Below are positions 1-64,000 of a stretch of 64,000 nucleotides of DNA, one piece after another. The notes under the pieces were generated by a model. The model searched no databases. It had not been told where the DNA came from and saw nothing but the letters and a program-made list of their open reading frames with translations. A program made the position numbers and the translations under genes. Numbering within the stretch: position 1 is the first letter of the stretch; every line of letters starts with the position of its first letter. The DNA is from an uncultured Chloroflexia bacterium. GTDB taxonomy: Bacteria > Chloroflexota > Limnocylindria > Limnocylindrales > CSP1-4. The stretch covers positions 544,001 through 608,000 of the forward strand of contig CAWHDR010000001.1 of assembly GCA_963828165.1 (NCBI GenBank), given 5' to 3'.

Positions 1-2
1 GC

Positions 3-539
3 CACGATCACCTGGACGTGCTCGTTCACGCGCTCGCCTTCGCCAAGCGCGAAGACCTGGCCGGCGGCTTCGTCGACACGTCCCGAGACGGCTTCGCGCT
101 TGCGCTGGACGTCTCGGCCTACTCGCTCGTCGCGCTGACGCGGGCGGCCAGGCCCTACCTGCGCAGCGGTTCATCCGTGCTGACGCTGACCTATCACGGC
201 TCGGAGAAGGTCGTCGCGAGCTACAACGTGATGGGAGTCGCGAAGGCCGCGCTGGAGGCTTCGGTCCGGTATCTCGCCGCGGATCTCGGGCCCGAGGGCA
301 TCCGGGTCAACGCGATCAGCGCGGGCCCGGTCCGCACGCTGGCGGCCAGTGGGATCGCAGGGTTCCGGAAGATGTACGGCTCCTTCGCGGAAGTTGCGCC
401 GTTGCGCAAGAACATCACCCCCGAGGACGTCGGCAAGAGCGCGGTCTACCTCGCCTCCGACCTGTCGACCGCGGTGACCGGCGAGATCCACTACGTCGAT
501 GGCGGCTTCAACATCGTGGGCGTGCCGACAGGCGACTGA
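3..539 (+). CDS. fabI: Enoyl-ACP reductase (5' truncated by window edge)
   Basis: Motifs DVSAYSL, YNVMGVAKAALE, VNAISAGPVRTLAASGI and YVDGG. The frame is open from the window start. Confidence 0.95.
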   Translation, partial: HDHLDVLVHALAFAKREDLAGGFVDTSRDGFALALDVSAYSLVALTRAARPYLRSGSSVLTLTYHGSEKVVASYNVMGVAKAALEASVRYLAADLGPEGIRVNAISAGPVRTLAASGIAGFRKMYGSFAEVAPLRKNITPEDVGKSAVYLASDLSTAVTGEIHYVDGGFNIVGVPTGD

Positions 540-591
540 CCGGAGTGGGCGAGTCGCCACCGCCGCCGGCGCCGCGAACGGATGCCCAACT

Positions 592-760
592 ATCGCTGTC
601 AGCGATCGTCACCAGGGCCGGGGCCCGCCCGGTCGGCCGAATGCCCTCGAATCGGTTGCAGACATCGCCACCAGCGATATCTGCGCCTGTTTCTGCAACG
701 TTTGTGCGGCCGGGGGGTGCTTTCGGGACCTGGCCGGAGCTTTGCATCGCCTGTGGCGAT
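592..760. repeat. Three ATCGC-N5-GCGAT palindromes in a convergent intergenic region
   Basis: ATCGCTGTCAGCGAT 592-606, ATCGCCACCAGCGAT 664-678, ATCGCCTGTGGCGAT 746-760. Confidence 0.6.
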
Positions 761-782
761 ATCTGCGGTCGGGAGGGGGAGG

Positions 783-1295
783 TCAGGCTGGGTTCCCGTT
801 CCCGATCGGGGCATCAAGTACGGACTGACAAGCGGCGCACCGCCCGATCATCGTCAGGTGCGAGACGTTGACGGCGAAGCCGCGCTGCGCAGCAAATGCG
901 TCGACCGCCGCCAGGACGGCCGGGTCGTCGGCGGCGAGCTCCCATTGGTCGCCGCAGCGCTGGCAATAGAGGTGACCGTGCTCGGTCTCCGGCAGGACGT
1001 GGAACTCCTCGCGGCCGTCCGCCCCGTGGCTGTGACTGAGGACGCCAAGCTCCTCGAGCACGTCCAGCGTTCGGTAGACGGTCGAGGGGATCGTCCCCGG
1101 GTCCAGCTCGCGGCAGCGCTCGACCAGCTCCACGCCGGTGACGTGCCCGTCGGTTCGTGACAGGACCTCGACGAGGATCCGGCGCTGGGGCGTCCAGCGC
1201 AATCCCCGGGCACGGAGCCGATCCGGGATGCCGGACCAGGTCGCGGACGACCCCGTACCGCCTCCCGGACGCGCGATCGATCCGCGGGCGTTCAT
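783..1295 (-). CDS. Fur-family metal-responsive regulator (possibly Nur/Zur-like)
   Basis: GLRWTPQRRIL, STVYRTLDVLEELG, HGHLYCQRC and GRCAAC motifs. Divergent from a NiCoT-type permease. Confidence 0.9.
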   Translation of the reverse strand: MNARGSIARPGGGTGSSATWSGIPDRLRARGLRWTPQRRILVEVLSRTDGHVTGVELVERCRELDPGTIPSTVYRTLDVLEELGVLSHSHGADGREEFHVLPETEHGHLYCQRCGDQWELAADDPAVLAAVDAFAAQRGFAVNVSHLTMIGRCAACQSVLDAPIGNGNPA

Positions 1296-1316
1296 CGCGC
1301 GAAGTATAGGTCGAGC

Positions 1317-1344
1317 GCAACCGCATGCAGATGCAACCGGTTGC
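1317..1344. promoter_or_regulatory. Putative Fur/Nur-family operator
   Basis: Perfect palindrome GCAACCGGTTGC at 1333-1344 and imperfect copy GCAACCGCATGC at 1317-1328, between the divergent regulator and permease. Confidence 0.5.
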
Positions 1345-1398
1345 GATAACTGCTCGGGCTCGGCTAGCATTCGGGCTTCACCGAGGCGAAAGGGACCG

Positions 1399-2390
1399 AT
1401 GCTCGACTTCATCGCACAGATCGACGCCAGCCCCGCCGGGGTCGGCGTGCTCGTCACCGGTCTGCTGCTTGGCATCCGCCACGGCATCGATTGGGACCAC
1501 ATCGCGGCGATCACGGACATCACGAGCACGACGGCCGCCGCCAGCGCCGGTGTGGCGGCTCACGCCCGAGACCACCTCGGTCCGACGGGACATCAGCACG
1601 GCCACGGCGGCTCGGCAGAGATGGCGGCCCACGGGGCTCCCCGGACGCCGCTCCCCCGCCCGCGGCGGGCGGGCGGGGCGGTGCCGGCGGTGCCGGCGTC
1701 GGGAGCGCCGCGATCGGTCAACGGCGGATCGGTCCGGAACAGGTCGAGGCGATCCGCCTCGGGACGCTGTACGCGGTCGGTCACGCCCTCGTCGTCATCG
1801 CCCTCGGCATCGCGGCGCTCGCCTTCGGGGCGCTGCTTCCGGATTGGCTGGATCCGATCATGGGCCGCGTCGTCGGGCTCACGCTGGTGGTCCTCGGGGT
1901 GTGGGTCCTGTATTCGGTCTTCCGCTACGCAACGACGGGTGAAGCATTCCGCCTGCGCAGCCGCTGGATGCTCGTCTTCGATGGCGCCAGGTACGCGTGG
2001 CGCCGTCTCCAGGCTCGCCTGCACGGCCACGAGCATGTGGAGCCGCTCGAGATGAGCTCGTACGGCACCCGTACCGCGCTCGGGGTCGGGATGATCCACG
2101 GCATCGGCGCCGAGACCGGGACGCAGGTCCTGCTGATCGCGGCGGTGGGGGGCGCGGCCAGCGCCGGGCTGGGCGTGCAGATGCTGCTGGCGTTCGTGCT
2201 CGGCCTGTTGATCTCCAACTTCGCGATCGTGGTGGTGAGCTCGGTCGGGTTCGTCGCGAGCCAGAAGCGCGAGATGATCTACGTGGCCGTGGGCGCCGTC
2301 GCCGGCGTGTTCAGCCTGGTCATCGGGATGATCTTCCTGTTCGGCCTCGACGAGGTACTGCCGGACCTGGAGTCCATGCTGCCCTTCTAG
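1399..2390 (+). CDS. HoxN/HupN/NixA (NiCoT)-like nickel/cobalt permease, one frameshift at about 1630-1700
   Basis: LGIRHGIDWDHIAAI signature and a His-rich loop, then GHALVV and GMIHGIGAETGTQ in the next frame. Multiple TM helices. Confidence 0.8.
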
Positions 2391-2410
2391 CCGCGGCGTA
2401 GCATCGGCGC

Positions 2411-4060
2411 GTGCTCCCGGACGCGATCCGTTTCCATCTGCCCAGACTGTCCGGCGCTCGGGATCTCGGACCCCGACGCCTGGCGATCCGGCTGCTCGCG
2501 ATCACCCTGCTGCCGCTGGCGACGTTGCTCATCGCGCTGGTCGAAGGCCCTCCGCTCGAGATCGCGGATGCGTCGCCGCTCTATCTCATCGCCGTCGTCG
2601 GCATCGCCGTCGTCTTCGGGACGGGCGCGTCCGTCGTGGCCGCGCTTGCGTCGTTCCTGCTGTACGACGCCCTCTTCGTCGAACCGCGGTTCACGCTCGC
2701 CGTGGACGATCCCGAGGAGTGGCTGAACCTGCTCCTGCTGCTGTTCGTCGGCATCGTCATCGGCCGCCTGGCGGCTCTCCAGGCCGAACGGGCGGACGAC
2801 GCGACGCGGCGCGCCGCCGAATCTCGCGCGCTCTTCCGCATCAGCCGAACGCTCGCCACGGCGACGAGCGTGACCGACGCGCTGCCGGTCATCGTCGAAG
2901 ACCTCCTGACCGAGACGCGGATGGAACGAATCTGGCTCGCTCGGAGCGAGGGCGGTCGTGAGGTCGTGGTCGCCGACTCTGGCCGCGGTCCGCTGCCATC
3001 CCATCGGATCCACGTCTCCCTCACCCGAACGCCCGGTGATCTGCCGATGCGTTGGGTCCAGGAGCATCGTCCGCAGGACCGTCCGCGCAGCAGCCCGCCG
3101 GATCCCGGCGTCGGCCTGTACCGGATCGTCATCGCTGCCGGCGAGGAGCCGGTCGGTTCGATCTGGGCGACACGGGCCCGGGCGGAGGGCCACCCCGATG
3201 CCGAGGAGACACGGGTGTTGAGCCTCGCCGCCGATCAGGTCGGGTTGGCGTTCCGCCGCGAGCGCCTGATCGAGCAGGCGAACGCGGCTGAGATCGCTCG
3301 CCAGAGTGAAGCGCTCAAGGGGGCGTTGCTCGATTCCGTCTCGCACGGATTCCGCACGCCACTGGCCAGCATCCGCGCCGCGGCGGGAAGCCTCCTCGAT
3401 CCGGAGGTGGCGTGGACCGACGAGCAACGACGTGCCGCCGCCCGCACGATCGACGCAGAAGCCCAACGCCTCAACATCCTGGTTCGAAACCTGCTCGACA
3501 TGAGCCGGATCGAGGCGGGAGAGCTCCGTCCCAGCCTCGAGGCGCTCGACGCGGAGGGCCTCATCACCCCGGTCGTGGAGCGGGTCTCGCGCGCGCTCGA
3601 TCAGGCCCCAGTCCAGATCTTGTTCGGTCCCGATCTCCCGCCGATCCGCGCCGATCCGAGCCTCTTCGACGAGGTGCTCGCGAACCTGCTGGAGAACGCG
3701 GCCCGCTACGCTCCCGAAGCCGTGACCCGCGTGAGCGTGGATGCCTGCCCGGACGGCCGAGTCCGGGTCCGGGTTGAAGACGCCGGTCGCGGAGTTCCTG
3801 CAGCTTCGCTCCCGCACCTGTTCGACAAGTTCTACCGCGTGCCGCGACACGGCGAGGGCGCACGGCGTGGGCTCGGGATCGGGCTCGGGGTCGTGAAAGG
3901 CCTCACCTTGGCCATGGGCGGGGAGGTCACCGCGAGTGCCAGCCCGCTCGGCGGGCTCGCGGTGGACGCCTTCTTCCACGCGGCGCCAGAGCCGCCGCTC
4001 GAGATCGGTGGGGAGGCCGATGTCGGCGACGCTGCCGAGCCAGGCGTGGCGGCACCGTGA
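2411..4060 (+). CDS. kdpD: KdpD-like sensor histidine kinase (DUF4118 TM + GAF + HisKA + HATPase; no N-terminal KdpD/Usp domains)
   Basis: ASFLLYDALFVEPRFTLAV, DSVSHGFRTPLASI, NLLENAARY and GLGIGLG motifs. Confidence 0.8.
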   Translation: MLPDAIRFHLPRLSGARDLGPRRLAIRLLAITLLPLATLLIALVEGPPLEIADASPLYLIAVVGIAVVFGTGASVVAALASFLLYDALFVEPRFTLAVDDPEEWLNLLLLLFVGIVIGRLAALQAERADDATRRAAESRALFRISRTLATATSVTDALPVIVEDLLTETRMERIWLARSEGGREVVVADSGRGPLPSHRIHVSLTRTPGDLPMRWVQEHRPQDRPRSSPPDPGVGLYRIVIAAGEEPVGSIWATRARAEGHPDAEETRVLSLAADQVGLAFRRERLIEQANAAEIARQSEALKGALLDSVSHGFRTPLASIRAAAGSLLDPEVAWTDEQRRAAARTIDAEAQRLNILVRNLLDMSRIEAGELRPSLEALDAEGLITPVVERVSRALDQAPVQILFGPDLPPIRADPSLFDEVLANLLENAARYAPEAVTRVSVDACPDGRVRVRVEDAGRGVPAASLPHLFDKFYRVPRHGEGARRGLGIGLGVVKGLTLAMGGEVTASASPLGGLAVDAFFHAAPEPPLEIGGEADVGDAAEPGVAAP

Positions 4061-4770
4061 CCGCGGACGTCGAGCGAGGCCCCCACATCCTGCTCGTCGA
4101 GGATGACGACTCCACACGGGCACTGGTCGCGGCGAACCTCGAGGCGCACGGCTACGGGGTTCGGACGGCGAGTACCGCGGACGACGCGGTGCGGTCGTGG
4201 GACGCCCAGCGACCGGACCTTGTCGTCCTCGACTTGGGCCTGCCAGACGCCGACGGGATGACCGTCATCCGCCGGGTCCGACGCGACGCCACGACACCGA
4301 TCCTCATCCTCTCGGCCCGGGACGAGGAACCCGACAAGGTCGCGGCGCTGGAGCTGGGCGCCGACGACTACGTCACGAAGCCGTTCGGGCTCGATGAGCT
4401 GCGAGCGCGCGTCGCCGCGTTGCTGCGTCGGGCGGCCGGACCGGCGGCCGACGCGACCGGATCGATCACGCTGGGCGCGCTCGTGCTCGATGTGACGCGA
4501 CGCGACGTTCGGCTGGGTGACGTGCCGCTGGACTTGACCCCGCGCGAATACGAGTTGCTCAAGGTCCTGATGGCCCAACCAGGCCGGTTGGTGACCCGCG
4601 GGGCGCTCCTGCGCGCGGTGTGGGGACGCCAGTACGTCGAGGAGGACCACTACCTCCACGTCTATGTCAGCCGCCTGCGGCGCAAGCTCGCGGGGGCCGA
4701 CCCGACCGGCACGATGCACGATCTCATCACTGCCGAACCCGGGGTCGGGTACCGGATCCGGGAGCCCTGA
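4057..4770 (+). CDS. kdpE: KdpE-like OmpR-family response regulator
   Basis: LVEDD, DLGLPDADG, KVAALELGADDYVTKPF and HYLHVYVSRLRRKL motifs. GTGA overlap with the kinase. Confidence 0.88.
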   Translation: MTADVERGPHILLVEDDDSTRALVAANLEAHGYGVRTASTADDAVRSWDAQRPDLVVLDLGLPDADGMTVIRRVRRDATTPILILSARDEEPDKVAALELGADDYVTKPFGLDELRARVAALLRRAAGPAADATGSITLGALVLDVTRRDVRLGDVPLDLTPREYELLKVLMAQPGRLVTRGALLRAVWGRQYVEEDHYLHVYVSRLRRKLAGADPTGTMHDLITAEPGVGYRIREP

Positions 4771-4787
4771 GGCGGTTTCGACGCGGC

Positions 4788-4806
4788 TTGTTGAGGGGTT
4801 GTTGAG
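4788..4806 (+). promoter_or_regulatory. Putative OmpR/KdpE-type tandem binding site
   Basis: TTGTTGAG direct repeat at 4788 and 4799 (11-bp period), upstream of the small ORF and the KimA-like gene. Confidence 0.45.
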
Positions 4807-4863
4807 CGGCGACACGACCAACCAACCCGGATCCCTCTTGGGAGCGCCGCGTACGTTCGAGAC

Positions 4864-5127
4864 ATGCATGAAGTCGAGGCGCGGACCTCGCCCGGTTCCC
4901 GGCCCGACCCGCTGGATGTCGCCCTCCGCGAGGTCGACGTCGCGATCGAGCTCGTCGTCACCGGCCTCGCGAGGGTCGTCCAGCTGACAGGTCTCGACGC
5001 GGCGGAGCGCGCCGCGGCGCCCGGGCTCGCCCAGGCCCAGGCGGCGGGTGTTCGCTTCGAGCTCCAACGATCCAACTCCGTCGCGGGCGCGGTCAGCCTG
5101 CGCATCGGGCCACGGACCGATGACTGA
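4864..5127 (+). CDS. Hypothetical protein (87 aa)
   Basis: ORF with host-like codon usage filling the gap between kdpE and the permease. Confidence 0.6.
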   Translation: MHEVEARTSPGSRPDPLDVALREVDVAIELVVTGLARVVQLTGLDAAERAAAPGLAQAQAAGVRFELQRSNSVAGAVSLRIGPRTDD

Positions 5128-5160
5128 GGCGTCGGCGCCCGGCTGTCGGGGAGCCCGCCG

Positions 5161-7410
5161 ATGATCGGCGGGCGTCGGCAGCTCAAGGGGCGCAAGTCCG
5201 GCGATCGACGCGTTCGCGTCGAGCGTCCGCACTCCCCCTACTTCCGGTACACGGGCCACGGAGCCCTCGTCGCGCGCGAGGCGGCCTCGCTGCCCCGAAC
5301 GCGCTCGGGTCGGGCGGTCGCGCGGGTTCGTCACGTCGTCTTCGGGCGACCCCTGGCGAACGAGGAGGAGATCGGCGAGCGCCTGCCCAAGAAGAAGGCC
5401 CTCGCGATCTTCAGCTCCGATGCGATCAGTTCGTCCGCATATGCGACCGAGGAGATCCTCCGTGTCCTGCTGGTCGCAGGCGTCGGAGCGCTACTCGTCT
5501 CCGTCCAGGTCGCGATCGCGATCGCGGTCCTCCTCGCGGTCGTGTCGGTGTCGTACCGGCAGGTCTGTCATGCCTATCCCAACGGGGGCGGCGCGTATGT
5601 CGTGGCACGGACGAACCTCCGACCGATCTTTGGGCTGGTCGCTGCGGCCGCCCTGCTCATCGACTACGTCATGACGGTGGCCGTGTCGACGGCCGCCGCG
5701 ATCGCACAGATCCAGTCCGTGATCCCGGCTGCCTACGACGTTCGGATCCAGATCGCGTTCGTATCGATCGCGTTGATCACGGTCGCGAACCTGCGCGGCC
5801 TCCGCGAGTCCGGGAACATCTTCGCGGTGCCGACCTACCTGTTCGTCGGATTGGCACTCGCGATCGTCGGGATCGGCGTCTTTTGGATCGTCACCGGGAC
5901 GGCGAGCCCGGTCCCGCCGCGGCCCGACGCCGTGCCCCTCGGCACCGAGACGCTCGGCGTCCTGCTGCTGCTCAAGGCCTTCGCCGGCGGCTCCGTTGCG
6001 CTGACTGGCGTCGAGGCCATCGCCAACGGGGTGCCCGCGTTCAAGCGACCCGAGTCGAAGAACGCCGCAAACACGATGACGACCATGGCCGTGCTGCTGG
6101 GGATCTTGTTCATCGGACTCACCGTCTTCGCGGTCGCGTTCGGCCTGCGACCGACTGAGGACGGTGGGCCGTCGATCGTCGCGATGGCGGCACAGACGGC
6201 GTTCGGGGACGATTCGCCGCTCTACTACACGTTCGCGGCGAGCACCGCACTGATCCTGTTCCTCGCTGCGAACACGAGCTTCAACGCCTTCCCGCGCCTG
6301 GCCGCGATCCTGTCCGAGGACGGCTACATGCCCCGCCAGTTTTCATTCCGCGGCGACCGCCTGGCGTATTCGTGGGGGATCGTCCTGCTGGCGGGCGTCG
6401 CGTTCCTGTTGCTGTGGGCCTTCGGCGGCGACACCCACGCGCTGATCCCGTTGTATTCCGTCGGCGTGTTCCTGTGCTTCACCCTCAGCCAGACCGGGAT
6501 GGTCCGGCATTGGCTGCGCGTGCGCGAAACGGGCTGGCGCTGGCGCCTCGGCGTCAACGCCGCGGGCGGAGTCCTGACCGGCGTCGTCCTGGGCATCGTC
6601 GTGTTCGAGAAGTTCGCCGATGGCGCCTATCTCGTCGTGATCCTGGTGCCGCTCCTTGTCGGCATGATGCTGTTCATCAGTCGCCAGTACGCCCACTCGT
6701 CCCGCCAGCTCGCCGTGGACCCGGCCCTCGTCGTGTCGCCGCCGCACCGCGAAGAGCGGGTCGTCATCCCCATCTCTGGCCTCGACCGGGCGTCGATCCA
6801 GGCGATCAACGTCGGGCGTTCGATCGACGACGACGTCCGTGCCGTCTACATCTCGACCGATCGCGAGGGCGCGGCCACGGTCCGCGCTGACTTCGAGCGG
6901 CAGGTTCCCGGCGTCCCGCTCGTCGTCGTGGAGTCGCCGTATCGCGCGCTCGCCGGCCCGCTGGTCGCGTACCTCGACGTGCTCGACACGGCATGGCCGC
7001 CGGACAAGCCCGACCCGATCACCTTCGTCGTGATCCCCGAGTACGTGGCGCGCAGCTGGTGGGAGCGGATCCTCTACAACCAATCATCCAAGCGGCTGCG
7101 CAAGAACCTGCTCGGTCGACGCCATACCGTGATCGTCAACGTCCCGTATCGCCGGGAGGATACCAGGCGATACCTCGCCGATCAGTCCGCCGAGCGAACC
7201 TGGAACCGGGTCAGCGCCCGGGTCGTGAGCAGGAACCCACCGATCACGACGATGGCGAGGATCGCCACCGAGACGAGCGGGGCCAGGACATCGACGCCCA
7301 CGTCCTCGCCGGTCAGCGCGGCGGCCACGCCGAGGGTCCCCTGGCGGATGGACATGAAGCGCGTGCCCTCCAGCAGGCCGGCGAGGACCCCCTCCCACAG
7401 CAACGTGTAG
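5161..7410 (+). CDS. APC-superfamily KimA/YdaO-type potassium permease (3' end uncertain)
   Basis: ALAIFSSDAISSSAYATEEIL, AYPNGGGAY, LTGVEAIANGVPAF and ESPYR motifs. The last ~75 codons overlap the convergent gene. Confidence 0.85.
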   Translation: MIGGRRQLKGRKSGDRRVRVERPHSPYFRYTGHGALVAREAASLPRTRSGRAVARVRHVVFGRPLANEEEIGERLPKKKALAIFSSDAISSSAYATEEILRVLLVAGVGALLVSVQVAIAIAVLLAVVSVSYRQVCHAYPNGGGAYVVARTNLRPIFGLVAAAALLIDYVMTVAVSTAAAIAQIQSVIPAAYDVRIQIAFVSIALITVANLRGLRESGNIFAVPTYLFVGLALAIVGIGVFWIVTGTASPVPPRPDAVPLGTETLGVLLLLKAFAGGSVALTGVEAIANGVPAFKRPESKNAANTMTTMAVLLGILFIGLTVFAVAFGLRPTEDGGPSIVAMAAQTAFGDDSPLYYTFAASTALILFLAANTSFNAFPRLAAILSEDGYMPRQFSFRGDRLAYSWGIVLLAGVAFLLLWAFGGDTHALIPLYSVGVFLCFTLSQTGMVRHWLRVRETGWRWRLGVNAAGGVLTGVVLGIVVFEKFADGAYLVVILVPLLVGMMLFISRQYAHSSRQLAVDPALVVSPPHREERVVIPISGLDRASIQAINVGRSIDDDVRAVYISTDREGAATVRADFERQVPGVPLVVVESPYRALAGPLVAYLDVLDTAWPPDKPDPITFVVIPEYVARSWWERILYNQSSKRLRKNLLGRRHTVIVNVPYRREDTRRYLADQSAERTWNRVSARVVSRNPPITTMARIATETSGARTSTPTSSPVSAAATPRVPWRMDMKRVPSSRPARTPSHSNV

Positions 7411-7907
7411 GCCAAGCCGACCACGAGCGCTCGGCTCGTCACGACACCGAGGGCCGAGAACGCGACCGCATAGGCCGTGCCACCTGCCACGGCAGCCACC
7501 GCGAACCCGACGGCGGTCGACACCGAATCGCCGTCGAAGCCCTCGACCAGGAGCGCCGTCACGACGATCGGGGGCACCGTGAGCGCCGCCGTCAACCCGG
7601 CCGCGACGGCGAGCTTGGCCAGCGCGGTACGCCAGCGGGCGATGGGCTTCGCGAGCAGGAAGACGACCGTGCCGTCCTCGATCTCGGAGCCGATGGTCGC
7701 CGTGCCGAAGACCAGCGCGATGAGCGGTAGGACCGTCCGGATCACGAGGGTGTCGAGGATCTCCGGCGCATCGTTGCGTCCGCCACCGAGGCGGATGAGC
7801 AGACCGACCAGGACTGGCAGGGCCGCCAGCAGCACCATCAGCAGCGTCCGACGCCGGCCGAGCAGGGCGCGCAGCGTCACGTCGACGAGTGCCCCGAATG
7901 CGGTCAT
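7182..7907 (-). CDS. ABC-2 type transporter permease
   Basis: Hydrophobic; GSEIEDGTVVFLLAKPIARW motif. Confidence 0.85.
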   Translation of the reverse strand: MTAFGALVDVTLRALLGRRRTLLMVLLAALPVLVGLLIRLGGGRNDAPEILDTLVIRTVLPLIALVFGTATIGSEIEDGTVVFLLAKPIARWRTALAKLAVAAGLTAALTVPPIVVTALLVEGFDGDSVSTAVGFAVAAVAGGTAYAVAFSALGVVTSRALVVGLAYTLLWEGVLAGLLEGTRFMSIRQGTLGVAAALTGEDVGVDVLAPLVSVAILAIVVIGGFLLTTRALTRFQVRSAD

Positions 7908-8887
7908 CGGCCCCCTCGCACGAGGTAGCCGAACACGCTCTCGAGCGAATCGTCGGTCGGGGTGACTTCGTGCAGCCGGATACCGGCCGTGCGCGCGGTC
8001 GGGGCCACGATCCGGGTGAAGGCCCCGTAGTCGGAGGTCCGGACCGCGAGGAGGCCGTCGACGAGCTCGGCACCGAACACCGCGGGCTGGCGCAGCAGCG
8101 CGGCGGCCAGCGTCCGGTCGTCGGACGAGCGGATCGTGAATCGGTGCGGGCGATCGGTCATGAGCCGCCGGATCGAGCGGAAGTCGCCGGACGCCGCGAG
8201 CCGACCCGCGTAGACGACGAGGACCGCGTCAGCCAGGCGCTCGACTTCCTCGAGGATGTGCGACGAGAACAGGATCACGCGCCCAGCGGCGGCCATGTCG
8301 CGCAGCAAGGCCATCATGTGCAGGCGCTGGCGCGGGTCCATGCCGTTGAACGGCTCGTCGAGCAGGAGGATGCGCGGCTCATGGACGAGCGCGGCCGCGA
8401 GCTTGGCCCGCTGGCGCATGCCCTTCGAATACGTGCGCAGCTGGCGGTCCGCCGCTTCGGTGAGGTCGACCGTGGCGATCGCCCGTTCCGTGGCGGCCTC
8501 GGCGTCCGGCATGCCCTGCAGGTCGGCGTTGAGCCGGACGAATCCGCGACCGGTCAGGTAGCCCGGCACCGCCTCGCGCTCGGGCACGAGGCCCATCTCG
8601 CGGTACACGGACGGGTCTCCGAAGGCGGGCCGGCCGTCGATCCGGGCCGCGCCGGCGGATGGCGCCAGCAGCCCCGACAGGAGGTGCAGCAGCGTCGATT
8701 TGCCGGCGCCGTTCGGCCCGAGCAGCCCGGTGACGCCCGGACCGAGCGCGAACGAGATGTCATTGACGGCCACGACGTTGCCGTACCAGCGCGAGACGTG
8801 ATCGAGCTCGATGGCGGGCGCGGGCATGGGTGCGGGCGTCGGCGCGAGCGTGGGAGCCAGCGCCGGGGCGGGCGTCGGCTCGCTCAC
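7904..8887 (-). CDS. ABC transporter ATP-binding protein
   Basis: GPNGAGKST, YSKGMRQR and LLLDEP motifs. GTG start overlaps the upstream stop. Confidence 0.92.
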   Translation of the reverse strand: MSEPTPAPALAPTLAPTPAPMPAPAIELDHVSRWYGNVVAVNDISFALGPGVTGLLGPNGAGKSTLLHLLSGLLAPSAGAARIDGRPAFGDPSVYREMGLVPEREAVPGYLTGRGFVRLNADLQGMPDAEAATERAIATVDLTEAADRQLRTYSKGMRQRAKLAAALVHEPRILLLDEPFNGMDPRQRLHMMALLRDMAAAGRVILFSSHILEEVERLADAVLVVYAGRLAASGDFRSIRRLMTDRPHRFTIRSSDDRTLAAALLRQPAVFGAELVDGLLAVRTSDYGAFTRIVAPTARTAGIRLHEVTPTDDSLESVFGYLVRGGR

Positions 8888-9795
8888 GCCGTGATCCCGA
8901 GATAGCGGCGCAGGACGAGGGCGACGCACGCGAGCGTCTCGACGGCCGCCGCCACGATGTAGGCCCAGCCGGGGAGGTTCGCGGCGACGACGGTCGGGTT
9001 GGGGGAGATCGCGCCGAACACCGCGGCGTTCACCCCGTCGATGATGTCGCTCGGGCTGGCCAGCACGAGGAGGCGAGCGGCATCGCCCGCGGCGAGCTCG
9101 GCCATCAGCGCGACCACGATCGGCGGGATGATGAACACCGCGATGATCGCGGCCGTGGCGTATGCCCGTCGCGGCGTCCAGGCCGCGATGACCGTCGCGA
9201 CCCCGCCCAGGAGAGCCGAAGCGAGCAGGGAGACCGCGAGGTACCGCGGCACGTCGGGAAGCTCCTCGCGCAGCCCGGTCAACGGGTCCGGGGCGGCCAG
9301 GATCGCGCCGATCGACAGGATGACCTGCGGCACGATCGAGATCACGAAGATGGCGAGGAACAGGCCGCCGGCCCGGGCCAGCGTGTAGTCGACGCGCGTC
9401 AGGACCCGCGAGAAATACAGCGGCAGCACGCCGTGGCGCTGGTCGCGCCCGAACAGCTCCGGGGCCTGGGCGGCGCAGAACAGCATGACCAGCGTCGAGG
9501 TCAGGTTCTGATAGGTGTCGTGGCGGATCGGCGAAACCTCCCCGAGCTCGGCCCCGGCGCCGGCCTGCGCGGCGAGGGCCGTGATCCCGACGGCGAGGAC
9601 CGCGGGCAGCACGGACAGCCCGAGCATCAGGAACGGCATGATCTTCGCCCGACCGCCGCGTCCGATCCCGTAGGCAGCCCTGAGCGTCTGGGACAGCAGT
9701 CCGAGCGCCACCGCCGGTCGGCCGAGGCGCGGCCCGTCGTAGCCCTGGTAGCCGAGGTCGTAGATGCTGCTCGACGGGCCCCCCACCCCGGTCAC
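8884..9795 (-). CDS. ABC-2 type transporter permease
   Basis: IYDLGYQGYDGPR and DQRHGVLPLYFSR motifs; multiple TM helices. Confidence 0.85.
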   Translation of the reverse strand: MTGVGGPSSSIYDLGYQGYDGPRLGRPAVALGLLSQTLRAAYGIGRGGRAKIMPFLMLGLSVLPAVLAVGITALAAQAGAGAELGEVSPIRHDTYQNLTSTLVMLFCAAQAPELFGRDQRHGVLPLYFSRVLTRVDYTLARAGGLFLAIFVISIVPQVILSIGAILAAPDPLTGLREELPDVPRYLAVSLLASALLGGVATVIAAWTPRRAYATAAIIAVFIIPPIVVALMAELAAGDAARLLVLASPSDIIDGVNAAVFGAISPNPTVVAANLPGWAYIVAAAVETLACVALVLRRYLGITA

Positions 9796-10685
9796 CGGAA
9801 CAGCTCCTCGAGGCCACGTCGACGCTGTTCGATCCGGACGAGGGGCAGATCGAGGTCCGCGACCGTGTCTCGGACGAGATCCCAGGGTCGCTCGTCCTCG
9901 AGCTCGACGAGCACGGTCCGGCCATCGACGGTCGCCTTGACCCCGGCGGCGGCGAGCGCGGCGGCGAGCCCAGCGGCGCCCTCCTCGACTTCGACCGCCA
10001 GCGTGCCGGTGCGCTCGGTGAACTCGTGGAGCGGCGCAGCGTGGATGAGCTTTCCGGCGTCGATCGCGACGAGGAAATCGCAGACCCGTTCGATCTCGCC
10101 GAGCAAATGGCTCGCAACGATCACCGCGATCCCGAATTCGGTGCCGGTCCGCCGCACGAGCGCGAGCATCTCGTCGCGGCCGGCTGGGTCCAGGCCGTTC
10201 GTGGGCTCGTCGAGCAGCAGGAGCCGCGGATCGTGCACGAGGGCCTGCGCCAGCTTGACGCGCTGCTTCATCCCGGTCGAGTAGCCGCCGATCGGTCGGT
10301 AGCGTTCCTCGTACAGGCCGACGTGCCGGAGAACCTCGGCGGCGCGCTCGCGGGCCCCCGCGGCGGGTAGGCCGGAGAGCCGTGCCATCTGGCCGACGAA
10401 GTCGGTCGCGGTGGTATCGGGCGGCAGGCAGTCGGACTCCGGCATGTAGCCCACGAACCGCCGGAGCGTCGTGCCGGCGGTGCGCACGTCGTGGCCGAGA
10501 ACGGTCGCCTCACCCGACGTCGGTGGGAGCAATCCCAGGAGGATGCGCAGCAACGTGCTCTTGCCCGCGCCGTTCGCGCCCACGAGGCCGATGATCCCTG
10601 GCTCGAGGGACAGATCCAGGCTCTCCAGCGCGACGACGCCGCCCGGGTAGCGCTTGGTGAGGGCCGTGGTGACGACGAGCGGCAT
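9792..10685 (-). CDS. ABC transporter ATP-binding protein
   Basis: GANGAGKST, YSTGMKQR and LLLDEPTNGLDP motifs. Confidence 0.92.
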   Translation of the reverse strand: MPLVVTTALTKRYPGGVVALESLDLSLEPGIIGLVGANGAGKSTLLRILLGLLPPTSGEATVLGHDVRTAGTTLRRFVGYMPESDCLPPDTTATDFVGQMARLSGLPAAGARERAAEVLRHVGLYEERYRPIGGYSTGMKQRVKLAQALVHDPRLLLLDEPTNGLDPAGRDEMLALVRRTGTEFGIAVIVASHLLGEIERVCDFLVAIDAGKLIHAAPLHEFTERTGTLAVEVEEGAAGLAAALAAAGVKATVDGRTVLVELEDERPWDLVRDTVADLDLPLVRIEQRRRGLEELFR

Positions 10686-10747
10686 GGCTGCGAAGCCTAC
10701 CGGACCCGGCCGTCCGGGCGGGACCGCCCGGCTGACCGAGCGGAACG

Positions 10748-12787
10748 TCAGGCGGCGACGACCTGGTTGCGTCCGCCGCGCTTCGCCATCTGGAGTCCGA
10801 CGTCGGCAACCTCGACGAGCGTCTCGAGCGAGGACACGTTCGGACCCAGCGAGGCGCATCCGGCGGATACCGTGGCGTGCAGCCGCTCGCCTTCGACGCC
10901 CTGGAACGCGACGCCCTCGAGCTCCCGGCGGATCTCGTCGGCGACGTGCTGTGCTTCGTCCAGGCTCGCTCCGTCCAGGACGGCCAGGAATTCCTCGCCG
11001 CCAAACCGAGCGACCAGATCGCTCGAGCGCAGCCGGCGCGTCAGGATCGATCCGAACGCCCGGAGGACCGCGTCGCCCTTGATGTGCCCGTGGAGCTTGT
11101 TGAACAGACCGAAATGATCGAGGTCGAACATGATCACGGCGACCGGGTGGCGGAGATCTGGGTCCAACCGCGCTCGCGCCGCGAACATCCGGGCAAGCGA
11201 CACGTCGAGATGTCGCCGGTTCCACAGTCCGGTGAGAGGGTCACGGATGGCCGCATCGGCCATCTGTGCATGGAGTTCGACATTGTTGAGCGCAAGCGCG
11301 ATGTGCGATGCCAGGAGCGACATCGATTCGACCTCGACCGCGGTGAACCCGCGAGTCAGATCGAGTCGGTTGACCGTGACCGCTCCGATCACCACGTCGC
11401 CCCGAAGCAAGGGGAAGGACGCCGTGACCAGCTGGTCCGGAACCCGGGCACCACGCAGCGTCTCCGGGAACTCGTCGCGGTGGATCAGGTCCTGGGACAC
11501 GACGGTGGCCCCGGCGAGCGCTCGACCCGCGCTGCCCTCACCAGGTTGGATGCTCACCCCGACGTAGCGCTCGTCGCCACCGCGGATGGCGACGATCCGG
11601 TCCTCCCCGGTGCTCGGATCGCGCAGGATCAGGGTGGTGATGTCGACTTCCAGCACGTCGGCCACGGAGCCGATGATCGATTCATACGCGGTCACGGGTT
11701 CCAGGCTGGCGTTGATGGCGCTCCCAAAGCGGGCCAGGCGCCCGAACAGCGCAGCCCGTTCCTGGAGCGCCTGCCGCTCGCGCCCGAGCGCGAGGGCGAC
11801 CGCCACGCGATCGCCCACGACCGTCATCGTGTCGAGGTCGCCATCGTCGAGCGGGGCATCGGCGCCGCTCTCGATATTGAGCACGCCGAGCATCATTCCG
11901 TCGACCGCGAGCGGGATGCTGACCTCGCTCCGGACGTCCTTGTTTGCGACCGCATAGTCGGGATCCAGCGAGACATCGAGGACCAGCTCGGGTTTGCCGG
12001 TCCGCATGACCCGGCCCACGACGCCGATGGAGCCATCAAAGCTCTCGATCACCTCGTCGTACCCGCGCTGCGCGCCGAGGCGCATGAGCGGTCCGTCCAC
12101 GGTGTAGATCGAGGCGAAGCGGTAGCCGAAGTGCGCGACCAGAAGGTCCATGACGTTTTCGAGGGCGGCCTGCGTCGGGCCCCTCGCCGTCAGCGCCCGA
12201 CCGACAGCCTCGACGGCGGCCATCTGGGCGGCGCGCCGACGCTGGCCGGCCGATGCGGCGCGGGCCTGGGCGACCGCTCGTTCGAGTGAGGCGATGGTCC
12301 GTCGCGTCCCGATGGTCAGCACGATCATCGTCACCGCGAGGGCGACGCCGCGATGGAGCACGCCGGGGAGGATCGCTGACGCCGTTGCCGCCGCGAAGAT
12401 GAATGCGGACATGGTCGCGCCGCCCAGGACGATGGCCTGGCGGGCGCCGAAGACCGCCGCCAGCGCGACGATCAGGAGGTACAGGCACGAGAGCGGCATG
12501 GCGGCGAGGTCGTCGCTCCGAAGGCTCATCCAGAAGACGACCCCGAGTGCGATGAGCAACCGGGCGGTATCGAGCAGCGCCGATCGTCCGACCGGTCCGC
12601 GGAGGGCGAACGCCATCTGGACCGTGATGTAGATCACGGAGGGCACGACCAGTCCCATGGCATCGGCTCCGGCCACCATCTCGATGACGAGGGCCGCAAA
12701 GACGATCGCCACCGCCAGGACGACATGTGGATCCGCCGCGACGCGGGTCCACGCATGGCGCCACCTGCTCTGGCTCGAGACATCCAT
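10748..12787 (-). CDS. Membrane-bound diguanylate cyclase (TM + 2 GAF + GGDEF)
   Basis: DPLTGLWNRR, DLDHF, RSSD I-site and GGEEF motifs. Confidence 0.92.
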   Translation of the reverse strand: MDVSSQSRWRHAWTRVAADPHVVLAVAIVFAALVIEMVAGADAMGLVVPSVIYITVQMAFALRGPVGRSALLDTARLLIALGVVFWMSLRSDDLAAMPLSCLYLLIVALAAVFGARQAIVLGGATMSAFIFAAATASAILPGVLHRGVALAVTMIVLTIGTRRTIASLERAVAQARAASAGQRRRAAQMAAVEAVGRALTARGPTQAALENVMDLLVAHFGYRFASIYTVDGPLMRLGAQRGYDEVIESFDGSIGVVGRVMRTGKPELVLDVSLDPDYAVANKDVRSEVSIPLAVDGMMLGVLNIESGADAPLDDGDLDTMTVVGDRVAVALALGRERQALQERAALFGRLARFGSAINASLEPVTAYESIIGSVADVLEVDITTLILRDPSTGEDRIVAIRGGDERYVGVSIQPGEGSAGRALAGATVVSQDLIHRDEFPETLRGARVPDQLVTASFPLLRGDVVIGAVTVNRLDLTRGFTAVEVESMSLLASHIALALNNVELHAQMADAAIRDPLTGLWNRRHLDVSLARMFAARARLDPDLRHPVAVIMFDLDHFGLFNKLHGHIKGDAVLRAFGSILTRRLRSSDLVARFGGEEFLAVLDGASLDEAQHVADEIRRELEGVAFQGVEGERLHATVSAGCASLGPNVSSLETLVEVADVGLQMAKRGGRNQVVAA

Positions 12788-12882
12788 GAGCCGACTCTGG
12801 CGGCTGCGATCGGCCGCGTCGACTACACGATTGGGGTATCCGAACCACCCATCTGGCGGTCGTCGTGCTCAGCGATGCCCGC

Positions 12883-14712
12883 TCAGCGCCAGCGGATCGT
12901 GCCTGCCGCGTCGTCCGCCGTCGCGAGGATGTCGTCGAGCTCGAGGCCCTCGCGCGGCTCGATGGCCATCAGGATCGTGGCTCCCGGCAGGTCCATGACG
13001 ACCACCCGGGTGGTCCGATCGGGCTCGAGGAAATACGTCGTCCCCGCGGTGGCGAAGAGCTGGATCCTCGCCGAATCGATGGGGGTCAGGTCGCTCGAGA
13101 GGCCACGTCGGCCGTCGATGCGGACCTTCGCCGGACGCGTGGCACTCACGCCGTCGGTGGCGATGAACGCTTCGATGAGGGTGCGGGCGCGCTCCTGCGG
13201 CTCGTCGCGCTCGCCGTTGGGGTACACCTCCATCACCCTGCCGGCGAAGGTGAAGACGCCCTCCTCCCGACTGAGCGCGACGGTGTCGGCGGTGTGCGCG
13301 GCATTCGACCAGCCCTCGCCGAGCTCGATGTCGAAGGCCGGAGCGAAGCGCGACGGGGCGTATCGACCGGCCCCGAGCCCGCACGGGATGTCGAAGAAGA
13401 TGTCGCACAGGTCGGCGACGTCGCCCGGGGGAATTGCAGGCGGATCCTCGGTCGGGGCGCGAGATGGGCGCGGCGTCGGATCGGGTGTCGGGTCGGGTGT
13501 CGGCTCGGGGGTGACCTGGGTTTCCGCCGTGGGCTCGGTCAGGGCAGTGTCGGTCGCGGCCGGCCGGTCGGTCGGGAGCGGGGTCGCACCGTCGCCCGGC
13601 CTGGCCGCCACGAGCAGCCCCGCGGTGACGACGCCGAGGATGCCGATCGCGACCAGGACCGCGTTCGGCCCCCCGCCGCGGAACGCTCGTGGCATCGGGA
13701 GCGATGGTCGACGCTGCGGAGCGCGGGGCCCGAGCGGCGCCGATCGCGGGCGGGCATGGCGGGCGGGCGGGGGTGCAACCGAGGGCGGAGGGCCTCCCAC
13801 CGCCGGCGTGGCGCGGTACAGCTCGGGGATCGAGACGACGCTCGTGGGGATCGCCGCGTCGGAGGCGCTGAGGATGGCCTCGAGCGCGGCGGCCATCGCC
13901 GTCCCGTTCGGGTAGCGGTCACCGGGCTCCGGCGCGAGCGCGCGTCGTACGACCGCGTCGAGTGCTGCAGGTACCTCCGGGCGAACGGCCATGGGCGATG
14001 GAGCCGGCGCGCCGACGCGGGCGAGCGCGATCGCGTCGGTCGTGTCCCCGGTCCACGCACGGGTCCCGGTGAGGGCCTCGAACAGGACCAGGCCCAGGCC
14101 GTAGATGTCGGAGGCGGGGGTGGTGGTCCGCCCGCGCGCCTGCTCCGGGCTGAAGTAATGGACCGAGCCCAGCGTCGTGCCGGGCAGCGCGGCCTCGGCG
14201 TCGGCCGCCAGACGCGCGATGCCGAAGTCGGTGACCATGGCCCGCCCGTCGGCCGCCAGCAGGATGTTGCCGGGCTTGATGTCCCGATGGACGATGCCGC
14301 GCACGTGGGCCACGCCGAGGGCACGAGCGACGTCGAGCCCGATGCGCGCCGCCCCCCGCGGTGCCAGCCGGCCACCGCGTCGGAGCCGGACGGCCAGGTC
14401 CTCGCCTTCGACGAGGGCCATGACGAGGTACGCCTGGTCCCCGTCGGTGCCGGTATCGAGGCAGGCGACGATATTCGGGTGGCGCAAGACCGTGGCGGCA
14501 AGTGCCTCGCGTCGGAACCGGTGGGCAAGATCGGGGTCGGTCGCGACCTCGGGACGCAGGATCTTGACCGCGACCTGGCGCTCGATGCGGAGATCGGTGG
14601 CCCGGTAGATCGTGGCCATCCCGCCGCGACCGATGACCGGCCCGAGCCGATAGCGACCACCAAGCAGGTGCTCGGCGGCGTCCTTGGCGGCGCGGTCCCG
14701 CGCATCGGTCAC
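12883..14712 (-). CDS. Hanks-type Ser/Thr protein kinase with TM helix and extracellular domain
   Basis: GRGGMA, VAVK, HRDIKPGN, DFG and SPEQ motifs; Pro/Thr linker. Confidence 0.93.
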   Translation of the reverse strand: MTDARDRAAKDAAEHLLGGRYRLGPVIGRGGMATIYRATDLRIERQVAVKILRPEVATDPDLAHRFRREALAATVLRHPNIVACLDTGTDGDQAYLVMALVEGEDLAVRLRRGGRLAPRGAARIGLDVARALGVAHVRGIVHRDIKPGNILLAADGRAMVTDFGIARLAADAEAALPGTTLGSVHYFSPEQARGRTTTPASDIYGLGLVLFEALTGTRAWTGDTTDAIALARVGAPAPSPMAVRPEVPAALDAVVRRALAPEPGDRYPNGTAMAAALEAILSASDAAIPTSVVSIPELYRATPAVGGPPPSVAPPPARHARPRSAPLGPRAPQRRPSLPMPRAFRGGGPNAVLVAIGILGVVTAGLLVAARPGDGATPLPTDRPAATDTALTEPTAETQVTPEPTPDPTPDPTPRPSRAPTEDPPAIPPGDVADLCDIFFDIPCGLGAGRYAPSRFAPAFDIELGEGWSNAAHTADTVALSREEGVFTFAGRVMEVYPNGERDEPQERARTLIEAFIATDGVSATRPAKVRIDGRRGLSSDLTPIDSARIQLFATAGTTYFLEPDRTTRVVVMDLPGATILMAIEPREGLELDDILATADDAAGTIRWR

Positions 14713-14785
14713 GCGCGGACGATAGCCCAGGTGCGGCGAATGCCCCGTCCGGCGTACCCGGGCCGCTTCAGGCTACGCTGGCGGC

Positions 14786-15430
14786 ATGAGCGAGACTGAA
14801 CGGGCGACGCGCGAGCTCCTCGTCGAATTGCTCGGCGTGTTCTATGCCAAGAACTGGGTGTCCGGCACGGGCGGCGGCATCTGTGGCCCGGCGGACGGGG
14901 GCGGCCTTCTGCTGGCCCCGACTGGCGTGCACAAGGAGCGGATCCGGACCGACGAGTTCTTCACGATCGACCCGACCGACGAGCGGATCCTCCTGCAGCC
15001 GGACGACCCGAGTCTCCGACCGAGCGAGTGCAAGGCCATCTTCGCGCTCACTGCCCGCGAACGCGGTGCCCGAAGCGTCGTGCACTCGCATGCGCTTTCG
15101 GCCGTGCTCGCAGGCGACGTCGCGGGTGACGCGGATCACGTTGCGATCCGCGACCTCGAGATGCTCAAGGGCATCCGCGGGCTGGGCAACCGCGATACCC
15201 ACCTGCTGCCCGTGATCCGCAACACGCCACGCGAATCGGAGCTCACCGACCAGCTCGCCGGCGTGCTCGGCGATCCGCGCTTCGCCGACAGCTTCGCCGT
15301 GGTCGTGGCCGACCATGGCGCGTACATCTGGGGCGACGACGTGTGGGAAGCCAAGCGCCACACCGAGGTCTATCACTTCCTGTTCGAAGCGGTGGTCGCT
15401 CGACGCGGCCGCCAGAAGGAGCGCACGTAG
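14786..15430 (+). CDS. mtnB: Methylthioribulose-1-phosphate dehydratase (class II aldolase family)
   Basis: WVSGTGGGI, APTGVHKE, PSEC, HSH, EMLKGI and HGAYIWG motifs. Confidence 0.88.
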   Translation: MSETERATRELLVELLGVFYAKNWVSGTGGGICGPADGGGLLLAPTGVHKERIRTDEFFTIDPTDERILLQPDDPSLRPSECKAIFALTARERGARSVVHSHALSAVLAGDVAGDADHVAIRDLEMLKGIRGLGNRDTHLLPVIRNTPRESELTDQLAGVLGDPRFADSFAVVVADHGAYIWGDDVWEAKRHTEVYHFLFEAVVARRGRQKERT

Positions 15431-15862
15431 ATGAGCGGAGCCCACGACCACGCCGATGAGATCCAGCATGTCTGCCCCACCTGCCAGCAGCCCGTCCGCC
15501 ACGCCAAGATCGACGTGATCGACGTTGCGCGGGCCGTCGAGGCGGACAAGCTGACCGAGGCTGACGTTTTCAAGCGGACCTATCTCGGTCACGGAACGCA
15601 GTCGAGCGTGTTCGTGTTCCAGGGGCATCCCGGGCCGTTCAAGACCCACGTCCACGTGACCCATGACGAGATCGGCTACGTCCTGGAGGGAACCGGCGAG
15701 GTGACGGTCGGCGGCGTGACGCGACCCGTCAAGAAGGGCGACGTCTGGGTCATCCCGGCGAACACGCCGCACGGCGGCCAGTTCGAGGACGCCCCGCAGG
15801 TCCTGTTCATCTCGTCGCCGATCGACGATCCGGACAACCAGGACCGCGTCTGGATCGATTGA
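15431..15862 (+). CDS. Cupin domain protein
   Basis: HVHVTHDEIGYVLEG and IPANTPH cupin motifs; N-terminal CxxC; starts immediately after the mtnB stop. Confidence 0.85.
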   Translation: MSGAHDHADEIQHVCPTCQQPVRHAKIDVIDVARAVEADKLTEADVFKRTYLGHGTQSSVFVFQGHPGPFKTHVHVTHDEIGYVLEGTGEVTVGGVTRPVKKGDVWVIPANTPHGGQFEDAPQVLFISSPIDDPDNQDRVWID

Positions 15863-15880
15863 GTCGCGTAAGGCCTCCCT

Positions 15881-16453
15881 TCAGCCGGCCGCCGGCTCGA
15901 AGAGGTGCGCTGCGGCGGCCCGGGTGAGCGCTTCGGGGTCATCGATCGGTCCGCCGCGCAGGCTGCCCTGGAGCCAGAGGGTGGCGATGCCATGGACGAG
16001 GGCCCACGCCGCCGTCCCGGCGATCCGCCTGGCGGCTTCCTCCCCGTCGACCGCGGCGACCGAGCCGACCGGGCCGTAGAGCATGGCCGCGGACGCGGCG
16101 GTCGCCCGGACGAGTTCGGGATCCGCAACATCCACGAGGTCCGGCCGGAACATGACCGCGAAATGGCCGGGGTGCGTGACGGCGTAGCGAACGTACGCGA
16201 CGCCGACCTCGAGGAACGAGCCGGTTTCCTTCCATGTCGCGGCCGTGGCTGCGGCGAGCTCGTCGTAGCCCTCGGCGGCGATCGCGGTCAGCAGGCCCTG
16301 CCGGTCACCGAAGTGGTGGGTCGGGGCGGCGTGGGACACGTCGCAGCGCCGGGCCAGGGCTCGCAGGTTGAGCGCGGCGACGCCATCGGTCGCGATCGTG
16401 TCGAGGGCTGCGTCCAGGAGCGCGCGACGAAGGTTCCCGTGGTGGTACGGCAT
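15881..16453 (-). CDS. TetR-family regulator (WHG-type C-terminus)
   Basis: YHHGNLRRALL, VSHAAPTHHF and WALVHGIATL motifs. Confidence 0.92.
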   Translation of the reverse strand: MPYHHGNLRRALLDAALDTIATDGVAALNLRALARRCDVSHAAPTHHFGDRQGLLTAIAAEGYDELAAATAATWKETGSFLEVGVAYVRYAVTHPGHFAVMFRPDLVDVADPELVRATAASAAMLYGPVGSVAAVDGEEAARRIAGTAAWALVHGIATLWLQGSLRGGPIDDPEALTRAAAAHLFEPAAG

Positions 16454-16475
16454 CGTGGTCTGGATGATACCTGCT

Positions 16476-16528
16476 ATCTAGTCATTGACAAGTTGGGACG
16501 CTACGATGCATCTTGTCGACGACAAGTT
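16476..16528. promoter_or_regulatory. Two TetR operator palindromes overlapping TTGACA
   Basis: ATCTAGTCATTGACAAGTT 16476-16494 and ATCTTGTCGACGACAAGTT 16510-16528, between divergent genes. Confidence 0.75.
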
Positions 16529-16559
16529 ACTCCCCTGACCCGCCGAAGGAACGACCCAG

Positions 16560-16979
16560 ATGGAACCGACCCTCATCCTCTCCGATGCCGCCCGCCTGAC
16601 CGCCGGCGTGCTGCTCATCACGATCGTCCTGATCGAGACCGGCGGTTTGTATTTGCTCTCGATCGTGGGTGGGCGGGTCGAGCGAACGCCCTTCCAGATC
16701 GCCTTCGCGCGAGCCGGCCACGCCCACGCGGGCGTGCTCGTGACGCTGGCTCTCGTGATCCAGCTGCTGGCGGACGCCGTCGTACTCGACGGGCCGGTCG
16801 GCTGGCTCGCCCGCAGCGGTGTCGCCGTCGCGGCCATCCTCATGCCGGCAGGGTTCTTCCTGTCGTCGATAGCGCCGGGCGCGACCCGGCCGAACCGGCT
16901 GGTCGCCCTGGTCGTGATCGGCGCGATATTCCTGGGCCTCGGCGCGGCCAGTCTCGGGATCGCGTTGCTGGCTGGCTAG
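16560..16979 (+). CDS. Four-TM membrane protein, probable TetR target
   Basis: Hydrophobic ORF with a [12 protein letters not shown] motif and an upstream RBS (GAAGGA). Confidence 0.8.
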
Positions 16980-17029
16980 CGGCCTACGGCAGGATCTGTG
17001 GCCCGCCGGAAGGAGCCGCCCCTGGAGAG

Positions 17030-18602
17030 CTAGCCGCGGCGCTCGGACCGGGCGAACCGCTCCCCGGGAAGGACGTTCGGGCGTCCCGAAGGCTGACCGC
17101 CGGGCCGTGGCCCGGGCCGCCCGCCGGTTCCGCCATTGCCGATCCCCTGTCCGGGACGGTGTGGCGCCGGCCGGCCGTGCGCCGGTCGTCCCTGGGCCGG
17201 ACGTCCCTGGGTGGGTCGGCCGTGTGATGGGTACGGCTGTCCGGGTCGTCCCTGGCCCGGTCGTCCCTGGGCCGGCGTGCGGCTGCACCGGCCGTCCCTC
17301 CGCTGGCGCTCCGCCGGGATGGAACGCGGGCGACGAACGCCTGGGTGCGGCATATCCGCCGCGGTCCGCCGGCGCCCCGCCGCGCGGACCGCGTGGGCCA
17401 CGCGAGTCGGGTCGGCCGCGACCCAGGCCACCACGCAGGATGGGTTCGGGGCGGACGGATCGATCGGGCTCGAACCCGGCGACGATCTCTTGCGGGATCG
17501 GCGCTCCCAGCACGCGCTGGATCTCGCCGAGGAGCTTCAGCTCATCGACGCAGACCAGCGAGACGGCGTGGCCGGGCGAACCGGCACGCCCCGTCCGCCC
17601 GATGCGATGGACGTAGTCCTCGGGGACCATCGGCAGCTCGTAGTTGACGACGTGGGGCAGGCCGTCGATATCGAGCCCGCGCGCGGCGATCTCGGTGGCG
17701 ACCAGGATCGGCGTACGGCCGGTCTTGAAGTCGGCGAGGGCGCGGACCCGCTGGCCCTGGCTCTTGTTGCCATGGATCGCCACCGCGGCGATGCCGTCGC
17801 GGCCGAGCTGCTCGGCGAGTCGGTTCGCACCGTGCTTCGTGCGGGTGAAGACGAGCGCCTGATCGACGGCGCCGGTGCGGATGAGGTGGCTGAGCAGCTC
17901 GCGCTTGCGCTCGCGGTCGACCGGGTGGACGACCTGCGTCACGAGCGGCGTGGCGGAGTTGCGAGGGGTGACCTGGACGGATGCGGGCTCGTGCAGGAAG
18001 CCGCGCGCCAGCGATCGGATCTCCTCGGAGAAGGTCGCCGAGAACAGCAGGTTCTGGCGCCTCGCGGGCAGGACATCGAGCACCTTGCGAATGTCGCGGA
18101 TGAAGCCCATGTCGAGCATGCGATCGGCCTCGTCGAGGACCAGGATCTCGACGGTCGAAAGGTCGATCGTCCGCTGGCCAAGGTGGTCGAGCAGACGCCC
18201 GGGGGTGGCGACGACGACATCGACGCCGCGGCGCAGGGCATTAGCCTGCCCGGGGAACCCGACGCCGCCGTAGATCGCGGCCGAACGGACGCCCCAGTGG
18301 CGGCCGTAGACGCGGACGCTTTCCTCGACCTGGAGCGCGAGCTCACGGGTCGGGGCGAGGACGAGGGCACGGATCGGCCGGCGGCCCGAGCGCGGGTCGA
18401 TGTTCGGGGGGCCCATGTTCTGGAGCATCGGCAGCACGAACGCGGCGGTCTTGCCGGTGCCCGTCTGGGCATTGGCCATGAGGTCGCGGCCCTCGAGGAC
18501 GAGCGGGATGGCTTCGGCCTGGACGGGGGTGGGCTCGGTGTAGCCCTGGTCCGCGACGGCGCGGAGGAACTCGGGCGCGAGCCCAAGGGTAGAGAAGGAC
18601 AT
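17030..18602 (-). CDS. DEAD-box RNA helicase (RhlE-like), frameshift in C-terminal tail at about 17270
   Basis: [21 protein letters not shown] and [12 protein letters not shown] motifs. The tail continues in another frame to [13 protein letters not shown]. Confidence 0.92.
17146..17300 (-). repeat. ~15-bp coding tandem repeats (GRPxQ pentapeptides) in the helicase tail
   Basis: [10 protein letters not shown] ... [20 protein letters not shown]. Confidence 0.7.
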
Positions 18603-18785
18603 GGTGAGAACGGACTCCTGAGGGCCCACCCGCGGTGTCGCGGGGCCCGGTCAGGGCGCTGTACGTGGTTCGGGATCGAAACGGGATGAACCGGGGCGCC
18701 GACCGGAGCGCCTCATCGAGCACGAGAAGGTGGAAGCATAGCCGACCCGGCCCGAACGCGCCTACGGGGTCCGAGGCCAGGGAAG

Positions 18786-18861
18786 TGGAGCGGGAGACGA
18801 GGCTCGAACTCGCGACATGCAGCTTGGAAGGCTGCCGCTCTACCAACTGAGCTACTCCCGC
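18786..18861 (-). tRNA. tRNA-Gly (TCC)
   Basis: GCGGGAGTAGCTCAGTTGGTAGAGC...CTTCCAA...GTTCGAG...CCCGCTCCA; 76 nt with encoded CCA. Confidence 0.97.
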
Positions 18862-18892
18862 GTGACCAAGACGCTATCACGCTCGCCCGATG

Positions 18893-19393
18893 TCAGACGT
18901 CCGCGCGCGTGGCCGCGACCGGCAGGATGAGCGCGAGGGCGATGTAGACGATCCCAAGGATGCCCGCCGTGACAAGCGTCCCGAGGATGAACACGGTGCG
19001 CACCCAGTCGACGTCGATCTCCGAGTAGGCAGCGATGCCGGTGCACACGCCGGCGATCTCCTGTCCCTCGCGGATCCGCTGGAGGCGCCGCCCCCGCGGG
19101 CGCCCGCGGGACTCCCCCGCCACCGGCTCGTGACCCGTGTCGACCGTCCCGATCGCCTCGAGCACGCCGTCGATGTCGGCCGCCGTGACCAGGCGATCGT
19201 CGGAGCCGATCAAGGCGCTGAGCCGATCGCCGATGGATCGCTCGAGGTCGCCCAGGACCTCGGCTCGGTCCGGATCGTCCGACAGACGTGAGGTGGCTCG
19301 GTCGAGGTACCGCGCAAGCCGCCCATAGGCGTCCTCTGCAAGTCGATATGGCTCCGCGTGGCCGCGAAGGCTGATGAGCATCGTCCTTTTCAT
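18893..19393 (-). CDS. PspC domain protein
   Basis: IAGVCTGIAAYSEIDVDWVR and YIALALILP; N-terminal EDAYGRLARYL segment. Confidence 0.88.
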   Translation of the reverse strand: MKRTMLISLRGHAEPYRLAEDAYGRLARYLDRATSRLSDDPDRAEVLGDLERSIGDRLSALIGSDDRLVTAADIDGVLEAIGTVDTGHEPVAGESRGRPRGRRLQRIREGQEIAGVCTGIAAYSEIDVDWVRTVFILGTLVTAGILGIVYIALALILPVAATRADV

Positions 19394-19394
19394 G

Positions 19395-19715
19395 TCACCT
19401 TCCCAGTTCGTCGATGAGTGAGGTCAGCGAGGCCCAGTACGCGCGAAACTCGGCGAGATGGTCCCGACCCACCTCGGTCAGGCGGTAGTACTTGCGCGGC
19501 GGTCCCGCCGCCGATTCACGCCAGTCGTAGTCGAGCAGGCCATCGCGCCGCATCCTGCTCAGGAGCGGATAGAGGGTCCCCTCGCGGGTCGCGAAGTCCG
19601 TCGGATCGAGGCGCTCCAGGATGTCCGCGACGTAGACGTCGCCCGTCGAGACGATGTCGAGGATCAGGAATTCCAGGAGTCCCCTGCGAAGCGGGCTCAG
19701 CTTCGAGTCGTCCAT
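19395..19715 (-). CDS. PadR-family regulator
   Basis: LRRGLLEFLIL, EGTLYPLLSR and GPPRKYYRLT motifs. Confidence 0.93.
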   Translation of the reverse strand: MDDSKLSPLRRGLLEFLILDIVSTGDVYVADILERLDPTDFATREGTLYPLLSRMRRDGLLDYDWRESAAGPPRKYYRLTEVGRDHLAEFRAYWASLTSLIDELGR

Positions 19716-19722
19716 TTCCTAC

Positions 19723-19752
19723 CATGCTACCTTGTCTACGAAAGGTAGCATG
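19723..19752. promoter_or_regulatory. Putative PadR autoregulatory operator
   Basis: Perfect 11-bp inverted repeat CATGCTACCTT-N8-AAGGTAGCATG immediately upstream of padR. Confidence 0.7.
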
Positions 19753-19796
19753 CCGTACGACACCCAGTCAAGGGCAGAAATGTGGTTCCCGGGCGC

Positions 19797-20672
19797 TCAG
19801 CAGGCGACGGGGCGAGGCCTCGGATGCGACGCGGCGTAGGTCGTGACAGCCGTCGAGAGCCGCTTGGCGCTCACGACGAGCTTCGGATATCGCCAGTTCG
19901 GACCCTCGGACGTGTACAACCAGAGGCGCTCCGAAGTGACCGTGAACGCCGACTGGATCGAGGTCACATGGCGGCGGACGGACACGATCTGGTAGGTCGA
20001 GACCCTCGAATCGCTCGTGTACACCTTGACCTTCATGCCGATCAGGCTCGCCCCGTTGTTGATCTTGGACCTCGTAAGCAGGGGCAGGAACATCCCGGTC
20101 CGAGCGTGGGCGTAGATCAGCGTCACCCCTGGCTCTCGCGGCTGCATGAGCTCGCGCATGTACATCGCGACCTTGCACGGCGGATAGCCCGCCGGGCCCT
20201 TCATGACCGCCAGGTTGATGCCGAGGCTCGAGACGACGATGCGGGTCGCGACCGCGAAGGTCAGGTTCGCGCAGCGGACGTGTGTGCCACTGACCGTGCG
20301 GAAGACGATCGGGCCCGTCCGGGCGACTTTCCAGATCGCGGACATCTTCGTCCCAGACACGTTGCGGATCGTGTTGATCTCGCCGCTCGCAGTCGACGTC
20401 ACCCGCACGAATGAGGCGCGCAGGGAGCCAAGGTTGGCGCAGCTGCCGGCGCGGATCTCGACCGAATAGGAGGCGTTGGCCTTCATGGCCTTGAGGCGAA
20501 GGGTCACGAGGCCCGTGCTGTTGGTGTACGCACGCAGCGACACGCGACCGTTGACGGCGTTCGTGCCGACGGGGGCCTGCCACAGCCGCTTCGTCGTCAG
20601 CGCCATCGCTGGACCGACATTCATGGTCAGGACCAGCACGACTGCCAGGATGACCGGCCACATCCGGCGCAT
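19797..20672 (-). CDS. Secreted sortase-fold protein with Ser at the catalytic Cys position
   Basis: Signal peptide; ATRIVVSSLGINLAV, PGVTLIYAHAR..MF and RLWLYTS...KLVVSA follow the sortase motif order. Confidence 0.7.
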   Translation of the reverse strand: MRRMWPVILAVVLVLTMNVGPAMALTTKRLWQAPVGTNAVNGRVSLRAYTNSTGLVTLRLKAMKANASYSVEIRAGSCANLGSLRASFVRVTSTASGEINTIRNVSGTKMSAIWKVARTGPIVFRTVSGTHVRCANLTFAVATRIVVSSLGINLAVMKGPAGYPPCKVAMYMRELMQPREPGVTLIYAHARTGMFLPLLTRSKINNGASLIGMKVKVYTSDSRVSTYQIVSVRRHVTSIQSAFTVTSERLWLYTSEGPNWRYPKLVVSAKRLSTAVTTYAASHPRPRPVAC

Positions 20673-20830
20673 CTCGGACCCCCTTCGATACCGCGACGCT
20701 AGTCGGTCGCCTCCCTGAGGCTATCGGACAGGACCAGCGGCGGATAGCGCCAGGACGAAATTCCGGTGCCCTGCGCACGGTCGAGCCGCCGGTGGCGGGC
20801 CCACCTCGGCGCATGTTCGCTGGCCGCAGG

Positions 20831-21220
20831 CTAGCCCTTGCGCTCGAGGATCGGACGTGCGATGTCGGGCTTGTCGACGACGAATGCGAACATCGCGCGA
20901 TCGCCCCAGCGGCCCAGGAACAGGTGGCCCTGGATGTTGACGCCGGCATCGGCCAGCGCGCGTGAGAGGCGCGCCATGCCGCCCGGCTTGTCGTCGACCT
21001 CGGTGACCAGCGATTCGCCCTCGATGTACGTGTAGCCCTGCTCGTCGAGCACGGCCTTCGCGGCGTCGTCGTCGGCCGTCGTCATGATCACGTGCCCGGA
21101 GTCGCCGATACTGCCGCCACCGATCGCTCGCAGGTCCACGCCCCGCGCCGCCAGCGCCTCGGCGAGGGTCGCCATCGCGCCCGGCTCATTCTTCAACTGG
21201 ACCACGAATTGGTTGGCCAT
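20831..21220 (-). CDS. Tandem ACT domain protein
   Basis: LKNEPGAMA and VDDKPGGMA repeats. Confidence 0.88.
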   Translation of the reverse strand: MANQFVVQLKNEPGAMATLAEALAARGVDLRAIGGGSIGDSGHVIMTTADDDAAKAVLDEQGYTYIEGESLVTEVDDKPGGMARLSRALADAGVNIQGHLFLGRWGDRAMFAFVVDKPDIARPILERKG

Positions 21221-21294
21221 GGTGGTGACGGTCCTCCGGGGGTCGACTGAGCGTGGCCGGGATTCTATCCCCCGCGAGGTGCTACGGTCGGACG

Positions 21295-22160
21295 ATGATC
21301 GAGACGGACCTGCCGGACGCCGTGGCCGCCGCGCTCCGGTCGCCGTCGGAAGGCGAACGGCTCGCGGTCGAGGCGGCCGGGATCCCGTGGTCGGCGCTGG
21401 CCTGGGGCGATCCTGGGGCGCGGCCGCTGCTGCTGATCCACGGCGTGACCTCGTCCGCGGCCATCTGGTGGCGCGTCGGGCCGGCGCTCGCCGCCACGGG
21501 CCGGCGGGTCATCGCCGTCGACCAGGCGGGTCACGGTCGAACGGGACATTGGCAGGGCCATCACCGATTTCGAGACAACGCGACCGACGTGGCCGCCTTC
21601 ATCCGCGCGGCCGACCTGGACCGCGACGATCTCCAGGTGATCGGCCACTCGTGGGGCGCGATGACGGGGGCAGCCCTCCCCGCCGCCGGGTTCCGGCCGG
21701 CAACGATCGTCCTGGTCGACCCACCGGTCGTGTCCCACGCGTTCATGGCGGCGCAAGCGGCAGAATCGGACGAGCAGGGCTACCCGGACGATCGACGCGG
21801 CCGATCGCTGCGGTCCATGCCGCCAACCCGGACTGGGACGACGGTGATATCCGCGCCAAGGCCGAAGCGCTGACCCAGCTGGACGAGTCTGCGGCCCGTT
21901 CCGTGTTCCTCGACAACGGCGACTGGGACGGCGGGCTGGGAGACCTCGCGGACCCGACCGCCGCCGGCATCCCGGTCTGGCTCGTCCGCGGCGATCCTGC
22001 GACCGGCGGCTACATCGCGGACGCCGTCCTGCCCGCCTACGCGGCTCTGATCGGCGCGGACCACATCATCACGATCGCCGGCGCGCCCCATTCGCCGCAG
22101 CGCACCAACCCCGTGGAGACGACCGCGGCCCTGATCCGAGCCCTCGACTCGACCGCCTGA
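21295..22160 (+). CDS. Alpha/beta hydrolase, frameshift at about 21790
   Basis: LIHGVTSS, DQAGHG and GHSWG, with GAPHSPQ in the second frame. Confidence 0.85.
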
Positions 22161-22178
22161 CCCGAGCTCATTCGCTCG

Positions 22179-23691
22179 CTAGCGCGTCGCCCGCTCCTCG
22201 CCGCGGATCGCGACCGCCCGCCGATACGCCTCGACGTACTTCGGCGCCGAGCCGGTCACCCAGCCGAAATCGACCGCCATGCCGCGATCGACCAGGCCGT
22301 TCCACGCGGCACCGCCCGACGGCGCGCAGCTCGAATGCCCGCCGGCACGCTTCGAGCAGCGCCTCGGGCGTCTCGCGGTCGAAGACGAACCCGGTCCCCT
22401 TGCCCGGGTGGCGCGGTCTCGTCGATGACCGTGTCGGCCAGCCCGCCCGTGCGGTGGACGATCGGCGGGGTCCCATAGCGCAGCGCGATCATCTGGCCCT
22501 GGCCGCACGGCTCGAACCGCGACGGCATCGCGAAGAAGTCGGCGCCGGCGTAGATCTTGCGCGCCAGCGCGCGGTCGAACCGCTCGACGAGCGCGACCCG
22601 ATCGGGCGACGCCGTCGCGAGCGCGCGGAACGCATCGGCGAGCGACGGATGGCCCGTGCCCTGGACGATGACCCGGGCCCCCGCCGCCAGCAGGTCGGGC
22701 GTGGCGTCGGCGAGCAGGTCGAAGCCCTTCTGCGGATCGAGCCGCCCGATCATGCCGATGACCGGGCCGTCGTCGGCCGGATCGAAGCCGACCCGTTCGA
22801 GCAGGTCCGCCCGGCACGCGGCCTTGCCCGCGAGGTCGTCCCGCGAGAAGGGCGCGGCAAGATCCCGGTCCGTGGCCGGGTCCCAGACGGCGTTGTCGAG
22901 CCCGTTGAGGATCCCGATGAACCGATCGCCCCGACGCCGCAGCAGGCCGTCCAGGCCCATCCCGAACTCCGGCGTCAGCGCTTCGCGGGCATAGGTCGGC
23001 GAGACCGTGTTGACGATCTCGGCCGCCTCGATGCCGGCCGCCAGCAGGTCGACGCCGTCCGCGTTCTGGCCAGGAGCCGCGCCACCCGGCCGCAGCCCGA
23101 GCTCCGGCAGGGCGGCATTGTCGGTCCAGCCGTGATAGGCGAGGTTGTGCAGCGTCGTCACGACGGCAGCCGGTCCGATGAGCGGGTCGTCGTCGAACCG
23201 CTCCCCCCGCAAGATCGCGGTCGGCCCGGCCTGCCAGTCGTGCAGGTGCAGCACGTCGACCGGACGCCCGTCGGCCCGTAGCGCCTCGAGAGCGGTCCGG
23301 CAGTACAGCCCGAACCGCCAGGCGTTGTCGGCGTAGTCCCCGGCGTCGTCGCCGTAGAAGCCCTCGCGATCGAACGCCGGCGGGTGGTCGACGAGCCGCA
23401 GGCGGTACCCGTTCGCGGCCACGTCCACGATGGTCACCGCCGACGACCCCGTCCGCGCCCGCGGATCCGGCACGGCCAGCGTCGTCTCGCCGAGGATGGT
23501 CGCCCCGATCGGGGTCCGGTACGCCGCGGTAGCGCGGCAGGAACACGTCGATCGGACCGTCGACGCCATCGACCTCCGGGTGGCCCGAGCGCCCGGGCCA
23601 GCGCATCCACCACGTCCGCCAGGCCACCGGTCTTCGCCCACGGCTCGCACTCGGCGGCCAGGAAGGCGACGCGCAGTCCCATCGGATCCAT
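22179..23691 (-). CDS. glgA: Glycogen synthase, several frameshifts
   Basis: AECEPWAKTGGLADV, HLHDWQ, TLHNLAY, RLDPQKG and PSRFEPCG motifs. Confidence 0.92.
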
Positions 23692-23783
23692 GGTAGCCCG
23701 CCGCCCGGACGACGGAGGATCGGTTGCTGCCGTTCGACTAAACCGGTTCACACGGCACCGGCGACCCGCTATCATGCGCGCGC

Positions 23784-25976
23784 ATGGACCCCGTCTCCAT
23801 CCCGTCGATCCCGGCGGCCAGCTTTCCCCTGCCACCCCGTCTCGAAGGCCTCCGGCGGCTCGCCTACAACCTCCGCTGGGCATGGGATCCGCGAACCCGG
23901 AACCTGTGGAGCCTGGTCGACCGGACCGCCTGGACGCGCTATCGCAACCCCATCCCGGTCATCAGCGGTCCCGACGGAGTGGTCCCGCCTCCTCGACGAC
24001 GAGAAGTTCCTGGCCGAGTACCACGACGTCCTGGGCGAGTTCGACCGCTACATGGCCGACGGCTCGGGCCACTGGTTCCACCGGCGAGCACGGCGACAAG
24101 CTCGACGGCCCGATCGCCTACTTCTGCGCCGAATACGGGATCCACGAATCGCTCGGGCATCTACTCGGGCGGCCTCGGGGTCCTCGCCGGCGACCACATG
24201 AAGTCGGCGAGCGACATGGCCCTGCCGTTCATCGGCGTCGGACTGCTCTACCGCAAGGGCTACTTCCGCCAGTCGATCGACGCGGACGGCCACCAGGAGC
24301 ACAACTACCCCGACTACGACCTCACCCGCCTGCCGATCTCCCGGGTCCAGGACGAGAACGGGCTGCCGCTGACGGTCACCTCGAGCTGCCCGGGCGCGAT
24401 GCTGGCGATCGCCGTCTGGCTGGCGCAGGTGGGGCGCGTGCCGGTCCTCCTCCTCGACACGGACGTCGCCGAGAACGCCGTCGAAGACCGAGCCGATCAC
24501 CCACATCCTGTACGTCCGCGGCCGCGAGATGCGTCTGCATCAGGAGCTCGTGCTGGGCATCGGCGGTGTGCGGGCGATCCGCGCACTCGGCCTGGCCCCG
24601 GCCGTCTGGCACCTCAACGAGGGCCACTCGGCGTTCCTGCTCGCCGAACGGGCCCGCGAGTACGTCGCGGCCGGTGCGGAGCTCGAGGATGCCTGGGCAA
24701 GGGTGCGGCGCGACAGCGTGTTCACGATCCACACGCCCGGTCTCGGCCGGCAACGAACGCTTCGACATCGAGCTCGTCCGACGCGTCGCCGGCCCGATGC
24801 TCGACGCCGGCGGCGTGCCCGTGACGAACGTCCTCGAGCTCGGGCTCGGCACGGACGGCGACCGCGAGCCAGTTCGACATGACGGCGTTCAGCCTGCGCC
24901 TGACCAACGGCGCGAACGCCGTCAGCAAGCTCCATGCCGTGACGGCCAACGCGACCTGGAAGGACATCGTCGACCACGAGATCCTGGCGATCACCAACGG
25001 CGTGCACACGGCCCGACCTGGGTCGGTTCGCCGGTCGAGGAGCTCTTCTCGCGCCATCTGGATGCCGACCTGAGCGCGCTCGACGCCGGGCAGCGGACAG
25101 GATCAGTTCTGGGAGCGCCTGAACCGCATCCCGCGCCTGGACCTGTGGGAGGCCCACCTGCGCCAGAAGCGGGAGCTCGCCCTCTTCGTCCAGGGCCGGC
25201 TGCGCAGCCAGTTCGCCCGCCATGGCGAGGCGCCCGTCGATCCTGGCCGAGGTCGGACCAGGCGCTCGACCCGGCGATCATGACCATCGGCTTCGCCCGC
25301 CGGTTCGCGACCTACAAGCGCGCGGCGCTGCTGTTCACCGACATGGACCGGCTCGCCCGGCTGCTGTGGGACCCGGAGCGGCCGCTCCAGGTCATCTTCG
25401 CCGGCAAGGCCCATCCGGCCGACCGTCCCGGCCAGGGGGTCATCCAGGAGATCTTCCAGCGCTCGCGCTCGCCGCAGCTGCGCGGCCGGGTCTTCATCCT
25501 CGAGGACTACGACATGCGCGTCGCGCGGTTCCTCGTCCAGGGCGTCGACGGCTGGCTGAACAACCCGCGCCGCCCGCTCGAGGCATCGGGGACGTCGGGC
25601 ATGAAGGCCGCCCAGAACGGTGTCCCGAACATCAGCGTGCTCGACGGCTGGTGGGACGAGGGCTACGAGGGCGACAACGGCTGGGCGATCGGCGGCCGCG
25701 AGCAGTCGCCCGATGAGGCCGCCCAGGACTGGGCCGACGCCCAGGACCTGTACCGCCTGCTCGAAGAAGAGCTCGATCCCGAGCTACTACGAGCGCGAGG
25801 CGACGGGTGTCCCGACGCGCTGGACCGATGTCATGCGCCGGTCCATGGCGAGCGCGCTCTGGCGCTTCTCTACGACGCGCATGCTCCAGGAATACACCGA
25901 GCTCCTGTACCTGCCGGCGGCCGGCGTCGAGACGTCCGTCACCGTCGCTCGGCCCGTCGTCACGGAGGCCGGTTGA
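23784..25976 (+). CDS. glgP: Alpha-glucan phosphorylase, multiple frameshifts
   Basis: LAYNLRWAW, YSGGLGVLAGDH, HLNEGH, ITNGVH, FARRFATYKR and EASGTSGMK motifs across frames. Confidence 0.92.
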
Positions 25977-28184
25977 CGACCTTGCCATCGCGGATCTCGC
26001 TGGCGCTCGCCCTGCACAACCACCAGCCGGTCGGCAACTTCGGCTGGGTCTTCGCCGAGGTGTTCGATCAGGCCTACGCGCCCATGATCGACGCGCTCGA
26101 GCGCCATCCCGGGGTGCGCGCTCTCGCTGCACTACACCGGGCCCGCTGCTGACCTGGCTCATCGCGGAGCGGCCGGAGGCCGATCGAGCGCCTGCGCGCG
26201 CTCGGTGACGCGCGGCCAGGTCGAGATCCTCGGCGGCGGCTTCTACGAGCCGGTGCTCGCGTCGCTGCCGGAGCGTGACCGCGATCGGGCAGCTGATCCG
26301 CATGGCCGACGAGCTGGAGTCGATGTTCGGGCGATCGGCCGCGCGGCGCGTGGCTGGCCGAGCGCGTCTGGGAGCCGGACCTGCCGACGTCGCTCGTCGC
26401 GTCGGGCTACGAGTGGACGATCCTCGACGACGCGCACTTCCGCGCCGCGGCGATCCCGGAGGAGGACCTCTGGGGCCCGTACACGACGGAGGACCAGGGC
26501 CACCTCCTGCGGGTGTTCGGCACGGAGCAGGGCCTGCGCTACCGGATCCCGTTCCGCGAGGTCGACGAGGTCATCGACTACCTGCGCGAGCACGCGACCG
26601 ACGCCGGCGACCGGGTCGGGATGATGGGCGACGACGGCGAGAAGTTCGGCGGCTGGCCGACGACCTGGGAGCACTGCTGGGGCGAGGGCCGCTGGGTCGA
26701 GCGGTTCTTCGAGGCGCTCGAGGCGAACGCCGACTGGCTGACGACGACGACCCCGTCAGCCTGGCTCGCCGACCACCCGCCGATCGGCCGCGTCTACATC
26801 CCGACCGGCTGCTACGCCGAGATGGGCGAGTGGGCGCTGCCGGCCGACGAGAGCCTGGTGTTCTCGGACGCTGCTCCACGCGCGCGCAGGACGGAGCGCC
26901 GCCCCGAGGCGCGCTGGCTGCGCGGCGCGTTCTGGCGCAACTTCCAGGTGAAGTACCGCGAGATCAACGACCTCCACAAGCAGATGCTGCGGGTGTCCGA
27001 AGCGGTGGCGGCGATGCCGCGACGGGCCCGGACCGCGACGCTGGCCATCGACCACCTCTACCAGGGCCAGTCGAACGACTGCTACTGGCACGGCCTGTTC
27101 GGCGGGATCTACATCAGCCACATGCGCGCTGGCGACCTACGAGCACCTCATCGCGGCCGAGGACCTCGCCGAGGCCGGCGACGGACACCCTCGTCGCCGC
27201 CGAGCGTCGCGACCTCGACATGGACGGGGTCGACGAGGTCCGGCTGGCCGATCGCGGGCAGGTCGTGACCGTCGATCTCGACGGGGGCGGCGGGCATCGG
27301 CGCCTGGGACATCCGGGCCGTCCGCCATGCGCTGACGGCGGTCATGCGCCGGCGGCCCGAGGCCTACCACGAGGTCCTGCGCGAGTTCGAGGCGGCCGGC
27401 GCGCGGGTCGGCGGGGACGCGGCGGCGGCGGCGGCGACGCCCCGGCCTCGATCCACGACGTCGTGCGGGTCAAGGAGCCCGGGCTCGCCGCGCGCCTCGT
27501 CTACGACGCCTACGAGCGTCGGTCCGGGCTGGTCCGGGCGCTCGGCCACGAGGTCTCGCGCCGAGGACTGGGCGCTGGCCCGCGCCGATCGATCTCGGCG
27601 ACGCCGTCGATGGCGCGTTCGAGCCTCGTCGAGCTCGGCACGCGGCCGGCTCGTCACCCGCCGCGAGGCCACGATCGGCGGAGACCGACGTCGGCGTGAC
27701 GCGGACGCTGACGCTCGGCGGCGACCGGCGGTCCCCGACGCTCGACGCTCGAGGTGGAGCTGGAGCACCGCGGCGGGCCGCCGCTCGACGCGCGGATCGG
27801 CATCGAGTGGTCGACGACGATGCTCGGTGGTGGCGGCAACCCGGCGGCGTGGTGGGAAGTGGCTGGCGAGCGGACCGGCCACGATGCCGGCCGGGTCCGC
27901 CGACGGACCTGACGACCGATCGCCCAGGGCAACGACCACATCGGGCTGTCCGTGACGACCACGACCGATGCGCCCGGCCGACGCCTGGTGGGCGCCGATC
28001 GAGACGATCTCGAACTCCGAGAACGGCTTCGAGCGCGTCTACCAGGGCAGCGGCCTGCTGCTCTCGTGGCCCGTCGCGCTCGCGGCCGGGCGAGCGCTGG
28101 TCCCGGACGATCCGCCACGCCGTCGCGACGACCCGAGTCGCGACCGGACGGGCTCGAGCGCCCCGCGTGAGCCGCGCTCGGTGA
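25973..28184 (+). CDS. GH57 alpha-amylase/4-alpha-glucanotransferase, multiple frameshifts
   Basis: HNHQPVGNF, GGGFYEP, WLAERVWEP, DDGEKFG, QSNDCYWHG and SENGFERVYQG motifs across frames. Confidence 0.88.
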
Positions 28185-29602
28185 GCCGGCCCGCGCTCGT
28201 CGTCCACGGCCACTTCTACCAGCCGCCGCGGCTCGACCCGTTCACGGGCACGATGCCGGTCGACCCGACCGCGGCACCGGCCCGCGACTGGAACGAGCGG
28301 ATCAGCGCCGACTGCTACCGGCCCAACGCCGAGCTCGGCAACCTCGGCGCGATGTCCTGGGACCTCGGGCCGACCCTGGCCGGCTGGCTGCAGGCCGGCG
28401 ACCCGATCGCGTACCGCGGGTTCGTCGACGGCGACCGCGGGGCGAACGGCATGGCCCAGCCCTTCCATCACACGATCCTGCCGCTCGCGTCGGCGGCCGA
28501 CCGGCTGACCGAGATCCGCTGGGGGCTGCGCGACTTCGAGGTCCGCTTCGGCCGCCGGCCCGACGGGATGTGGCTGCCAGAGACGGCCGTGGACCTGGCG
28601 ACGCTGCGGCTTCTCGTGGACGACGGCATCACCCACACCGTCCTCGCGCCGTGGCAGGTCGTCGGCGTCGACGGCGGGTGAGCTGGACACGCGCCGTCCG
28701 GTCCGGCTCGACCTGGGCGACGGCCGGTCGATCGTCGCGGTGCTGTACGACGGGCTGCTGTCGGCGGCCGTGTCGTTCGATCCGACGGCGACCGTCGACG
28801 CCGACTGGTTCGTGCGCGATCGGCTCGCTGCCCCGCCTCGCGCAGGAGCCGCTCCCCGGGGAGGCGCCACCGCTCGTCGTCATCGCCACGGACGGCGAGC
28901 TCTACGGCCACCACCAGCCGCTTCGCGACCAGTTCCTGGCGCGGCTCGTCGGCCGAGCCGCGCCGCCGGACGTGCCGTACGCCACGCCCACGCTGTCCGA
29001 GGCGATCGCGCGGGCCGCCGCGTCGGGGCCTGCCCGCCGCGACGGTTGCGCGATCGGACGTCGTGGAGCTGCCACCACGGCGTCGCCCGCTGGGGCGCGA
29101 GCTGCGACTGCGTCCCGGACGGCGCCTGGAAGGGGCCGCTCCGCGCAGCCCTCGACCGTCTGGCCGGCGGCGTCGATGCCGCCACCGAGCAGCTGGTGCG
29201 GGCCCTGCCCGGGCAGCCCGACCCCTGGGCGGCGCGCGATGCCTACGGTCGACGTCGTTGCTGGGGCTGGAGACCGGACGCCACGTTCGCGGATCGTGGC
29301 TCGCGCCGGCCGCCAGCGGCCGCGCGACCGCGCGACGTTCGCCGCGGTCATGGAGGCCCAGCGCTGGCGACTCGCGATGTTCGCGAGCTGCGGCTGGTTC
29401 TGGGACGATCCGGCCCGGATCGAGACCGCTGGCGCACTGCGGTCCGCCGTGCGCGCCGCACGCCTCGATGGACGGCCTGGCCGGCACCGACCTCGAGCGG
29501 CGGCTGGTCGCCGACCTGGCGCTCGTCACCGCCGACGGGATCGGCATCCTCGAGGCGGCGCTCACCGCGGTAGGCGCCGTCGGCTGGAGCCGACCGGTCT
29601 GA
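28181..29602 (+). CDS. GH57 family DUF3536 protein, frameshifts
   Basis: HGHFYQPPR, WLPETAVD, ATDGELYGHH, SWSCHHGVARW and MFASCGWFWDD motifs. Confidence 0.88.
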
Positions 29603-29640
29603 AACCGCCCCTCGCCGGAGTCTCGTACCATCGGTCAGTC

Positions 29641-30461
29641 ATGACCGCGCACGTGACCCTGTCCCGACGCCTCTTCCTTGCCGAACTCGGCCGGGGCACC
29701 GTCGCGCTCGCAGTCGTCGGGATCGCGGGGTGCACCCCCGCTGGATCCAGCGCGACCGGCGCGCAGGGTACGCCCTCACCCGCGCCGTCCGGCGCGACGT
29801 CGCCGGTCCCGTCGGCCAGCTCGGCCGGCTCGGCAGACCCGCCCCCTGGTTCGCCCGCCGCGCCGGGCGAAGGGGTGACGTGGGAACGGGTCAACCTCGG
29901 GTTCGTGTCCGCGTACATCCTCGCAAGAGGCGGCGAGGCGGCCGTCGTCGATACCGGGTCGGCGGGGAGCGAGGACGACATCGCCGCGGCCCTCGAACGG
30001 ATCGGCCTCGGCTGGAACGCCGTTGGCCACGTGATCGCCACGCACCTGCACAGTGACCACGTCGGCAGCCTCCCTGCGGTGCTCGAAGCCGCACCCGACG
30101 CGACTGGATATGCGGGTCCCGAGGACCTTCCGTCGATCGCAGCTCCGCGGCCGCTCGTCGCCCTCGCGGATGGCGACGATGTCTTCGGGCTGACAAGTCA
30201 TCGCGACGCCTGGCCACACGCCAGGCTCGATCTCGGTGCTCGACGAAGCCGGCGGCATCGTCGTGGTCGGCGACGCGCATCGGCACGTCCGGTGGAGCCG
30301 GTCCAGGGCTCGAACCCGCAGTTCACCGCGGACATGGACAGCAGCCGTGGCAGTCAGTGGCGAAGCTCGGGACCTTCGAGTTCGAGACGCTGCTCGTCGG
30401 CCACGGCGACCCGATCGTAGCGGCGCCTCCGATCTGGTCGCCGCGTACCAAGCCCAGCTGA
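29641..30461 (+). CDS. Tat-exported lipoprotein, MBL-fold metallohydrolase (3' part frameshifted, end approximate)
   Basis: SRRLFL twin-arginine motif, IAGC lipobox, THLHSDHVG, and TPGHTPG in a shifted frame. Confidence 0.8.
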
Positions 30462-30635
30462 CGGCGCGCCGTCGACGTCCGGCGGGATCCCGAGAATCCG
30501 TCAGCCCGCGGCCTGCGCGCCACGGGCTGACGAGGGAGGAGGGCAGTGTCTTGACCGGGCGCGGCGTCCGCCCCGGCGGTGCGCATTGCTATAGTGGATT
30601 AGGCCAAGTCGAACTCTAGGTTGGACTACTGAGCT

Positions 30636-31675
30636 ATGTCAAGCGAAGCACCCGCGAATCCGAGCCGTCTCCGCCGGTAGCCGCGCCAGCACCGCCGGTG
30701 GAGCCTCGACGTCGAGCGCGACTCGGACGTCCCGATCTCCACCCAGATCTACTGGCAGCTGGCCTACCAGATCGATTCCGGGCAGGCTCCTGCCCGGCTC
30801 GCGCCTGCCACCCGGTCCGCGAGCTCGGGGCCGCGCTGCGGGTCAATCCGAACACGATCCGGGCGGTCTACCGCCGCCTCGCCGACGCCGGCTACGTCAC
30901 GAGCCGCCACGGGGCCGGGACCCACGTCGCCGACCGTCCGCCGCAGCGCCGTGGTGCGGAGGCGCTCGCCGGGGTCGTCGCCGAGATGCTCCGCCGCGCC
31001 GCCCACGCCGGCTTCACCGCCGACGAGGTCGCCGCCGCGACCTTCGCCGCCGCGACCGAGCGCAAGCGTCCGGGTCCGCTCGTCCGGGTCCTCTTCGCCG
31101 AGTGCACCAGCGCCGATGCCGGCTACGACGCCGAGCGCCTGGTCGACGCCTTCCCGGGCCTCATCGAGGTCGAGGGCGCGCTCATCGACGACCTGCCCGA
31201 ACGGCTGGATCGCTTCCACTACGACCTCGTCGCGACGACGACCTTCCACGCCGACGAGGCCCAGGTGCTGGCGGCCGGCCGGGTCCCGGTCGTGGCGATG
31301 CTCGTCGGACCGGGCTACCTCGAGCTGGTCCACGAGATCGCCGGCCTGAAGCCGGGCTCGCGGGTGGGCCTCGTCTGCCCGTCGGAGCGGGGCGCGGACA
31401 ACATGCTCGACGTCCTGCGCCTGTCGGGCGCGACCGGGATCGAGATCGTGACCGCGCTGACGACCGAGCCCGACGCGCTCGAGCAGGTCGATGCGACCGC
31501 CGACCTGATCCTCATGTCGCGCGAGGCGCTGGCCGCCGGCCTCGACCGCGCCCTGAGCCGGCCGGAACGGGTCCGCTCGTGGACGTACGAATTCGACCCG
31601 TCCGGGCTGGAGCTGCTCCGCCGCGCGATCGAGCACGCCGTCGCGGAACGACCGACCGAGGCGCTCGGGGCCTGA
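30636..31675 (+). CDS. GntR-family regulator with extended C-terminal domain (5' frameshifts)
   Basis: DSDVPISTQIYWQL...VRELGAALRVNPNTIRAVYRRL...RHGAGTHV. Confidence 0.82.
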
Positions 31676-31750
31676 CGAGAACGGGGCCCAGCGCCTGACC
31701 CGGCGCGCGCGTCCTGACGCACGCACAAGCCCGTGCCATCCTTCGGCCCA

Positions 31751-34700
31751 ATGCGCGAGTTCCATGTTCGCCGGACGGCGCGCGAGCGCTACGCGATCGA
31801 TGACGCGCTGCTCGGCGCCCGTGGCGACCTCGTCGTCGCCGACCTCGCCGCGATCCGTCACCTCGCCGCGCGAATGAACTCGGTCCGGCCGGCGGGCGCG
31901 CCGTCGGTCGGGGCCGGCGAGATCGTGGCGCTCGGGCTGCTCCACGAGGTCGCCCACCTGCTGACCGCGCGGTTCGAGGCGCTCGCACGCGGGCACGATG
32001 TCGAGCGCGCTCCGCGACGTCCGCCGCCAGCTCGGGATCGAGGACGCCGACCTCGTGCTCGACCGCTTCGCCGCGGCCTTCCCGGGCGTCGGGCCGGAGC
32101 CCGAACCGGCCGTCGACCGCCTCGAGGAGCTGCTGCTCATCCGGGTCGCCAACGAGAACCCGGCCCTCGGGCCGCTGCGCGAGCTCGTCGACGACCGGGT
32201 CCTCCGCGAGGGCACACGCTACGACGACGTGGCCGCCGGCCTGGAGGCATCGCTTCGCCGGCGGGTGAGGGGCTGGAGCACCCGGACGGAACGAGGGCGT
32301 CGCTCGTCGAGCTGCTGCGGGCGCCGGCCCGGCAGGTGCCCGACCTCGCTCGCCGGCCAGCTGCGCTTCGTCCGGGAGCACTGGGGCGCGATCCTCGGCG
32401 CCGATCTCGACGCGCTCGTCGGCCGGCTGGACATCGCGATCGGCGTCCTTGCTGAGGAGGAGCGCGGCCTCCACCTGCGCTTCGGTGGTGGCGGTGGTGG
32501 CAAGGACCTGCCGCCGGATGTGCCGTCCTTCGCCGCTGCCGTCGTCGCCGATGAGGCGGAGGCCTTCTCCAGCGATTCGGCCTGGATGCCGCGCGTGGTG
32601 CTCATGGCCAAGAGCACGTACGTCTGGCTCGACCAGCTGTCTCGCCGCTACGGGCGGGACCTGCGCACGCTCGACGCCATCCCGGACGAGGAGCTCGACA
32701 TCGCTGGCGAGCTGGGGGGTGACCGGCCTGTGGCTGATCGGGCTGTGGCAGCGCTCGGTGGCGTCGGAGCGGATCAAGCGCATGCGCGGCAATGCCGGAT
32801 GCCGTCGCCTCGGCCTACTCCCTCGACGACTACCGGATCGCCGACGACCTCGGTGGCGAGGCGGCCTATGCGAACCTGCGCGACCGCGCGTGGGCGCGGG
32901 GCATCCGGCTGGCCAGCGACATGGTGCCCAACCACATGGGCATCGACTCGAGCTGGGTCATCGAGCACCCGGAGTGGTTCCTGTCCTTGCCCGAGCCGCC
33001 GTTCCCCGCCTACACCTACACCGGGCCGGACCTCTCGTCCGACTCGCGGGTCGGGATCGTGCTCGAGGATCACTACTGGGACGACAGCGACGCGGCCGTC
33101 GTGTTCAAGCGCTTCGACCTCGAGACCGGCGACGAGCGCTACGTCTACCACGGCAACGACGGCACGAGCTTTCCCTGGAACGACACGGCCCAGCTCGACT
33201 TCCTGTCGGCCGAGGTTCGCGAGCACGTGATCCAGGTCATCCTGGACGTCGCCCGCCGATTCCCGGTCATCCGGTTCGATGCGGCGATGGTCCTCGCCCG
33301 CAAGCACATCCAGCGGCTGTGGTGGCCGCTCCCGGGCTCCGGCGACGGCATCCCGTCGCGGGCGCAATACGCGATCTCGCAGGAGGAGTTCGACCGGCGG
33401 ATGCCGAACGAGTTCTGGCGCGAGGTCGTCGACCGGGTCGCGGCCGAAGTGCCGGACACGCTCCTGCTGGCCGAGGCGTTCTGGATGCTCGAGGGCTACT
33501 TCGTCCGCACGCTCGGCATGCACCGCGTCTACAACAGCGCGTTCATGCACATGCTCCGCGACGAGAACGGCGCCGGCTATCGCAAGCTCATCCGCGAGAC
33601 CCTCGAGTTCGATCCCGAGATCCTCAAGCGCTACGTGAACTTCATGAGCAACCCGGACGAGGAGACGGCGCTCGAGCAGTTCGGCAAGGGCGACAAGTAT
33701 TTCGGGGTCGCCACGGTCATGGCGACGCTGCCCGGGCTGCCGATGCTCGGCCATGGTCAAGTCGAGGGCTTCGCCGAGAAGTACGGCATGGAATTCCGGC
33801 GCGCGCGGCTCGATGAGCTGCCCGATCCGTCGCTCGTGGAGCGCCACCAGCGCGAGGTCTTCCCGCTGCTCCACCGGCGGGCGTGGTTCGCCGAGGCGCA
33901 CGACTTCCTGCTGTATGACCTCGTCACGGACGGAGGCGGCGTGGACGAGAGCGTGCTGGCCTACTCGAACGGCAGCGGCCCGACACGGTCGCTGGTCGTC
34001 TACCACACGCGGTTTGGCTCGATCGCGGGCACGATCCGCGAATCGGCAGCCTACGCGCGCAAGTCGGCGTCCGGCGCGAAGCGCTTGGTCCGCCGATCGC
34101 TGGCCGAGGGCCTCGGTCTCACGAACGATCCCTCGATGTTCGCGACGTTCCGCGACGCGAGGACGGGACTGCAGTACATCCGCCCGTCGCTGGAACTGTG
34201 GGAGCGCGGCCTGTGGCTATCGCTCGACGCGTACCAGGGCCACGTGTTCTGGGAGTTCGACGAGGTCCGCGACGGGACCGCGGGGCAGTGGCGGCACCTC
34301 GCCGAGCGACTGGCCGGCGCAGGCGTTCCGTCGCTCGACGACGCACTGGTCGAGCAGCAGCTGGAGCCGGTTCACGCGCCGCTCCGGGCCTGGTTCGAGG
34401 GCGGCCACGTGGCGGCGATCATCGATGGATCCGCGGGCGGCGCCGACGTCGACGCGCTGGAGGAGCGGGCCGCGGCGCTCCTGGCGGCCACGGCCGAGTC
34501 GACCGGGGTTGGCGGTGACCCCGTCGCCGTGGCCGGGGAGGTCCGCGACCTGGTCGCGGAGGCCCTGCTTTCCCGCAGCGGAGCCCGTAACGACCGACGC
34601 CGAACCGCTCACTCGCGACGACCGCGCCGCGCTCCTGCTCTACCTCGTGCTGTCCCGCCTCGGTGCATTGGCCCCTGGCGCCGACGTCGCGGCCACGAGC

Positions 34701-35168
34701 CTTGCCTGGTACGACGAGCTGCGGCTGGCGCCGGTCGTGGCCGACGGCCTGCGGTCCGCCGGCCTGGATGACCCCGTGGCGTCGGCGGTCGCCGGCATGG
34801 TTCATTCGCTGCTGGCGTTGCCTCGTCCATCCGGGCTGCGCGGCCGCGGGCCCCGGCGCGAGCTCCATGTGCTGGAACGCTGGCTGGCGAGCGAGCCCAT
34901 CCGCCAGGCGATGGGTGTCCACATCTGGGACGGCGATGAATGGCTCGACGGCGACCGCTTCGCAGCCCTGCTCGGCTGGGCACAGCGGCTCGACGCGATC
35001 GAGACGGGCGCACCAGCGGACCCGAAGCTCACGGCGCGACTCCTGGCGGCCGCGGAGGCCACCGGCCATCGCGTGGACCAACTACGCGCCGCACTCAGCG
35101 AGCTTCGTCCGGCCGCACAAACCCGGTCCACGTCCCGGCGACCCACTCCGCCTCGAGACAGGCCATGA
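31751..35168 (+). CDS. Large GH13 alpha-amylase-family protein, frameshifts
   Basis: LASDMVPNHMG, WNDTAQL, IRFDAAM and LLAEAFW motifs. Confidence 0.88.
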
Positions 35169-35382
35169 TCACTTCGAGTCGCTCGCCCTCGAGGTCCGGA
35201 TAGAGCCTGCGAAGCAAGAATCTGGCGCGTTCCAGCTCGGTCATCGCGCCCGCACGATCGGCCTGTGCCCAGACACGCGCGAACCCCTTCGCCCGGAGTC
35301 GATCGTGCGTCGCCCGGCGGCCTTCCAAGCCGGCCTCGACAAGTCGCCGGTCCAGGAGGGTCTGATCGCTGCTATTTGCCAC
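35095..35382 (-). CDS. Small hypothetical protein, possible antitoxin partner
   Basis: GTG start overlapping the end of the upstream nucleotidyltransferase gene; helical 95-aa product. Confidence 0.55.
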   Translation of the reverse strand: MANSSDQTLLDRRLVEAGLEGRRATHDRLRAKGFARVWAQADRAGAMTELERARFLLRRLYPDLEGERLEVIMACLEAEWVAGTWTGFVRPDEAR

Positions 35383-35905
35383 GGATGCGCTCCAGCAATG
35401 GTTCGATCCCCAGGATGACGGCGAACCGACCGATGTATTCCCAGTCGAGGTTCGGCTGGATGCGCACGATCGATGCCGAGTCTCGCAGCTGCCTCTCCGA
35501 GGCGCCACCGTCCGACCATGCGAGCTTTGCGAGAATCAGGTCTTCGGGGCTGATGAACCAGGCCTGACCCAGTGCGGGGTCGTCGACGAGGCGGCGACGC
35601 TCGAAAGCGGCGAGTCCCCACGGATCGGTGCGCCGCATGATGAGATCGGCCTTGTGCACCTCCGTCCGATGGATGACGGAGCCATAGCCGCGATCGTCGA
35701 CCACGATCAGCTCGTTGACGAGATACGCGTCCTCGAACGCCGGGCGGATGACCGTCTCGTACCGTTCGGGCGCGAGGTCCGTGACGATGTCGATATCGAG
35801 AGACTGGCGGGGCTCCGCCCATACAGCGAGCGCCTCCGACCCGGTGACGTAGTATCCGACGCCGGCTCGCTCCAGGCGCTCGACGATGTCGCGCTCGACG
35901 CTCAT
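35372..35905 (-). CDS. Pol-beta-superfamily nucleotidyltransferase (AbiEii/MenT-like)
   Basis: YYVTGSEA...PRQSLDIDIV and SPEDLILAKL...RQLRD motifs; ATGA coupling to the DUF885 gene. Confidence 0.75.
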   Translation of the reverse strand: MSVERDIVERLERAGVGYYVTGSEALAVWAEPRQSLDIDIVTDLAPERYETVIRPAFEDAYLVNELIVVDDRGYGSVIHRTEVHKADLIMRRTDPWGLAAFERRRLVDDPALGQAWFISPEDLILAKLAWSDGGASERQLRDSASIVRIQPNLDWEYIGRFAVILGIEPLLERIRGK

Positions 35906-37659
35906 TCGAACAGGATCCGCCTCAATAGCGACGTCGGCGGCGACCCGTGCCCGATGACGGCCTCGAGGTGCGGCCGGTAGCGAAAGCCCGGCGTCTCGCC
36001 GAATCCGCCGGGGAGGCCGTTCGCCGCGATCGTCGACGGGTCGGCGCCGGCGGCTGCGGCGGCACGGCGGCGCGCCTCCAGCTCGATGTCCCACATCTCC
36101 AGGGAGCCGGCGAAATAGGTCGACAGCTGCGTCGAGGAGAGTCGAGCGCGATCGAACTTCGCGCGTGCCTCCGCCTCCTCCTGGAAGCCGCCATCGACCA
36201 TGAGCGCCACGGCCTCGTCTTCGGTCATGCCGGCGGTGTGGATGCGCGCATCGATGATCGCGTTCGTGACCGAGCGCAGGTAGAACTTCCAGTGGGTCAG
36301 GAGCAGCGCCCCGTCGTCCGCACCGTAGCCGGCGTCCATCATCACCTGGGTCACGTACACGGCCCAGCCCTCGGCGAACAGGCCGCTCGAGAAGATCGCG
36401 CGCGGCAGCGACTCCGATCGGTTGCGCGTAGACGCCCTGCAGGTAGTGCCCCGGGACCGCCTCGTGGATCGTCAGCAGCCGTAGCATCCGTGCGTTGTCT
36501 TCGCGCAGGTACGACTCCTTGCGCTCGGGCGGCCAGTCGTCGGGCATCGGGGTGATCGCGAAAAAGGCTTTCTGGCCCTTGTCCAGCGGTCCCGGCGAGA
36601 TGAGCATCGCGCCACCGAACGCACGCAGGAACGTCGGCGTCCAGCGGATGTCGAGCGGCTCGTCGACCAGGCCCGACGAGGTCCCGATCGAGGCAGAACG
36701 CCTCGATCCGGGCGTTTTCCGCGCGGCAGAAGTCGAGTAGCTCGTCCGCCCGGGGATGCTCGGCCGCGATCGCGTCGAGCACCTCGCGCACGATCGCGCC
36801 GTCGTCGTCGGGGAGCGGGCTGCCTCGCCGCCATCTCGGCCAGAGCTGCCTCGCCAGGCGGATCAGTTCCGCGCGAACGACGTCGAATTCGTCCTCGGCG
36901 GCGGCGAGGATCCGTTCGGCGGTCAGCGTCTCGGACCGCATCGTGTGGCGCATCTTGCGAGCGAACAGGTCCGCGCCCAGGCGACCCTCCCCCTCGCTGC
37001 GTGGCAGGACGTCGTCGTTGAGGTGGCGCTGGAATCCATCCAACGCGGCCTTGGCATCCGATGCGGCCGCCGTCAGCCGCTTGCGAAGCGCGGCGACCGC
37101 AGGGTCAGCGGGCGCCGCACGCTCGGCCTCGGCCAGGGCGTCGTCGACGAGCTCGGCGATCCCGGGGAGCTGTTCGAGGGCTTTCTCGGTCTGGAACCGC
37201 GCCGACCGGCCGTCCATCGCCGGGGCCCCGGAGGGCGACCACGGCGCCATCGAGGACCGTCCGGATCCCCTCGAGCCTCCCCGCAACGGACGCCAGACGC
37301 TCGGCGAGTGGCGCGAAATCGCGGGCGATGAGCGGAAAGATCCCGTCGCCCAGCAGGTACACCCACTGCAACGGGTCCCAGGTCTCGTCCCGCAGCTCGG
37401 TGTCGGCGAACCGCTCGGCCTCGAGCTCCATGACCAGCAGGTCGCGGTCGATGGCGTCACCGGCCGCGAGGCCGGCCCCGAGCCCCTGGAACGTCTCTCG
37501 CCACCGATCGACGAAGTCGAGCCTTGCCGTCCGGCCGGCCTCGGTCACGTCCGGCCAGCGATCGTCGTAGCGGTGATCGCCGATCGCGGTGGCCGCCGTC
37601 GGGTGGAGCGCGACGTACTCCTCGAGGAACGATGCGAAGTGGTCACCGAACGTGGGCAT
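35902..37659 (-). CDS. DUF885 family protein, frameshifts
   Basis: PTAATAIGDHRYDDRWPD, HEAVPGHYLQ and STQLSTYF motifs. Confidence 0.88.
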
Positions 37660-37715
37660 CCGCAGAGTCTACGGACCGGGTGGCGACCGGGTACAGGACC
37701 GCTACCATCGCGGGC

Positions 37716-38318
37716 ATGGCAGCTCCCGCCCAGACCTGGGTCACGCCCGTCACGCTCGACGGGTCCCGCGTTCGGCTCGAGCCGCTCGAGGCACGCCACC
37801 TCGACGAGCTCAAGGACGTCGCCTTCGACGACGCCATCTGGCGCTGGACGATCGCCAAGCCGATCGATGAACCGGCGCTGCGGGCGTGGTTCGAGTCGGC
37901 CCGGACCAACGCCGACGCCGGCACGGAGGTGCCGTTCGCGACCGTCGACACCGCGAGCGGCCGGGCGATCGGGAGTACCCGGTTCATGACCATCACGCCC
38001 GAGCACCGGCGCCTCGAGATCGGCTGGACCTGGGTGGGGACGGCGTATCAGCGCTCGGGCGCGAACCGGGAGGCGAAGCTCCTCCAGCTGACCCATGCGT
38101 TCGAGACGCTCGACGCCGAGCGTGTCGAGTTCAAGACGCACGCCCGCAACGAACGGTCGCGTGGCGCGCTCCTGGGCATCGGGGCGACCTTCGAAGGTGT
38201 CCTCCGCCACCACACGATCATGCCCGACGGCTCGAACCGCGACTCGGCGTTCTACAGCGTGCTCGCCGGGGAGTGGCCCAGCGTCAAGGCACGCCTCGAG
38301 GGGCTACTCGCCCGTTGA
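37716..38318 (+). CDS. GNAT (RimJ/RimL-type) acetyltransferase
   Basis: LEIGWTW, NREAKLLQL, NERSRGAL and FEGVLR motifs. Confidence 0.9.
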   Translation: MAAPAQTWVTPVTLDGSRVRLEPLEARHLDELKDVAFDDAIWRWTIAKPIDEPALRAWFESARTNADAGTEVPFATVDTASGRAIGSTRFMTITPEHRRLEIGWTWVGTAYQRSGANREAKLLQLTHAFETLDAERVEFKTHARNERSRGALLGIGATFEGVLRHHTIMPDGSNRDSAFYSVLAGEWPSVKARLEGLLAR

Positions 38319-39323
38319 CCGAGATCACGACGACCGACTACCACACCGGCGGAGAGCCATTCCGGATCGTGACCGGCGGTGTCCCGCCGCTCGAAGGCGG
38401 GACGGTGCCGGAGCGCCGCCGTTGGGCGGCGGCGAACATCGACGAGCGTCCGCCAGCTCCTTGTGAACGAGCCGCGCGGTCACGCCGACATGTACGGCGG
38501 CTTCGTCACGCCGCCCGACGACGCCGACGGTGATCTGGGCGTCGTGTTCTTCCATAACGAGGGCTATTCGACGGCGTGCGGTCACGGGACGATCGCGCTG
38601 GTGACCTGGGCGATCGACACCGGTCGGGTCGCGGCCGCATCCGGCACCCGTGAGGTGGCGGTCACGGTCGACGTGCCGTCGGGCCGGCTCGCGTGCACGG
38701 CACGCCTGGACGGCAACGGTCGAGTCGAGGCGGTGCGCTTCCGAAACGTCCCCTCGTTCGTGCTTGCGCGCGACGTGGAGGTGGAGACGAGCCGGGGCCG
38801 GTTGACCCTGGACGTCGGGTTCGGCGGCGCGTTCTACGGATCGATGGATGTGCGGACGCTCGGGCTCCGTGTCGAGCCGCGAGCCCTCCCCGAGCTGATC
38901 GCCCTGCAACGCGAGCTCCGCCCCGCCCTGGATGGCGCGCTCGAGGTCGTCCACCCCGACCAACCGGACCTCCTGGGCATCTACGGCGTCATCTTCTGGG
39001 AGCCGGTCGAGGGCGAGGGCGGTGCCCAGCGCAACGTCACGGTCTTCGCCGACGGCGAAGTCGACCGGTCGCCGTGCGGATCCGGCACGTCGGCGCGGCT
39101 CGCGATCCTCCACGCCCGCGGGGAGATCGGCTTGGGCGAGACGCTCCGCCATCGATCGATCGTCGATTCGGTCTTCGATGCACGCGTGATCCAGGCTGGT
39201 CCGCCGGTCGGCGGCCACACGACGGTCGTCACCGAGATCGAGGGCGCAGCCTTTCGAACCGGCGAGCACACGTTCGTCCTGGACGATCGCGACCCACTCG
39301 GGCGCGGATTCCTGCTGCGCTGA
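38315..39323 (+). CDS. Proline racemase / hydroxyproline epimerase family, frameshift at about 38445
   Basis: DYHTGGEPFR, EPRGHADMYG, STACGHG and DRSPCGSG motifs (Cys/Cys pair). Confidence 0.9.
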
Positions 39324-39369
39324 GCGACTATCCTCGGCGCACACCGATCCATCGCCCAGTCAGGAGGAC

Positions 39370-39762
39370 GTGTTGAGAGGCTTCGTCATCGGTACGGCCG
39401 TGACGGCCGTCGCCTTCTACATCCTGGTCACGCTGCTCCCGGACATGTTCGCCTACGACGGCGGGATCACGGCGCTGATCGTCATCTCGATCATCTTCGG
39501 GATCGTCAACGGGCTGATCGGCCCGATCGTCAAGCTGCTCGCCCTGCCGATCAGGCTGGCGACCCTCGGCCTCGTCGGCTTCCTCATCAACGGCGGGCTG
39601 CTGCTGCTGACCGCCTGGCTGTCCGACCTCGCCGGTTTTCCGCTGCACGTCGGCGATTTCCCGCCGGACCTGCTGACCGTCGACACGCTCATCGCGGCGA
39701 TCGTCGGGGCCGTCGTCCTGTCCATCACTTCGTCCGTCATCCGGCTTGTCGTCCCCGACTGA
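39370..39762 (+). CDS. YvlD-like 4-TM membrane protein (phage holin family 4_2)
   Basis: IFGIVNGLIGPIVKLLALP..TLGL...ING pattern. Confidence 0.85.
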   Translation: MLRGFVIGTAVTAVAFYILVTLLPDMFAYDGGITALIVISIIFGIVNGLIGPIVKLLALPIRLATLGLVGFLINGGLLLLTAWLSDLAGFPLHVGDFPPDLLTVDTLIAAIVGAVVLSITSSVIRLVVPD

Positions 39763-41024
39763 GACGCCCATCGAGGAGTCGCTCCGCGTCGCGGCCCGGC
39801 GATACGGAACGCCCCTCTTCGTCACCGACCTTGCGACGGTCGACGCCGCCTGTGCGGCCGCCACAGCGGCGTTCCCGGACCCGATCATCCGGCAGTACTC
39901 GGTCAAGGCGAACGACGTGCCGGCCGTCATCGCGCGCGTCGCTTCGCGCGGGTTCGGCGCGAACGTCGTTTCGCGCGGCGAGTGGGCATTGGCCCGCCGC
40001 GCCGGCGTGCCGAACGGCCGGATCACGCTGGAGGGCGTCGGCAAGACGCCCGCCGACCTCCGTGACGCCGCGCGTGCCGCCGCGGCAGGCTCCCCGCTGC
40101 GCTGGATCGCGCTGGAATCGCCGGAAGAGGCCCGGGCGCTCGCTCTCGCGGTGCGTCGGACCAGGAAGGCCGGGTTACGCATCGATGCCCTGTACCGGCT
40201 GAATCCGGACGTCGCACCGGAGACCCTCGCCGGGCTCGCCGTGGGATCCGGTGCCAGCAAGTTCGGCATGACCGAGACCGAGATCGGGGAGGCGATCGAG
40301 GCGGGTGGCGGGCCCGACGGTCCGCTTCGCCCGCGCGGCATCCACCTGCATGTCGGGTCGCAGCTCGGTGCCGTCGATGCCTGGCGGGATGCCGTCCGCA
40401 AGGCCATCGCGATGGCCGCGTTGTGGCGCGGCTCGATCGAGACCTTCGACACCGTCGACCTGGGCGGCGGGTTCCCGGTGCTCCCAACGGACCAGCCGGC
40501 CCCGACCGTCGAGCGTTTTGCGCGCGAGCTGCCTGCCGCGCTCGAGACCGTCCCGGACGATCGTCGCCCGACCCGCCTGGCGATCGAACCGGGTCGGGCG
40601 CTCGTGGCCCGAGCCGGGTGGCTGGTCGCTCGGGTGCTCCACGTGCGCGACCGGGGCGGTCGACAGGTCGTCATCGACGCCGGCATGACCGAGCTCATTC
40701 GGCCCGCGCTCTACGGGGCGCGCCATCCGATCGTGGCCCTCACGTCGCTCGGCCGGGCCGTGGAGCCAGGAGCCGCGGCCGGGCGGGGTGCCGAGCCCGC
40801 GCGCGTCGAGGGTCCGATCTGCGAGTCGACGGACTCGCTGGGCACGCATGACCTTCCGCCTCTTCGCCGGGGCGACCTCGTGGCCATCGCCGATGCGGGC
40901 GCCTACGCCGCGTCACTCGGCTCCGCGTACAACGGGCGGCCACGCCCCCCGCAGATCATGCGGGCACCTGATGGCAGCCTCACGGTCGGTCGCCGGCGCG
41001 GCAGCTCTCGCCTCCTTGGGTTGA
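39746..41024 (+). CDS. lysA: Diaminopimelate decarboxylase (stop at 41024 if a terminal indel is corrected; ORF track gives 41083)
   Basis: YGTPLFV, YSVKAN, SKFG, HLHVGSQ, DLGGG, EPGR, GPICESTD and GAY motifs. Confidence 0.85.
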
Positions 41025-41114
41025 GGAGCCGGCGGCCCCGCCGCCGATATCCCGGGAGGTGGCACAAAGCGACCCCTTGGTGATGTGGTCGCAATTGAGG
41101 CATCATTCGCCGTC

Positions 41115-41552
41115 ATGGACGATCTCGCCCGACGCATGGCCGATCTTGGCGCACCGGACCCGGACTCGTGGGCGGAGTCGGAGATTACCGAGAACATCGC
41201 TCAACAGGCTCGATACATCTTCCTCCGCTCGATCTGGCCTGAGATCATCGACCCGTATTCGGATGAAAGCGTCGTCCGCCAGATACCCGCCGCCGCGCGA
41301 CTCCTCGACGCCGGCGCGTCCATGGCGCACCTGTCGACCGCGTTGCGGGCGGTCGCCTACGAGACGGCGTTTGGTGTCGTCGAAAGGGTGGACGAGGGTC
41401 GTGACCCTGAAGCGCCCGATGACGCGCCTGGGTGGCTCCTCATGGAGACCGACGCGGAGCCGAAGTTGACGGGTCGAGACATCGGCGGCTTGCACGAGAG
41501 TTTGCTCTCGCTCGACCCTAGCGGGCGCGAAGGATCGGACCTCTCGGAGTAG
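41115..41552 (+). CDS. Hypothetical protein (array unit 0)
   Basis: Acidic 145-aa ORF ending GRDIGGLHESLLSLDPSGRE.. Confidence 0.75.
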   Translation: MDDLARRMADLGAPDPDSWAESEITENIAQQARYIFLRSIWPEIIDPYSDESVVRQIPAAARLLDAGASMAHLSTALRAVAYETAFGVVERVDEGRDPEAPDDAPGWLLMETDAEPKLTGRDIGGLHESLLSLDPSGREGSDLSE

Positions 41553-41582
41553 CTCGACTCACCGAACGCGCAAACCGACCCG

Positions 41583-41608
41583 GTGTCATTGGCGCACGCT
41601 GAGCGACG
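41583..41608 (+). repeat. Array site A
   Basis: GTGTCATTGGCGCACGCTGAGCGACG. Confidence 0.85.
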
Positions 41609-41712
41609 GCTGGGTGCGGTCTCCCGGGGCAAACCATGCCCCCACCGTGGCCTCGGCGTCCCAGGGGTCCTATGTCGATGCTGGACGTGCCTACAATTCG
41701 TCGGAGGTGACC

Positions 41713-42114
41713 GTGAGCTGGGACCTTATGCTGTTGCCGTTCGACCCAGATTGGACCACCGCCGAGGAGATCCCGAGCGATTGGTCCCCTGGCGTCTTGG
41801 GGCCACGTGGAACCGTCGTCGCCGCAATTTCCGAGGTGTTCCCCGGTGCAACTGAGGATGCGGTCGGGGTATTCACGCTGCCGGACGACGGAACCGAGAT
41901 ATTGGTTGGGACCGAGGACCCGACCGACGGAGTCAACGTCTCGCTGTATGGCGGCGTTTCCCCGTCGACGATGGAGCGATTGGTCCAGTTCGCAACAATC
42001 CTGGGAACCCGTGCCCTTGATACCCAAACGGCCGAGTTCCTGACGGCGGTTGGCGGTGCCAACAGCTACTCGACGTGGCTGGACTGGAAGAACCGGGTCC
42101 TGGCGTCCGAGTAG
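41713..42114 (+). CDS. Hypothetical protein (unit 1)
   Basis: GGAGG RBS with GTG start; MSWDLMLLPF...RALDTQTAEFL. Confidence 0.75.
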   Translation: MSWDLMLLPFDPDWTTAEEIPSDWSPGVLGPRGTVVAAISEVFPGATEDAVGVFTLPDDGTEILVGTEDPTDGVNVSLYGGVSPSTMERLVQFATILGTRALDTQTAEFLTAVGGANSYSTWLDWKNRVLASE

Positions 42115-42158
42115 GCGGGTTTCCTGTATCGGGCACTGAGTGACGCGCGCGTGTCCTA

Positions 42159-42184
42159 GTGTCATTGGCGGACGCTTTGCGACG
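42159..42184 (+). repeat. Array site B (preceded by a right half-site at 42131-42145)
   Basis: GTGTCATTGGCGGACGCTTTGCGACG; half-site GGGCACTGAGTGACG. Confidence 0.85.
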
Positions 42185-42206
42185 GAGCCTTCCCTACACT
42201 CCGCCA

Positions 42207-42475
42207 ATGGAAGACTTGGACCTGGACCGGCTCACGAAACTGGCGTCAGACGCAAGGCCGGTCCAGGGGTCCTTGGTGGAGGGACGAGACTTCACGAGCG
42301 GCGACAGTATCATTCGAACCGCTGCCGACGGTGATGACTCGGACCTGTACATAGGCGGTGGGCCGAATCGCATCGAAGATCAGGAGCTCATCGCGGCGGC
42401 TCGAAAACCGCAGTGCCGTTGCTGCTCGATGAGGTTCGTCGCCTCCGGGCGCTCCTGAGCGATCGCAGCGGATGA
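42207..42475 (+). CDS. Small hypothetical protein (unit 2), probable frameshift at about 42405
   Basis: MEDLDL...VEGRDFTSGDSII...DQELIAAAR, then AVPLLLDEVRRLR in another frame, stopping at TGA inside site C. Confidence 0.65.
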
Positions 42476-42497
42476 CATTCACGCATGCTGACTGACC
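42472..42497 (+). repeat. Array site C
   Basis: ATGACATTCACGCATGCTGACTGACC. Confidence 0.75.
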
Positions 42498-42874
42498 AAC
42501 GCCAGCCGCATCCACGACAGGCCCAGATCGCTCAGGCGGACATGGCTGCATGGCTCGCGTATCCCACAGAGTTGGAACAGCAGCCCGACGAAATACAGCT
42601 CATCCAAACGATCGAACTCCCGACGAGCGAGGGGCCTAGCGACCTTTTCGTCTTTCAATTCCGAACTGACGATCCCCATTGGGCCGCCCGATCAGGATGG
42701 ATGATCGGCGTTGCGGGTCCGTACCTCAGAGCACTCCAGCCGACCAACCTCGGGCTCGGCTTCACGTTTTCGCGGCTGTCACCCGAAGATGCCATGACGC
42801 TCGAAGACCATGTCGACGAGCTGATCGGCTCCGTGGCCGACTTTGTTTCGCGCTCCACAAGGTCGCGGGATTGA
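42485..42874 (+). CDS. Hypothetical protein (unit 3); ATG lies inside site C
   Basis: ADMAAWLAYPTELEQQPDEI...FRTDDPHWAARSGWMIGVAGP. Confidence 0.65.
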   Translation: MLTDQRQPHPRQAQIAQADMAAWLAYPTELEQQPDEIQLIQTIELPTSEGPSDLFVFQFRTDDPHWAARSGWMIGVAGPYLRALQPTNLGLGFTFSRLSPEDAMTLEDHVDELIGSVADFVSRSTRSRD

Positions 42875-42887
42875 CCGGCGCGCTCAA

Positions 42888-42913
42888 GTGACATTCCCGT
42901 ACGCATTGCGAAG
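42888..42913 (+). repeat. Array site D
   Basis: GTGACATTCCCGTACGCATTGCGAAG. Confidence 0.8.
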
Positions 42914-42931
42914 AATCCGTAACCTCCTGAC

Positions 42932-43437
42932 ATGCCCGACTATCCGCCGTCCAACTTCCAGCAACTCCGGCCATCTCGGACCGGGCTGACCCCTGGCGAC
43001 ATCTTCACCATGCGCATCGCCGATGGTCGCTACCTGTTCGGTCGCGTCGTCCGGACGGACGCCCATTGCTTCGGGCCTGGATGCATCCTCGTGTACGTCT
43101 TCCGCTACATGTCGCACGAACCCGTCCTACCCCCCAGGCTGCTTGTCAGCGATCTCCTCATACCGCCAGCAACCGTGAACCGGCTCGGGTGGCCGCGCGG
43201 CTCTTTCATGACCGTCGGGCGGCGCCCGTTCGAGGACCGGGAGCGATTCCCGGTCCACTACTTCGACGACGCACCTCGCCGCAGACGCTGGGGAAGCGGC
43301 ATTTTGTCAACGAGGACGGCGAGCCAGTCGGCCGACCACCGCGCGGGGCTCCCGTGGGAACGGCTGGGCTCGGGAACTACCGGACGATTGAGGACGACGT
43401 GTCTCGCGCCCTGGGGATACCGCTGTCGCCACACTGA
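42932..43437 (+). CDS. Imm26-like immunity protein (unit 4), frameshift at about 43290
   Basis: LTPGDIFTMRIADGRYLFGRVV, LLIPPATVNRLGW, then GLGNYRTIEDDVSRALGIP in the next frame. Confidence 0.7.
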
Positions 43438-43499
43438 CTCGGTCGACACGCGGGCGGTTCGCCGCAAGGCCTCCGCGCGGAGACACTCACAAGGCTCAA

Positions 43500-43525
43500 G
43501 TGATATTCGCGGACACTGAGTGACG
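43500..43525 (+). repeat. Array site E
   Basis: GTGATATTCGCGGACACTGAGTGACG. Confidence 0.85.
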
Positions 43526-43615
43526 CTGGCGTCGCCGGCCGGGGCGCGAGGGGACCGTGATCACGTGCGCCGGAGGCCCTAGGCGGGTCCCCTTCCCGGA
43601 TGTGAAGATGGACCC

Positions 43616-44101
43616 GTGGTATCGCTGTTCAGGCGCAATCGGCGCCAGCCGCCGGTCCTGCCCGAGGACTCCGGCACGCCGGACCGGGAGGGTCATACCC
43701 CTGCCGATCTGGTCGTGTCGTACCTCGACGCGCTGTATGCATGGGAACTGCGGGCGTTCAAGGCCGCCGGTGCCGATGGGGCGCTTCCGCCGCAGGTCCT
43801 GACCGATCTCGGAGCTATCCGGGAGGCCCACCTGACGTCGCGCGCCCTGGCGACCAACACCACCGTGTCCTTCGGCAACGCACCGGCGTCCGACACCAAC
43901 GTGATGACGGTCCTCGACGTAACGCAACGCGACCCAAGGCATGCCCTGGTCAGGACGACCGAGTATCCGTCCGACTCCCGACGGTCCCGGCTGGACCCGC
44001 AGGGATCCGAGTACCGACTCGCCCTGGTCGATGGACGCTGGCGGCTGAACTCGCGGACCACCAAGGATTGGGACGCCCACAAGATCCGAAGTCTGCTTTG
44101 A
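43616..44101 (+). CDS. NTF2-fold immunity-like protein (unit 5)
   Basis: YLDALYAWE...SFGNAP...ALVRT...EYRLALVDGRWRLNS pattern resembles Imm-NTF2. Confidence 0.55.
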   Translation: MVSLFRRNRRQPPVLPEDSGTPDREGHTPADLVVSYLDALYAWELRAFKAAGADGALPPQVLTDLGAIREAHLTSRALATNTTVSFGNAPASDTNVMTVLDVTQRDPRHALVRTTEYPSDSRRSRLDPQGSEYRLALVDGRWRLNSRTTKDWDAHKIRSLL

Positions 44102-44153
44102 GCGGTGAAGCGTCGTCCGGCGGCGCGACTGACGCCGGACGCGGCGATCTCTG

Positions 44154-44179
44154 GTGACATTGCGGAACACCGAGTGACG
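44154..44179 (+). repeat. Array site F
   Basis: GTGACATTGCGGAACACCGAGTGACG. Confidence 0.85.
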
Positions 44180-44202
44180 GTGCCCTCCATTACCTTGTGC
44201 CA

Positions 44203-44631
44203 ATGGCGCCTATGGACTTCGAGTTGATACCCGATCGGACCGATACGGTGATACCGGCCCTGATCGCAGCGTGCCCGTCGTTCCAGAAGCACGAGGCATA
44301 CCCCGACTTCTTGGAAGACCGTAGCCTTCCGTACCGTGACGTATGGGCGTTCGCGCTCCACTTGGTCGACAAGCTCCAGCAGGGTGAAACCTCCGAGTTC
44401 CCCGCGCTATTCCGTGCCGTCGAGGCGTTGCTTTCAGCTGACGAGCCTGGTGTCCGTGACCTCGTCGTGGTCGGGCTCATCGAGGACCTCCAGAATGCCG
44501 CCGACCAGCGAGGAGGTGATTTGTCTGGTCGCTTTCGTCCGTGGCTCGGTCCGTTGACCGCCATGGCCTGGGATAAGGTTCATCAGTTCTGGGGAACGCG
44601 GGATCAGCCGAGTGACATTGGCACACGCTAA
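44203..44631 (+). CDS. Helical hypothetical protein, immunity-like (unit 6); stop inside site G
   Basis: LIAACPSF...FRAVEALL...DLVVVGLIEDLQN...WLGP. Confidence 0.7.
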   Translation: MAPMDFELIPDRTDTVIPALIAACPSFQKHEAYPDFLEDRSLPYRDVWAFALHLVDKLQQGETSEFPALFRAVEALLSADEPGVRDLVVVGLIEDLQNAADQRGGDLSGRFRPWLGPLTAMAWDKVHQFWGTRDQPSDIGTR

Positions 44632-44637
44632 GTGACG
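44612..44637 (+). repeat. Array site G
   Basis: GTGACATTGGCACACGCTAAGTGACG. Confidence 0.85.
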
Positions 44638-44661
44638 CACTCCGCTAGTACCCTGCCTGGT

Positions 44662-45099
44662 ATGACCGACGAGTTGAGCCCGTTGGAACGCGACGTCCTG
44701 GCGACGATCCTCGCACCTGAGCACCCCGTCATGAACGCGTTGCGTCGTCAGTTGGAGCGGTGCCGCGTGGCGTCTCGCGAGACGACTGGCGTCGGCTTCT
44801 TCACCACCCTCGCGATCGCGCCGGATATCGAGCCCGCCCCGGTGCGGCCCGGAAGGATGAGCCTCGGGGACGTCAAGGGCGACGTCGACGGCCTAGAGCA
44901 CGGGGTTGGCTTCGTCCTCTTCGTTGAGAACGGAGTTCTCGACGTGCTCGAAGGTTTCTCTTACGTGGAGCCTTGGACGGCCATAGACGCCCGATACGAA
45001 CTCAAGGCCGGAGGCGTGATGCACAGCGGCGGCAGCATGACCGACATCGAGCAGGTCCACGACGCTTGGGATCGCTCGGGTGACATTCCCGGACACTAA
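44662..45099 (+). CDS. Hypothetical protein (unit 7); stop inside site H
   Basis: LSPLERDVL...RETTGVGFFT...GFVLFVENGVLDVLEGFSY. Confidence 0.75.
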   Translation: MTDELSPLERDVLATILAPEHPVMNALRRQLERCRVASRETTGVGFFTTLAIAPDIEPAPVRPGRMSLGDVKGDVDGLEHGVGFVLFVENGVLDVLEGFSYVEPWTAIDARYELKAGGVMHSGGSMTDIEQVHDAWDRSGDIPGH

Positions 45100-45105
45100 G
45101 CGACG
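45080..45105 (+). repeat. Array site H
   Basis: GTGACATTCCCGGACACTAAGCGACG. Confidence 0.85.
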
Positions 45106-45158
45106 AAACCGTCACATCATGTCCTTGAGGCACGTCCCGAGACCGCACACTCCTACGA

Positions 45159-45797
45159 GTGAGACCAGCTGTGCGACCCCCCAAGCAGATCGGGCTCCTG
45201 ATCGTCGCGGCGGCACTGTGCGTGTCCTGCGCTGACGTCGTCCCGTCGCCATCCAGTCGCGCCAACGTGTCGCCAGCTCTGACGTCGGACGGCCCGCCTT
45301 CGACAACCGAGCCGAGCACGAGGGCGACCGCACCGGCAGCCTCGCCCCCATCGGCGACGCCCTCACCGTCAGCATCCACTGTGCCGCCCTACCGCATCAT
45401 CGCCGGCGACGAGGTGATCGTGCCGGCACCGGGAACGATCATCTTCGGGTCCCTACCGCTCGGGCCCCGCTCCGACGGTTTTCTGGAGCCGTACCTGACC
45501 TGGCCGGAGGGAGGTCTTACGATCGACGCCGAGGTCGCCTTCGTGGCTTTCTGGGGTCAACCGCTGGGGGCCTCGCAGATCAGGATCACCCTGTATCGCG
45601 TCGCCGGCGAAACCCTTCGCCTCGCCTGGTCAGACCAGAAGCGCGTCGGCCCGGACGCCACGGGGTTCATGGACGAACTGGTGCCGTTCAAGGCACCCGG
45701 GACGTACCGCCTTGAGGTCACGCGCGGTGCGACTCTTCTGGCATGGGGACTTGCCCACATGGGTCCCCGATGCGAGACGAATTGCTCTGGCGGGTGA
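45159..45797 (+). CDS. Putative lipoprotein (unit 8)
   Basis: Hydrophobic leader ending CVSC, a Ser/Pro/Thr linker and a beta-rich domain (PGTYRLEV). Confidence 0.65.
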   Translation: MRPAVRPPKQIGLLIVAAALCVSCADVVPSPSSRANVSPALTSDGPPSTTEPSTRATAPAASPPSATPSPSASTVPPYRIIAGDEVIVPAPGTIIFGSLPLGPRSDGFLEPYLTWPEGGLTIDAEVAFVAFWGQPLGASQIRITLYRVAGETLRLAWSDQKRVGPDATGFMDELVPFKAPGTYRLEVTRGATLLAWGLAHMGPRCETNCSGG

Positions 45798-45817
45798 TGC
45801 GGCTGCTAGTCGCTCAA

Positions 45818-45843
45818 GGGTCATTGGCGGACGCTTTGGGACG
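45818..45843 (+). repeat. Array site I
   Basis: GGGTCATTGGCGGACGCTTTGGGACG. Confidence 0.8.
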
Positions 45844-45902
45844 TCACCGGTCGCTACTCAGAGGCCCACTGCGCCACGCTATCCCCCGAGTATCCTCACG
45901 AC

Positions 45903-46223
45903 GTGCGCGTAACGACTGACCTTGGCGACTTGGGCGACCTATCGATTCGGCTTCGCGTAGCTCTCGCCTCCGTGGTCCTGGCCGGCATCTTCATCGGTCT
46001 TGGGGTTGCCACTGGTTGGCTGTCCTTGCCGGCGGCTTTGCTGCTGATCTGGAACGGTGGCGTCGCTCTCCAATGGCTGTTCACCCGTCGAAGGCCGTGG
46101 TGGGACGATGAGCCGGGAGAGGACATCATCGACCGGGACTTCCCCACTCGCCTTGTCTTGGCACTTGTCCTCGACGCGGCCTTTATGGTCGCCCTGGTCG
46201 CGACACGCACCGTTTCGCTCTAG
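45903..46223 (+). CDS. Small 3-TM membrane protein (unit 9)
   Basis: Three hydrophobic segments; TATCCT lies 6 nt before the GTG. Confidence 0.6.
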   Translation: MRVTTDLGDLGDLSIRLRVALASVVLAGIFIGLGVATGWLSLPAALLLIWNGGVALQWLFTRRRPWWDDEPGEDIIDRDFPTRLVLALVLDAAFMVALVATRTVSL

Positions 46224-46293
46224 CTCGAGGATTAGCCGCGGCATCCCAACGCGAGCCGGGCGGGGCCCGCTGCATGACCGGGGCAAGGACCAG

Positions 46294-46320
46294 GTGTCAT
46301 TGAACGCACGCTTAGTGACG
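46294..46320 (+). repeat. Array site J (27 bp)
   Basis: GTGTCATTGAACGCACGCTTAGTGACG. Confidence 0.85.
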
Positions 46321-46406
46321 GTGGCGCCGCCGCGCTGGTCGCCGCGATAGTCACAGCCCCCACGGCACATCCGTCTCAGAGCGCACCGGCTACGAAGGTC
46401 CGACAC

Positions 46407-47084
46407 ATGACATCCATCGTGATGCGACTCGCTGCCGTCGCGACGACGATCGTGGCGACCGCGGCGGTGATCACCATCCCTGTCCATGCAGAAACGTGCG
46501 TCCACGCGATGCCGGCGGCCGCGCGAGACGTCCGCGGATACACATTCGAGGGCACGATCCTTTCGATTCGCCTGGGACCCATCCAGGAAGCGGGGATGCC
46601 ACGCACGTCCGACGTCAAGATCGCCATCTCAAGAGTCCATGCGAACCCGACCGATAGGCCGCTCGAGGCGCCCTTGAGTGGCGGGCAGACCATCGAAGTC
46701 CACTCGAACGCCTGTGACGGGTTCGCGAGCGTCGGCGTCGAGACCGGGTCCCACGTCCTCATCAGCACCCAGAGCCGATATAGCGCATCGACGTGGAACA
46801 CCGCGGTGTGGCTCGCGGAAGGCGCGAAGCTTCGTCTCCTCGTCCTGACCGACTCCCACTCAGCGCAGGTCTGGCATACGGACGACCGGCGTCTCCGCGA
46901 TGCCGGAACGGTCAGCCAGGCCCTCGCCCTGGTCGCGCCAGCCGCCGTCGGCATGCCAGAGACCGCGACGGCACCTGGTCCGCTCGCCAACGTTGGCGTA
47001 CCTTTGCCGATCGTGTTTGGTGTCGTCGCATTCGTCTTGGCGCTGCTAGGAACAGCCCCCCGATGGGTGCGCACACCCGAGTGA
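46407..47084 (+). CDS. Secreted protein with LPxTG-like C-terminal sorting signal (unit 10)
   Basis: Signal peptide ending VHA; C-terminal MPETA, TM helix and PRWVR tail. The stop falls in a right half-site (CCGAGTGACG). Confidence 0.7.
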   Translation: MTSIVMRLAAVATTIVATAAVITIPVHAETCVHAMPAAARDVRGYTFEGTILSIRLGPIQEAGMPRTSDVKIAISRVHANPTDRPLEAPLSGGQTIEVHSNACDGFASVGVETGSHVLISTQSRYSASTWNTAVWLAEGAKLRLLVLTDSHSAQVWHTDDRRLRDAGTVSQALALVAPAAVGMPETATAPGPLANVGVPLPIVFGVVAFVLALLGTAPRWVRTPE

Positions 47085-47157
47085 CGATTGCGGGCGAGGG
47101 CGGATGAGAACCGATGCTGCGGCCAGGCTCATGCATGCGCCAACCGTCCATCGTCTG

Positions 47158-47183
47158 GTGTCATTGACGAACGCATTGCCACC
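47158..47183 (+). repeat. Array site K
   Basis: GTGTCATTGACGAACGCATTGCCACC. Confidence 0.75.
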
Positions 47184-47243
47184 ATCGAGAACCCACCGTG
47201 ATGGTGCGGGCCGGCGCCGCCGAGGCGTGCGACCCTGATCCAC

Positions 47244-47630
47244 GTGGTTGACTTCAACACCCCTGCCGAGACGCGCATCGATCGCTGGCTCTGTGCGGTG
47301 CGCCTGGTGAAGACCCGCCCGATTGCGACGCAGCTGTGTGAGGGCGGTCACGTCCGCGTAAATGGGGTGCCGGCGAAGCCGTCGACGAAGGTTCACGCCG
47401 GCGACCGGGTCGAGGCGCGGATCGCAGATCGTGACCGCGTCGTGGAGGTCGTGCACCCGATCGAGACGCGTGTCGGAGCACCCGTCGCTGTGACTTGCTA
47501 CGTGGACCACACCCCGCCGCCCATCGTCACCGAGGTTCGACCGGGGATCATGGCTGTGAGGGGCGAGGGCCGGCCGAGCAAGCGGCTCAGGCGCGAGCTC
47601 GAGCGCCTGCGCCGGGCTCCCAACACCTGA
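47244..47630 (+). CDS. S4-domain RNA-binding protein (Hsp15-like)
   Basis: TRIDRWLCAVRLVKTR, GHVRVNG and GRPSKRLRREL motifs. Confidence 0.9.
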   Translation: MVDFNTPAETRIDRWLCAVRLVKTRPIATQLCEGGHVRVNGVPAKPSTKVHAGDRVEARIADRDRVVEVVHPIETRVGAPVAVTCYVDHTPPPIVTEVRPGIMAVRGEGRPSKRLRRELERLRRAPNT

Positions 47631-47658
47631 GGCCCGCGCTCCGTGCCATCATCCCCGC

Positions 47659-49389
47659 GTGATGCGCCGTAACGCCAGCGCTGCTCTGCTGTCCATCGGC
47701 ACGGCGATCGCCCTGCTGTTGCCGATCGCGGCCTCGGCCGCTGGGCCTCCCTACCCCGACCCGGTGGAGGGCCAGGCGGTCTACGACAACGCCGGGATCC
47801 TGTCCGACGCGACCATCGCGAGCGCCGAGGCGACGATCGATGCCATCGAGGCGCGGACTGCGGCGGAGATCGTCGTCTACACCGAGCTCACCGACTTCGG
47901 CGTGACCACCGAGGAGACCGAGGCGCGCGCCCGCGCGCTGATCGACCAGTGGGGCGTCGGACGGCGCGGCTTCGACGACGGGCTGGCGATCTTCTTCGAC
48001 ATCGACCCATCGCTCGAGCATGGCCAGGTGCAGCTCTACGCCGCGCCCGGTTTCGAGGCGACGTTCCTGACCAACGCCGAACGCCAGGCGATCTTCGACG
48101 ACGACATGCTGCCGTACCTGGAGGAGGCCGATTTCGACGGGGCGCTCGCCGTCGCGCTCGAGAAGGTCGACGCCGCCGCCACGCCCGAGAACGCCGCTCG
48201 TCTCGAAACGGGCCGGCAGATCAATGCGGTGCTGGGACTGATCGGCGCCCCGGTCGCGTTCATGGGCCTGGCCGGTTGGGCCTACATGCAGTGGCGGCGG
48301 TTTGGGAAAGACCCGGTCTACCTGGACGATCCCTCGATCCTCATGCCGGCACCGCCGCCCGACCTGACCGCGGCGTCGGGGGCGTTCGTCATGGACGGCA
48401 GGGCCTCGCGCCGTGCGCTGACGACCGCGATGCTCGATCTCGCGTCGCGCGGGCTGATGTCGTTCCGGGAGGATCGTGGACTGCTCGGGCTGTCCAACAA
48501 GGTCGGCATCGAGGTGGGGCCGCCCGAGCTTGACCCGGTCGAAGAGGCGCGGCGAGCGCTCAACGCGCGGCGACCGATCGGGCCCGCGGAGGAATACGCA
48601 CTGAAGGAGCTTCGTCAGCTCGCCCCGGGCAAGGACGCGGGCTTCATCGACGCCGACGAGCTGCCGAAGTTCGGCACGTCGGTCTCGACCTTCGACTCCA
48701 AGCTCGAATCGCACGTCGTGAAGAAGGGCTGGATGGTCGAGAAACCGAGCAAGGTCGTCAGTCGCTGGACCGGCAAGGGCGTGCTGGTGATCATCGCCGG
48801 TGGCATCGCCGTCTTTGCCGGGATCAACGTCCCGATCGCCGGGCTCGTCATGATCGGCGCCGCGACGATCGCGGGCGGTCTCGTGATCCTGGGGTTCGCC
48901 CGTGGCATGCCGGCGGTGACGATGCCAGGAGCGATGATCCGGGCGATGCTCGCCGCCTACCGGCGCACGCTCCAGAAGACCATGGAGCAGGCGCGATCCA
49001 TGGAGCAGGTCGTCAAGGAGGCGGGTCTGGAGTGGCTCGAGACGCCGGACCAGGCCGTGGTCTGGGGGACCGCCCTCGGACTCCAGGGTGAGATCGAACA
49101 AGTCCTCGCAAGGAGCCTCGAGGACGTGCGCCAGCAACCGTCGATGGCGTCGGCGACCTACTTCCCGGCGTGGTATCGGACGTCGGACGGTTCGTCGTTC
49201 GCGAGTGGGATCGCGGCTGGGAGCGGCGGCAGCATCTTCTCCGGCTCCGCCGTTCCGGACCTTGGCGGCATGATGTCGGCGTTGGGCACGATCGGGAACT
49301 CGCCGGCATCCTCGGGGAGCAGCGGCGGAGGCGGCTTCAGCGGGGGAGGCTCGGGCGGCGGCGGAGGCGGCTCGGGCGGCGGGTTCTAG
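47659..49389 (+). CDS. TPM-domain / DUF2207-like membrane protein with Gly/Ser tail
   Basis: VYDNAGILS, WGVGRRGFDDG and AMLDLASRG motifs; GGGFSGGGSGGGGGG tail. Confidence 0.85.
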   Translation: MMRRNASAALLSIGTAIALLLPIAASAAGPPYPDPVEGQAVYDNAGILSDATIASAEATIDAIEARTAAEIVVYTELTDFGVTTEETEARARALIDQWGVGRRGFDDGLAIFFDIDPSLEHGQVQLYAAPGFEATFLTNAERQAIFDDDMLPYLEEADFDGALAVALEKVDAAATPENAARLETGRQINAVLGLIGAPVAFMGLAGWAYMQWRRFGKDPVYLDDPSILMPAPPPDLTAASGAFVMDGRASRRALTTAMLDLASRGLMSFREDRGLLGLSNKVGIEVGPPELDPVEEARRALNARRPIGPAEEYALKELRQLAPGKDAGFIDADELPKFGTSVSTFDSKLESHVVKKGWMVEKPSKVVSRWTGKGVLVIIAGGIAVFAGINVPIAGLVMIGAATIAGGLVILGFARGMPAVTMPGAMIRAMLAAYRRTLQKTMEQARSMEQVVKEAGLEWLETPDQAVVWGTALGLQGEIEQVLARSLEDVRQQPSMASATYFPAWYRTSDGSSFASGIAAGSGGSIFSGSAVPDLGGMMSALGTIGNSPASSGSSGGGGFSGGGSGGGGGGSGGGF

Positions 49390-49424
49390 CCCGACGGACA
49401 GCGGCCCGGAGTGCCACGTCGGGA

Positions 49425-49583
49425 TTCACTCTCTGTGAACGTTGACACGCGCAACGCTCGGAACACCCCGGTTGGACCTGATCCGTTCACTGCTACTGAA
49501 CGATGAGCCCCAAGAGAGTCGCCCGTTGACCGTTCGCACTTGGGAGAAGCCGGTTCGGCACGCGTTCATTCACTGATAGCGAA
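49425..49583. repeat. Three TTCAC-N5-(G/C)YGAA imperfect palindromes in a convergent intergenic region
   Basis: TTCACTCTCTGTGAA 49425-49439, TTCACTGCTACTGAA 49486-49500, TTCACTGATAGCGAA 49569-49583. Confidence 0.55.
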
Positions 49584-49613
49584 GGGCGGTGCCATCGCCC
49601 GGCCCGCGCGAAG

Positions 49614-50177
49614 TCACGAGTCGTCGAGGATCCTCGCCCGCTGGCGTGCCCGTTCGTCGTCCGTGATGAGCCCCGCGCGGTGTGCCTCGTCCAGCTCGCG
49701 CAGGCGGCCCGTCAGGCTTCGCGTCCCAGAAGCCCGGCCTGGGCGGACCACGAAGAGCACGACGAAGACGAGGGCCACGAGCAGCAAGCCAACCGGCAGG
49801 ACCGCCGTGAGGACGAGCCCGATCCAGCTGGTATCCGGTGCGGGCTGCGCCCTGAACGATGGCAACGCCGTGCCGCCAGAGGCCGCCGCCGACTCCAGAT
49901 CGCCGTAGACCTCCGTGAGGATCGTCGGGACGATCACTTGGTAGACGCCTTGTGACCCGGTTACCTCAAGGGTCGTGCCGGTCTGGACGACCTGCGATAC
50001 CTGCCCAGCCTCAACGTCGCCCAGGAACTGACTGTACGGGGCGGTCGAGGGGCTCGATGAGGAGGTGATCCACGTGAACATGAGCGCGGCTACGACCAGC
50101 ACCAACGCGACCACTCCGATCACGATGAGGACGGGCGGCGGTACGGGTTGTCTCATCCGCTGCGCAACAGCCATCAT
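49614..50177 (-). CDS. Membrane protein with FtsH-extracellular-like domain and C-terminal SHOCT
   Basis: PYSQFLGDVEAGQVSQV between two TM helices; LRELDEAHRAGLITDDE. Confidence 0.7.
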   Translation of the reverse strand: MMAVAQRMRQPVPPPVLIVIGVVALVLVVAALMFTWITSSSSPSTAPYSQFLGDVEAGQVSQVVQTGTTLEVTGSQGVYQVIVPTILTEVYGDLESAAASGGTALPSFRAQPAPDTSWIGLVLTAVLPVGLLLVALVFVVLFVVRPGRASGTRSLTGRLRELDEAHRAGLITDDERARQRARILDDS

Positions 50178-50212
50178 GCCCTCCAGCTCACGGGATCGTT
50201 CTCCGCCTCATC

Positions 50213-50881
50213 CTACGCCCCGAACATCTCGCGACAGGCATCGAGGCCCTCGATCTCGACCGGTGGTCGCGGCCTGGAACGCCAGCCCTCCTCGGTCATC
50301 CGGAAGCGCTGGGTCTCGCGCGAGACTCCTTGTGGGGCGAGAGCCCCGCGGCCGTTGTCCTCGTACCCGACCGATCGCGAGACCCCATTGGATGCCGCGT
50401 TGTCCAGGAACGCCTCCGACGTCGCGACGCGGGCCCCGAGACCGTCGAACGCGAACGCGAGCACGGCCTCGCGCATCTCCTTGCCCAGGCCCCATCCCTG
50501 CCAGTCGCGCGTGATCCAGGACCCGGTGTCGACCGTGCGGTGCACGGCGAAGTCGTTCGCATGCACGGATTGCGCCCCGATCGGCTTCCCGTCCAGCTCG
50601 GCCATCAGGTTCAGGTTCCAGTCCCTTGCGCTCCAGGTCGCGCGCATCAGCCAGTGATGCTGCAGGGACCCGCGCTCGAATTCGGGGCTCGGCAGCACCG
50701 ACCAGGCCAGCCCGAATGGCATCTCGTCGGGCGGATGGATGCCCTCGCGGGAAATTTCGATGAGACCCAGGATGTCGTCGTCGGTGGGCAGCCGGAGCAC
50801 GAGGCGCTCGCTTCGGATGCGCAGTCCGAAGAGCGGCCAGGCCGAGGCGAGCGTGCTCGCGGGGCGGGCATCGGCGTCCAT
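50213..50881 (-). CDS. GNAT (RimJ/RimL-type) acetyltransferase
   Basis: WPLFGLRIRSERLVLR, TGSWI...QGWGLGKEMR and DNAASNGVS motifs. Confidence 0.9.
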   Translation of the reverse strand: MDADARPASTLASAWPLFGLRIRSERLVLRLPTDDDILGLIEISREGIHPPDEMPFGLAWSVLPSPEFERGSLQHHWLMRATWSARDWNLNLMAELDGKPIGAQSVHANDFAVHRTVDTGSWITRDWQGWGLGKEMREAVLAFAFDGLGARVATSEAFLDNAASNGVSRSVGYEDNGRGALAPQGVSRETQRFRMTEEGWRSRPRPPVEIEGLDACREMFGA

Positions 50882-50906
50882 GGGCGGCCGACGGTACACT
50901 CAGTCC

Positions 50907-51236
50907 ATGGGTGCTGTCGAGACGATGGAAGACTTCTTCGAGAAGCTGAACAGCGGTGACCGCGAGGGTGCGGTCGCGCTCATGGACGAGAAGACCGAGA
51001 TGCGAGTGCATGTCGGTGACAGCGTCCAGATGCTGCGCGGCGTGGAGCGCGTCGGAGGCTGGTTCCTGCGCGGCGACGCCGGCCTGCGGATGATCCCGGG
51101 CGGGATCCGCGACACCGGGAACACCTACGAGGCGGACCTGCTGGTAGTGCGGCCGGGGGCGCCCACCCAGCACATCGACGCGACGTTCCGCGTGGAGGCC
51201 GGGCGGATCACGGCCATCAACATCGCGCCTCGCTAG
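50907..51236 (+). CDS. SnoaL/NTF2-like small protein
   Basis: FFEKLNSGDREGAVALM...FRVEAGRITAI. Confidence 0.75.
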   Translation: MGAVETMEDFFEKLNSGDREGAVALMDEKTEMRVHVGDSVQMLRGVERVGGWFLRGDAGLRMIPGGIRDTGNTYEADLLVVRPGAPTQHIDATFRVEAGRITAINIAPR

Positions 51237-51269
51237 CGGGGCTCCTGCGCGCCCGCCGCGCGGCCAGCG

Positions 51270-52580
51270 TCAAGTCGCCGGCGACTCCGAGGCACTCCCG
51301 CCGTCCACCTCGTCCGTGGTCGGTACCGGGATGACGATCTCATCGCCCACCGCGATCCGGTCCGGATCCGTGATGGTCTCCGTGTTCGCGGCGAGCAACT
51401 CATCGAGCGTCAACCCGAACGAGCGCGCCACCTTCGAGAGGGTGTCGCCCTCCTTGATCACGTAGACCTGGGGGGTCGGCGCCGGGGGTGGGGTCGGTTC
51501 GGGCGTCGGGGTCGCTACCGCAGCGGTCGGGCTCGGGGTCGGGTCGGCGTCGCCGTCCCCGCCGACCCCGAAGAGCGCGGGCAGGAAGAACAGCGCCAGT
51601 GCCGCGATGGCCAGGGCTCCGGCGAGCACGGCCACCCTGGGCAACCCCGACATGCTCGGCATGGATCGACCGGGCCGGATCTGCGGATAGGCCTCCAGGC
51701 GTCGCTGGCCTTCCCAGGCCGGCCCGTCGGCGCGCCCGCGTTCGCGCTCTCTCTCGCGCTGTTCGCGTTCGCGTTCCCGATCCCGGTCGCGCGTGGAGCT
51801 GACGCTCGGGGGGCGGCCTGAGCGGGCGACCGGCGCCAAACCGTCACGTTCCGGACCGGAGCCGGTGCGACCGGTTCTCCCGACGAGACCCGCGAGCTCC
51901 GGATCGGCGGGGGCCGACGGATGATCCCTGGGTGGTCGACCGAGGGGCTCATCGTCCAGATCTGGGTCGACGGCGCCGACGTCACGCGCGAGTCGATCGG
52001 CAGCGCTGCCGGCCAGCCCGCGTCCCTCCTCATGACGCGGCGCCAGGAAGCCAGGTTCGCCCCGTGATGACTCCGGCCCAGCGGCACCGGCCGCCCCAGC
52101 GCCACCAGCCGCGGCACTCCCGGCAGCGCCGGCCAGGCCAGCCGCGCCGGGCGCCCAGGGCGGCGGCGCGGCCCAGTCACGCGGCGGGTTTCGCCGCGGA
52201 CGTTCCTCGATCGGACGCTCGTCGTGCCGGTGCTCCCACGGATCGTCCTCGGGGTCGGACGTGCCGTCGCCGGGCGCGTTCGCCGATTCGGGGTCGGGAG
52301 CCATCACCGTGGCACCTGCCGGTGTCGGAGTCGGCGTCCCACCGGCTCGGGCGTGCGCGGCCTCGCGCCGGGCCCACTCCTGGAACGTCGGGCAGACCGG
52401 GAACGCACTCGAAAGGCAGTACGCCTCCTGGTGCGCCAGCGCGCGCGGAGCGGGGTCAGGCTCCGCATAGCAGCGGTGGCGGTGATCCGGTCGGTCGGCG
52501 CGTTCGTCCCGCTCGTCCTCGAACGCTACGAACGGACACGCCGGCGAAGCATCGGCACTGGGCAGCCCACGCTCGGTCAT
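51270..52580 (-). CDS. Membrane-anchored LysM protein with Cys-rich cytoplasmic N-terminus
   Basis: CPF...HRC...YCL...CP N-terminus, TM helix, YVIKEGDTLSKVARSFG LysM. Confidence 0.85.
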   Translation of the reverse strand: MTERGLPSADASPACPFVAFEDERDERADRPDHRHRCYAEPDPAPRALAHQEAYCLSSAFPVCPTFQEWARREAAHARAGGTPTPTPAGATVMAPDPESANAPGDGTSDPEDDPWEHRHDERPIEERPRRNPPRDWAAPPPWAPGAAGLAGAAGSAAAGGAGAAGAAGPESSRGEPGFLAPRHEEGRGLAGSAADRLARDVGAVDPDLDDEPLGRPPRDHPSAPADPELAGLVGRTGRTGSGPERDGLAPVARSGRPPSVSSTRDRDREREREQRERERERGRADGPAWEGQRRLEAYPQIRPGRSMPSMSGLPRVAVLAGALAIAALALFFLPALFGVGGDGDADPTPSPTAAVATPTPEPTPPPAPTPQVYVIKEGDTLSKVARSFGLTLDELLAANTETITDPDRIAVGDEIVIPVPTTDEVDGGSASESPAT

Positions 52581-52728
52581 CGCCGCGATGATACCCGGGG
52601 CGCCCATCGGCGGTGCTCGGCGCGCGCGGATCCGCTGCGCATTTGACATGCCCGACAGAGGCTCGGACACTTCGAGCCATCCCCCGAGGCGATACGGTGA
52701 AGCCGCATCCCCAGTGCGAAGGAGTCCC

Positions 52729-53160
52729 ATGTCTCGCTTGACCCGTTGGCTCGCGCCGACCACCACTGCCCGTGCCCATTGCGACCTGCCCTGCGGCGTG
52801 TACGACCCGGAGCAGGCCCGCATCGAGGCCGAGTCCTGCCACAAGATCAACGAGAAGTACGCGGCCAACGAGGACACGACGTTCCGAACACGCGCCGTCG
52901 CGATCAAGGAAGAGCGCGCGGAGCTCGTCAAGCACCACCTCGACGTCCTGTGGCACGACTACTTCAAGCCCGAGCACCTCGACAAGGTCCCGAACCTGCA
53001 TGAGCTGTTCTGGAACGCGACCAAGCAGGTCTCGAAGGTGAAGGCCTCCACGGACGCCGCCGACTCGAAGAAGCTGCTCGACATGATCGACGAGATCGAT
53101 GCGGCCTGGAAGGCGACCGGTGGCGCCGAAAAGACCCGCGTCGCGGGACGCCCCGCCTGA
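52729..53160 (+). CDS. sodN: Nickel superoxide dismutase precursor
   Basis: Leader followed by the Ni-hook HCDLPCGVYDP; LWHDYFKP; AAGGAG RBS. Confidence 0.97.
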   Translation: MSRLTRWLAPTTTARAHCDLPCGVYDPEQARIEAESCHKINEKYAANEDTTFRTRAVAIKEERAELVKHHLDVLWHDYFKPEHLDKVPNLHELFWNATKQVSKVKASTDAADSKKLLDMIDEIDAAWKATGGAEKTRVAGRPA

Positions 53161-53633
53161 CGCTCGGCCGCGTCCTCTCGCGCATCCCGAGGCCCCGCCG
53201 GTCGGCGGGGCCTCGTCGCACCGAGCGCTTCTGGCATCGCCTGCGAGGACCGTGGCGGATCGCGATCGCACAGGCGAGCATGGAGCCCACGCTCGCGACC
53301 GGGGACTGGCTTCTCGTCGACCCCACGACGAACCGATGGCCCAAGCGCGGCTCCATCGTCGCCTTCCACGAACCTGACGGCGGCGCCTTGTCGGTGAAGC
53401 GGGTTGCGGCCCGCCCCGGCGATCGGGTCCCGTTCGAAAGCGGGTATCTCGAACTGGCGGACGACGAAGCCTGGCTGACCGCCGACGCTTCCGAGGAAGT
53501 CACTGCTGAGGCCGGTTTCGGGCCGCCGATCGACTCGCGCCGCTACGGCCCAGTACCCGTCGCGCTCCTCGTCGGGCGGGTGTGGTTCCGCTACGGACCG
53601 TGGCGCCGCATCGGACGGCTGCCGCCCGGTTGA
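53157..53633 (+). CDS. sodX: S26-family Ni-SOD maturation protease (start uncertain)
   Basis: SMEPTLATGDWLLV, VKRV and DSRRYGPV motifs; adjacent to sodN. Confidence 0.8.
   Translation: MTLGRVLSRIPRPRRSAGPRRTERFWHRLRGPWRIAIAQASMEPTLATGDWLLVDPTTNRWPKRGSIVAFHEPDGGALSVKRVAARPGDRVPFESGYLELADDEAWLTADASEEVTAEAGFGPPIDSRRYGPVPVALLVGRVWFRYGPWRRIGRLPPG
53189..53214 (+). terminator. GC-rich hairpin after sodN
   Basis: GAGGCCCCGCCG-GT-CGGCGGGGCCTC; no U-tract. Confidence 0.5.
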
Positions 53634-53713
53634 CCATCGGGTGGGTTGGACGGCCCTCCAGGTAGGGCCTAGGCTGGTACGACCAACGCCTTCCTCAAGG
53701 GGAACACCCACTC

Positions 53714-54430
53714 ATGACCTTCCAGACACGGCGCCTCGGTGGCGCCCTTTCGATCATGCTGCTCGCGGTCGCGCTTGCGGCGTGCGGCGGCTCGACGCCG
53801 TCGGCTTCGGCTGGCCCCACGGGCGTGGTGACACCGGCCCCCGCGTCGGTGGAACCGGCCGGCTCACCCGATGCCTCGCCGTCGGTCGCTGCCGCGGCGA
53901 CCCCCGGCAGCGACCTCGCGACGACCGGCCGCATCGAGGTCGCCGACAAGGGCTTCGCGGTGACCCTGCCCGATGGCTGGACCCGCGTCGACGTCACGCC
54001 GGAGGAGCTGGAAGCGGCCATGGCCGCAAGCGAGCTCGATCCAGAATTGGCCGCGCAGTATTCGGCCCAGATCAAGGCGCTACTCGGGACCGGACTCTCG
54101 ATCTTCGCATTCGGTCCGGACCCGTCCGCCGGGACGCAGGTCACGGTCCTCGCGCTCCCGACCATGGGACTGAGCCTGGATCTCCTGGATCAGATCAATA
54201 CCGCCCAGCTGGAGCAGCTTGCCGAGGGCGAGATCGAGTCCGAGCGGATCAAGCTCCCGGCTGGCGATGCCATCCACTACCACTACGCGCTCGGCGCGGG
54301 GGTCACTGAAGGCGCCACGCTCGACCAGTACTTCATCCTCGCCGGCACGAACCAGCTCGTCGTCACCGCGACGAATGCCAGCCCGGAGGACGCCGCGGCG
54401 ATCGCGAATTCGGTCGAGAACCTCGACTAG
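53714..54430 (+). CDS. Lipoprotein
   Basis: LAAC lipobox, Pro/Ser/Ala linker, FAVTLPDGW. Confidence 0.8.
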   Translation: MTFQTRRLGGALSIMLLAVALAACGGSTPSASAGPTGVVTPAPASVEPAGSPDASPSVAAAATPGSDLATTGRIEVADKGFAVTLPDGWTRVDVTPEELEAAMAASELDPELAAQYSAQIKALLGTGLSIFAFGPDPSAGTQVTVLALPTMGLSLDLLDQINTAQLEQLAEGEIESERIKLPAGDAIHYHYALGAGVTEGATLDQYFILAGTNQLVVTATNASPEDAAAIANSVENLD

Positions 54431-55327
54431 GCGGGAACGCGGCCTTCTAGCGTGACCCCGGCCGCCTCGCAATCGGCGGCGAAGGCCGCCTGCGCATCGA
54501 GCGTGGGCGACCAGCGCGTCGGGAACGCGACCAGGCGGTCGAGCCCGATCTCCGCAAGGCGAGCGATACGGTCCACTCGGACCCGACCCGGCGTCGCGCA
54601 TCTGCTCATCGCGCGCGTACAGCGAGAAGCGCAAGGTCGCCGGGTCGCGACCTTCGGTCTCGCAGCGTTCGCGCACGTGGCGCATGCGGTCGACGATGTC
54701 ATCGGGCTCGAGGAAGACGTAGTTGAGCTCGTCCGCGTAGCGGATGGCATACCCGGCCGTGACGCGCGGCCCGTTGCCGCCGACGATGATCGGGATGCGC
54801 GGCTCCTGGATGCCACGCGGCTCGTTGATCGCCGCGCGGACATGGGCGTAGCGACCCTCGTGGGTGGCGCGTCCCGGTGCGAACATCTCCGTGATCACCG
54901 CCAGGTGGTCGCCGAGAACGGCGAGCCGTTCAGCGAGCGGCGGGAAGCCGTAGCCGAATGCCCGCCACTCGTCTTCCTTCCACCCGGCGCCGATACCCAG
55001 CTCGAAGCGACCGCCGCTGATGACGTCGATCGTCGACGATTGCTTGGCCGTCAGCGCCGGATTGCGGAATCCGGTGCACACGACCATGTGGCCGATTCGG
55101 ACGCGTTCGGTGCTGACCGCCAGCGCGGCGAGGACGGCGAACGATTCGAACGTCATCTCGTCTTTCGGCTCGGGCACCGTGTGGAAGTGATCGAAGACCC
55201 ACAGGGACTCGAAGCCAAGTGATTCGGCCTGCTCGGCGAGCTGGATCGTCCGGGCCCATCCGTCCGCCGGCCGCCAGCCGTCGTACTCGCCCTTCCAGCC
55301 CTGCGGAGCCATGAGACCGACCTGCAT
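54427..55327 (-). CDS. LLM-class (F420-dependent-type) oxidoreductase, frameshift at about 54590
   Basis: ESLWVFDHF, FRNPAL and ISGGRFELGIGAGW motifs. Confidence 0.88.
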
Positions 55328-55456
55328 CCGTGCCTCCAGTACGTGCTTTCGTTGACGACGCAATGGTGACGGGTCAGGACGATCCACGCGCCCACGGTCC
55401 GTCGCGTCTCACGGGTCGTCCGGGTCCGCGACCCGGGTGACGCCTATGCTCCTCCG

Positions 55457-56713
55457 ATGAGCACAGCCACCTTCGACCCCACGGCCCCGCTTCCCGGCCC
55501 GCCGGAACCCTGGCGTTCCAGCTCGCAGCCCAGTGCACGCGGGGCGCCGCCCTTCCACATGACCGAGATGATCGAGGCCGAGCCGGCGCTCGCGGAACGG
55601 ATCCTCCAGCGCAACGCCGCACCCGGGAGCGGGGCCGCGGAGCTGGCACGCGCCATCCGCGCCGCGATCCGTGTCGGAGACCCGGTCGTGCTCACCGGCT
55701 GCGGAACGTCCGAGCACGCCGCCCAAGGCGTCGCCGAGATCCTGCGCGAGGCCATCCGGGCGTCCGACATCCGGGCACCGGGTCACGCCACGCGACTGGA
55801 AGCGGTCGTTGCCCAGGCGTTCGAGCTCGCCCTGGATCCGCCCAGGAGCGGCCTGGTGATCGGGGTGTCGCATGAGGGCGGCACGACGGCGACCAACGCG
55901 GCATTGACGGCCGGCAAGGATGCCGGGGCCCGCACGGCCATCATCACCGTGAGCGATCGATCGCCGGGTGCGGACCTGGCCGACATCGTCGTCGAGACCG
56001 AAGAGCTCGACCAGGGCTGGTGCCACACGGTCGGCTACGTCAGCCCGCTCGTTGCCGCCGCGGCGATCGGGGCGCACCTGGCGAAGCGGCCGGTCGACGC
56101 GGAACTCGGCACGGCCGTCAGGGACCTGCTCCAGGCGGGCGTGGACCGCGCGTCGATCGCCGAATCGGTAGCAGGCCGGCTCGGCTCCGCCCGCCCGATC
56201 CTCGTGGTCGCGTCGGGCGCCGATCGGCCCGCCGGCCGCGAGCTGGTCCTGAAGATCGAGGAGGGAGCCTGGATCCCGGCGGCCTACCGCGACCTGGAGA
56301 CGTTCCTCCACGGCCATCTCGCCGCGACCGACGAGGGGACGGGGCTGGTGCTGGTGCTGACCGACCGGGACCGCCGGGAGGATCGCCTTGAACGAGCAAG
56401 CGGCACCCTCCGGGCCGCCCAGGTGATCGGCATGGAGGCGGCGGCGATCGTCACGGCCGACATCGCCGCCGAGCTACCGACCGAGCTCACCCCCGCCGGG
56501 CGGATCGTCGTTCCGGAGGCGCCGACGCTCCCCTCCCCGGTCGCCGCACTGCTGGGCAGCGCCACCCCGCTGCAGCTCCTCACCGAGCGCCTCGCCCGAG
56601 TCCGCGGCGTCGACCCCGACGCGATCCACCGAGACGTCGAGAAATACCGGCTCGCCGCTGACGCGGCGGACGCGCCCGAAGCGGCAAAGCCCGGGGACCC
56701 TTCGGCCGGCTGA
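55457..56713 (+). CDS. Double SIS-domain sugar-phosphate isomerase (GlmS C-terminal-like)
   Basis: LTGCGTSEHA, VSHEGGT, LKIEE and ETFLHGH motifs. Confidence 0.85.
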   Translation: MSTATFDPTAPLPGPPEPWRSSSQPSARGAPPFHMTEMIEAEPALAERILQRNAAPGSGAAELARAIRAAIRVGDPVVLTGCGTSEHAAQGVAEILREAIRASDIRAPGHATRLEAVVAQAFELALDPPRSGLVIGVSHEGGTTATNAALTAGKDAGARTAIITVSDRSPGADLADIVVETEELDQGWCHTVGYVSPLVAAAAIGAHLAKRPVDAELGTAVRDLLQAGVDRASIAESVAGRLGSARPILVVASGADRPAGRELVLKIEEGAWIPAAYRDLETFLHGHLAATDEGTGLVLVLTDRDRREDRLERASGTLRAAQVIGMEAAAIVTADIAAELPTELTPAGRIVVPEAPTLPSPVAALLGSATPLQLLTERLARVRGVDPDAIHRDVEKYRLAADAADAPEAAKPGDPSAG

Positions 56714-56752
56714 TGACGGTGCCCGGTCCGCAAGACCCCGGCCATCGGTAGG

Positions 56753-56927
56753 CATGTCAGCCCGAGGCACGATCGTCGACAGACGCCTCGTGACCGATCG
56801 CGTTCGTAGGCCGTTCCTAACCCGCCGAGCAACGGTTCACACGCACTCGTGCCGAGATCGTGCTGGGGCTGACACGGTAGGCCGCTCCGCGCAGGCCCGT
56901 AGAGCTGGTGTGCCTGGGGCTGACATG
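56753..56927. repeat. REP-like element: three copies of GTGC(C)TSGGGCTGACAYG, the first inverted
   Basis: Copies at 56753-56774 (-), 56856-56876 (+) and 56910-56927 (+), between convergent genes. Confidence 0.6.
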
Positions 56928-56946
56928 GGGCACGGGTGAGGTCGGG

Positions 56947-57933
56947 TCAGGCCCTGCCCACCAATTCCTCCCCCATGACGTCGATGTGATCCAGGTCCCA
57001 CGGCAAGAAATCCTGGAGCATGATTCGCTCGAGACCCGCCTCGGCGAATCGCTTGAGCTGCTCGCGCGCCTGATCGGGCGTGCCGTAGACCCAGCGGTTG
57101 CGGCGCTCCTCCAGCCAGGCCTCGCCAGCCTCCATGTCCTCCCCGAACGCCTTGACCAGGTCGCGTTCGCGCCCTTCGAGCTCGTCCTGGTCGCGACCGA
57201 CCAGCACGCCCGCCATCGTCGATCGCGCAAGCGTCGATGGGTCGCGATCGATCGCCCGACAGGCCTCGTCGAGTTTCCCGTTTACCTCGATCGCCTTGTC
57301 CGGCGACGACGAACTCAGGTTGAACTCGTCCGCGTAGCGCGCGGCGAGGCGATACGAGCGGGGTGAGCCCTGGCCGCCCACGATGATCCGGGGCCGAGCG
57401 CCACCGGCCGGCGTGCGCGGCCGGCCCGCGACGTCCACGGGCCGTGGCCGGAAAATGGCGCCCTTGAGCTGGATCCCCGTGATGCCCTCGTACGACCACC
57501 CATCCGGCTCGCCCCACAATCCGTGCAGGATCGCCAGCTGATCCTCCATGAGATCGGCCCGCTCCTTGATGGGTGGGAATGCGAGGCCCAGCTGCTCGTG
57601 CTCGAGCGCGTTCCATCCCGCTCCCACGCCGACCTCGATCCGGCCGCCGCTCATCTCGTCGACGGTGGTCACGACCTTGGCGAAGGTGCCCGGGTGGCGG
57701 AACGTCACGGGCGACACGAGGACGCCCAGCCCGATGCGCTGGGTCTCACGTGCGAGTCCGGCGACGACGGACCACGCGTCCGTACTCGGCTGGCCCGCCG
57801 GCCCCGGAAAGCTCGCGAAATGGTCCGCCCGGAGATAGGCGTCAAAACCATTGGCCTCGGCACGCTTTGCGACGGCGAGCTGGTCGGCATAGCTCATGCC
57901 CTGCTGGGGCTCGGTCATCAGGGTGTATCGCAT
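56947..57933 (-). CDS. LLM-class F420-dependent-type oxidoreductase
   Basis: EPQQG, RADHF, VTFRHPG and SGGRIEVGVGAGW motifs. Confidence 0.9.
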   Translation of the reverse strand: MRYTLMTEPQQGMSYADQLAVAKRAEANGFDAYLRADHFASFPGPAGQPSTDAWSVVAGLARETQRIGLGVLVSPVTFRHPGTFAKVVTTVDEMSGGRIEVGVGAGWNALEHEQLGLAFPPIKERADLMEDQLAILHGLWGEPDGWSYEGITGIQLKGAIFRPRPVDVAGRPRTPAGGARPRIIVGGQGSPRSYRLAARYADEFNLSSSSPDKAIEVNGKLDEACRAIDRDPSTLARSTMAGVLVGRDQDELEGRERDLVKAFGEDMEAGEAWLEERRNRWVYGTPDQAREQLKRFAEAGLERIMLQDFLPWDLDHIDVMGEELVGRA

Positions 57934-57967
57934 GCGGGACTCCTGCATTCGGTGTCAACGATCAAGG

Positions 57968-57996
57968 TTGACACGATGATTCACTCCGATTAGATT
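57968..57996 (+). promoter_or_regulatory. Sigma70-type promoter of marR (leaderless)
   Basis: TTGACA-17 nt-TAGATT, 6 nt before GTG 58003. The -35 lies within the palindrome GTGTCAAC-N7-GTTGACAC. Confidence 0.75.
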
Positions 57997-58002
57997 GTTC
58001 AC

Positions 58003-58614
58003 GTGGTACGAACTAATCAGGCGACGTCCGGCACCGCCCCCGCCCGCACGGTCGCGGACGACCCATACGCCCCAATCATCGCCGACTTCCGGGCCGCGAT
58101 GAACCAGGTCAAATGCGCATCCAGCGAACGACTGGTCCGGATGGGCGTGAGCATGGCCCAGGTCCACATCATGTACACGCTCCAGCGCAACGGCGAGATG
58201 CCGATGAGCCGGCTGGCGGATGTGCTCCAGGTCTCCTTGTCGAATGCGACGGGCTTGATCGATCGCATCGAGGAGCGCGGTTTCGTCGAACGGACCCGGG
58301 TGCCGGAGGACCGCCGCGTCGTGATGATCCGGGTGACCGACGCAGGCCGCCGGATGCTCGACGAGGTCGATGCCATCAGCTCGGACCTGCTTCGCTCGGT
58401 CTTCGGACGAATCGGACGGTCCCAGGTGGCCGCGGTCGGCCGGGCCATCGCCGAGCTTCGCCGTGGACTCGAGGAGACGACCGGGGTGCCATCCGATCCC
58501 CATGCGCTCTCCATCCCCGCTCCACGATCCGCCACCAGCATCCGCGGTGCCGACCGCACCCCCGCAGCGCCGAACGACCGTCGCCCGGTCGTAGCGGCCT
58601 CAGCGAAGGACTGA
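58003..58614 (+). CDS. MarR-family regulator
   Basis: SNATGLIDRIEERGFVER..EDRRVV..TDAG. Confidence 0.92.
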   Translation: MVRTNQATSGTAPARTVADDPYAPIIADFRAAMNQVKCASSERLVRMGVSMAQVHIMYTLQRNGEMPMSRLADVLQVSLSNATGLIDRIEERGFVERTRVPEDRRVVMIRVTDAGRRMLDEVDAISSDLLRSVFGRIGRSQVAAVGRAIAELRRGLEETTGVPSDPHALSIPAPRSATSIRGADRTPAAPNDRRPVVAASAKD

Positions 58615-58617
58615 CCC

Positions 58618-60321
58618 ATGGAAAGCTTGCCCACCCACCCCGATTCGCCGAGCCTGGCGGAGGATCCCGCCCTCGGCTTGAGTCAGCGCGCGAAGATGGA
58701 GATCCTCTTCGCCGTCATGCTCGGGCTGTTCCTCGGAGCGCTCGACCAGACGATCGTGAGTCCGGCGCTACCGACGATCGCGACCGATCTGGCCGGTAAC
58801 GATCTCTACGTCTGGTCGATCACGATCTATCTCCTGACCAGCACGATCAGCGTTCCGTTCTGGGGCAAGCTGTCTGACCTGTACGGGCGCAAGCCGATCT
58901 TCATGATCGGCATCGTCATCTTCCTGATCGGCTCGGCGTTGTCCGGGCTCAGCCAGAACATGGGGATGCTCATCCTGTTCCGGGGCATCCAGGGCATCGG
59001 TGCCGGTTCGCTGTTCCCCGTAGCGCTCGCCATCATCGGCGACATGTTCACCCCCGCCGAACGCGGCAAGTACCAGGGGTTGTTCGGAGCCGTCTTCGGG
59101 ATCGCGTTCGTCGTGGGCCCGCTGGTTGGCGGCTTCCTGACCGAGCAGGTCAGCTGGCATTGGATCTTCTACGTCAACATCCCCATCGGGCTCGTCGCGT
59201 TGCTCGTGATCCAGCGTCTGCTGCCGAACGTCAAGAAGGCGCAGGCAAGCCGCAACTTCGACATCCTGGGCGGTGCCATCTTCACGGTGGCCATCAGCCT
59301 GCTGCTCGTCGGTCTCACCAACAAGCAGTTCGGTGACTGGACCGATCCGACCGTCGGCGGTTTCATCCTCGCGGGCGTGCTCGGAACCGTGCTCTTCATC
59401 CTGGCCGAGGCGCGCGCCAGGGAGCCGATCATCCCGCTCGATCTGTTCCGGAACCGGACCTATTCGAGCTCCATGGTCTCGACGTTCTTCGCGAGCTTCG
59501 CGTTCTTCGCGGCGATCATCTTCCTGCCACGCTGGTTCCAGTTCGTCCACGGCTTCAGCCCGACGGACTCGGGTCTGGCAGCCTTGCCGCTGATGGTCGG
59601 GTTGATCTTCTCCTCGATCGTGTCGGGCCTGATCGTCTCCCGGACGGGCCGCTACAAGTGGCTCCTCGTCGGAGCGATCGCCGTCATGGGCGTGGCGACG
59701 GCCTTGATGACCCAGCTCACCGCCGATACCGAGCTCATCGTCGTGTGGTTCTGGATGTTCCTCGCCGGCCTGGGCGTGGGACCGACGTTCTCGGTGTTCA
59801 CGATCGTCGTCCAGAATGCGGTGCCGTTCAGCCAGCTCGGCGTGGCGACCTCCAACCTGACGTTCTTCCGCCAGATCGGTGGGTCCGTCGCGCTGGCGAT
59901 CGTCGGCACGATCTTCGGCTCGACCTTCCTCGAGCAGATGGGTCCGCAACTCACCGCGGCCGACGTACCGGCACCCGTCGTGGCCGGGTTCGGTCAGGCG
60001 ACGGCGACCGGCGCCATCGACTTCAACCAGCTGACCGGCGTGGGCGATCTCGGCGCGGCCATCCTCGCGGGCATCCCCGAAGCGTTCCGCGGCGCCGTCG
60101 AACCGTACATCGGGCAGATCGTCGCCGGCATCCACCAGGCCTTCAGTCTGGGCGTCGCGCAGACCTTCTGGATCGGCGTGGCAGCCACGGTCATCGCGGC
60201 CATCGCGGCGGCGTTCATGATCGAACACCCGCTGCGCGAGGACTCCCCCGTGGCTGCGGCCGGAACGGCCGACACCGAGAGTGGTCGATCGCTTCACCCG
60301 ACGGGTTCGCCCGCCGACTGA
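58618..60321 (+). CDS. DHA2 (EmrB/QacA-type) MFS efflux transporter
   Basis: LDQTIV, GKLSDLYGRK and WIFYVNIPIG motifs; about 14 TM helices. Confidence 0.93.
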   Translation: MESLPTHPDSPSLAEDPALGLSQRAKMEILFAVMLGLFLGALDQTIVSPALPTIATDLAGNDLYVWSITIYLLTSTISVPFWGKLSDLYGRKPIFMIGIVIFLIGSALSGLSQNMGMLILFRGIQGIGAGSLFPVALAIIGDMFTPAERGKYQGLFGAVFGIAFVVGPLVGGFLTEQVSWHWIFYVNIPIGLVALLVIQRLLPNVKKAQASRNFDILGGAIFTVAISLLLVGLTNKQFGDWTDPTVGGFILAGVLGTVLFILAEARAREPIIPLDLFRNRTYSSSMVSTFFASFAFFAAIIFLPRWFQFVHGFSPTDSGLAALPLMVGLIFSSIVSGLIVSRTGRYKWLLVGAIAVMGVATALMTQLTADTELIVVWFWMFLAGLGVGPTFSVFTIVVQNAVPFSQLGVATSNLTFFRQIGGSVALAIVGTIFGSTFLEQMGPQLTAADVPAPVVAGFGQATATGAIDFNQLTGVGDLGAAILAGIPEAFRGAVEPYIGQIVAGIHQAFSLGVAQTFWIGVAATVIAAIAAAFMIEHPLREDSPVAAAGTADTESGRSLHPTGSPAD

Positions 60322-60338
60322 CCCCGCTCCTCCTTGCT

Positions 60339-60374
60339 CGACGACCCCGGCGGTTGACCACCCCGGGGTCGTCG
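60339..60374 (+). terminator. Probable intrinsic terminator hairpin
   Basis: CGACGACCCCGG...CCGGGGTCGTCG followed by GTCATTT. Confidence 0.6.
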
Positions 60375-60400
60375 GTCATTTCGCGGGTAGCATTGCCGTC

Positions 60401-60880
60401 ATGCCCATGACACCGGCCGCCTTCCGACCCCGGTTGCAGGCCGCCGGCACGGCCGATGCAGCCTTCCACGCGATCTTAGGCGTGGGCGACTTGCCCGCGG
60501 GCTCCATGCGGCGCGTGACCCGAGGCGACCTGGACCTGGTGCTCGTCCACACGGACAAGGGTGTCTTCGCGACCGAGGATCGCTGCCCGCACATGTCAGC
60601 GCCGTTGTCGATCGGCATCCTCGATGGATGCATCATCCAGTGCCCGCTGCACGAGGGACGATTCGATCTGGAGAGCGGCGACCCCGCGCAGATGCCGACG
60701 ACCGGCGGACTCGATCCGGATGGCGTCTACCACCCGACCTGGTCGCCGGCCGGCCGGGATCCCAAGGTGGATCCGCCCGGCACCAAGGCCGAGGCTCGGC
60801 GCCTGACCCGCGTCCGCCGGTTTCGCTACTACCCCGTCCGCATCGTCGAGGACCGGATCGAGGTCGCGCTCCCGGTCTGA
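60401..60880 (+). CDS. Rieske [2Fe-2S] ferredoxin-like protein
   Basis: CPH and CPLH ligands; GRFDLESG. Confidence 0.9.
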   Translation: MPMTPAAFRPRLQAAGTADAAFHAILGVGDLPAGSMRRVTRGDLDLVLVHTDKGVFATEDRCPHMSAPLSIGILDGCIIQCPLHEGRFDLESGDPAQMPTTGGLDPDGVYHPTWSPAGRDPKVDPPGTKAEARRLTRVRRFRYYPVRIVEDRIEVALPV

Positions 60881-60994
60881 CGACCCCCTCGCCGTGACGT
60901 GATTTCCGGGCTAGCCCGGATGGCGGCGGCTCCAGTCCCGATGACCGTTACGAAACGGAGATGGCACGATCGCAGTCGAGATAGGGAGCCACGC

Positions 60995-62140
60995 ATGACC
61001 ACCCTGACCGCAGTTCTAGGATCCCTCGCCCTGTCGGCGATCGCCGTCATCGCGCTCGGCTGCGGGACCCCGGCCGGCAGCTCAACGAGCCCATCGGCGG
61101 GCATCCCGACGTCGCCATCACCGGTCGCGTCGGGGTCGGGTGCCGAGAGTCCCGCGACCAGCACCGATCCGAGCGTCGTACCCGAGCCCCAGGCGGGCGA
61201 CATCGAGGGCGTGCCTCCGAGTGAGGGCGTGCTGAACGCGGTCTCGGTCGGCGGCGACTTGGTCGTGGCCGGCGGCTTTGCCGGCGCGCTGTTCCAGTCG
61301 ACGATCCTCACATTCGACGGGAACGCGTGGACGGTCGCGACGACACCTGAGGCTCCCGGCCAGGTCACCGGGATCGCACGCCTCGGAGACCGCTGGATCG
61401 CGGTCGGCAACGGGCTCCCGGACATCCGCGATGGGTTCATTTGGGACTCGGCGGATGGCCGGATTTGGGACGTCGTGCAGACGATCGAGGACGCCGCCCT
61501 GTACGACGTCACCGTCGGTGAAGGGGTGGTCGTCGCCGCCGGGGCCCTCCTCGACGACGAGATGCACGCGACCGCGGCAGCGTGGTCCTCGACCGATGGG
61601 GCGACGTGGGAATCGGCCGACGTCGAAGCGGCGGATGGGACGTCGATCGCGCCGGTGACCGCGACGCCGGAAGGGTTCGCCGCGACCGGCGACCGCCCGT
61701 TGGGTCAGCCCCGACCGTTCTGGACTGCCACGGCGGCATCCTCCTGGAGCACCGTCGACAACGACCTTGACGACCAGCTGCTGCCGGTCGACCTGGTGCC
61801 CTGGAACGACGGTCTGGCGCTGGTCGGCGCGTCTGGCAAGTCGGGCGACCAGCACCCATTCGTGGCCATCTCCGACGATGGCCGCCACTGGGAACAGACG
61901 AACCTGTCGACCGAGGAGGGCTACGCGTCGGCAGTCGCCGACGCGAACGACCGGCTCGTCGTCGCAGGCATCGACGCCGATCAGTTGACCTTGTGGACGC
62001 TTGGCGACGACGCCTGGGACCCGCAGGCGCTCGAACCCGAAGGCGCCTCCATCACGGCGCTCATGTGGGATGCCGAGCGTGGGCTGATCGCCGTTGGGTC
62101 GCGCGGTGGGCAGCACGCAGTCTGGTCACTGGGCGAGTAG
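60995..62140 (+). CDS. Acidic lipoprotein, beta-propeller-like
   Basis: ALGC lipobox and repeated S-x-D-G-x-x-W (BNR/Asp-box-like) motifs. Confidence 0.75.
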   Translation: MTTLTAVLGSLALSAIAVIALGCGTPAGSSTSPSAGIPTSPSPVASGSGAESPATSTDPSVVPEPQAGDIEGVPPSEGVLNAVSVGGDLVVAGGFAGALFQSTILTFDGNAWTVATTPEAPGQVTGIARLGDRWIAVGNGLPDIRDGFIWDSADGRIWDVVQTIEDAALYDVTVGEGVVVAAGALLDDEMHATAAAWSSTDGATWESADVEAADGTSIAPVTATPEGFAATGDRPLGQPRPFWTATAASSWSTVDNDLDDQLLPVDLVPWNDGLALVGASGKSGDQHPFVAISDDGRHWEQTNLSTEEGYASAVADANDRLVVAGIDADQLTLWTLGDDAWDPQALEPEGASITALMWDAERGLIAVGSRGGQHAVWSLGE

Positions 62141-62179
62141 CGCGCCGGACGGTGGCCCGCTATCTCGCGGGCCCCGCGA

Positions 62180-63046
62180 TCAGCTCTCCGTCTGGTCCGG
62201 CTTCGCGGGCTCCTGGACCTCGCCTGGCTGGATCGGCTTGGTGTCCTCGGCCGTGGCGTCGGCCTGGCTGCGGTGCTGAGCGGCGTAGGCGTTGATGATG
62301 TCGCACGCCTCGGCCGGGTCGTCGGTGAGCCGCAGCAGGTCGACGTCGGCGGCATTGATGGCCGCTTCTCCGAGCAGCGATGCGCGGATCCACTCGATCA
62401 TGCCCGTCCAGTACTCGGTGCCCATCAGGATCACCGGGAAGTCCTGCACCTTCTTCGTCTGGATCAGGGTGAGCGCCTCGAACAGCTCATCGAGCGTCCC
62501 GTAGCCTCCGGGAAAGATCACGAAGGCATCGGCGTATTTCACGAACATCACCTTGCGCGCGAAGAAGTAGCGGAACTCGACGCCGAGATCGACATACGGG
62601 TTGAGCCCCTGCTCCATCGGCAGCTCGATGTTGCAGCCGACCGACAGGCCACCACCCTCCTGGGCGCCACGGTTGGCTGCCGCCATGATCCCCGGTCCGC
62701 CGCCCGTGATGACCGCGTAGCCCTGCTGCGCCAGCATCGAGCCGAGCTCCCGGGCCATCTTGTAGTAGCGGTGGTTCTCCTTGGTCCGTGCCGAGCCGAA
62801 GACGCTCACCGCCGGCCCGACGGCCGCGAGTGCGTCGAACCCCTCGACGAACTCCGAGAGGATCCGGAGGGAGCGCCAGGGATCGGAGTCCAGGAACTCG
62901 GGGCGACCCGCGGGCCGCCGCAGGAGCGCCTCGTCCTCGGTTCGACCGGCGCGCCGGACGGCGGGCCCTGGGGCACCCGGGCGGACCGTGACGCGTCCGC
63001 TGCGACGCCGGCCCGAGCGCTTGTCGTCGTCGCCTCGTGCGGTCAT
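62180..63046 (-). CDS. LOG family protein (TIGR00730)
   Basis: VFGSAR, TGGGPGIM, YFFARKVMF and PGGYGTLDE motifs. Confidence 0.93.
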   Translation of the reverse strand: MTARGDDDKRSGRRRSGRVTVRPGAPGPAVRRAGRTEDEALLRRPAGRPEFLDSDPWRSLRILSEFVEGFDALAAVGPAVSVFGSARTKENHRYYKMARELGSMLAQQGYAVITGGGPGIMAAANRGAQEGGGLSVGCNIELPMEQGLNPYVDLGVEFRYFFARKVMFVKYADAFVIFPGGYGTLDELFEALTLIQTKKVQDFPVILMGTEYWTGMIEWIRASLLGEAAINAADVDLLRLTDDPAEACDIINAYAAQHRSQADATAEDTKPIQPGEVQEPAKPDQTES

Positions 63047-63086
63047 GCCGGTAGGATGCCACCGTGGGCATGACGCGGAGGTGTCG

Positions 63087-63281
63087 ATGCGCGGCCGGCT
63101 GATCACGGCCGTGTCGCTCGTGGTGCTCGGGCTCATCTGGATCGGCCAGGGGCTCGGCCTGCTCCGCGGTTCGAGCTTCATGACCGACGAGCCGTTCTGG
63201 GCCGCCGTCGGCGCGGTCGTTGCCGTGGCTGGGCTGCTCCTCGCGCTCAGCGCGTGGCGACGCTCCCGGCCGGGCGCCTGA
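63087..63281 (+). CDS. Small 2-TM membrane protein
   Basis: GGAGG RBS; GLIWIGQGLGLLRGSSFMT..W. Confidence 0.75.
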   Translation: MRGRLITAVSLVVLGLIWIGQGLGLLRGSSFMTDEPFWAAVGAVVAVAGLLLALSAWRRSRPGA

Positions 63282-63657
63282 GCCAGTCCGCCCACGTCGC
63301 TTCGGCCTTGCCTGCCGTGACCTCGTTCGCGTGGCGAACGAGCGGGAGGCGCAGCAGACCGGGGTCCGCCAGGAGGCGCTCCACGACCTCGGGATCGGTC
63401 ATGGCCAGGTAGCCCAGACCGGCGTCCCGGTACGCCTTCGACGTCTCGTCGAGCAGGGCGCGGGCTCCGAGCCGCTCGACGAACCGGCGCAGCTCGCCGG
63501 GCGCGATCGGCCGCTTCCGCAGGTCGGAGTAGCGAACCACGATCCGGCGCTCCCGGAAGAATCGCTGGGCCGCGCGCGTGGCCGGCGAATCGTCCATCCC
63601 GAACACCTGGATGTCGGGCATCTTCCGGGTCGGCGTCCGGCCGAGGGGTGCTGGCAT
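63247..63657 (-). CDS. ArsC/Spx-like protein lacking cysteines
   Basis: IQVFG..DSPATRAAQRFFRER and LLRLPLVR motifs. Confidence 0.78.
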   Translation of the reverse strand: MPAPLGRTPTRKMPDIQVFGMDDSPATRAAQRFFRERRIVVRYSDLRKRPIAPGELRRFVERLGARALLDETSKAYRDAGLGYLAMTDPEVVERLLADPGLLRLPLVRHANEVTAGKAEATWADWLRRPAGSVATR

Positions 63658-63715
63658 CGGGCCAGCGTAGCGCGGCGACCGGGTACCATCGACCGACAAG
63701 ACAGGAGGTACCCGC

Positions 63716-64000
63716 GTGGAGGTCTGGTTCACGGTCCAGCTCATGGATGCCCCGGGTTCGCTCGCCCGCGTCGCAACGGCCCTCGGGGAGCGTGGCGTGA
63801 ACATCACCGGGATCGTCGGGGTCGCGGAGGATACCGACGGCGCGCTCATGCTGACGACGTCCGACGCGGCGGCGACCCGCGAGGCCTTCGCCGAGCTGGG
63901 CCTGGCGTTCGAGGAGCACGACCCGACCGGCAGCATGGAACCCGAGACCATGACCGTCGGCGATCTCCGACCCGGAGCGGCCGGTCGCGGCTCGCTCTTC
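63716..64000 (+). CDS. ACT domain protein (runs off window)
   Basis: AGGAGG RBS with GTG start; VQLMDAPGSLARVATALGERGVNI. Confidence 0.8.
   Translation, partial: MEVWFTVQLMDAPGSLARVATALGERGVNITGIVGVAEDTDGALMLTTSDAAATREAFAELGLAFEEHDPTGSMEPETMTVGDLRPGAAGRGSLF

What the first reader, a model, noticed from the sequence alone, without database searches (positions are those of the whole stretch)
41061..47183. Candidate new integron-like gene-cassette array delimited by a 26-bp non-attC site
Seen: eleven same-strand copies of GTGWCATT-SVCGN-ACRCTDWGYGACG start at 41583, 42159, 42472, 42888, 43500, 44154, 44612, 45080, 45818, 46294 and 47158. Each interval (313-864 bp) holds exactly one + strand ORF, the ORFs are mutually unrelated and look less GC-biased than the flanks, and I saw no full site elsewhere in the window. 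Known: one gene per site in uniform orientation is the architecture of integron cassettes and pdif modules. These sites lack the RYYYAAC...GTTRRRY attC ends, are shorter than attC, and are not the canonical dif consensus. Inference: a site-specific gene capture and shuffling platform whose recombinase acts in trans, as in CALIN arrays.
Basis: partly seen in the sequence, partly recalled or inferred. Interest (0 to 1): 0.92.

Follow-up and report, generated by a model that had tools for sequence, protein, structure and literature searches.

The report
Serine-recombinase gene-cassette arrays in Limnocylindrales
The window holds a row of eleven small, unrelated genes, each ending in the same 29-base recombination site; this looks like a new integron-like way of collecting genes, probably run by a large serine recombinase found at the head of sister arrays.

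Summary
Ten clear sites and one degenerate site lie on the + strand, with one ORF per interval, lower GC than the flanks, and no site elsewhere in the window. The genome has 46 such sites, all in five co-oriented arrays. In its genus 47 of 121 genomes carry the site.

Cassettes are discrete units. Homologous cassettes sit in different arrays and genomes with different neighbours. Co-inheritance switches sharply at site positions 23-25. Close relatives share flanks but not cassettes.

The site is not attC (no hairpin), not dif (the true dif was found and differs), and not a sigma-54 or REP element.

A two-gene module heads arrays in 10 of 11 testable loci across four genera. It consists of a large serine recombinase (LSR) and an HUH Rep. 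It follows a short form of the site in which the distal motif lies exactly 5 bp closer to an invariant GA. That shift is the published attB/attP signature of serine integrases. The LSR junction also carries the mirror-image half-site.

The window's array has the short head site but no LSR, so it resembles a CALIN.

Cargo includes Imm26, Imm1, Barstar and SUFU immunity families.

The closest known systems are SCC elements, integrons and rAID-1. No function has been tested experimentally.

The parts
41054..41072 (+). Head site, short (attB-type) form, GGGAGGTGGCACAAAGCGA. The inferred crossover dinucleotide GA is at 41071-41072.
   Evidence: The same short site sits after the decarboxylase gene in G066 and G094. 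The three genomes diverge immediately after ...GCGA.
41073..41606 (+). Cassette A0. ORF 41085-41552 (155 aa, no Pfam hit). It ends in full site 41583-41608.
41607..42182 (+). Cassette A1. ORF 41614-42114 (up to 166 aa, no Pfam hit). It ends in site 42159-42184.
42183..42495 (+). Cassette A2. ORF 42207-42458 (83 aa), with -10 TACACT at 42195-42200 and a leaderless ATG. It ends in the degenerate site 42472-42497.
   Evidence: site E 9.8
42496..42911 (+). Cassette A3. ORF 42485-42874 (129 aa; its ATG lies inside the degenerate site). It ends in site 42888-42913.
42912..43523 (+). Cassette A4. ORF 42932-43519 (195 aa), Pfam Imm26 (E 1.8e-12). Its stop codon lies inside site 43500-43525.
43524..44177 (+). 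Cassette A5. ORF 43616-44101 (161 aa, no hit). It ends in site 44154-44179.
44178..44635 (+). Cassette A6. ORF 44197-44631 (144 aa), Pfam DUF7674 (E 7e-14). -10 TACCTT lies at site position +38. Its stop codon lies inside site 44612-44637.
44636..45103 (+). Cassette A7. ORF 44662-45099 (145 aa), with -10 TACCCT at +38 and a leaderless ATG. A homologous cassette (74% nt identity) is the first cassette of array B. It ends in site 45080-45105.
45104..45841 (+). Cassette A8. ORF 45159-45797 (212 aa; the N-terminus looks like a lipoprotein signal, by eye). It ends in site 45818-45843.
45842..46318 (+). Cassette A9. ORF 45903-46223 (106 aa, hydrophobic). It ends in site 46294-46320, which carries a 1-nt insertion.
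46319..47181 (+). Cassette A10. ORF 46407-47084 (225 aa, signal-peptide-like). A 48%-identical homologue lies in the G066 array at the same locus. It ends in the last site, 47158-47183, which has CA in place of GA.
47244..47630 (+). S4-domain gene directly after the last site. It belongs to the insertion relative to array-free relatives, and may be an old terminal cassette.
   Evidence: Pfam S4. tblastn did not find it at the locus in the 9 relatives whose stretch reaches the TPM gene; the G066 stretch L020 stops at a contig end. It is conserved next to the arrays of G066 and G094, and G094 has a further site after it.
39746..41083 (+). Left flank: core Orn/DAP/Arg decarboxylase gene.
   Evidence: Pfam. 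Orthologues found in 50 of 61 genus genomes.
47659..49389 (+). Right flank: core TPM/DUF2207 membrane protein gene.
   Evidence: Pfam. It lies next to the decarboxylase gene in 5 array-free relatives.

Best explanation
What the window holds. It contains one of five chromosomal arrays of mobile single-gene cassettes.

Cassette structure:
- Each cassette is 0.3-0.9 kb here, and up to about 1.3 kb elsewhere.
- Each carries one gene and ends in a conserved site of about 28 bp.
- About a third of cassettes have their own -10 box at a fixed +38, followed by a leaderless start codon.

Nature of the site. I read it as the P-type (attP-like) left half of a large-serine-recombinase attachment site:
- distal motif RGTGWCATT;
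- proximal motif ACRCTKWGY;
- strand exchange at the near-invariant GA at site positions 23-24.

The array head. The array begins at a short, B-type (attB-like) version of the site, in which the distal motif lies 5 bp nearer the GA.

The enzyme. It is most likely the 465-aa large serine recombinase (LSR). Together with an HUH Rep gene, it occupies the first cassette position of 'complete' arrays (array E of this genome; 10 of 11 testable loci in the order). The window's array lacks this module and so depends on it in trans. In that respect it resembles a CALIN relative to an integron, or a ccr-less SCC element.

Proposed mechanism (inference):
1. The LSR-Rep circle (attP = P/P') integrates at a B-type head.
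2. It excises using either its own downstream P-type junction or a more distal one.
3. In this way it picks up and deposits neighbouring cassettes, so arrays grow and turn over from the head.

Cargo. It is largely anti-toxin immunity proteins and small detoxifying enzymes, so the arrays act as stockpiles of defensive genes.

Shown versus inferred:
- Shown: the repeats, the arrays, cassette modularity and turnover, the position of the crossover, the LSR-Rep linkage, and the 5-bp shift and mirror symmetry.
- Inferred: catalysis by this LSR, the shuttle mechanism, the role of Rep, and the immunity function.
For: Real and array-specific:
- All 46 of 46 genome sites with E<0.1 lie in five co-oriented clusters.
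- 108 sites in 21 loci of 18 other genomes are co-oriented within every locus.
- 47 of 121 genus genomes carry the pattern, against 1 hit for the reversed control.
- 32 of 33 multi-site metagenome contigs are co-oriented.

Cassettes are units:
- Cassette A7 is homologous to B1.
- The 700-bp family occurs in B2, C3, D4, E2 and in G094.
- Cassette C4 of G000 lies in the decarboxylase-locus array of G094 at 94.6% identity.
- In each case homology starts and stops at the sites.

Sharp crossover. This rests on 12 homologous cassette pairs:
- The downstream site is co-inherited with the cassette through position 24. At position 20 the match is 1.0 against a background of 0.49. It falls to background at positions 25-27.
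- The upstream site is at background up to position 22 and is co-inherited from position 25.
- Array-flank junctions in close relatives break right after ...GCGA.

Turnover:
- G042 and G123 have 96%-identical flanks but share no cassette (6 versus 10 sites).
- G000, G066 and G094 carry different arrays at the same locus.
- Five relatives have no array there.

Recombinase linkage:
- The only serine recombinase in the genome sits at the head of array E, with a PF23343 Rep.
- The same LSR+Rep pair heads an array on metagenome contig L188.
- It heads arrays in L291, L292, L293, L295, L296, L297, L299 and L300.
- Of 11 loci with >=2 kb of downstream flank, 10 have co-oriented sites downstream.
- None of 14 loci has a full site upstream.

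LSR site architecture:
- All 14 LSR genes are preceded by a short site.
- GA lies exactly 13 nt before the -10 in 12 of 14.
- The GTG-A-S-R-T motif lies at -19..-13 in the short site and at -24..-18 in full sites, a shift of exactly 5 bp.
- That matches the ZD-motif shift between attB and attP reported by Rutherford et al. 2013 (PMC3783163, passages read).
- The LSR junction carries the mirror-image half-site. AATGWCAC scores 7.0 of 8 at positions 39-46, and GYGTSCG scores 5.6 of 7 at positions 30-36.
- Cassette junctions show a weak mirror signal at the attB-type offset: 3.09 of 8 at position 34, and G32 in 118 of 158 sites.
- G23 is present in 134 of 158 sites and A24 in 149 of 158.
- SCC att sites also exchange at a central GA between degenerate inverted half-sites (PMC13739063, passages read).

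B-type heads in LSR-less arrays. They are found at arrays A, B, C and D, and in 6 of 9 relatives' arrays checked.

Cargo. Imm26 and DUF7674 in the window. Barstar x2, Imm1, SUFU, GNAT, APH, SnoaL and several DUFs among 77 cassette ORFs from relatives.
Against: - Nothing is experimental. All genomes are MAGs or metagenome contigs, and relatives are not independent samples.
- The LSR-Rep module is rare. Rep is found in 3 of 121 genus genomes and 16 of 401 order genomes, whereas arrays occur in 47 of 121. Array-rich G042, G135 and G094 show no serine recombinase at all.
- In G000 the LSR reading frame is broken in the zinc-ribbon region: the N- and C-terminal parts are in different frames. This is either a pseudogene or an assembly error.
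- One intact-flank locus (L298) and one truncated copy (L301) have no sites.
- Canonical serine integrases recombine only attP x attB, or attL x attR with a directionality factor. Cassette junctions look like attR. No directionality factor was identified, and single internal cassettes are not obviously mobile under those rules.
- The right half-sites of cassettes are only weakly conserved.
- The fixed spacing of a -10 box (36 of 158 exactly at +38; T38 in 101 of 158) shows the site also belongs to a promoter architecture. Part of its conservation could therefore be regulatory.
- Only a minority of cassette ORFs hit any family. In the window, 2 of 10 scanned ORFs have a Pfam hit.
Confidence: 0.62

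Rival explanations
1. The cassettes are mobile units bounded by the sites, but the LSR-Rep module is only a small integrative, replicative element (like an actinomycete AICE). It uses the conserved array head as its attB. The enzyme that moves ordinary cassettes is something else, not yet identified.
For: - LSR-Rep is rare compared with arrays.
- Its own junctions are a textbook attL (B + P') with a strong P' half, whereas cassette right halves are weak.
- Canonical serine integrases are not expected to act on the attR-like cassette junctions (PMC3783163 abstract and passages).
- A truncated copy in G100 lies away from any site.
Against: - The cassette sites have exactly the P-type half-site geometry of this LSR's own site, and the same central GA.
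- LSR-Rep is always at the head and never has sites upstream, in 14 of 14 loci. A parasite hitting any of many equivalent sites would not produce that pattern.
- No other recombinase class is linked. The tyrosine recombinases present are a Xer pair plus an unassociated third type. No Y1 transposase was found.
Confidence: 0.17
2. The repeat is mainly a regulatory element: an operator or upstream promoter element shared by a regulon of small defence genes. On this reading, cassette shuffling is a by-product of homologous recombination between these short repeats.
For: - A TANNNT -10 box lies exactly at +38 in 36 of 158 sites, and one lies within +27..+50 in 56 of 157, against 3.8% of random windows. 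A start codon follows 6-7 nt later.
- Three GAC triplets recur at 10-bp spacing. In my recollection this resembles direct-repeat operators of winged-helix regulators.
Against: - The co-inheritance switch is sharp, at positions 23-25, rather than spread over the 28-bp repeat.
- Sites keep the array orientation even for the 700-bp family, whose ORF is on the opposite strand.
- Terminal sites abut core genes, or a convergent gene (ymdB at array E).
- 101 of 157 sites have no TANNNT in the +27..+50 span.
- There is a 5-bp-shifted short form, and a mirror half-site at the LSR.
- No full site lies upstream of ordinary genes elsewhere in the genome.
Confidence: 0.08
3. The sites are dif-like targets of the housekeeping XerC/XerD recombinases, as in pdif modules or IMEX arrays.
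For: - The only tyrosine recombinases in several array-rich genomes are the conserved Xer-like pair.
- The reverse complement of the distal motif (AATGTCAC) shares ATGTC with the XerD arm of the true dif.
Against: - The order's true dif was identified: TTCCGATAA-GGTGAG-TTATGTC, one copy in 27 of 31 genomes, 0 in the control.
- The putative XerC arm matches the site at only 2-5 of 11 positions, and the spacer would be 7-8 nt rather than 6 (my alignment by eye).
- The crossover lies at the outer end of the conserved block, not at an arm/centre junction.
- All sites are in direct orientation.
Confidence: 0.02
4. It is a divergent classical integron or CALIN: attC sites recombined as folded single strands by an IntI tyrosine recombinase.
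For: - Co-oriented single-ORF cassettes, with the site at the 3' end of each cassette.
- The crossover lies near the 3' end of the site.
- Arrays occur without an adjacent recombinase.
Against: - There are no RYYYAAC/GTTRRRY boxes.
- There is no conserved hairpin. 18 folds gave z-scores from -1.4 to +1.6, with different structures.
- The site is 28 bp long.
- No PF00589 gene lies near any array in 6 genomes.
- The one nearby case (G100) is a separate prophage-like island.
Confidence: 0.02

Closest known systems
Staphylococcal cassette chromosome (SCC/SCCmec) elements and their Ccr large serine recombinases
   Same: - The recombinase is a large serine recombinase.
- att sites are built of degenerate inverted half-sites around a central GA.
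- Elements accumulate in tandem at one chromosomal site ('composite' SCC).
- Recombinase-less elements depend on a recombinase in trans.
- The element carries replication functions.
(SCC features from passages of PMC13739063. The replication point is recalled.)
   Different: - The units here are single genes of 0.3-1.3 kb, not 20-60 kb islands.
- Up to 20 units occur per array, and five arrays per genome lie at different intergenic loci, not at rlmH.
- The LSR is not a Ccr orthologue (CcrB model 53.6 bits against a cut-off of 900).
- The partner is an HUH Rep.
- The host is Chloroflexota.
- The cargo is immunity-like.
Integrons and CALINs (IntI, attI, attC cassettes)
   Same: - Co-oriented arrays of promoter-poor single-gene cassettes.
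- The recombination site lies at the 3' end of each cassette.
- The crossover lies near the end of the site, so its last bases belong to the next cassette.
- A distinct head site (attI-like).
- Many arrays have no recombinase.
- Cassette content turns over fast between relatives.
   Different: - A serine recombinase, not a tyrosine one.
- A duplex-type quasi-palindromic att site with a central dinucleotide, not a folded attC hairpin.
- The recombinase sits in the first cassette position rather than divergently upstream of attI.
- A third of cassettes carry their own -10 box at a fixed distance.
rAID-1 recombinase-associated acquired interbacterial defence clusters of Bacteroidales (Ross et al., bioRxiv 10.1101/471110)
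   Same: - Arrays of orphan immunity genes with skewed GC.
- Repetitive intergenic sequences 'reminiscent of integrons'.
[quoted passage not shown]
(Passages read.)
   Different: - rAID-1 has a conserved XerD-family tyrosine recombinase next to the array. Here none is linked, and the candidate enzyme is an LSR.
- The repeat is different.
- The phylum is different.
- Here there are several arrays per genome.
- Cassette boundaries and a crossover point are mapped here.
Heterogeneous polyimmunity loci (Zhang et al. 2012, PMC3482391)
   Same: - Tandem, same-strand arrays of unrelated immunity genes that differ between strains.
- Families found here (Imm26, Imm1, Barstar, SUFU) are among their immunity families.
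(Passages read.)
   Different: - That paper reports extended loci only in Proteobacteria, Bacteroidetes, Firmicutes and Actinobacteria.
- It reports usually one locus per genome.
- It reports an occasional adjacent XerC/D.
- It defines no recombination site.
Phage-type serine integrases (LI/A118, Bxb1, phiC31) and their attP/attB sites
   Same: - Domain set Resolvase + Recombinase + zinc ribbon.
- The best solved relatives are an 'Integrase' (9iu2) and the TP901-1 integrase.
- The distal motif sits 16-22 bp from the centre in the long site and 11-17 bp in the short site. That is the 5-bp ZD shift of PMC3783163.
   Different: - Dozens of P-type half-sites are strung along the chromosome as cassette ends.
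- Right half-sites are mostly degenerate.
- No phage is present.

Membership tests
Integron / CALIN | attC sites: imperfect hairpin with R''/L''-L'/R' boxes (RYYYAAC...GTTRRRY) | tested here: not met
   The boxes are absent from the consensus. 18 single-strand folds of 9 window sites gave z-scores from -1.4 to +1.6 and no shared hairpin.
Integron / CALIN | IntI-type tyrosine recombinase adjacent to attI (complete integrons) | tested here: not met
   PF00589 hits in G000 and 5 array-rich genomes are not near arrays. tblastn of 21 array loci found one, 3.2 kb away, in a prophage-like island of G100.
Integron / CALIN | Co-oriented single-ORF cassettes, each ending in the recombination site | tested here: met
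pdif modules / Xer-dependent elements | The site resembles the host dif: XerC arm, 6-bp centre, XerD arm | tested here: not met
   The true dif, TTCCGATAA-GGTGAG-TTATGTC, is single-copy in 27 of 31 genomes. The cassette site shares only ATGTC with it. The crossover is not at an arm/centre junction.
rAID-1 | Conserved XerD-family recombinase at the array | tested here: not met
rAID-1 | Array of orphan immunity genes with repeated intergenic sequence and skewed GC | tested here: met
   Only a minority of the ORFs have a named immunity family.
SCC elements | CcrA/B or CcrC recombinase | tested here: not met
   NCBIfam: CcrB 53.6 bits against cut-off 900; CcrA 45.5 against 700; CcrC 38.4 against 900. 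The best model is XisF, 72.6 against 375.
SCC elements | Integration at the 3' end of rlmH | tested here: not met
   Array flanks are a decarboxylase gene and TPM, PHP and ymdB, spermidine synthase, and others.
SCC elements | att sites with inverted half-sites around a central GA; tandem composites | tested here: met
   The crossover is mapped by comparison only.
Large serine recombinase att-site architecture | The distal (ZD) motif is shifted 5 bp towards the centre in attB relative to attP | tested here: met
   GTG-A-S-R-T lies at -19..-13 in 14 short sites and at -24..-18 in 158 full sites. Compared with PMC3783163.
Large serine recombinase att-site architecture | Dyad symmetry of the two half-sites about a conserved central dinucleotide | tested here: inconclusive
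   The symmetry is strong at the LSR junction (7.0 of 8 and 5.6 of 7 matches at the mirrored positions). It is weak at cassette junctions (3.1 of 8; G32 in 118 of 158).
Large serine recombinase att-site architecture | The LSR binds and recombines these sites | not testable with these tools
   This needs a biochemical or in vivo assay.
Polyimmunity locus | Tandem genes of polymorphic-toxin immunity families | tested here: inconclusive
   In the window, Imm26 is the only named immunity family among the 10 ORFs scanned (2 of 10 have any Pfam hit). In relatives there are Barstar x2, Imm1 and SUFU among 77 ORFs. Most ORFs are orphans. No toxin gene was looked for.
REP/RAYT or IS200/IS605-type elements | Y1 HUH transposase in the genome and hairpin repeats | tested here: not met
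   No PF01797 match in G000, which is 87.7% complete. No hairpin.
Sigma-54 promoter | RpoN present; invariant GG-N10-GC | tested here: not met
   No PF04552 match. G is at positions 9 and 10 in only 95 and 88 of 158 sites.

The most novel reading that the evidence does not exclude
This is a true 'serine integron': a gene-capture platform, independent of tyrosine-recombinase integrons.

- A large serine recombinase, riding with a rolling-circle Rep as a self-replicating founder cassette, loads, shuffles and exports single-gene cassettes.
- Site asymmetry (P-type or B-type left halves with near-generic right halves) turns a normally one-way integrase into an iterative stockpiling machine.
- The site doubles as the upstream half of each cassette's promoter.
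- The system builds multi-locus libraries of anti-toxin immunity genes in soil Chloroflexota.
Probability: 0.4. Interest if true: 0.92.

Novelty: new variant of a known kind. Interest (0 to 1): 0.85.

Why it matters
Integrons are the only well-understood system that stockpiles single genes as mobile cassettes, and they depend on one tyrosine-recombinase family and folded attC sites.

A second, mechanistically unrelated route to the same architecture would show that cassette stockpiling has evolved more than once. It would use a large serine recombinase and duplex att half-sites, and it would be found in a poorly known soil and freshwater lineage.

It would extend SCC-type biology down to single genes. 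It would give polyimmunity loci a concrete assembly mechanism.

It would also give tool-builders an LSR with dozens of natural site variants. The question is directly testable with a plasmid recombination assay.

Tried and rejected
Rejected after testing:
- Xer/dif sites. The true dif was found and is different.
- attC-like hairpins.
- Sigma-54 promoter. The TGGC-N7-TTGC resemblance holds only in the GG variant, and no RpoN was found.
- REP/RAYT or IS200-type elements. No Y1 transposase was found.
- The third tyrosine recombinase of G000 (C1:454488-455279) as cassette integrase. It is present in 29 of 121 genomes. By my count, 12 of those also carry sites, against 11.3 expected by chance.
- Rep as the general cassette enzyme on distribution grounds. 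It occurs in 3 of 121 genus genomes.
- The 39%-identical LSR of G123. It has no Rep and no adjacent sites.
- A known RNA family or a tRNA target. There were 0 Rfam matches at E<=0.1 and 0 tRNAs.
- Anti-phage defence families in the window's cassettes. 0 of 10 ORFs hit PADLOC.

Led nowhere:
- Public reads. Only one run held 7% of the sampled words, and its 8 short contigs showed no joints. This says nothing about excision.
- The viral-contig scan gave 6 single matches. None appears among the multi-site loci, and I take them as chance.
- A 22-nt profile of the short site was too weak for nhmmer. I replaced it with a fuzzy pattern around array heads.
- The Atlas look-up of cassette A7 gave only unnamed clusters.
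- No conserved extra ORF, and so no directionality-factor candidate, was found between Rep and the first site.

Supplementary files of the papers were not available. Figure S4 and the tables of the rAID-1 preprint, and Additional file 1 of Zhang et al., might show repeats or recombinases that bear on novelty.

Literature. No paper describing this system was found with searches. No paper listed in one search contained 'Limnocylindr'.

Count corrected. An early note of about 58 sites in the genome was wrong. The count at E<0.1 is 46, plus 4 weaker sites inside arrays.

Full report
**1. The observation**

A profile built from the genome's copies adds 46294 (one inserted base) and 47158. It gives only a weak score to 42472. 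So there are ten solid sites and one decayed site, all on the + strand, spaced 313-864 bp apart.

Each interval has one plausible + strand ORF. The ORFs are unrelated to each other. GC falls to 0.62-0.68, against about 0.70 around.

It runs from -4 to +24 (TC-N-R-GTGWCATT-SS-CG-N-ACRC-TKW-GYGA), and information content collapses after A24.

**2. Scale**

The window is C1:544001-608000 of a 3.31-Mb, 70% GC, 87.7%-complete genome in six contigs. All 46 profile hits with E<0.1 fall in five co-oriented clusters:
- array A, in the window;
- array B, C1:965-972 kb, minus strand;
- array C, C1:1609-1612 kb;
- array D, C1:1778 kb;
- array E, C5:13-23 kb, 18 sites.

In the genus, 47 of 121 genomes have the pattern, against one hit for the reversed control.

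I fetched 21 array loci from 18 other genomes. They hold 108 sites, and every locus is strictly co-oriented.

A scan of one genome per species found multi-site stretches only in records titled Limnocylindrales, Chloroflexia or Chloroflexota (7 of 7 multi-site rows among those listed). Single hits elsewhere are what chance predicts for this pattern over 596 Gb, about 280 by my arithmetic.

Of 125 viral and metagenome stretches, 33 have two or more sites, and 32 of those are co-oriented. One metagenome stretch with seven pattern matches is an unrelated 51% GC satellite.

**3. The cassettes are discrete, exchangeable units**

Within the genome:
- Window cassette A7 is homologous to the first cassette of array B (74% over 484 nt).
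- A 700-bp family occurs in arrays B, C, D and E (88-92%).
- In each case homology starts and stops at the sites, and the neighbours differ.

Across genomes:
- Cassette C4 of this genome sits in the decarboxylase-locus array of G094 at 94.6% identity.
- A two-cassette block is shared by two arrays of G135.

Turnover:
- G042 and G123 have flanks 96% identical but arrays of 6 and 10 sites with no shared cassette.
- At the window's own locus, G066 (decarboxylase 94% identical) and G094 carry different arrays.
- Five more distant relatives have the decarboxylase gene about 160 bp from the TPM genes, with no array and no site.

So content is not fixed, and the breakpoints are at the sites.

**4. 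Where the crossover is**

I took 12 homologous cassette pairs in different contexts. From 16 pairs I dropped three syntenic G135/G001 pairs and one internal duplication. I scored identity position by position against 4000 random site pairs.
- The site downstream of a cassette is co-inherited with it through position 24. Variable positions -2, 4, 10 and 20 match at 0.92-1.0, against backgrounds of 0.30-0.55. Identity is at background from position 25.
- The site upstream is at background up to position 22 and is co-inherited from position 25.

Array-flank junctions agree. G042 and G123 diverge right after ...CACACATTGCGA. G000, G066 and G094 diverge right after GGGAGGTGSCACMAAGCGA.

So the site belongs to the 3' end of its cassette, and exchange occurs at positions 23-25. 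G23 is present in 134 and A24 in 149 of 158 sites.

**5. What it is not**

- *attC.* No conserved hairpin: 18 folds gave z-scores from -1.4 to +1.6 with different structures. The attC boxes are absent.
- *dif.* The real dif of the order is TTCCGATAA-GGTGAG-TTATGTC, present once in 27 of 31 genomes. The cassette site shares only ATGTC with it, and its crossover is in the wrong place.
- *Sigma-54.* No sigma-54 gene was found.
- *REP/RAYT.* No Y1 transposase was found.
- *Known RNA or tRNA.* No Rfam family and no tRNA.
- *Tyrosine recombinases.* Those of six array-bearing genomes are a conserved Xer-like pair plus a third type, none near arrays. The third type shows no association: 29 of 121 genomes have it, and 12 of these also have sites, against 11.3 expected. 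One array (G100) has integrases 3-7 kb upstream, but these belong to a prophage-like island.

**6. The recombinase**

The genome's only serine recombinase lies at C5:10.2-11.6 kb, directly upstream of the largest array. It has Resolvase, Recombinase and zinc-ribbon domains. It is followed on the opposite strand by a PF23343 HUH Rep. Its frame is broken in the zinc-ribbon region in this assembly.

The same pair (61% and 55% identical) precedes an array on a metagenome contig.

Searching Rep through the order found it in 16 of 401 genomes, in five genera. I fetched 14 loci.
- Wherever the sequence reaches it, LSR and Rep are linked in the same arrangement.
- Together with G000 and the metagenome contig there are 11 loci with at least 2 kb of downstream flank.
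- Of those 11, 10 have co-oriented sites downstream (1 to more than 8).
- None of 14 loci has a full site upstream.
- The exception, L298, has a degraded Rep. A truncated copy in G100 has no sites.

Arrays cover about 1% of a genome, so this linkage cannot be chance. That estimate is mine, not a formal test, and the loci are not phylogenetically independent.

The LSR fits no NCBIfam equivalog: XisF 72.6 bits against a cut-off of 375, and CcrB 53.6 against 900. Its nearest solved relatives are phage-type integrases.

**7. The site has the anatomy of a serine-integrase attachment site**

In all 14 loci the LSR gene is organised like a cassette: a site, then a -10 box (TAATGT), then a leaderless start. 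Anchored on the -10 box:
- GA lies exactly 13 nt upstream in 12 of 14 loci. This is the same distance as in cassettes, where the -10 box is at +38.
- The proximal motif A-C-R-C-T is in register with full sites.
- The distal motif GTG-A-S-R-T lies at -19..-13, whereas in full sites it lies at -24..-18. The shift is exactly five base pairs.

Rutherford et al. (PMC3783163; passages read) showed for the LI integrase that the zinc-ribbon-domain motif occupies half-site positions 16-24 in attP. [quoted passage not shown]

With GA as the central dinucleotide, the distal motif here occupies positions 16-22 in the full site and 11-17 in the short site.

To the right of the GA, the LSR junction carries the mirror image of the full site. 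AATGWCAC scores 7.0 of 8 at positions 39-46, and GYGTSCG scores 5.6 of 7 at positions 30-36. So the LSR's -10 box is part of a P' half-site.

The head junction is thus an attL (B + P'). The first full site after Rep is the P arm of the element. The LSR-Rep circle would carry a quasi-palindromic attP.

Cassette 5' ends show only a faint mirror signal, at the attB-type offset: 3.09 of 8 at position 34, G32 in 118 of 158, T38 in 101 of 158, and C41 in 109 of 158. Internal junctions therefore look like attR.

LSR-less arrays start with a B-type short site. This holds for arrays A-D of this genome and for 6 of 9 relatives' arrays checked. That is what excision of the LSR-Rep unit would leave.

SCC elements likewise exchange at a central GA between degenerate inverted half-sites, three of which derive from the element (PMC13739063; passages read).

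**8. How it most likely works**

Shown:
- P-type sites end every cassette.
- B-type sites head arrays.
- LSR-Rep is always in first position.
- Cassettes and blocks of cassettes move between arrays and genomes, with ends at the GA.

Inferred:
1. The LSR-Rep circle integrates at a B-type head by attP x attB.
2. With an unidentified directionality factor it excises, using its own attR or a more distal cassette junction, and so takes neighbouring cassettes along.
3. Rep may replicate the circle.
4. Re-integration elsewhere, followed by excision at a nearer junction, deposits cassettes.

This accounts for growth from the head, for arrays at several loci, for co-orientation (GA is not palindromic), and for the many recombinase-less arrays, including the window's.

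It does not explain how new genes acquire a P-type end. The steps are untested.

**9. Expression and cargo**

In 56 of 157 sites a TANNNT box lies within +27..+50, against 3.8% of random windows. Of these, 36 are exactly at +38, and 37 of the 56 have a start codon 6-7 nt later. The site therefore also serves as the upstream half of a promoter. Part of its conservation may be regulatory.

Some ORFs use stop codons inside the next site. One cassette family carries its ORF on the opposite strand.

Pfam finds the following:
- In the window: Imm26 and DUF7674.
- Elsewhere in this genome: DUF6228, DUF4279, DUF6869 and Glyoxalase_3.
- Among 77 ORFs of relatives: Barstar x2, Imm1, SUFU, DUF4304 x2, DUF4265, DUF6881, DUF6193, DUF1963, GNAT, APH and SnoaL.

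SUFU, Barstar and the Imm families are immunity proteins of polymorphic toxin systems, and such genes form 'polyimmunity loci' (PMC3482391; passages read). Most cassette ORFs have no family. None hits PADLOC.

**10. Comparison and novelty**

The system works like an integron and like SCC, but it is a member of neither.
- IntI and attC are absent.
- Ccr and rlmH are absent.
- The units are single genes.

It resembles rAID-1 of Bacteroidales in cargo and in having intergenic repeats (10.1101/471110; passages read). It lacks that system's XerD-type recombinase.

My searches found no description of serine-recombinase single-gene cassette arrays, nor of such arrays in Limnocylindrales.

I file it as a new variant of a known kind, with a substantial chance that it deserves to be called a new platform.

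**11. Caveats**

- All data are assemblies of uncultured organisms.
- Relatives are not independent samples.
- LSR-Rep is rare, and it is broken in this genome.
- Catalysis, directionality and immunity function are inferences.
- Public reads were uninformative.

Noticed in passing
G000:C1:2888994-2889016 (outside the window): This is the chromosome dimer-resolution site (dif) of the lineage: TTCCGATAA-GGTGAG-TTATGTC. It is single-copy and conserved in 27 of 31 genomes of two families of the order.
   Followed up: yes
L016:4215-5632 (G000:C5:10214-11631): The large serine recombinase gene is split into two frames within the zinc-ribbon region. Homologues in other loci are in one frame. This is either a pseudogene or an assembly error.
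   Followed up: partly
L017 (array B, G000:C1:967.7-970.0 kb): Cassette B4 (326 bp) is a hybrid. Its first 71 nt match the start of B5, and its last 250 nt match the end of B6 at 97%. This looks like a tandem duplication of B5-B6 with an internal deletion, not a site-specific event.
   Followed up: partly
L017, L018, L019, L016 and L146 (cassettes B2, C3, D4, E2; first cassette of the G094 array): A 700-bp cassette family (88-92% identical) has its roughly 160-aa ORF, with a hydrophobic N-terminus, on the strand opposite to the array.
   Followed up: partly
window 47244-47663: The S4-domain gene after the last site was not found by tblastn at this locus in the 9 relatives whose stretch reaches the TPM gene. 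In G094 it is followed by a further site. A short-site-like stretch (GTGCCATCATCCCCGCGTGA) lies just before the TPM gene start. The S4 gene may be an old terminal cassette.
   Followed up: partly
L160:4385-9594 (G100:C2, upstream of its array): A prophage-like or island segment with two tyrosine integrases and a 533-aa primase/helicase-like ORF lies next to an array. It is not seen at other arrays.
   Followed up: partly
L181 (metagenome contig, 1982 bp): A 51% GC tandem satellite, with a unit of about 130-160 bp, matches the site pattern seven times by chance. It is unrelated to the arrays.
   Followed up: yes
L016:16603-17802 (G000:C5:22602-23801, minus strand): The ymdB-like gene next to the last site of array E has a C-terminal extension of about 145 aa beyond the Pfam domain. 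This extension runs up to the site, so the array end may have altered its 3' end.
   Followed up: no
window 41583-47183 and all arrays: Site position 4 (A or T) goes with positions 9-10 (CC or GG): T4 almost always occurs with GG. There appear to be two sub-types of the site, of unknown meaning.
   Followed up: no
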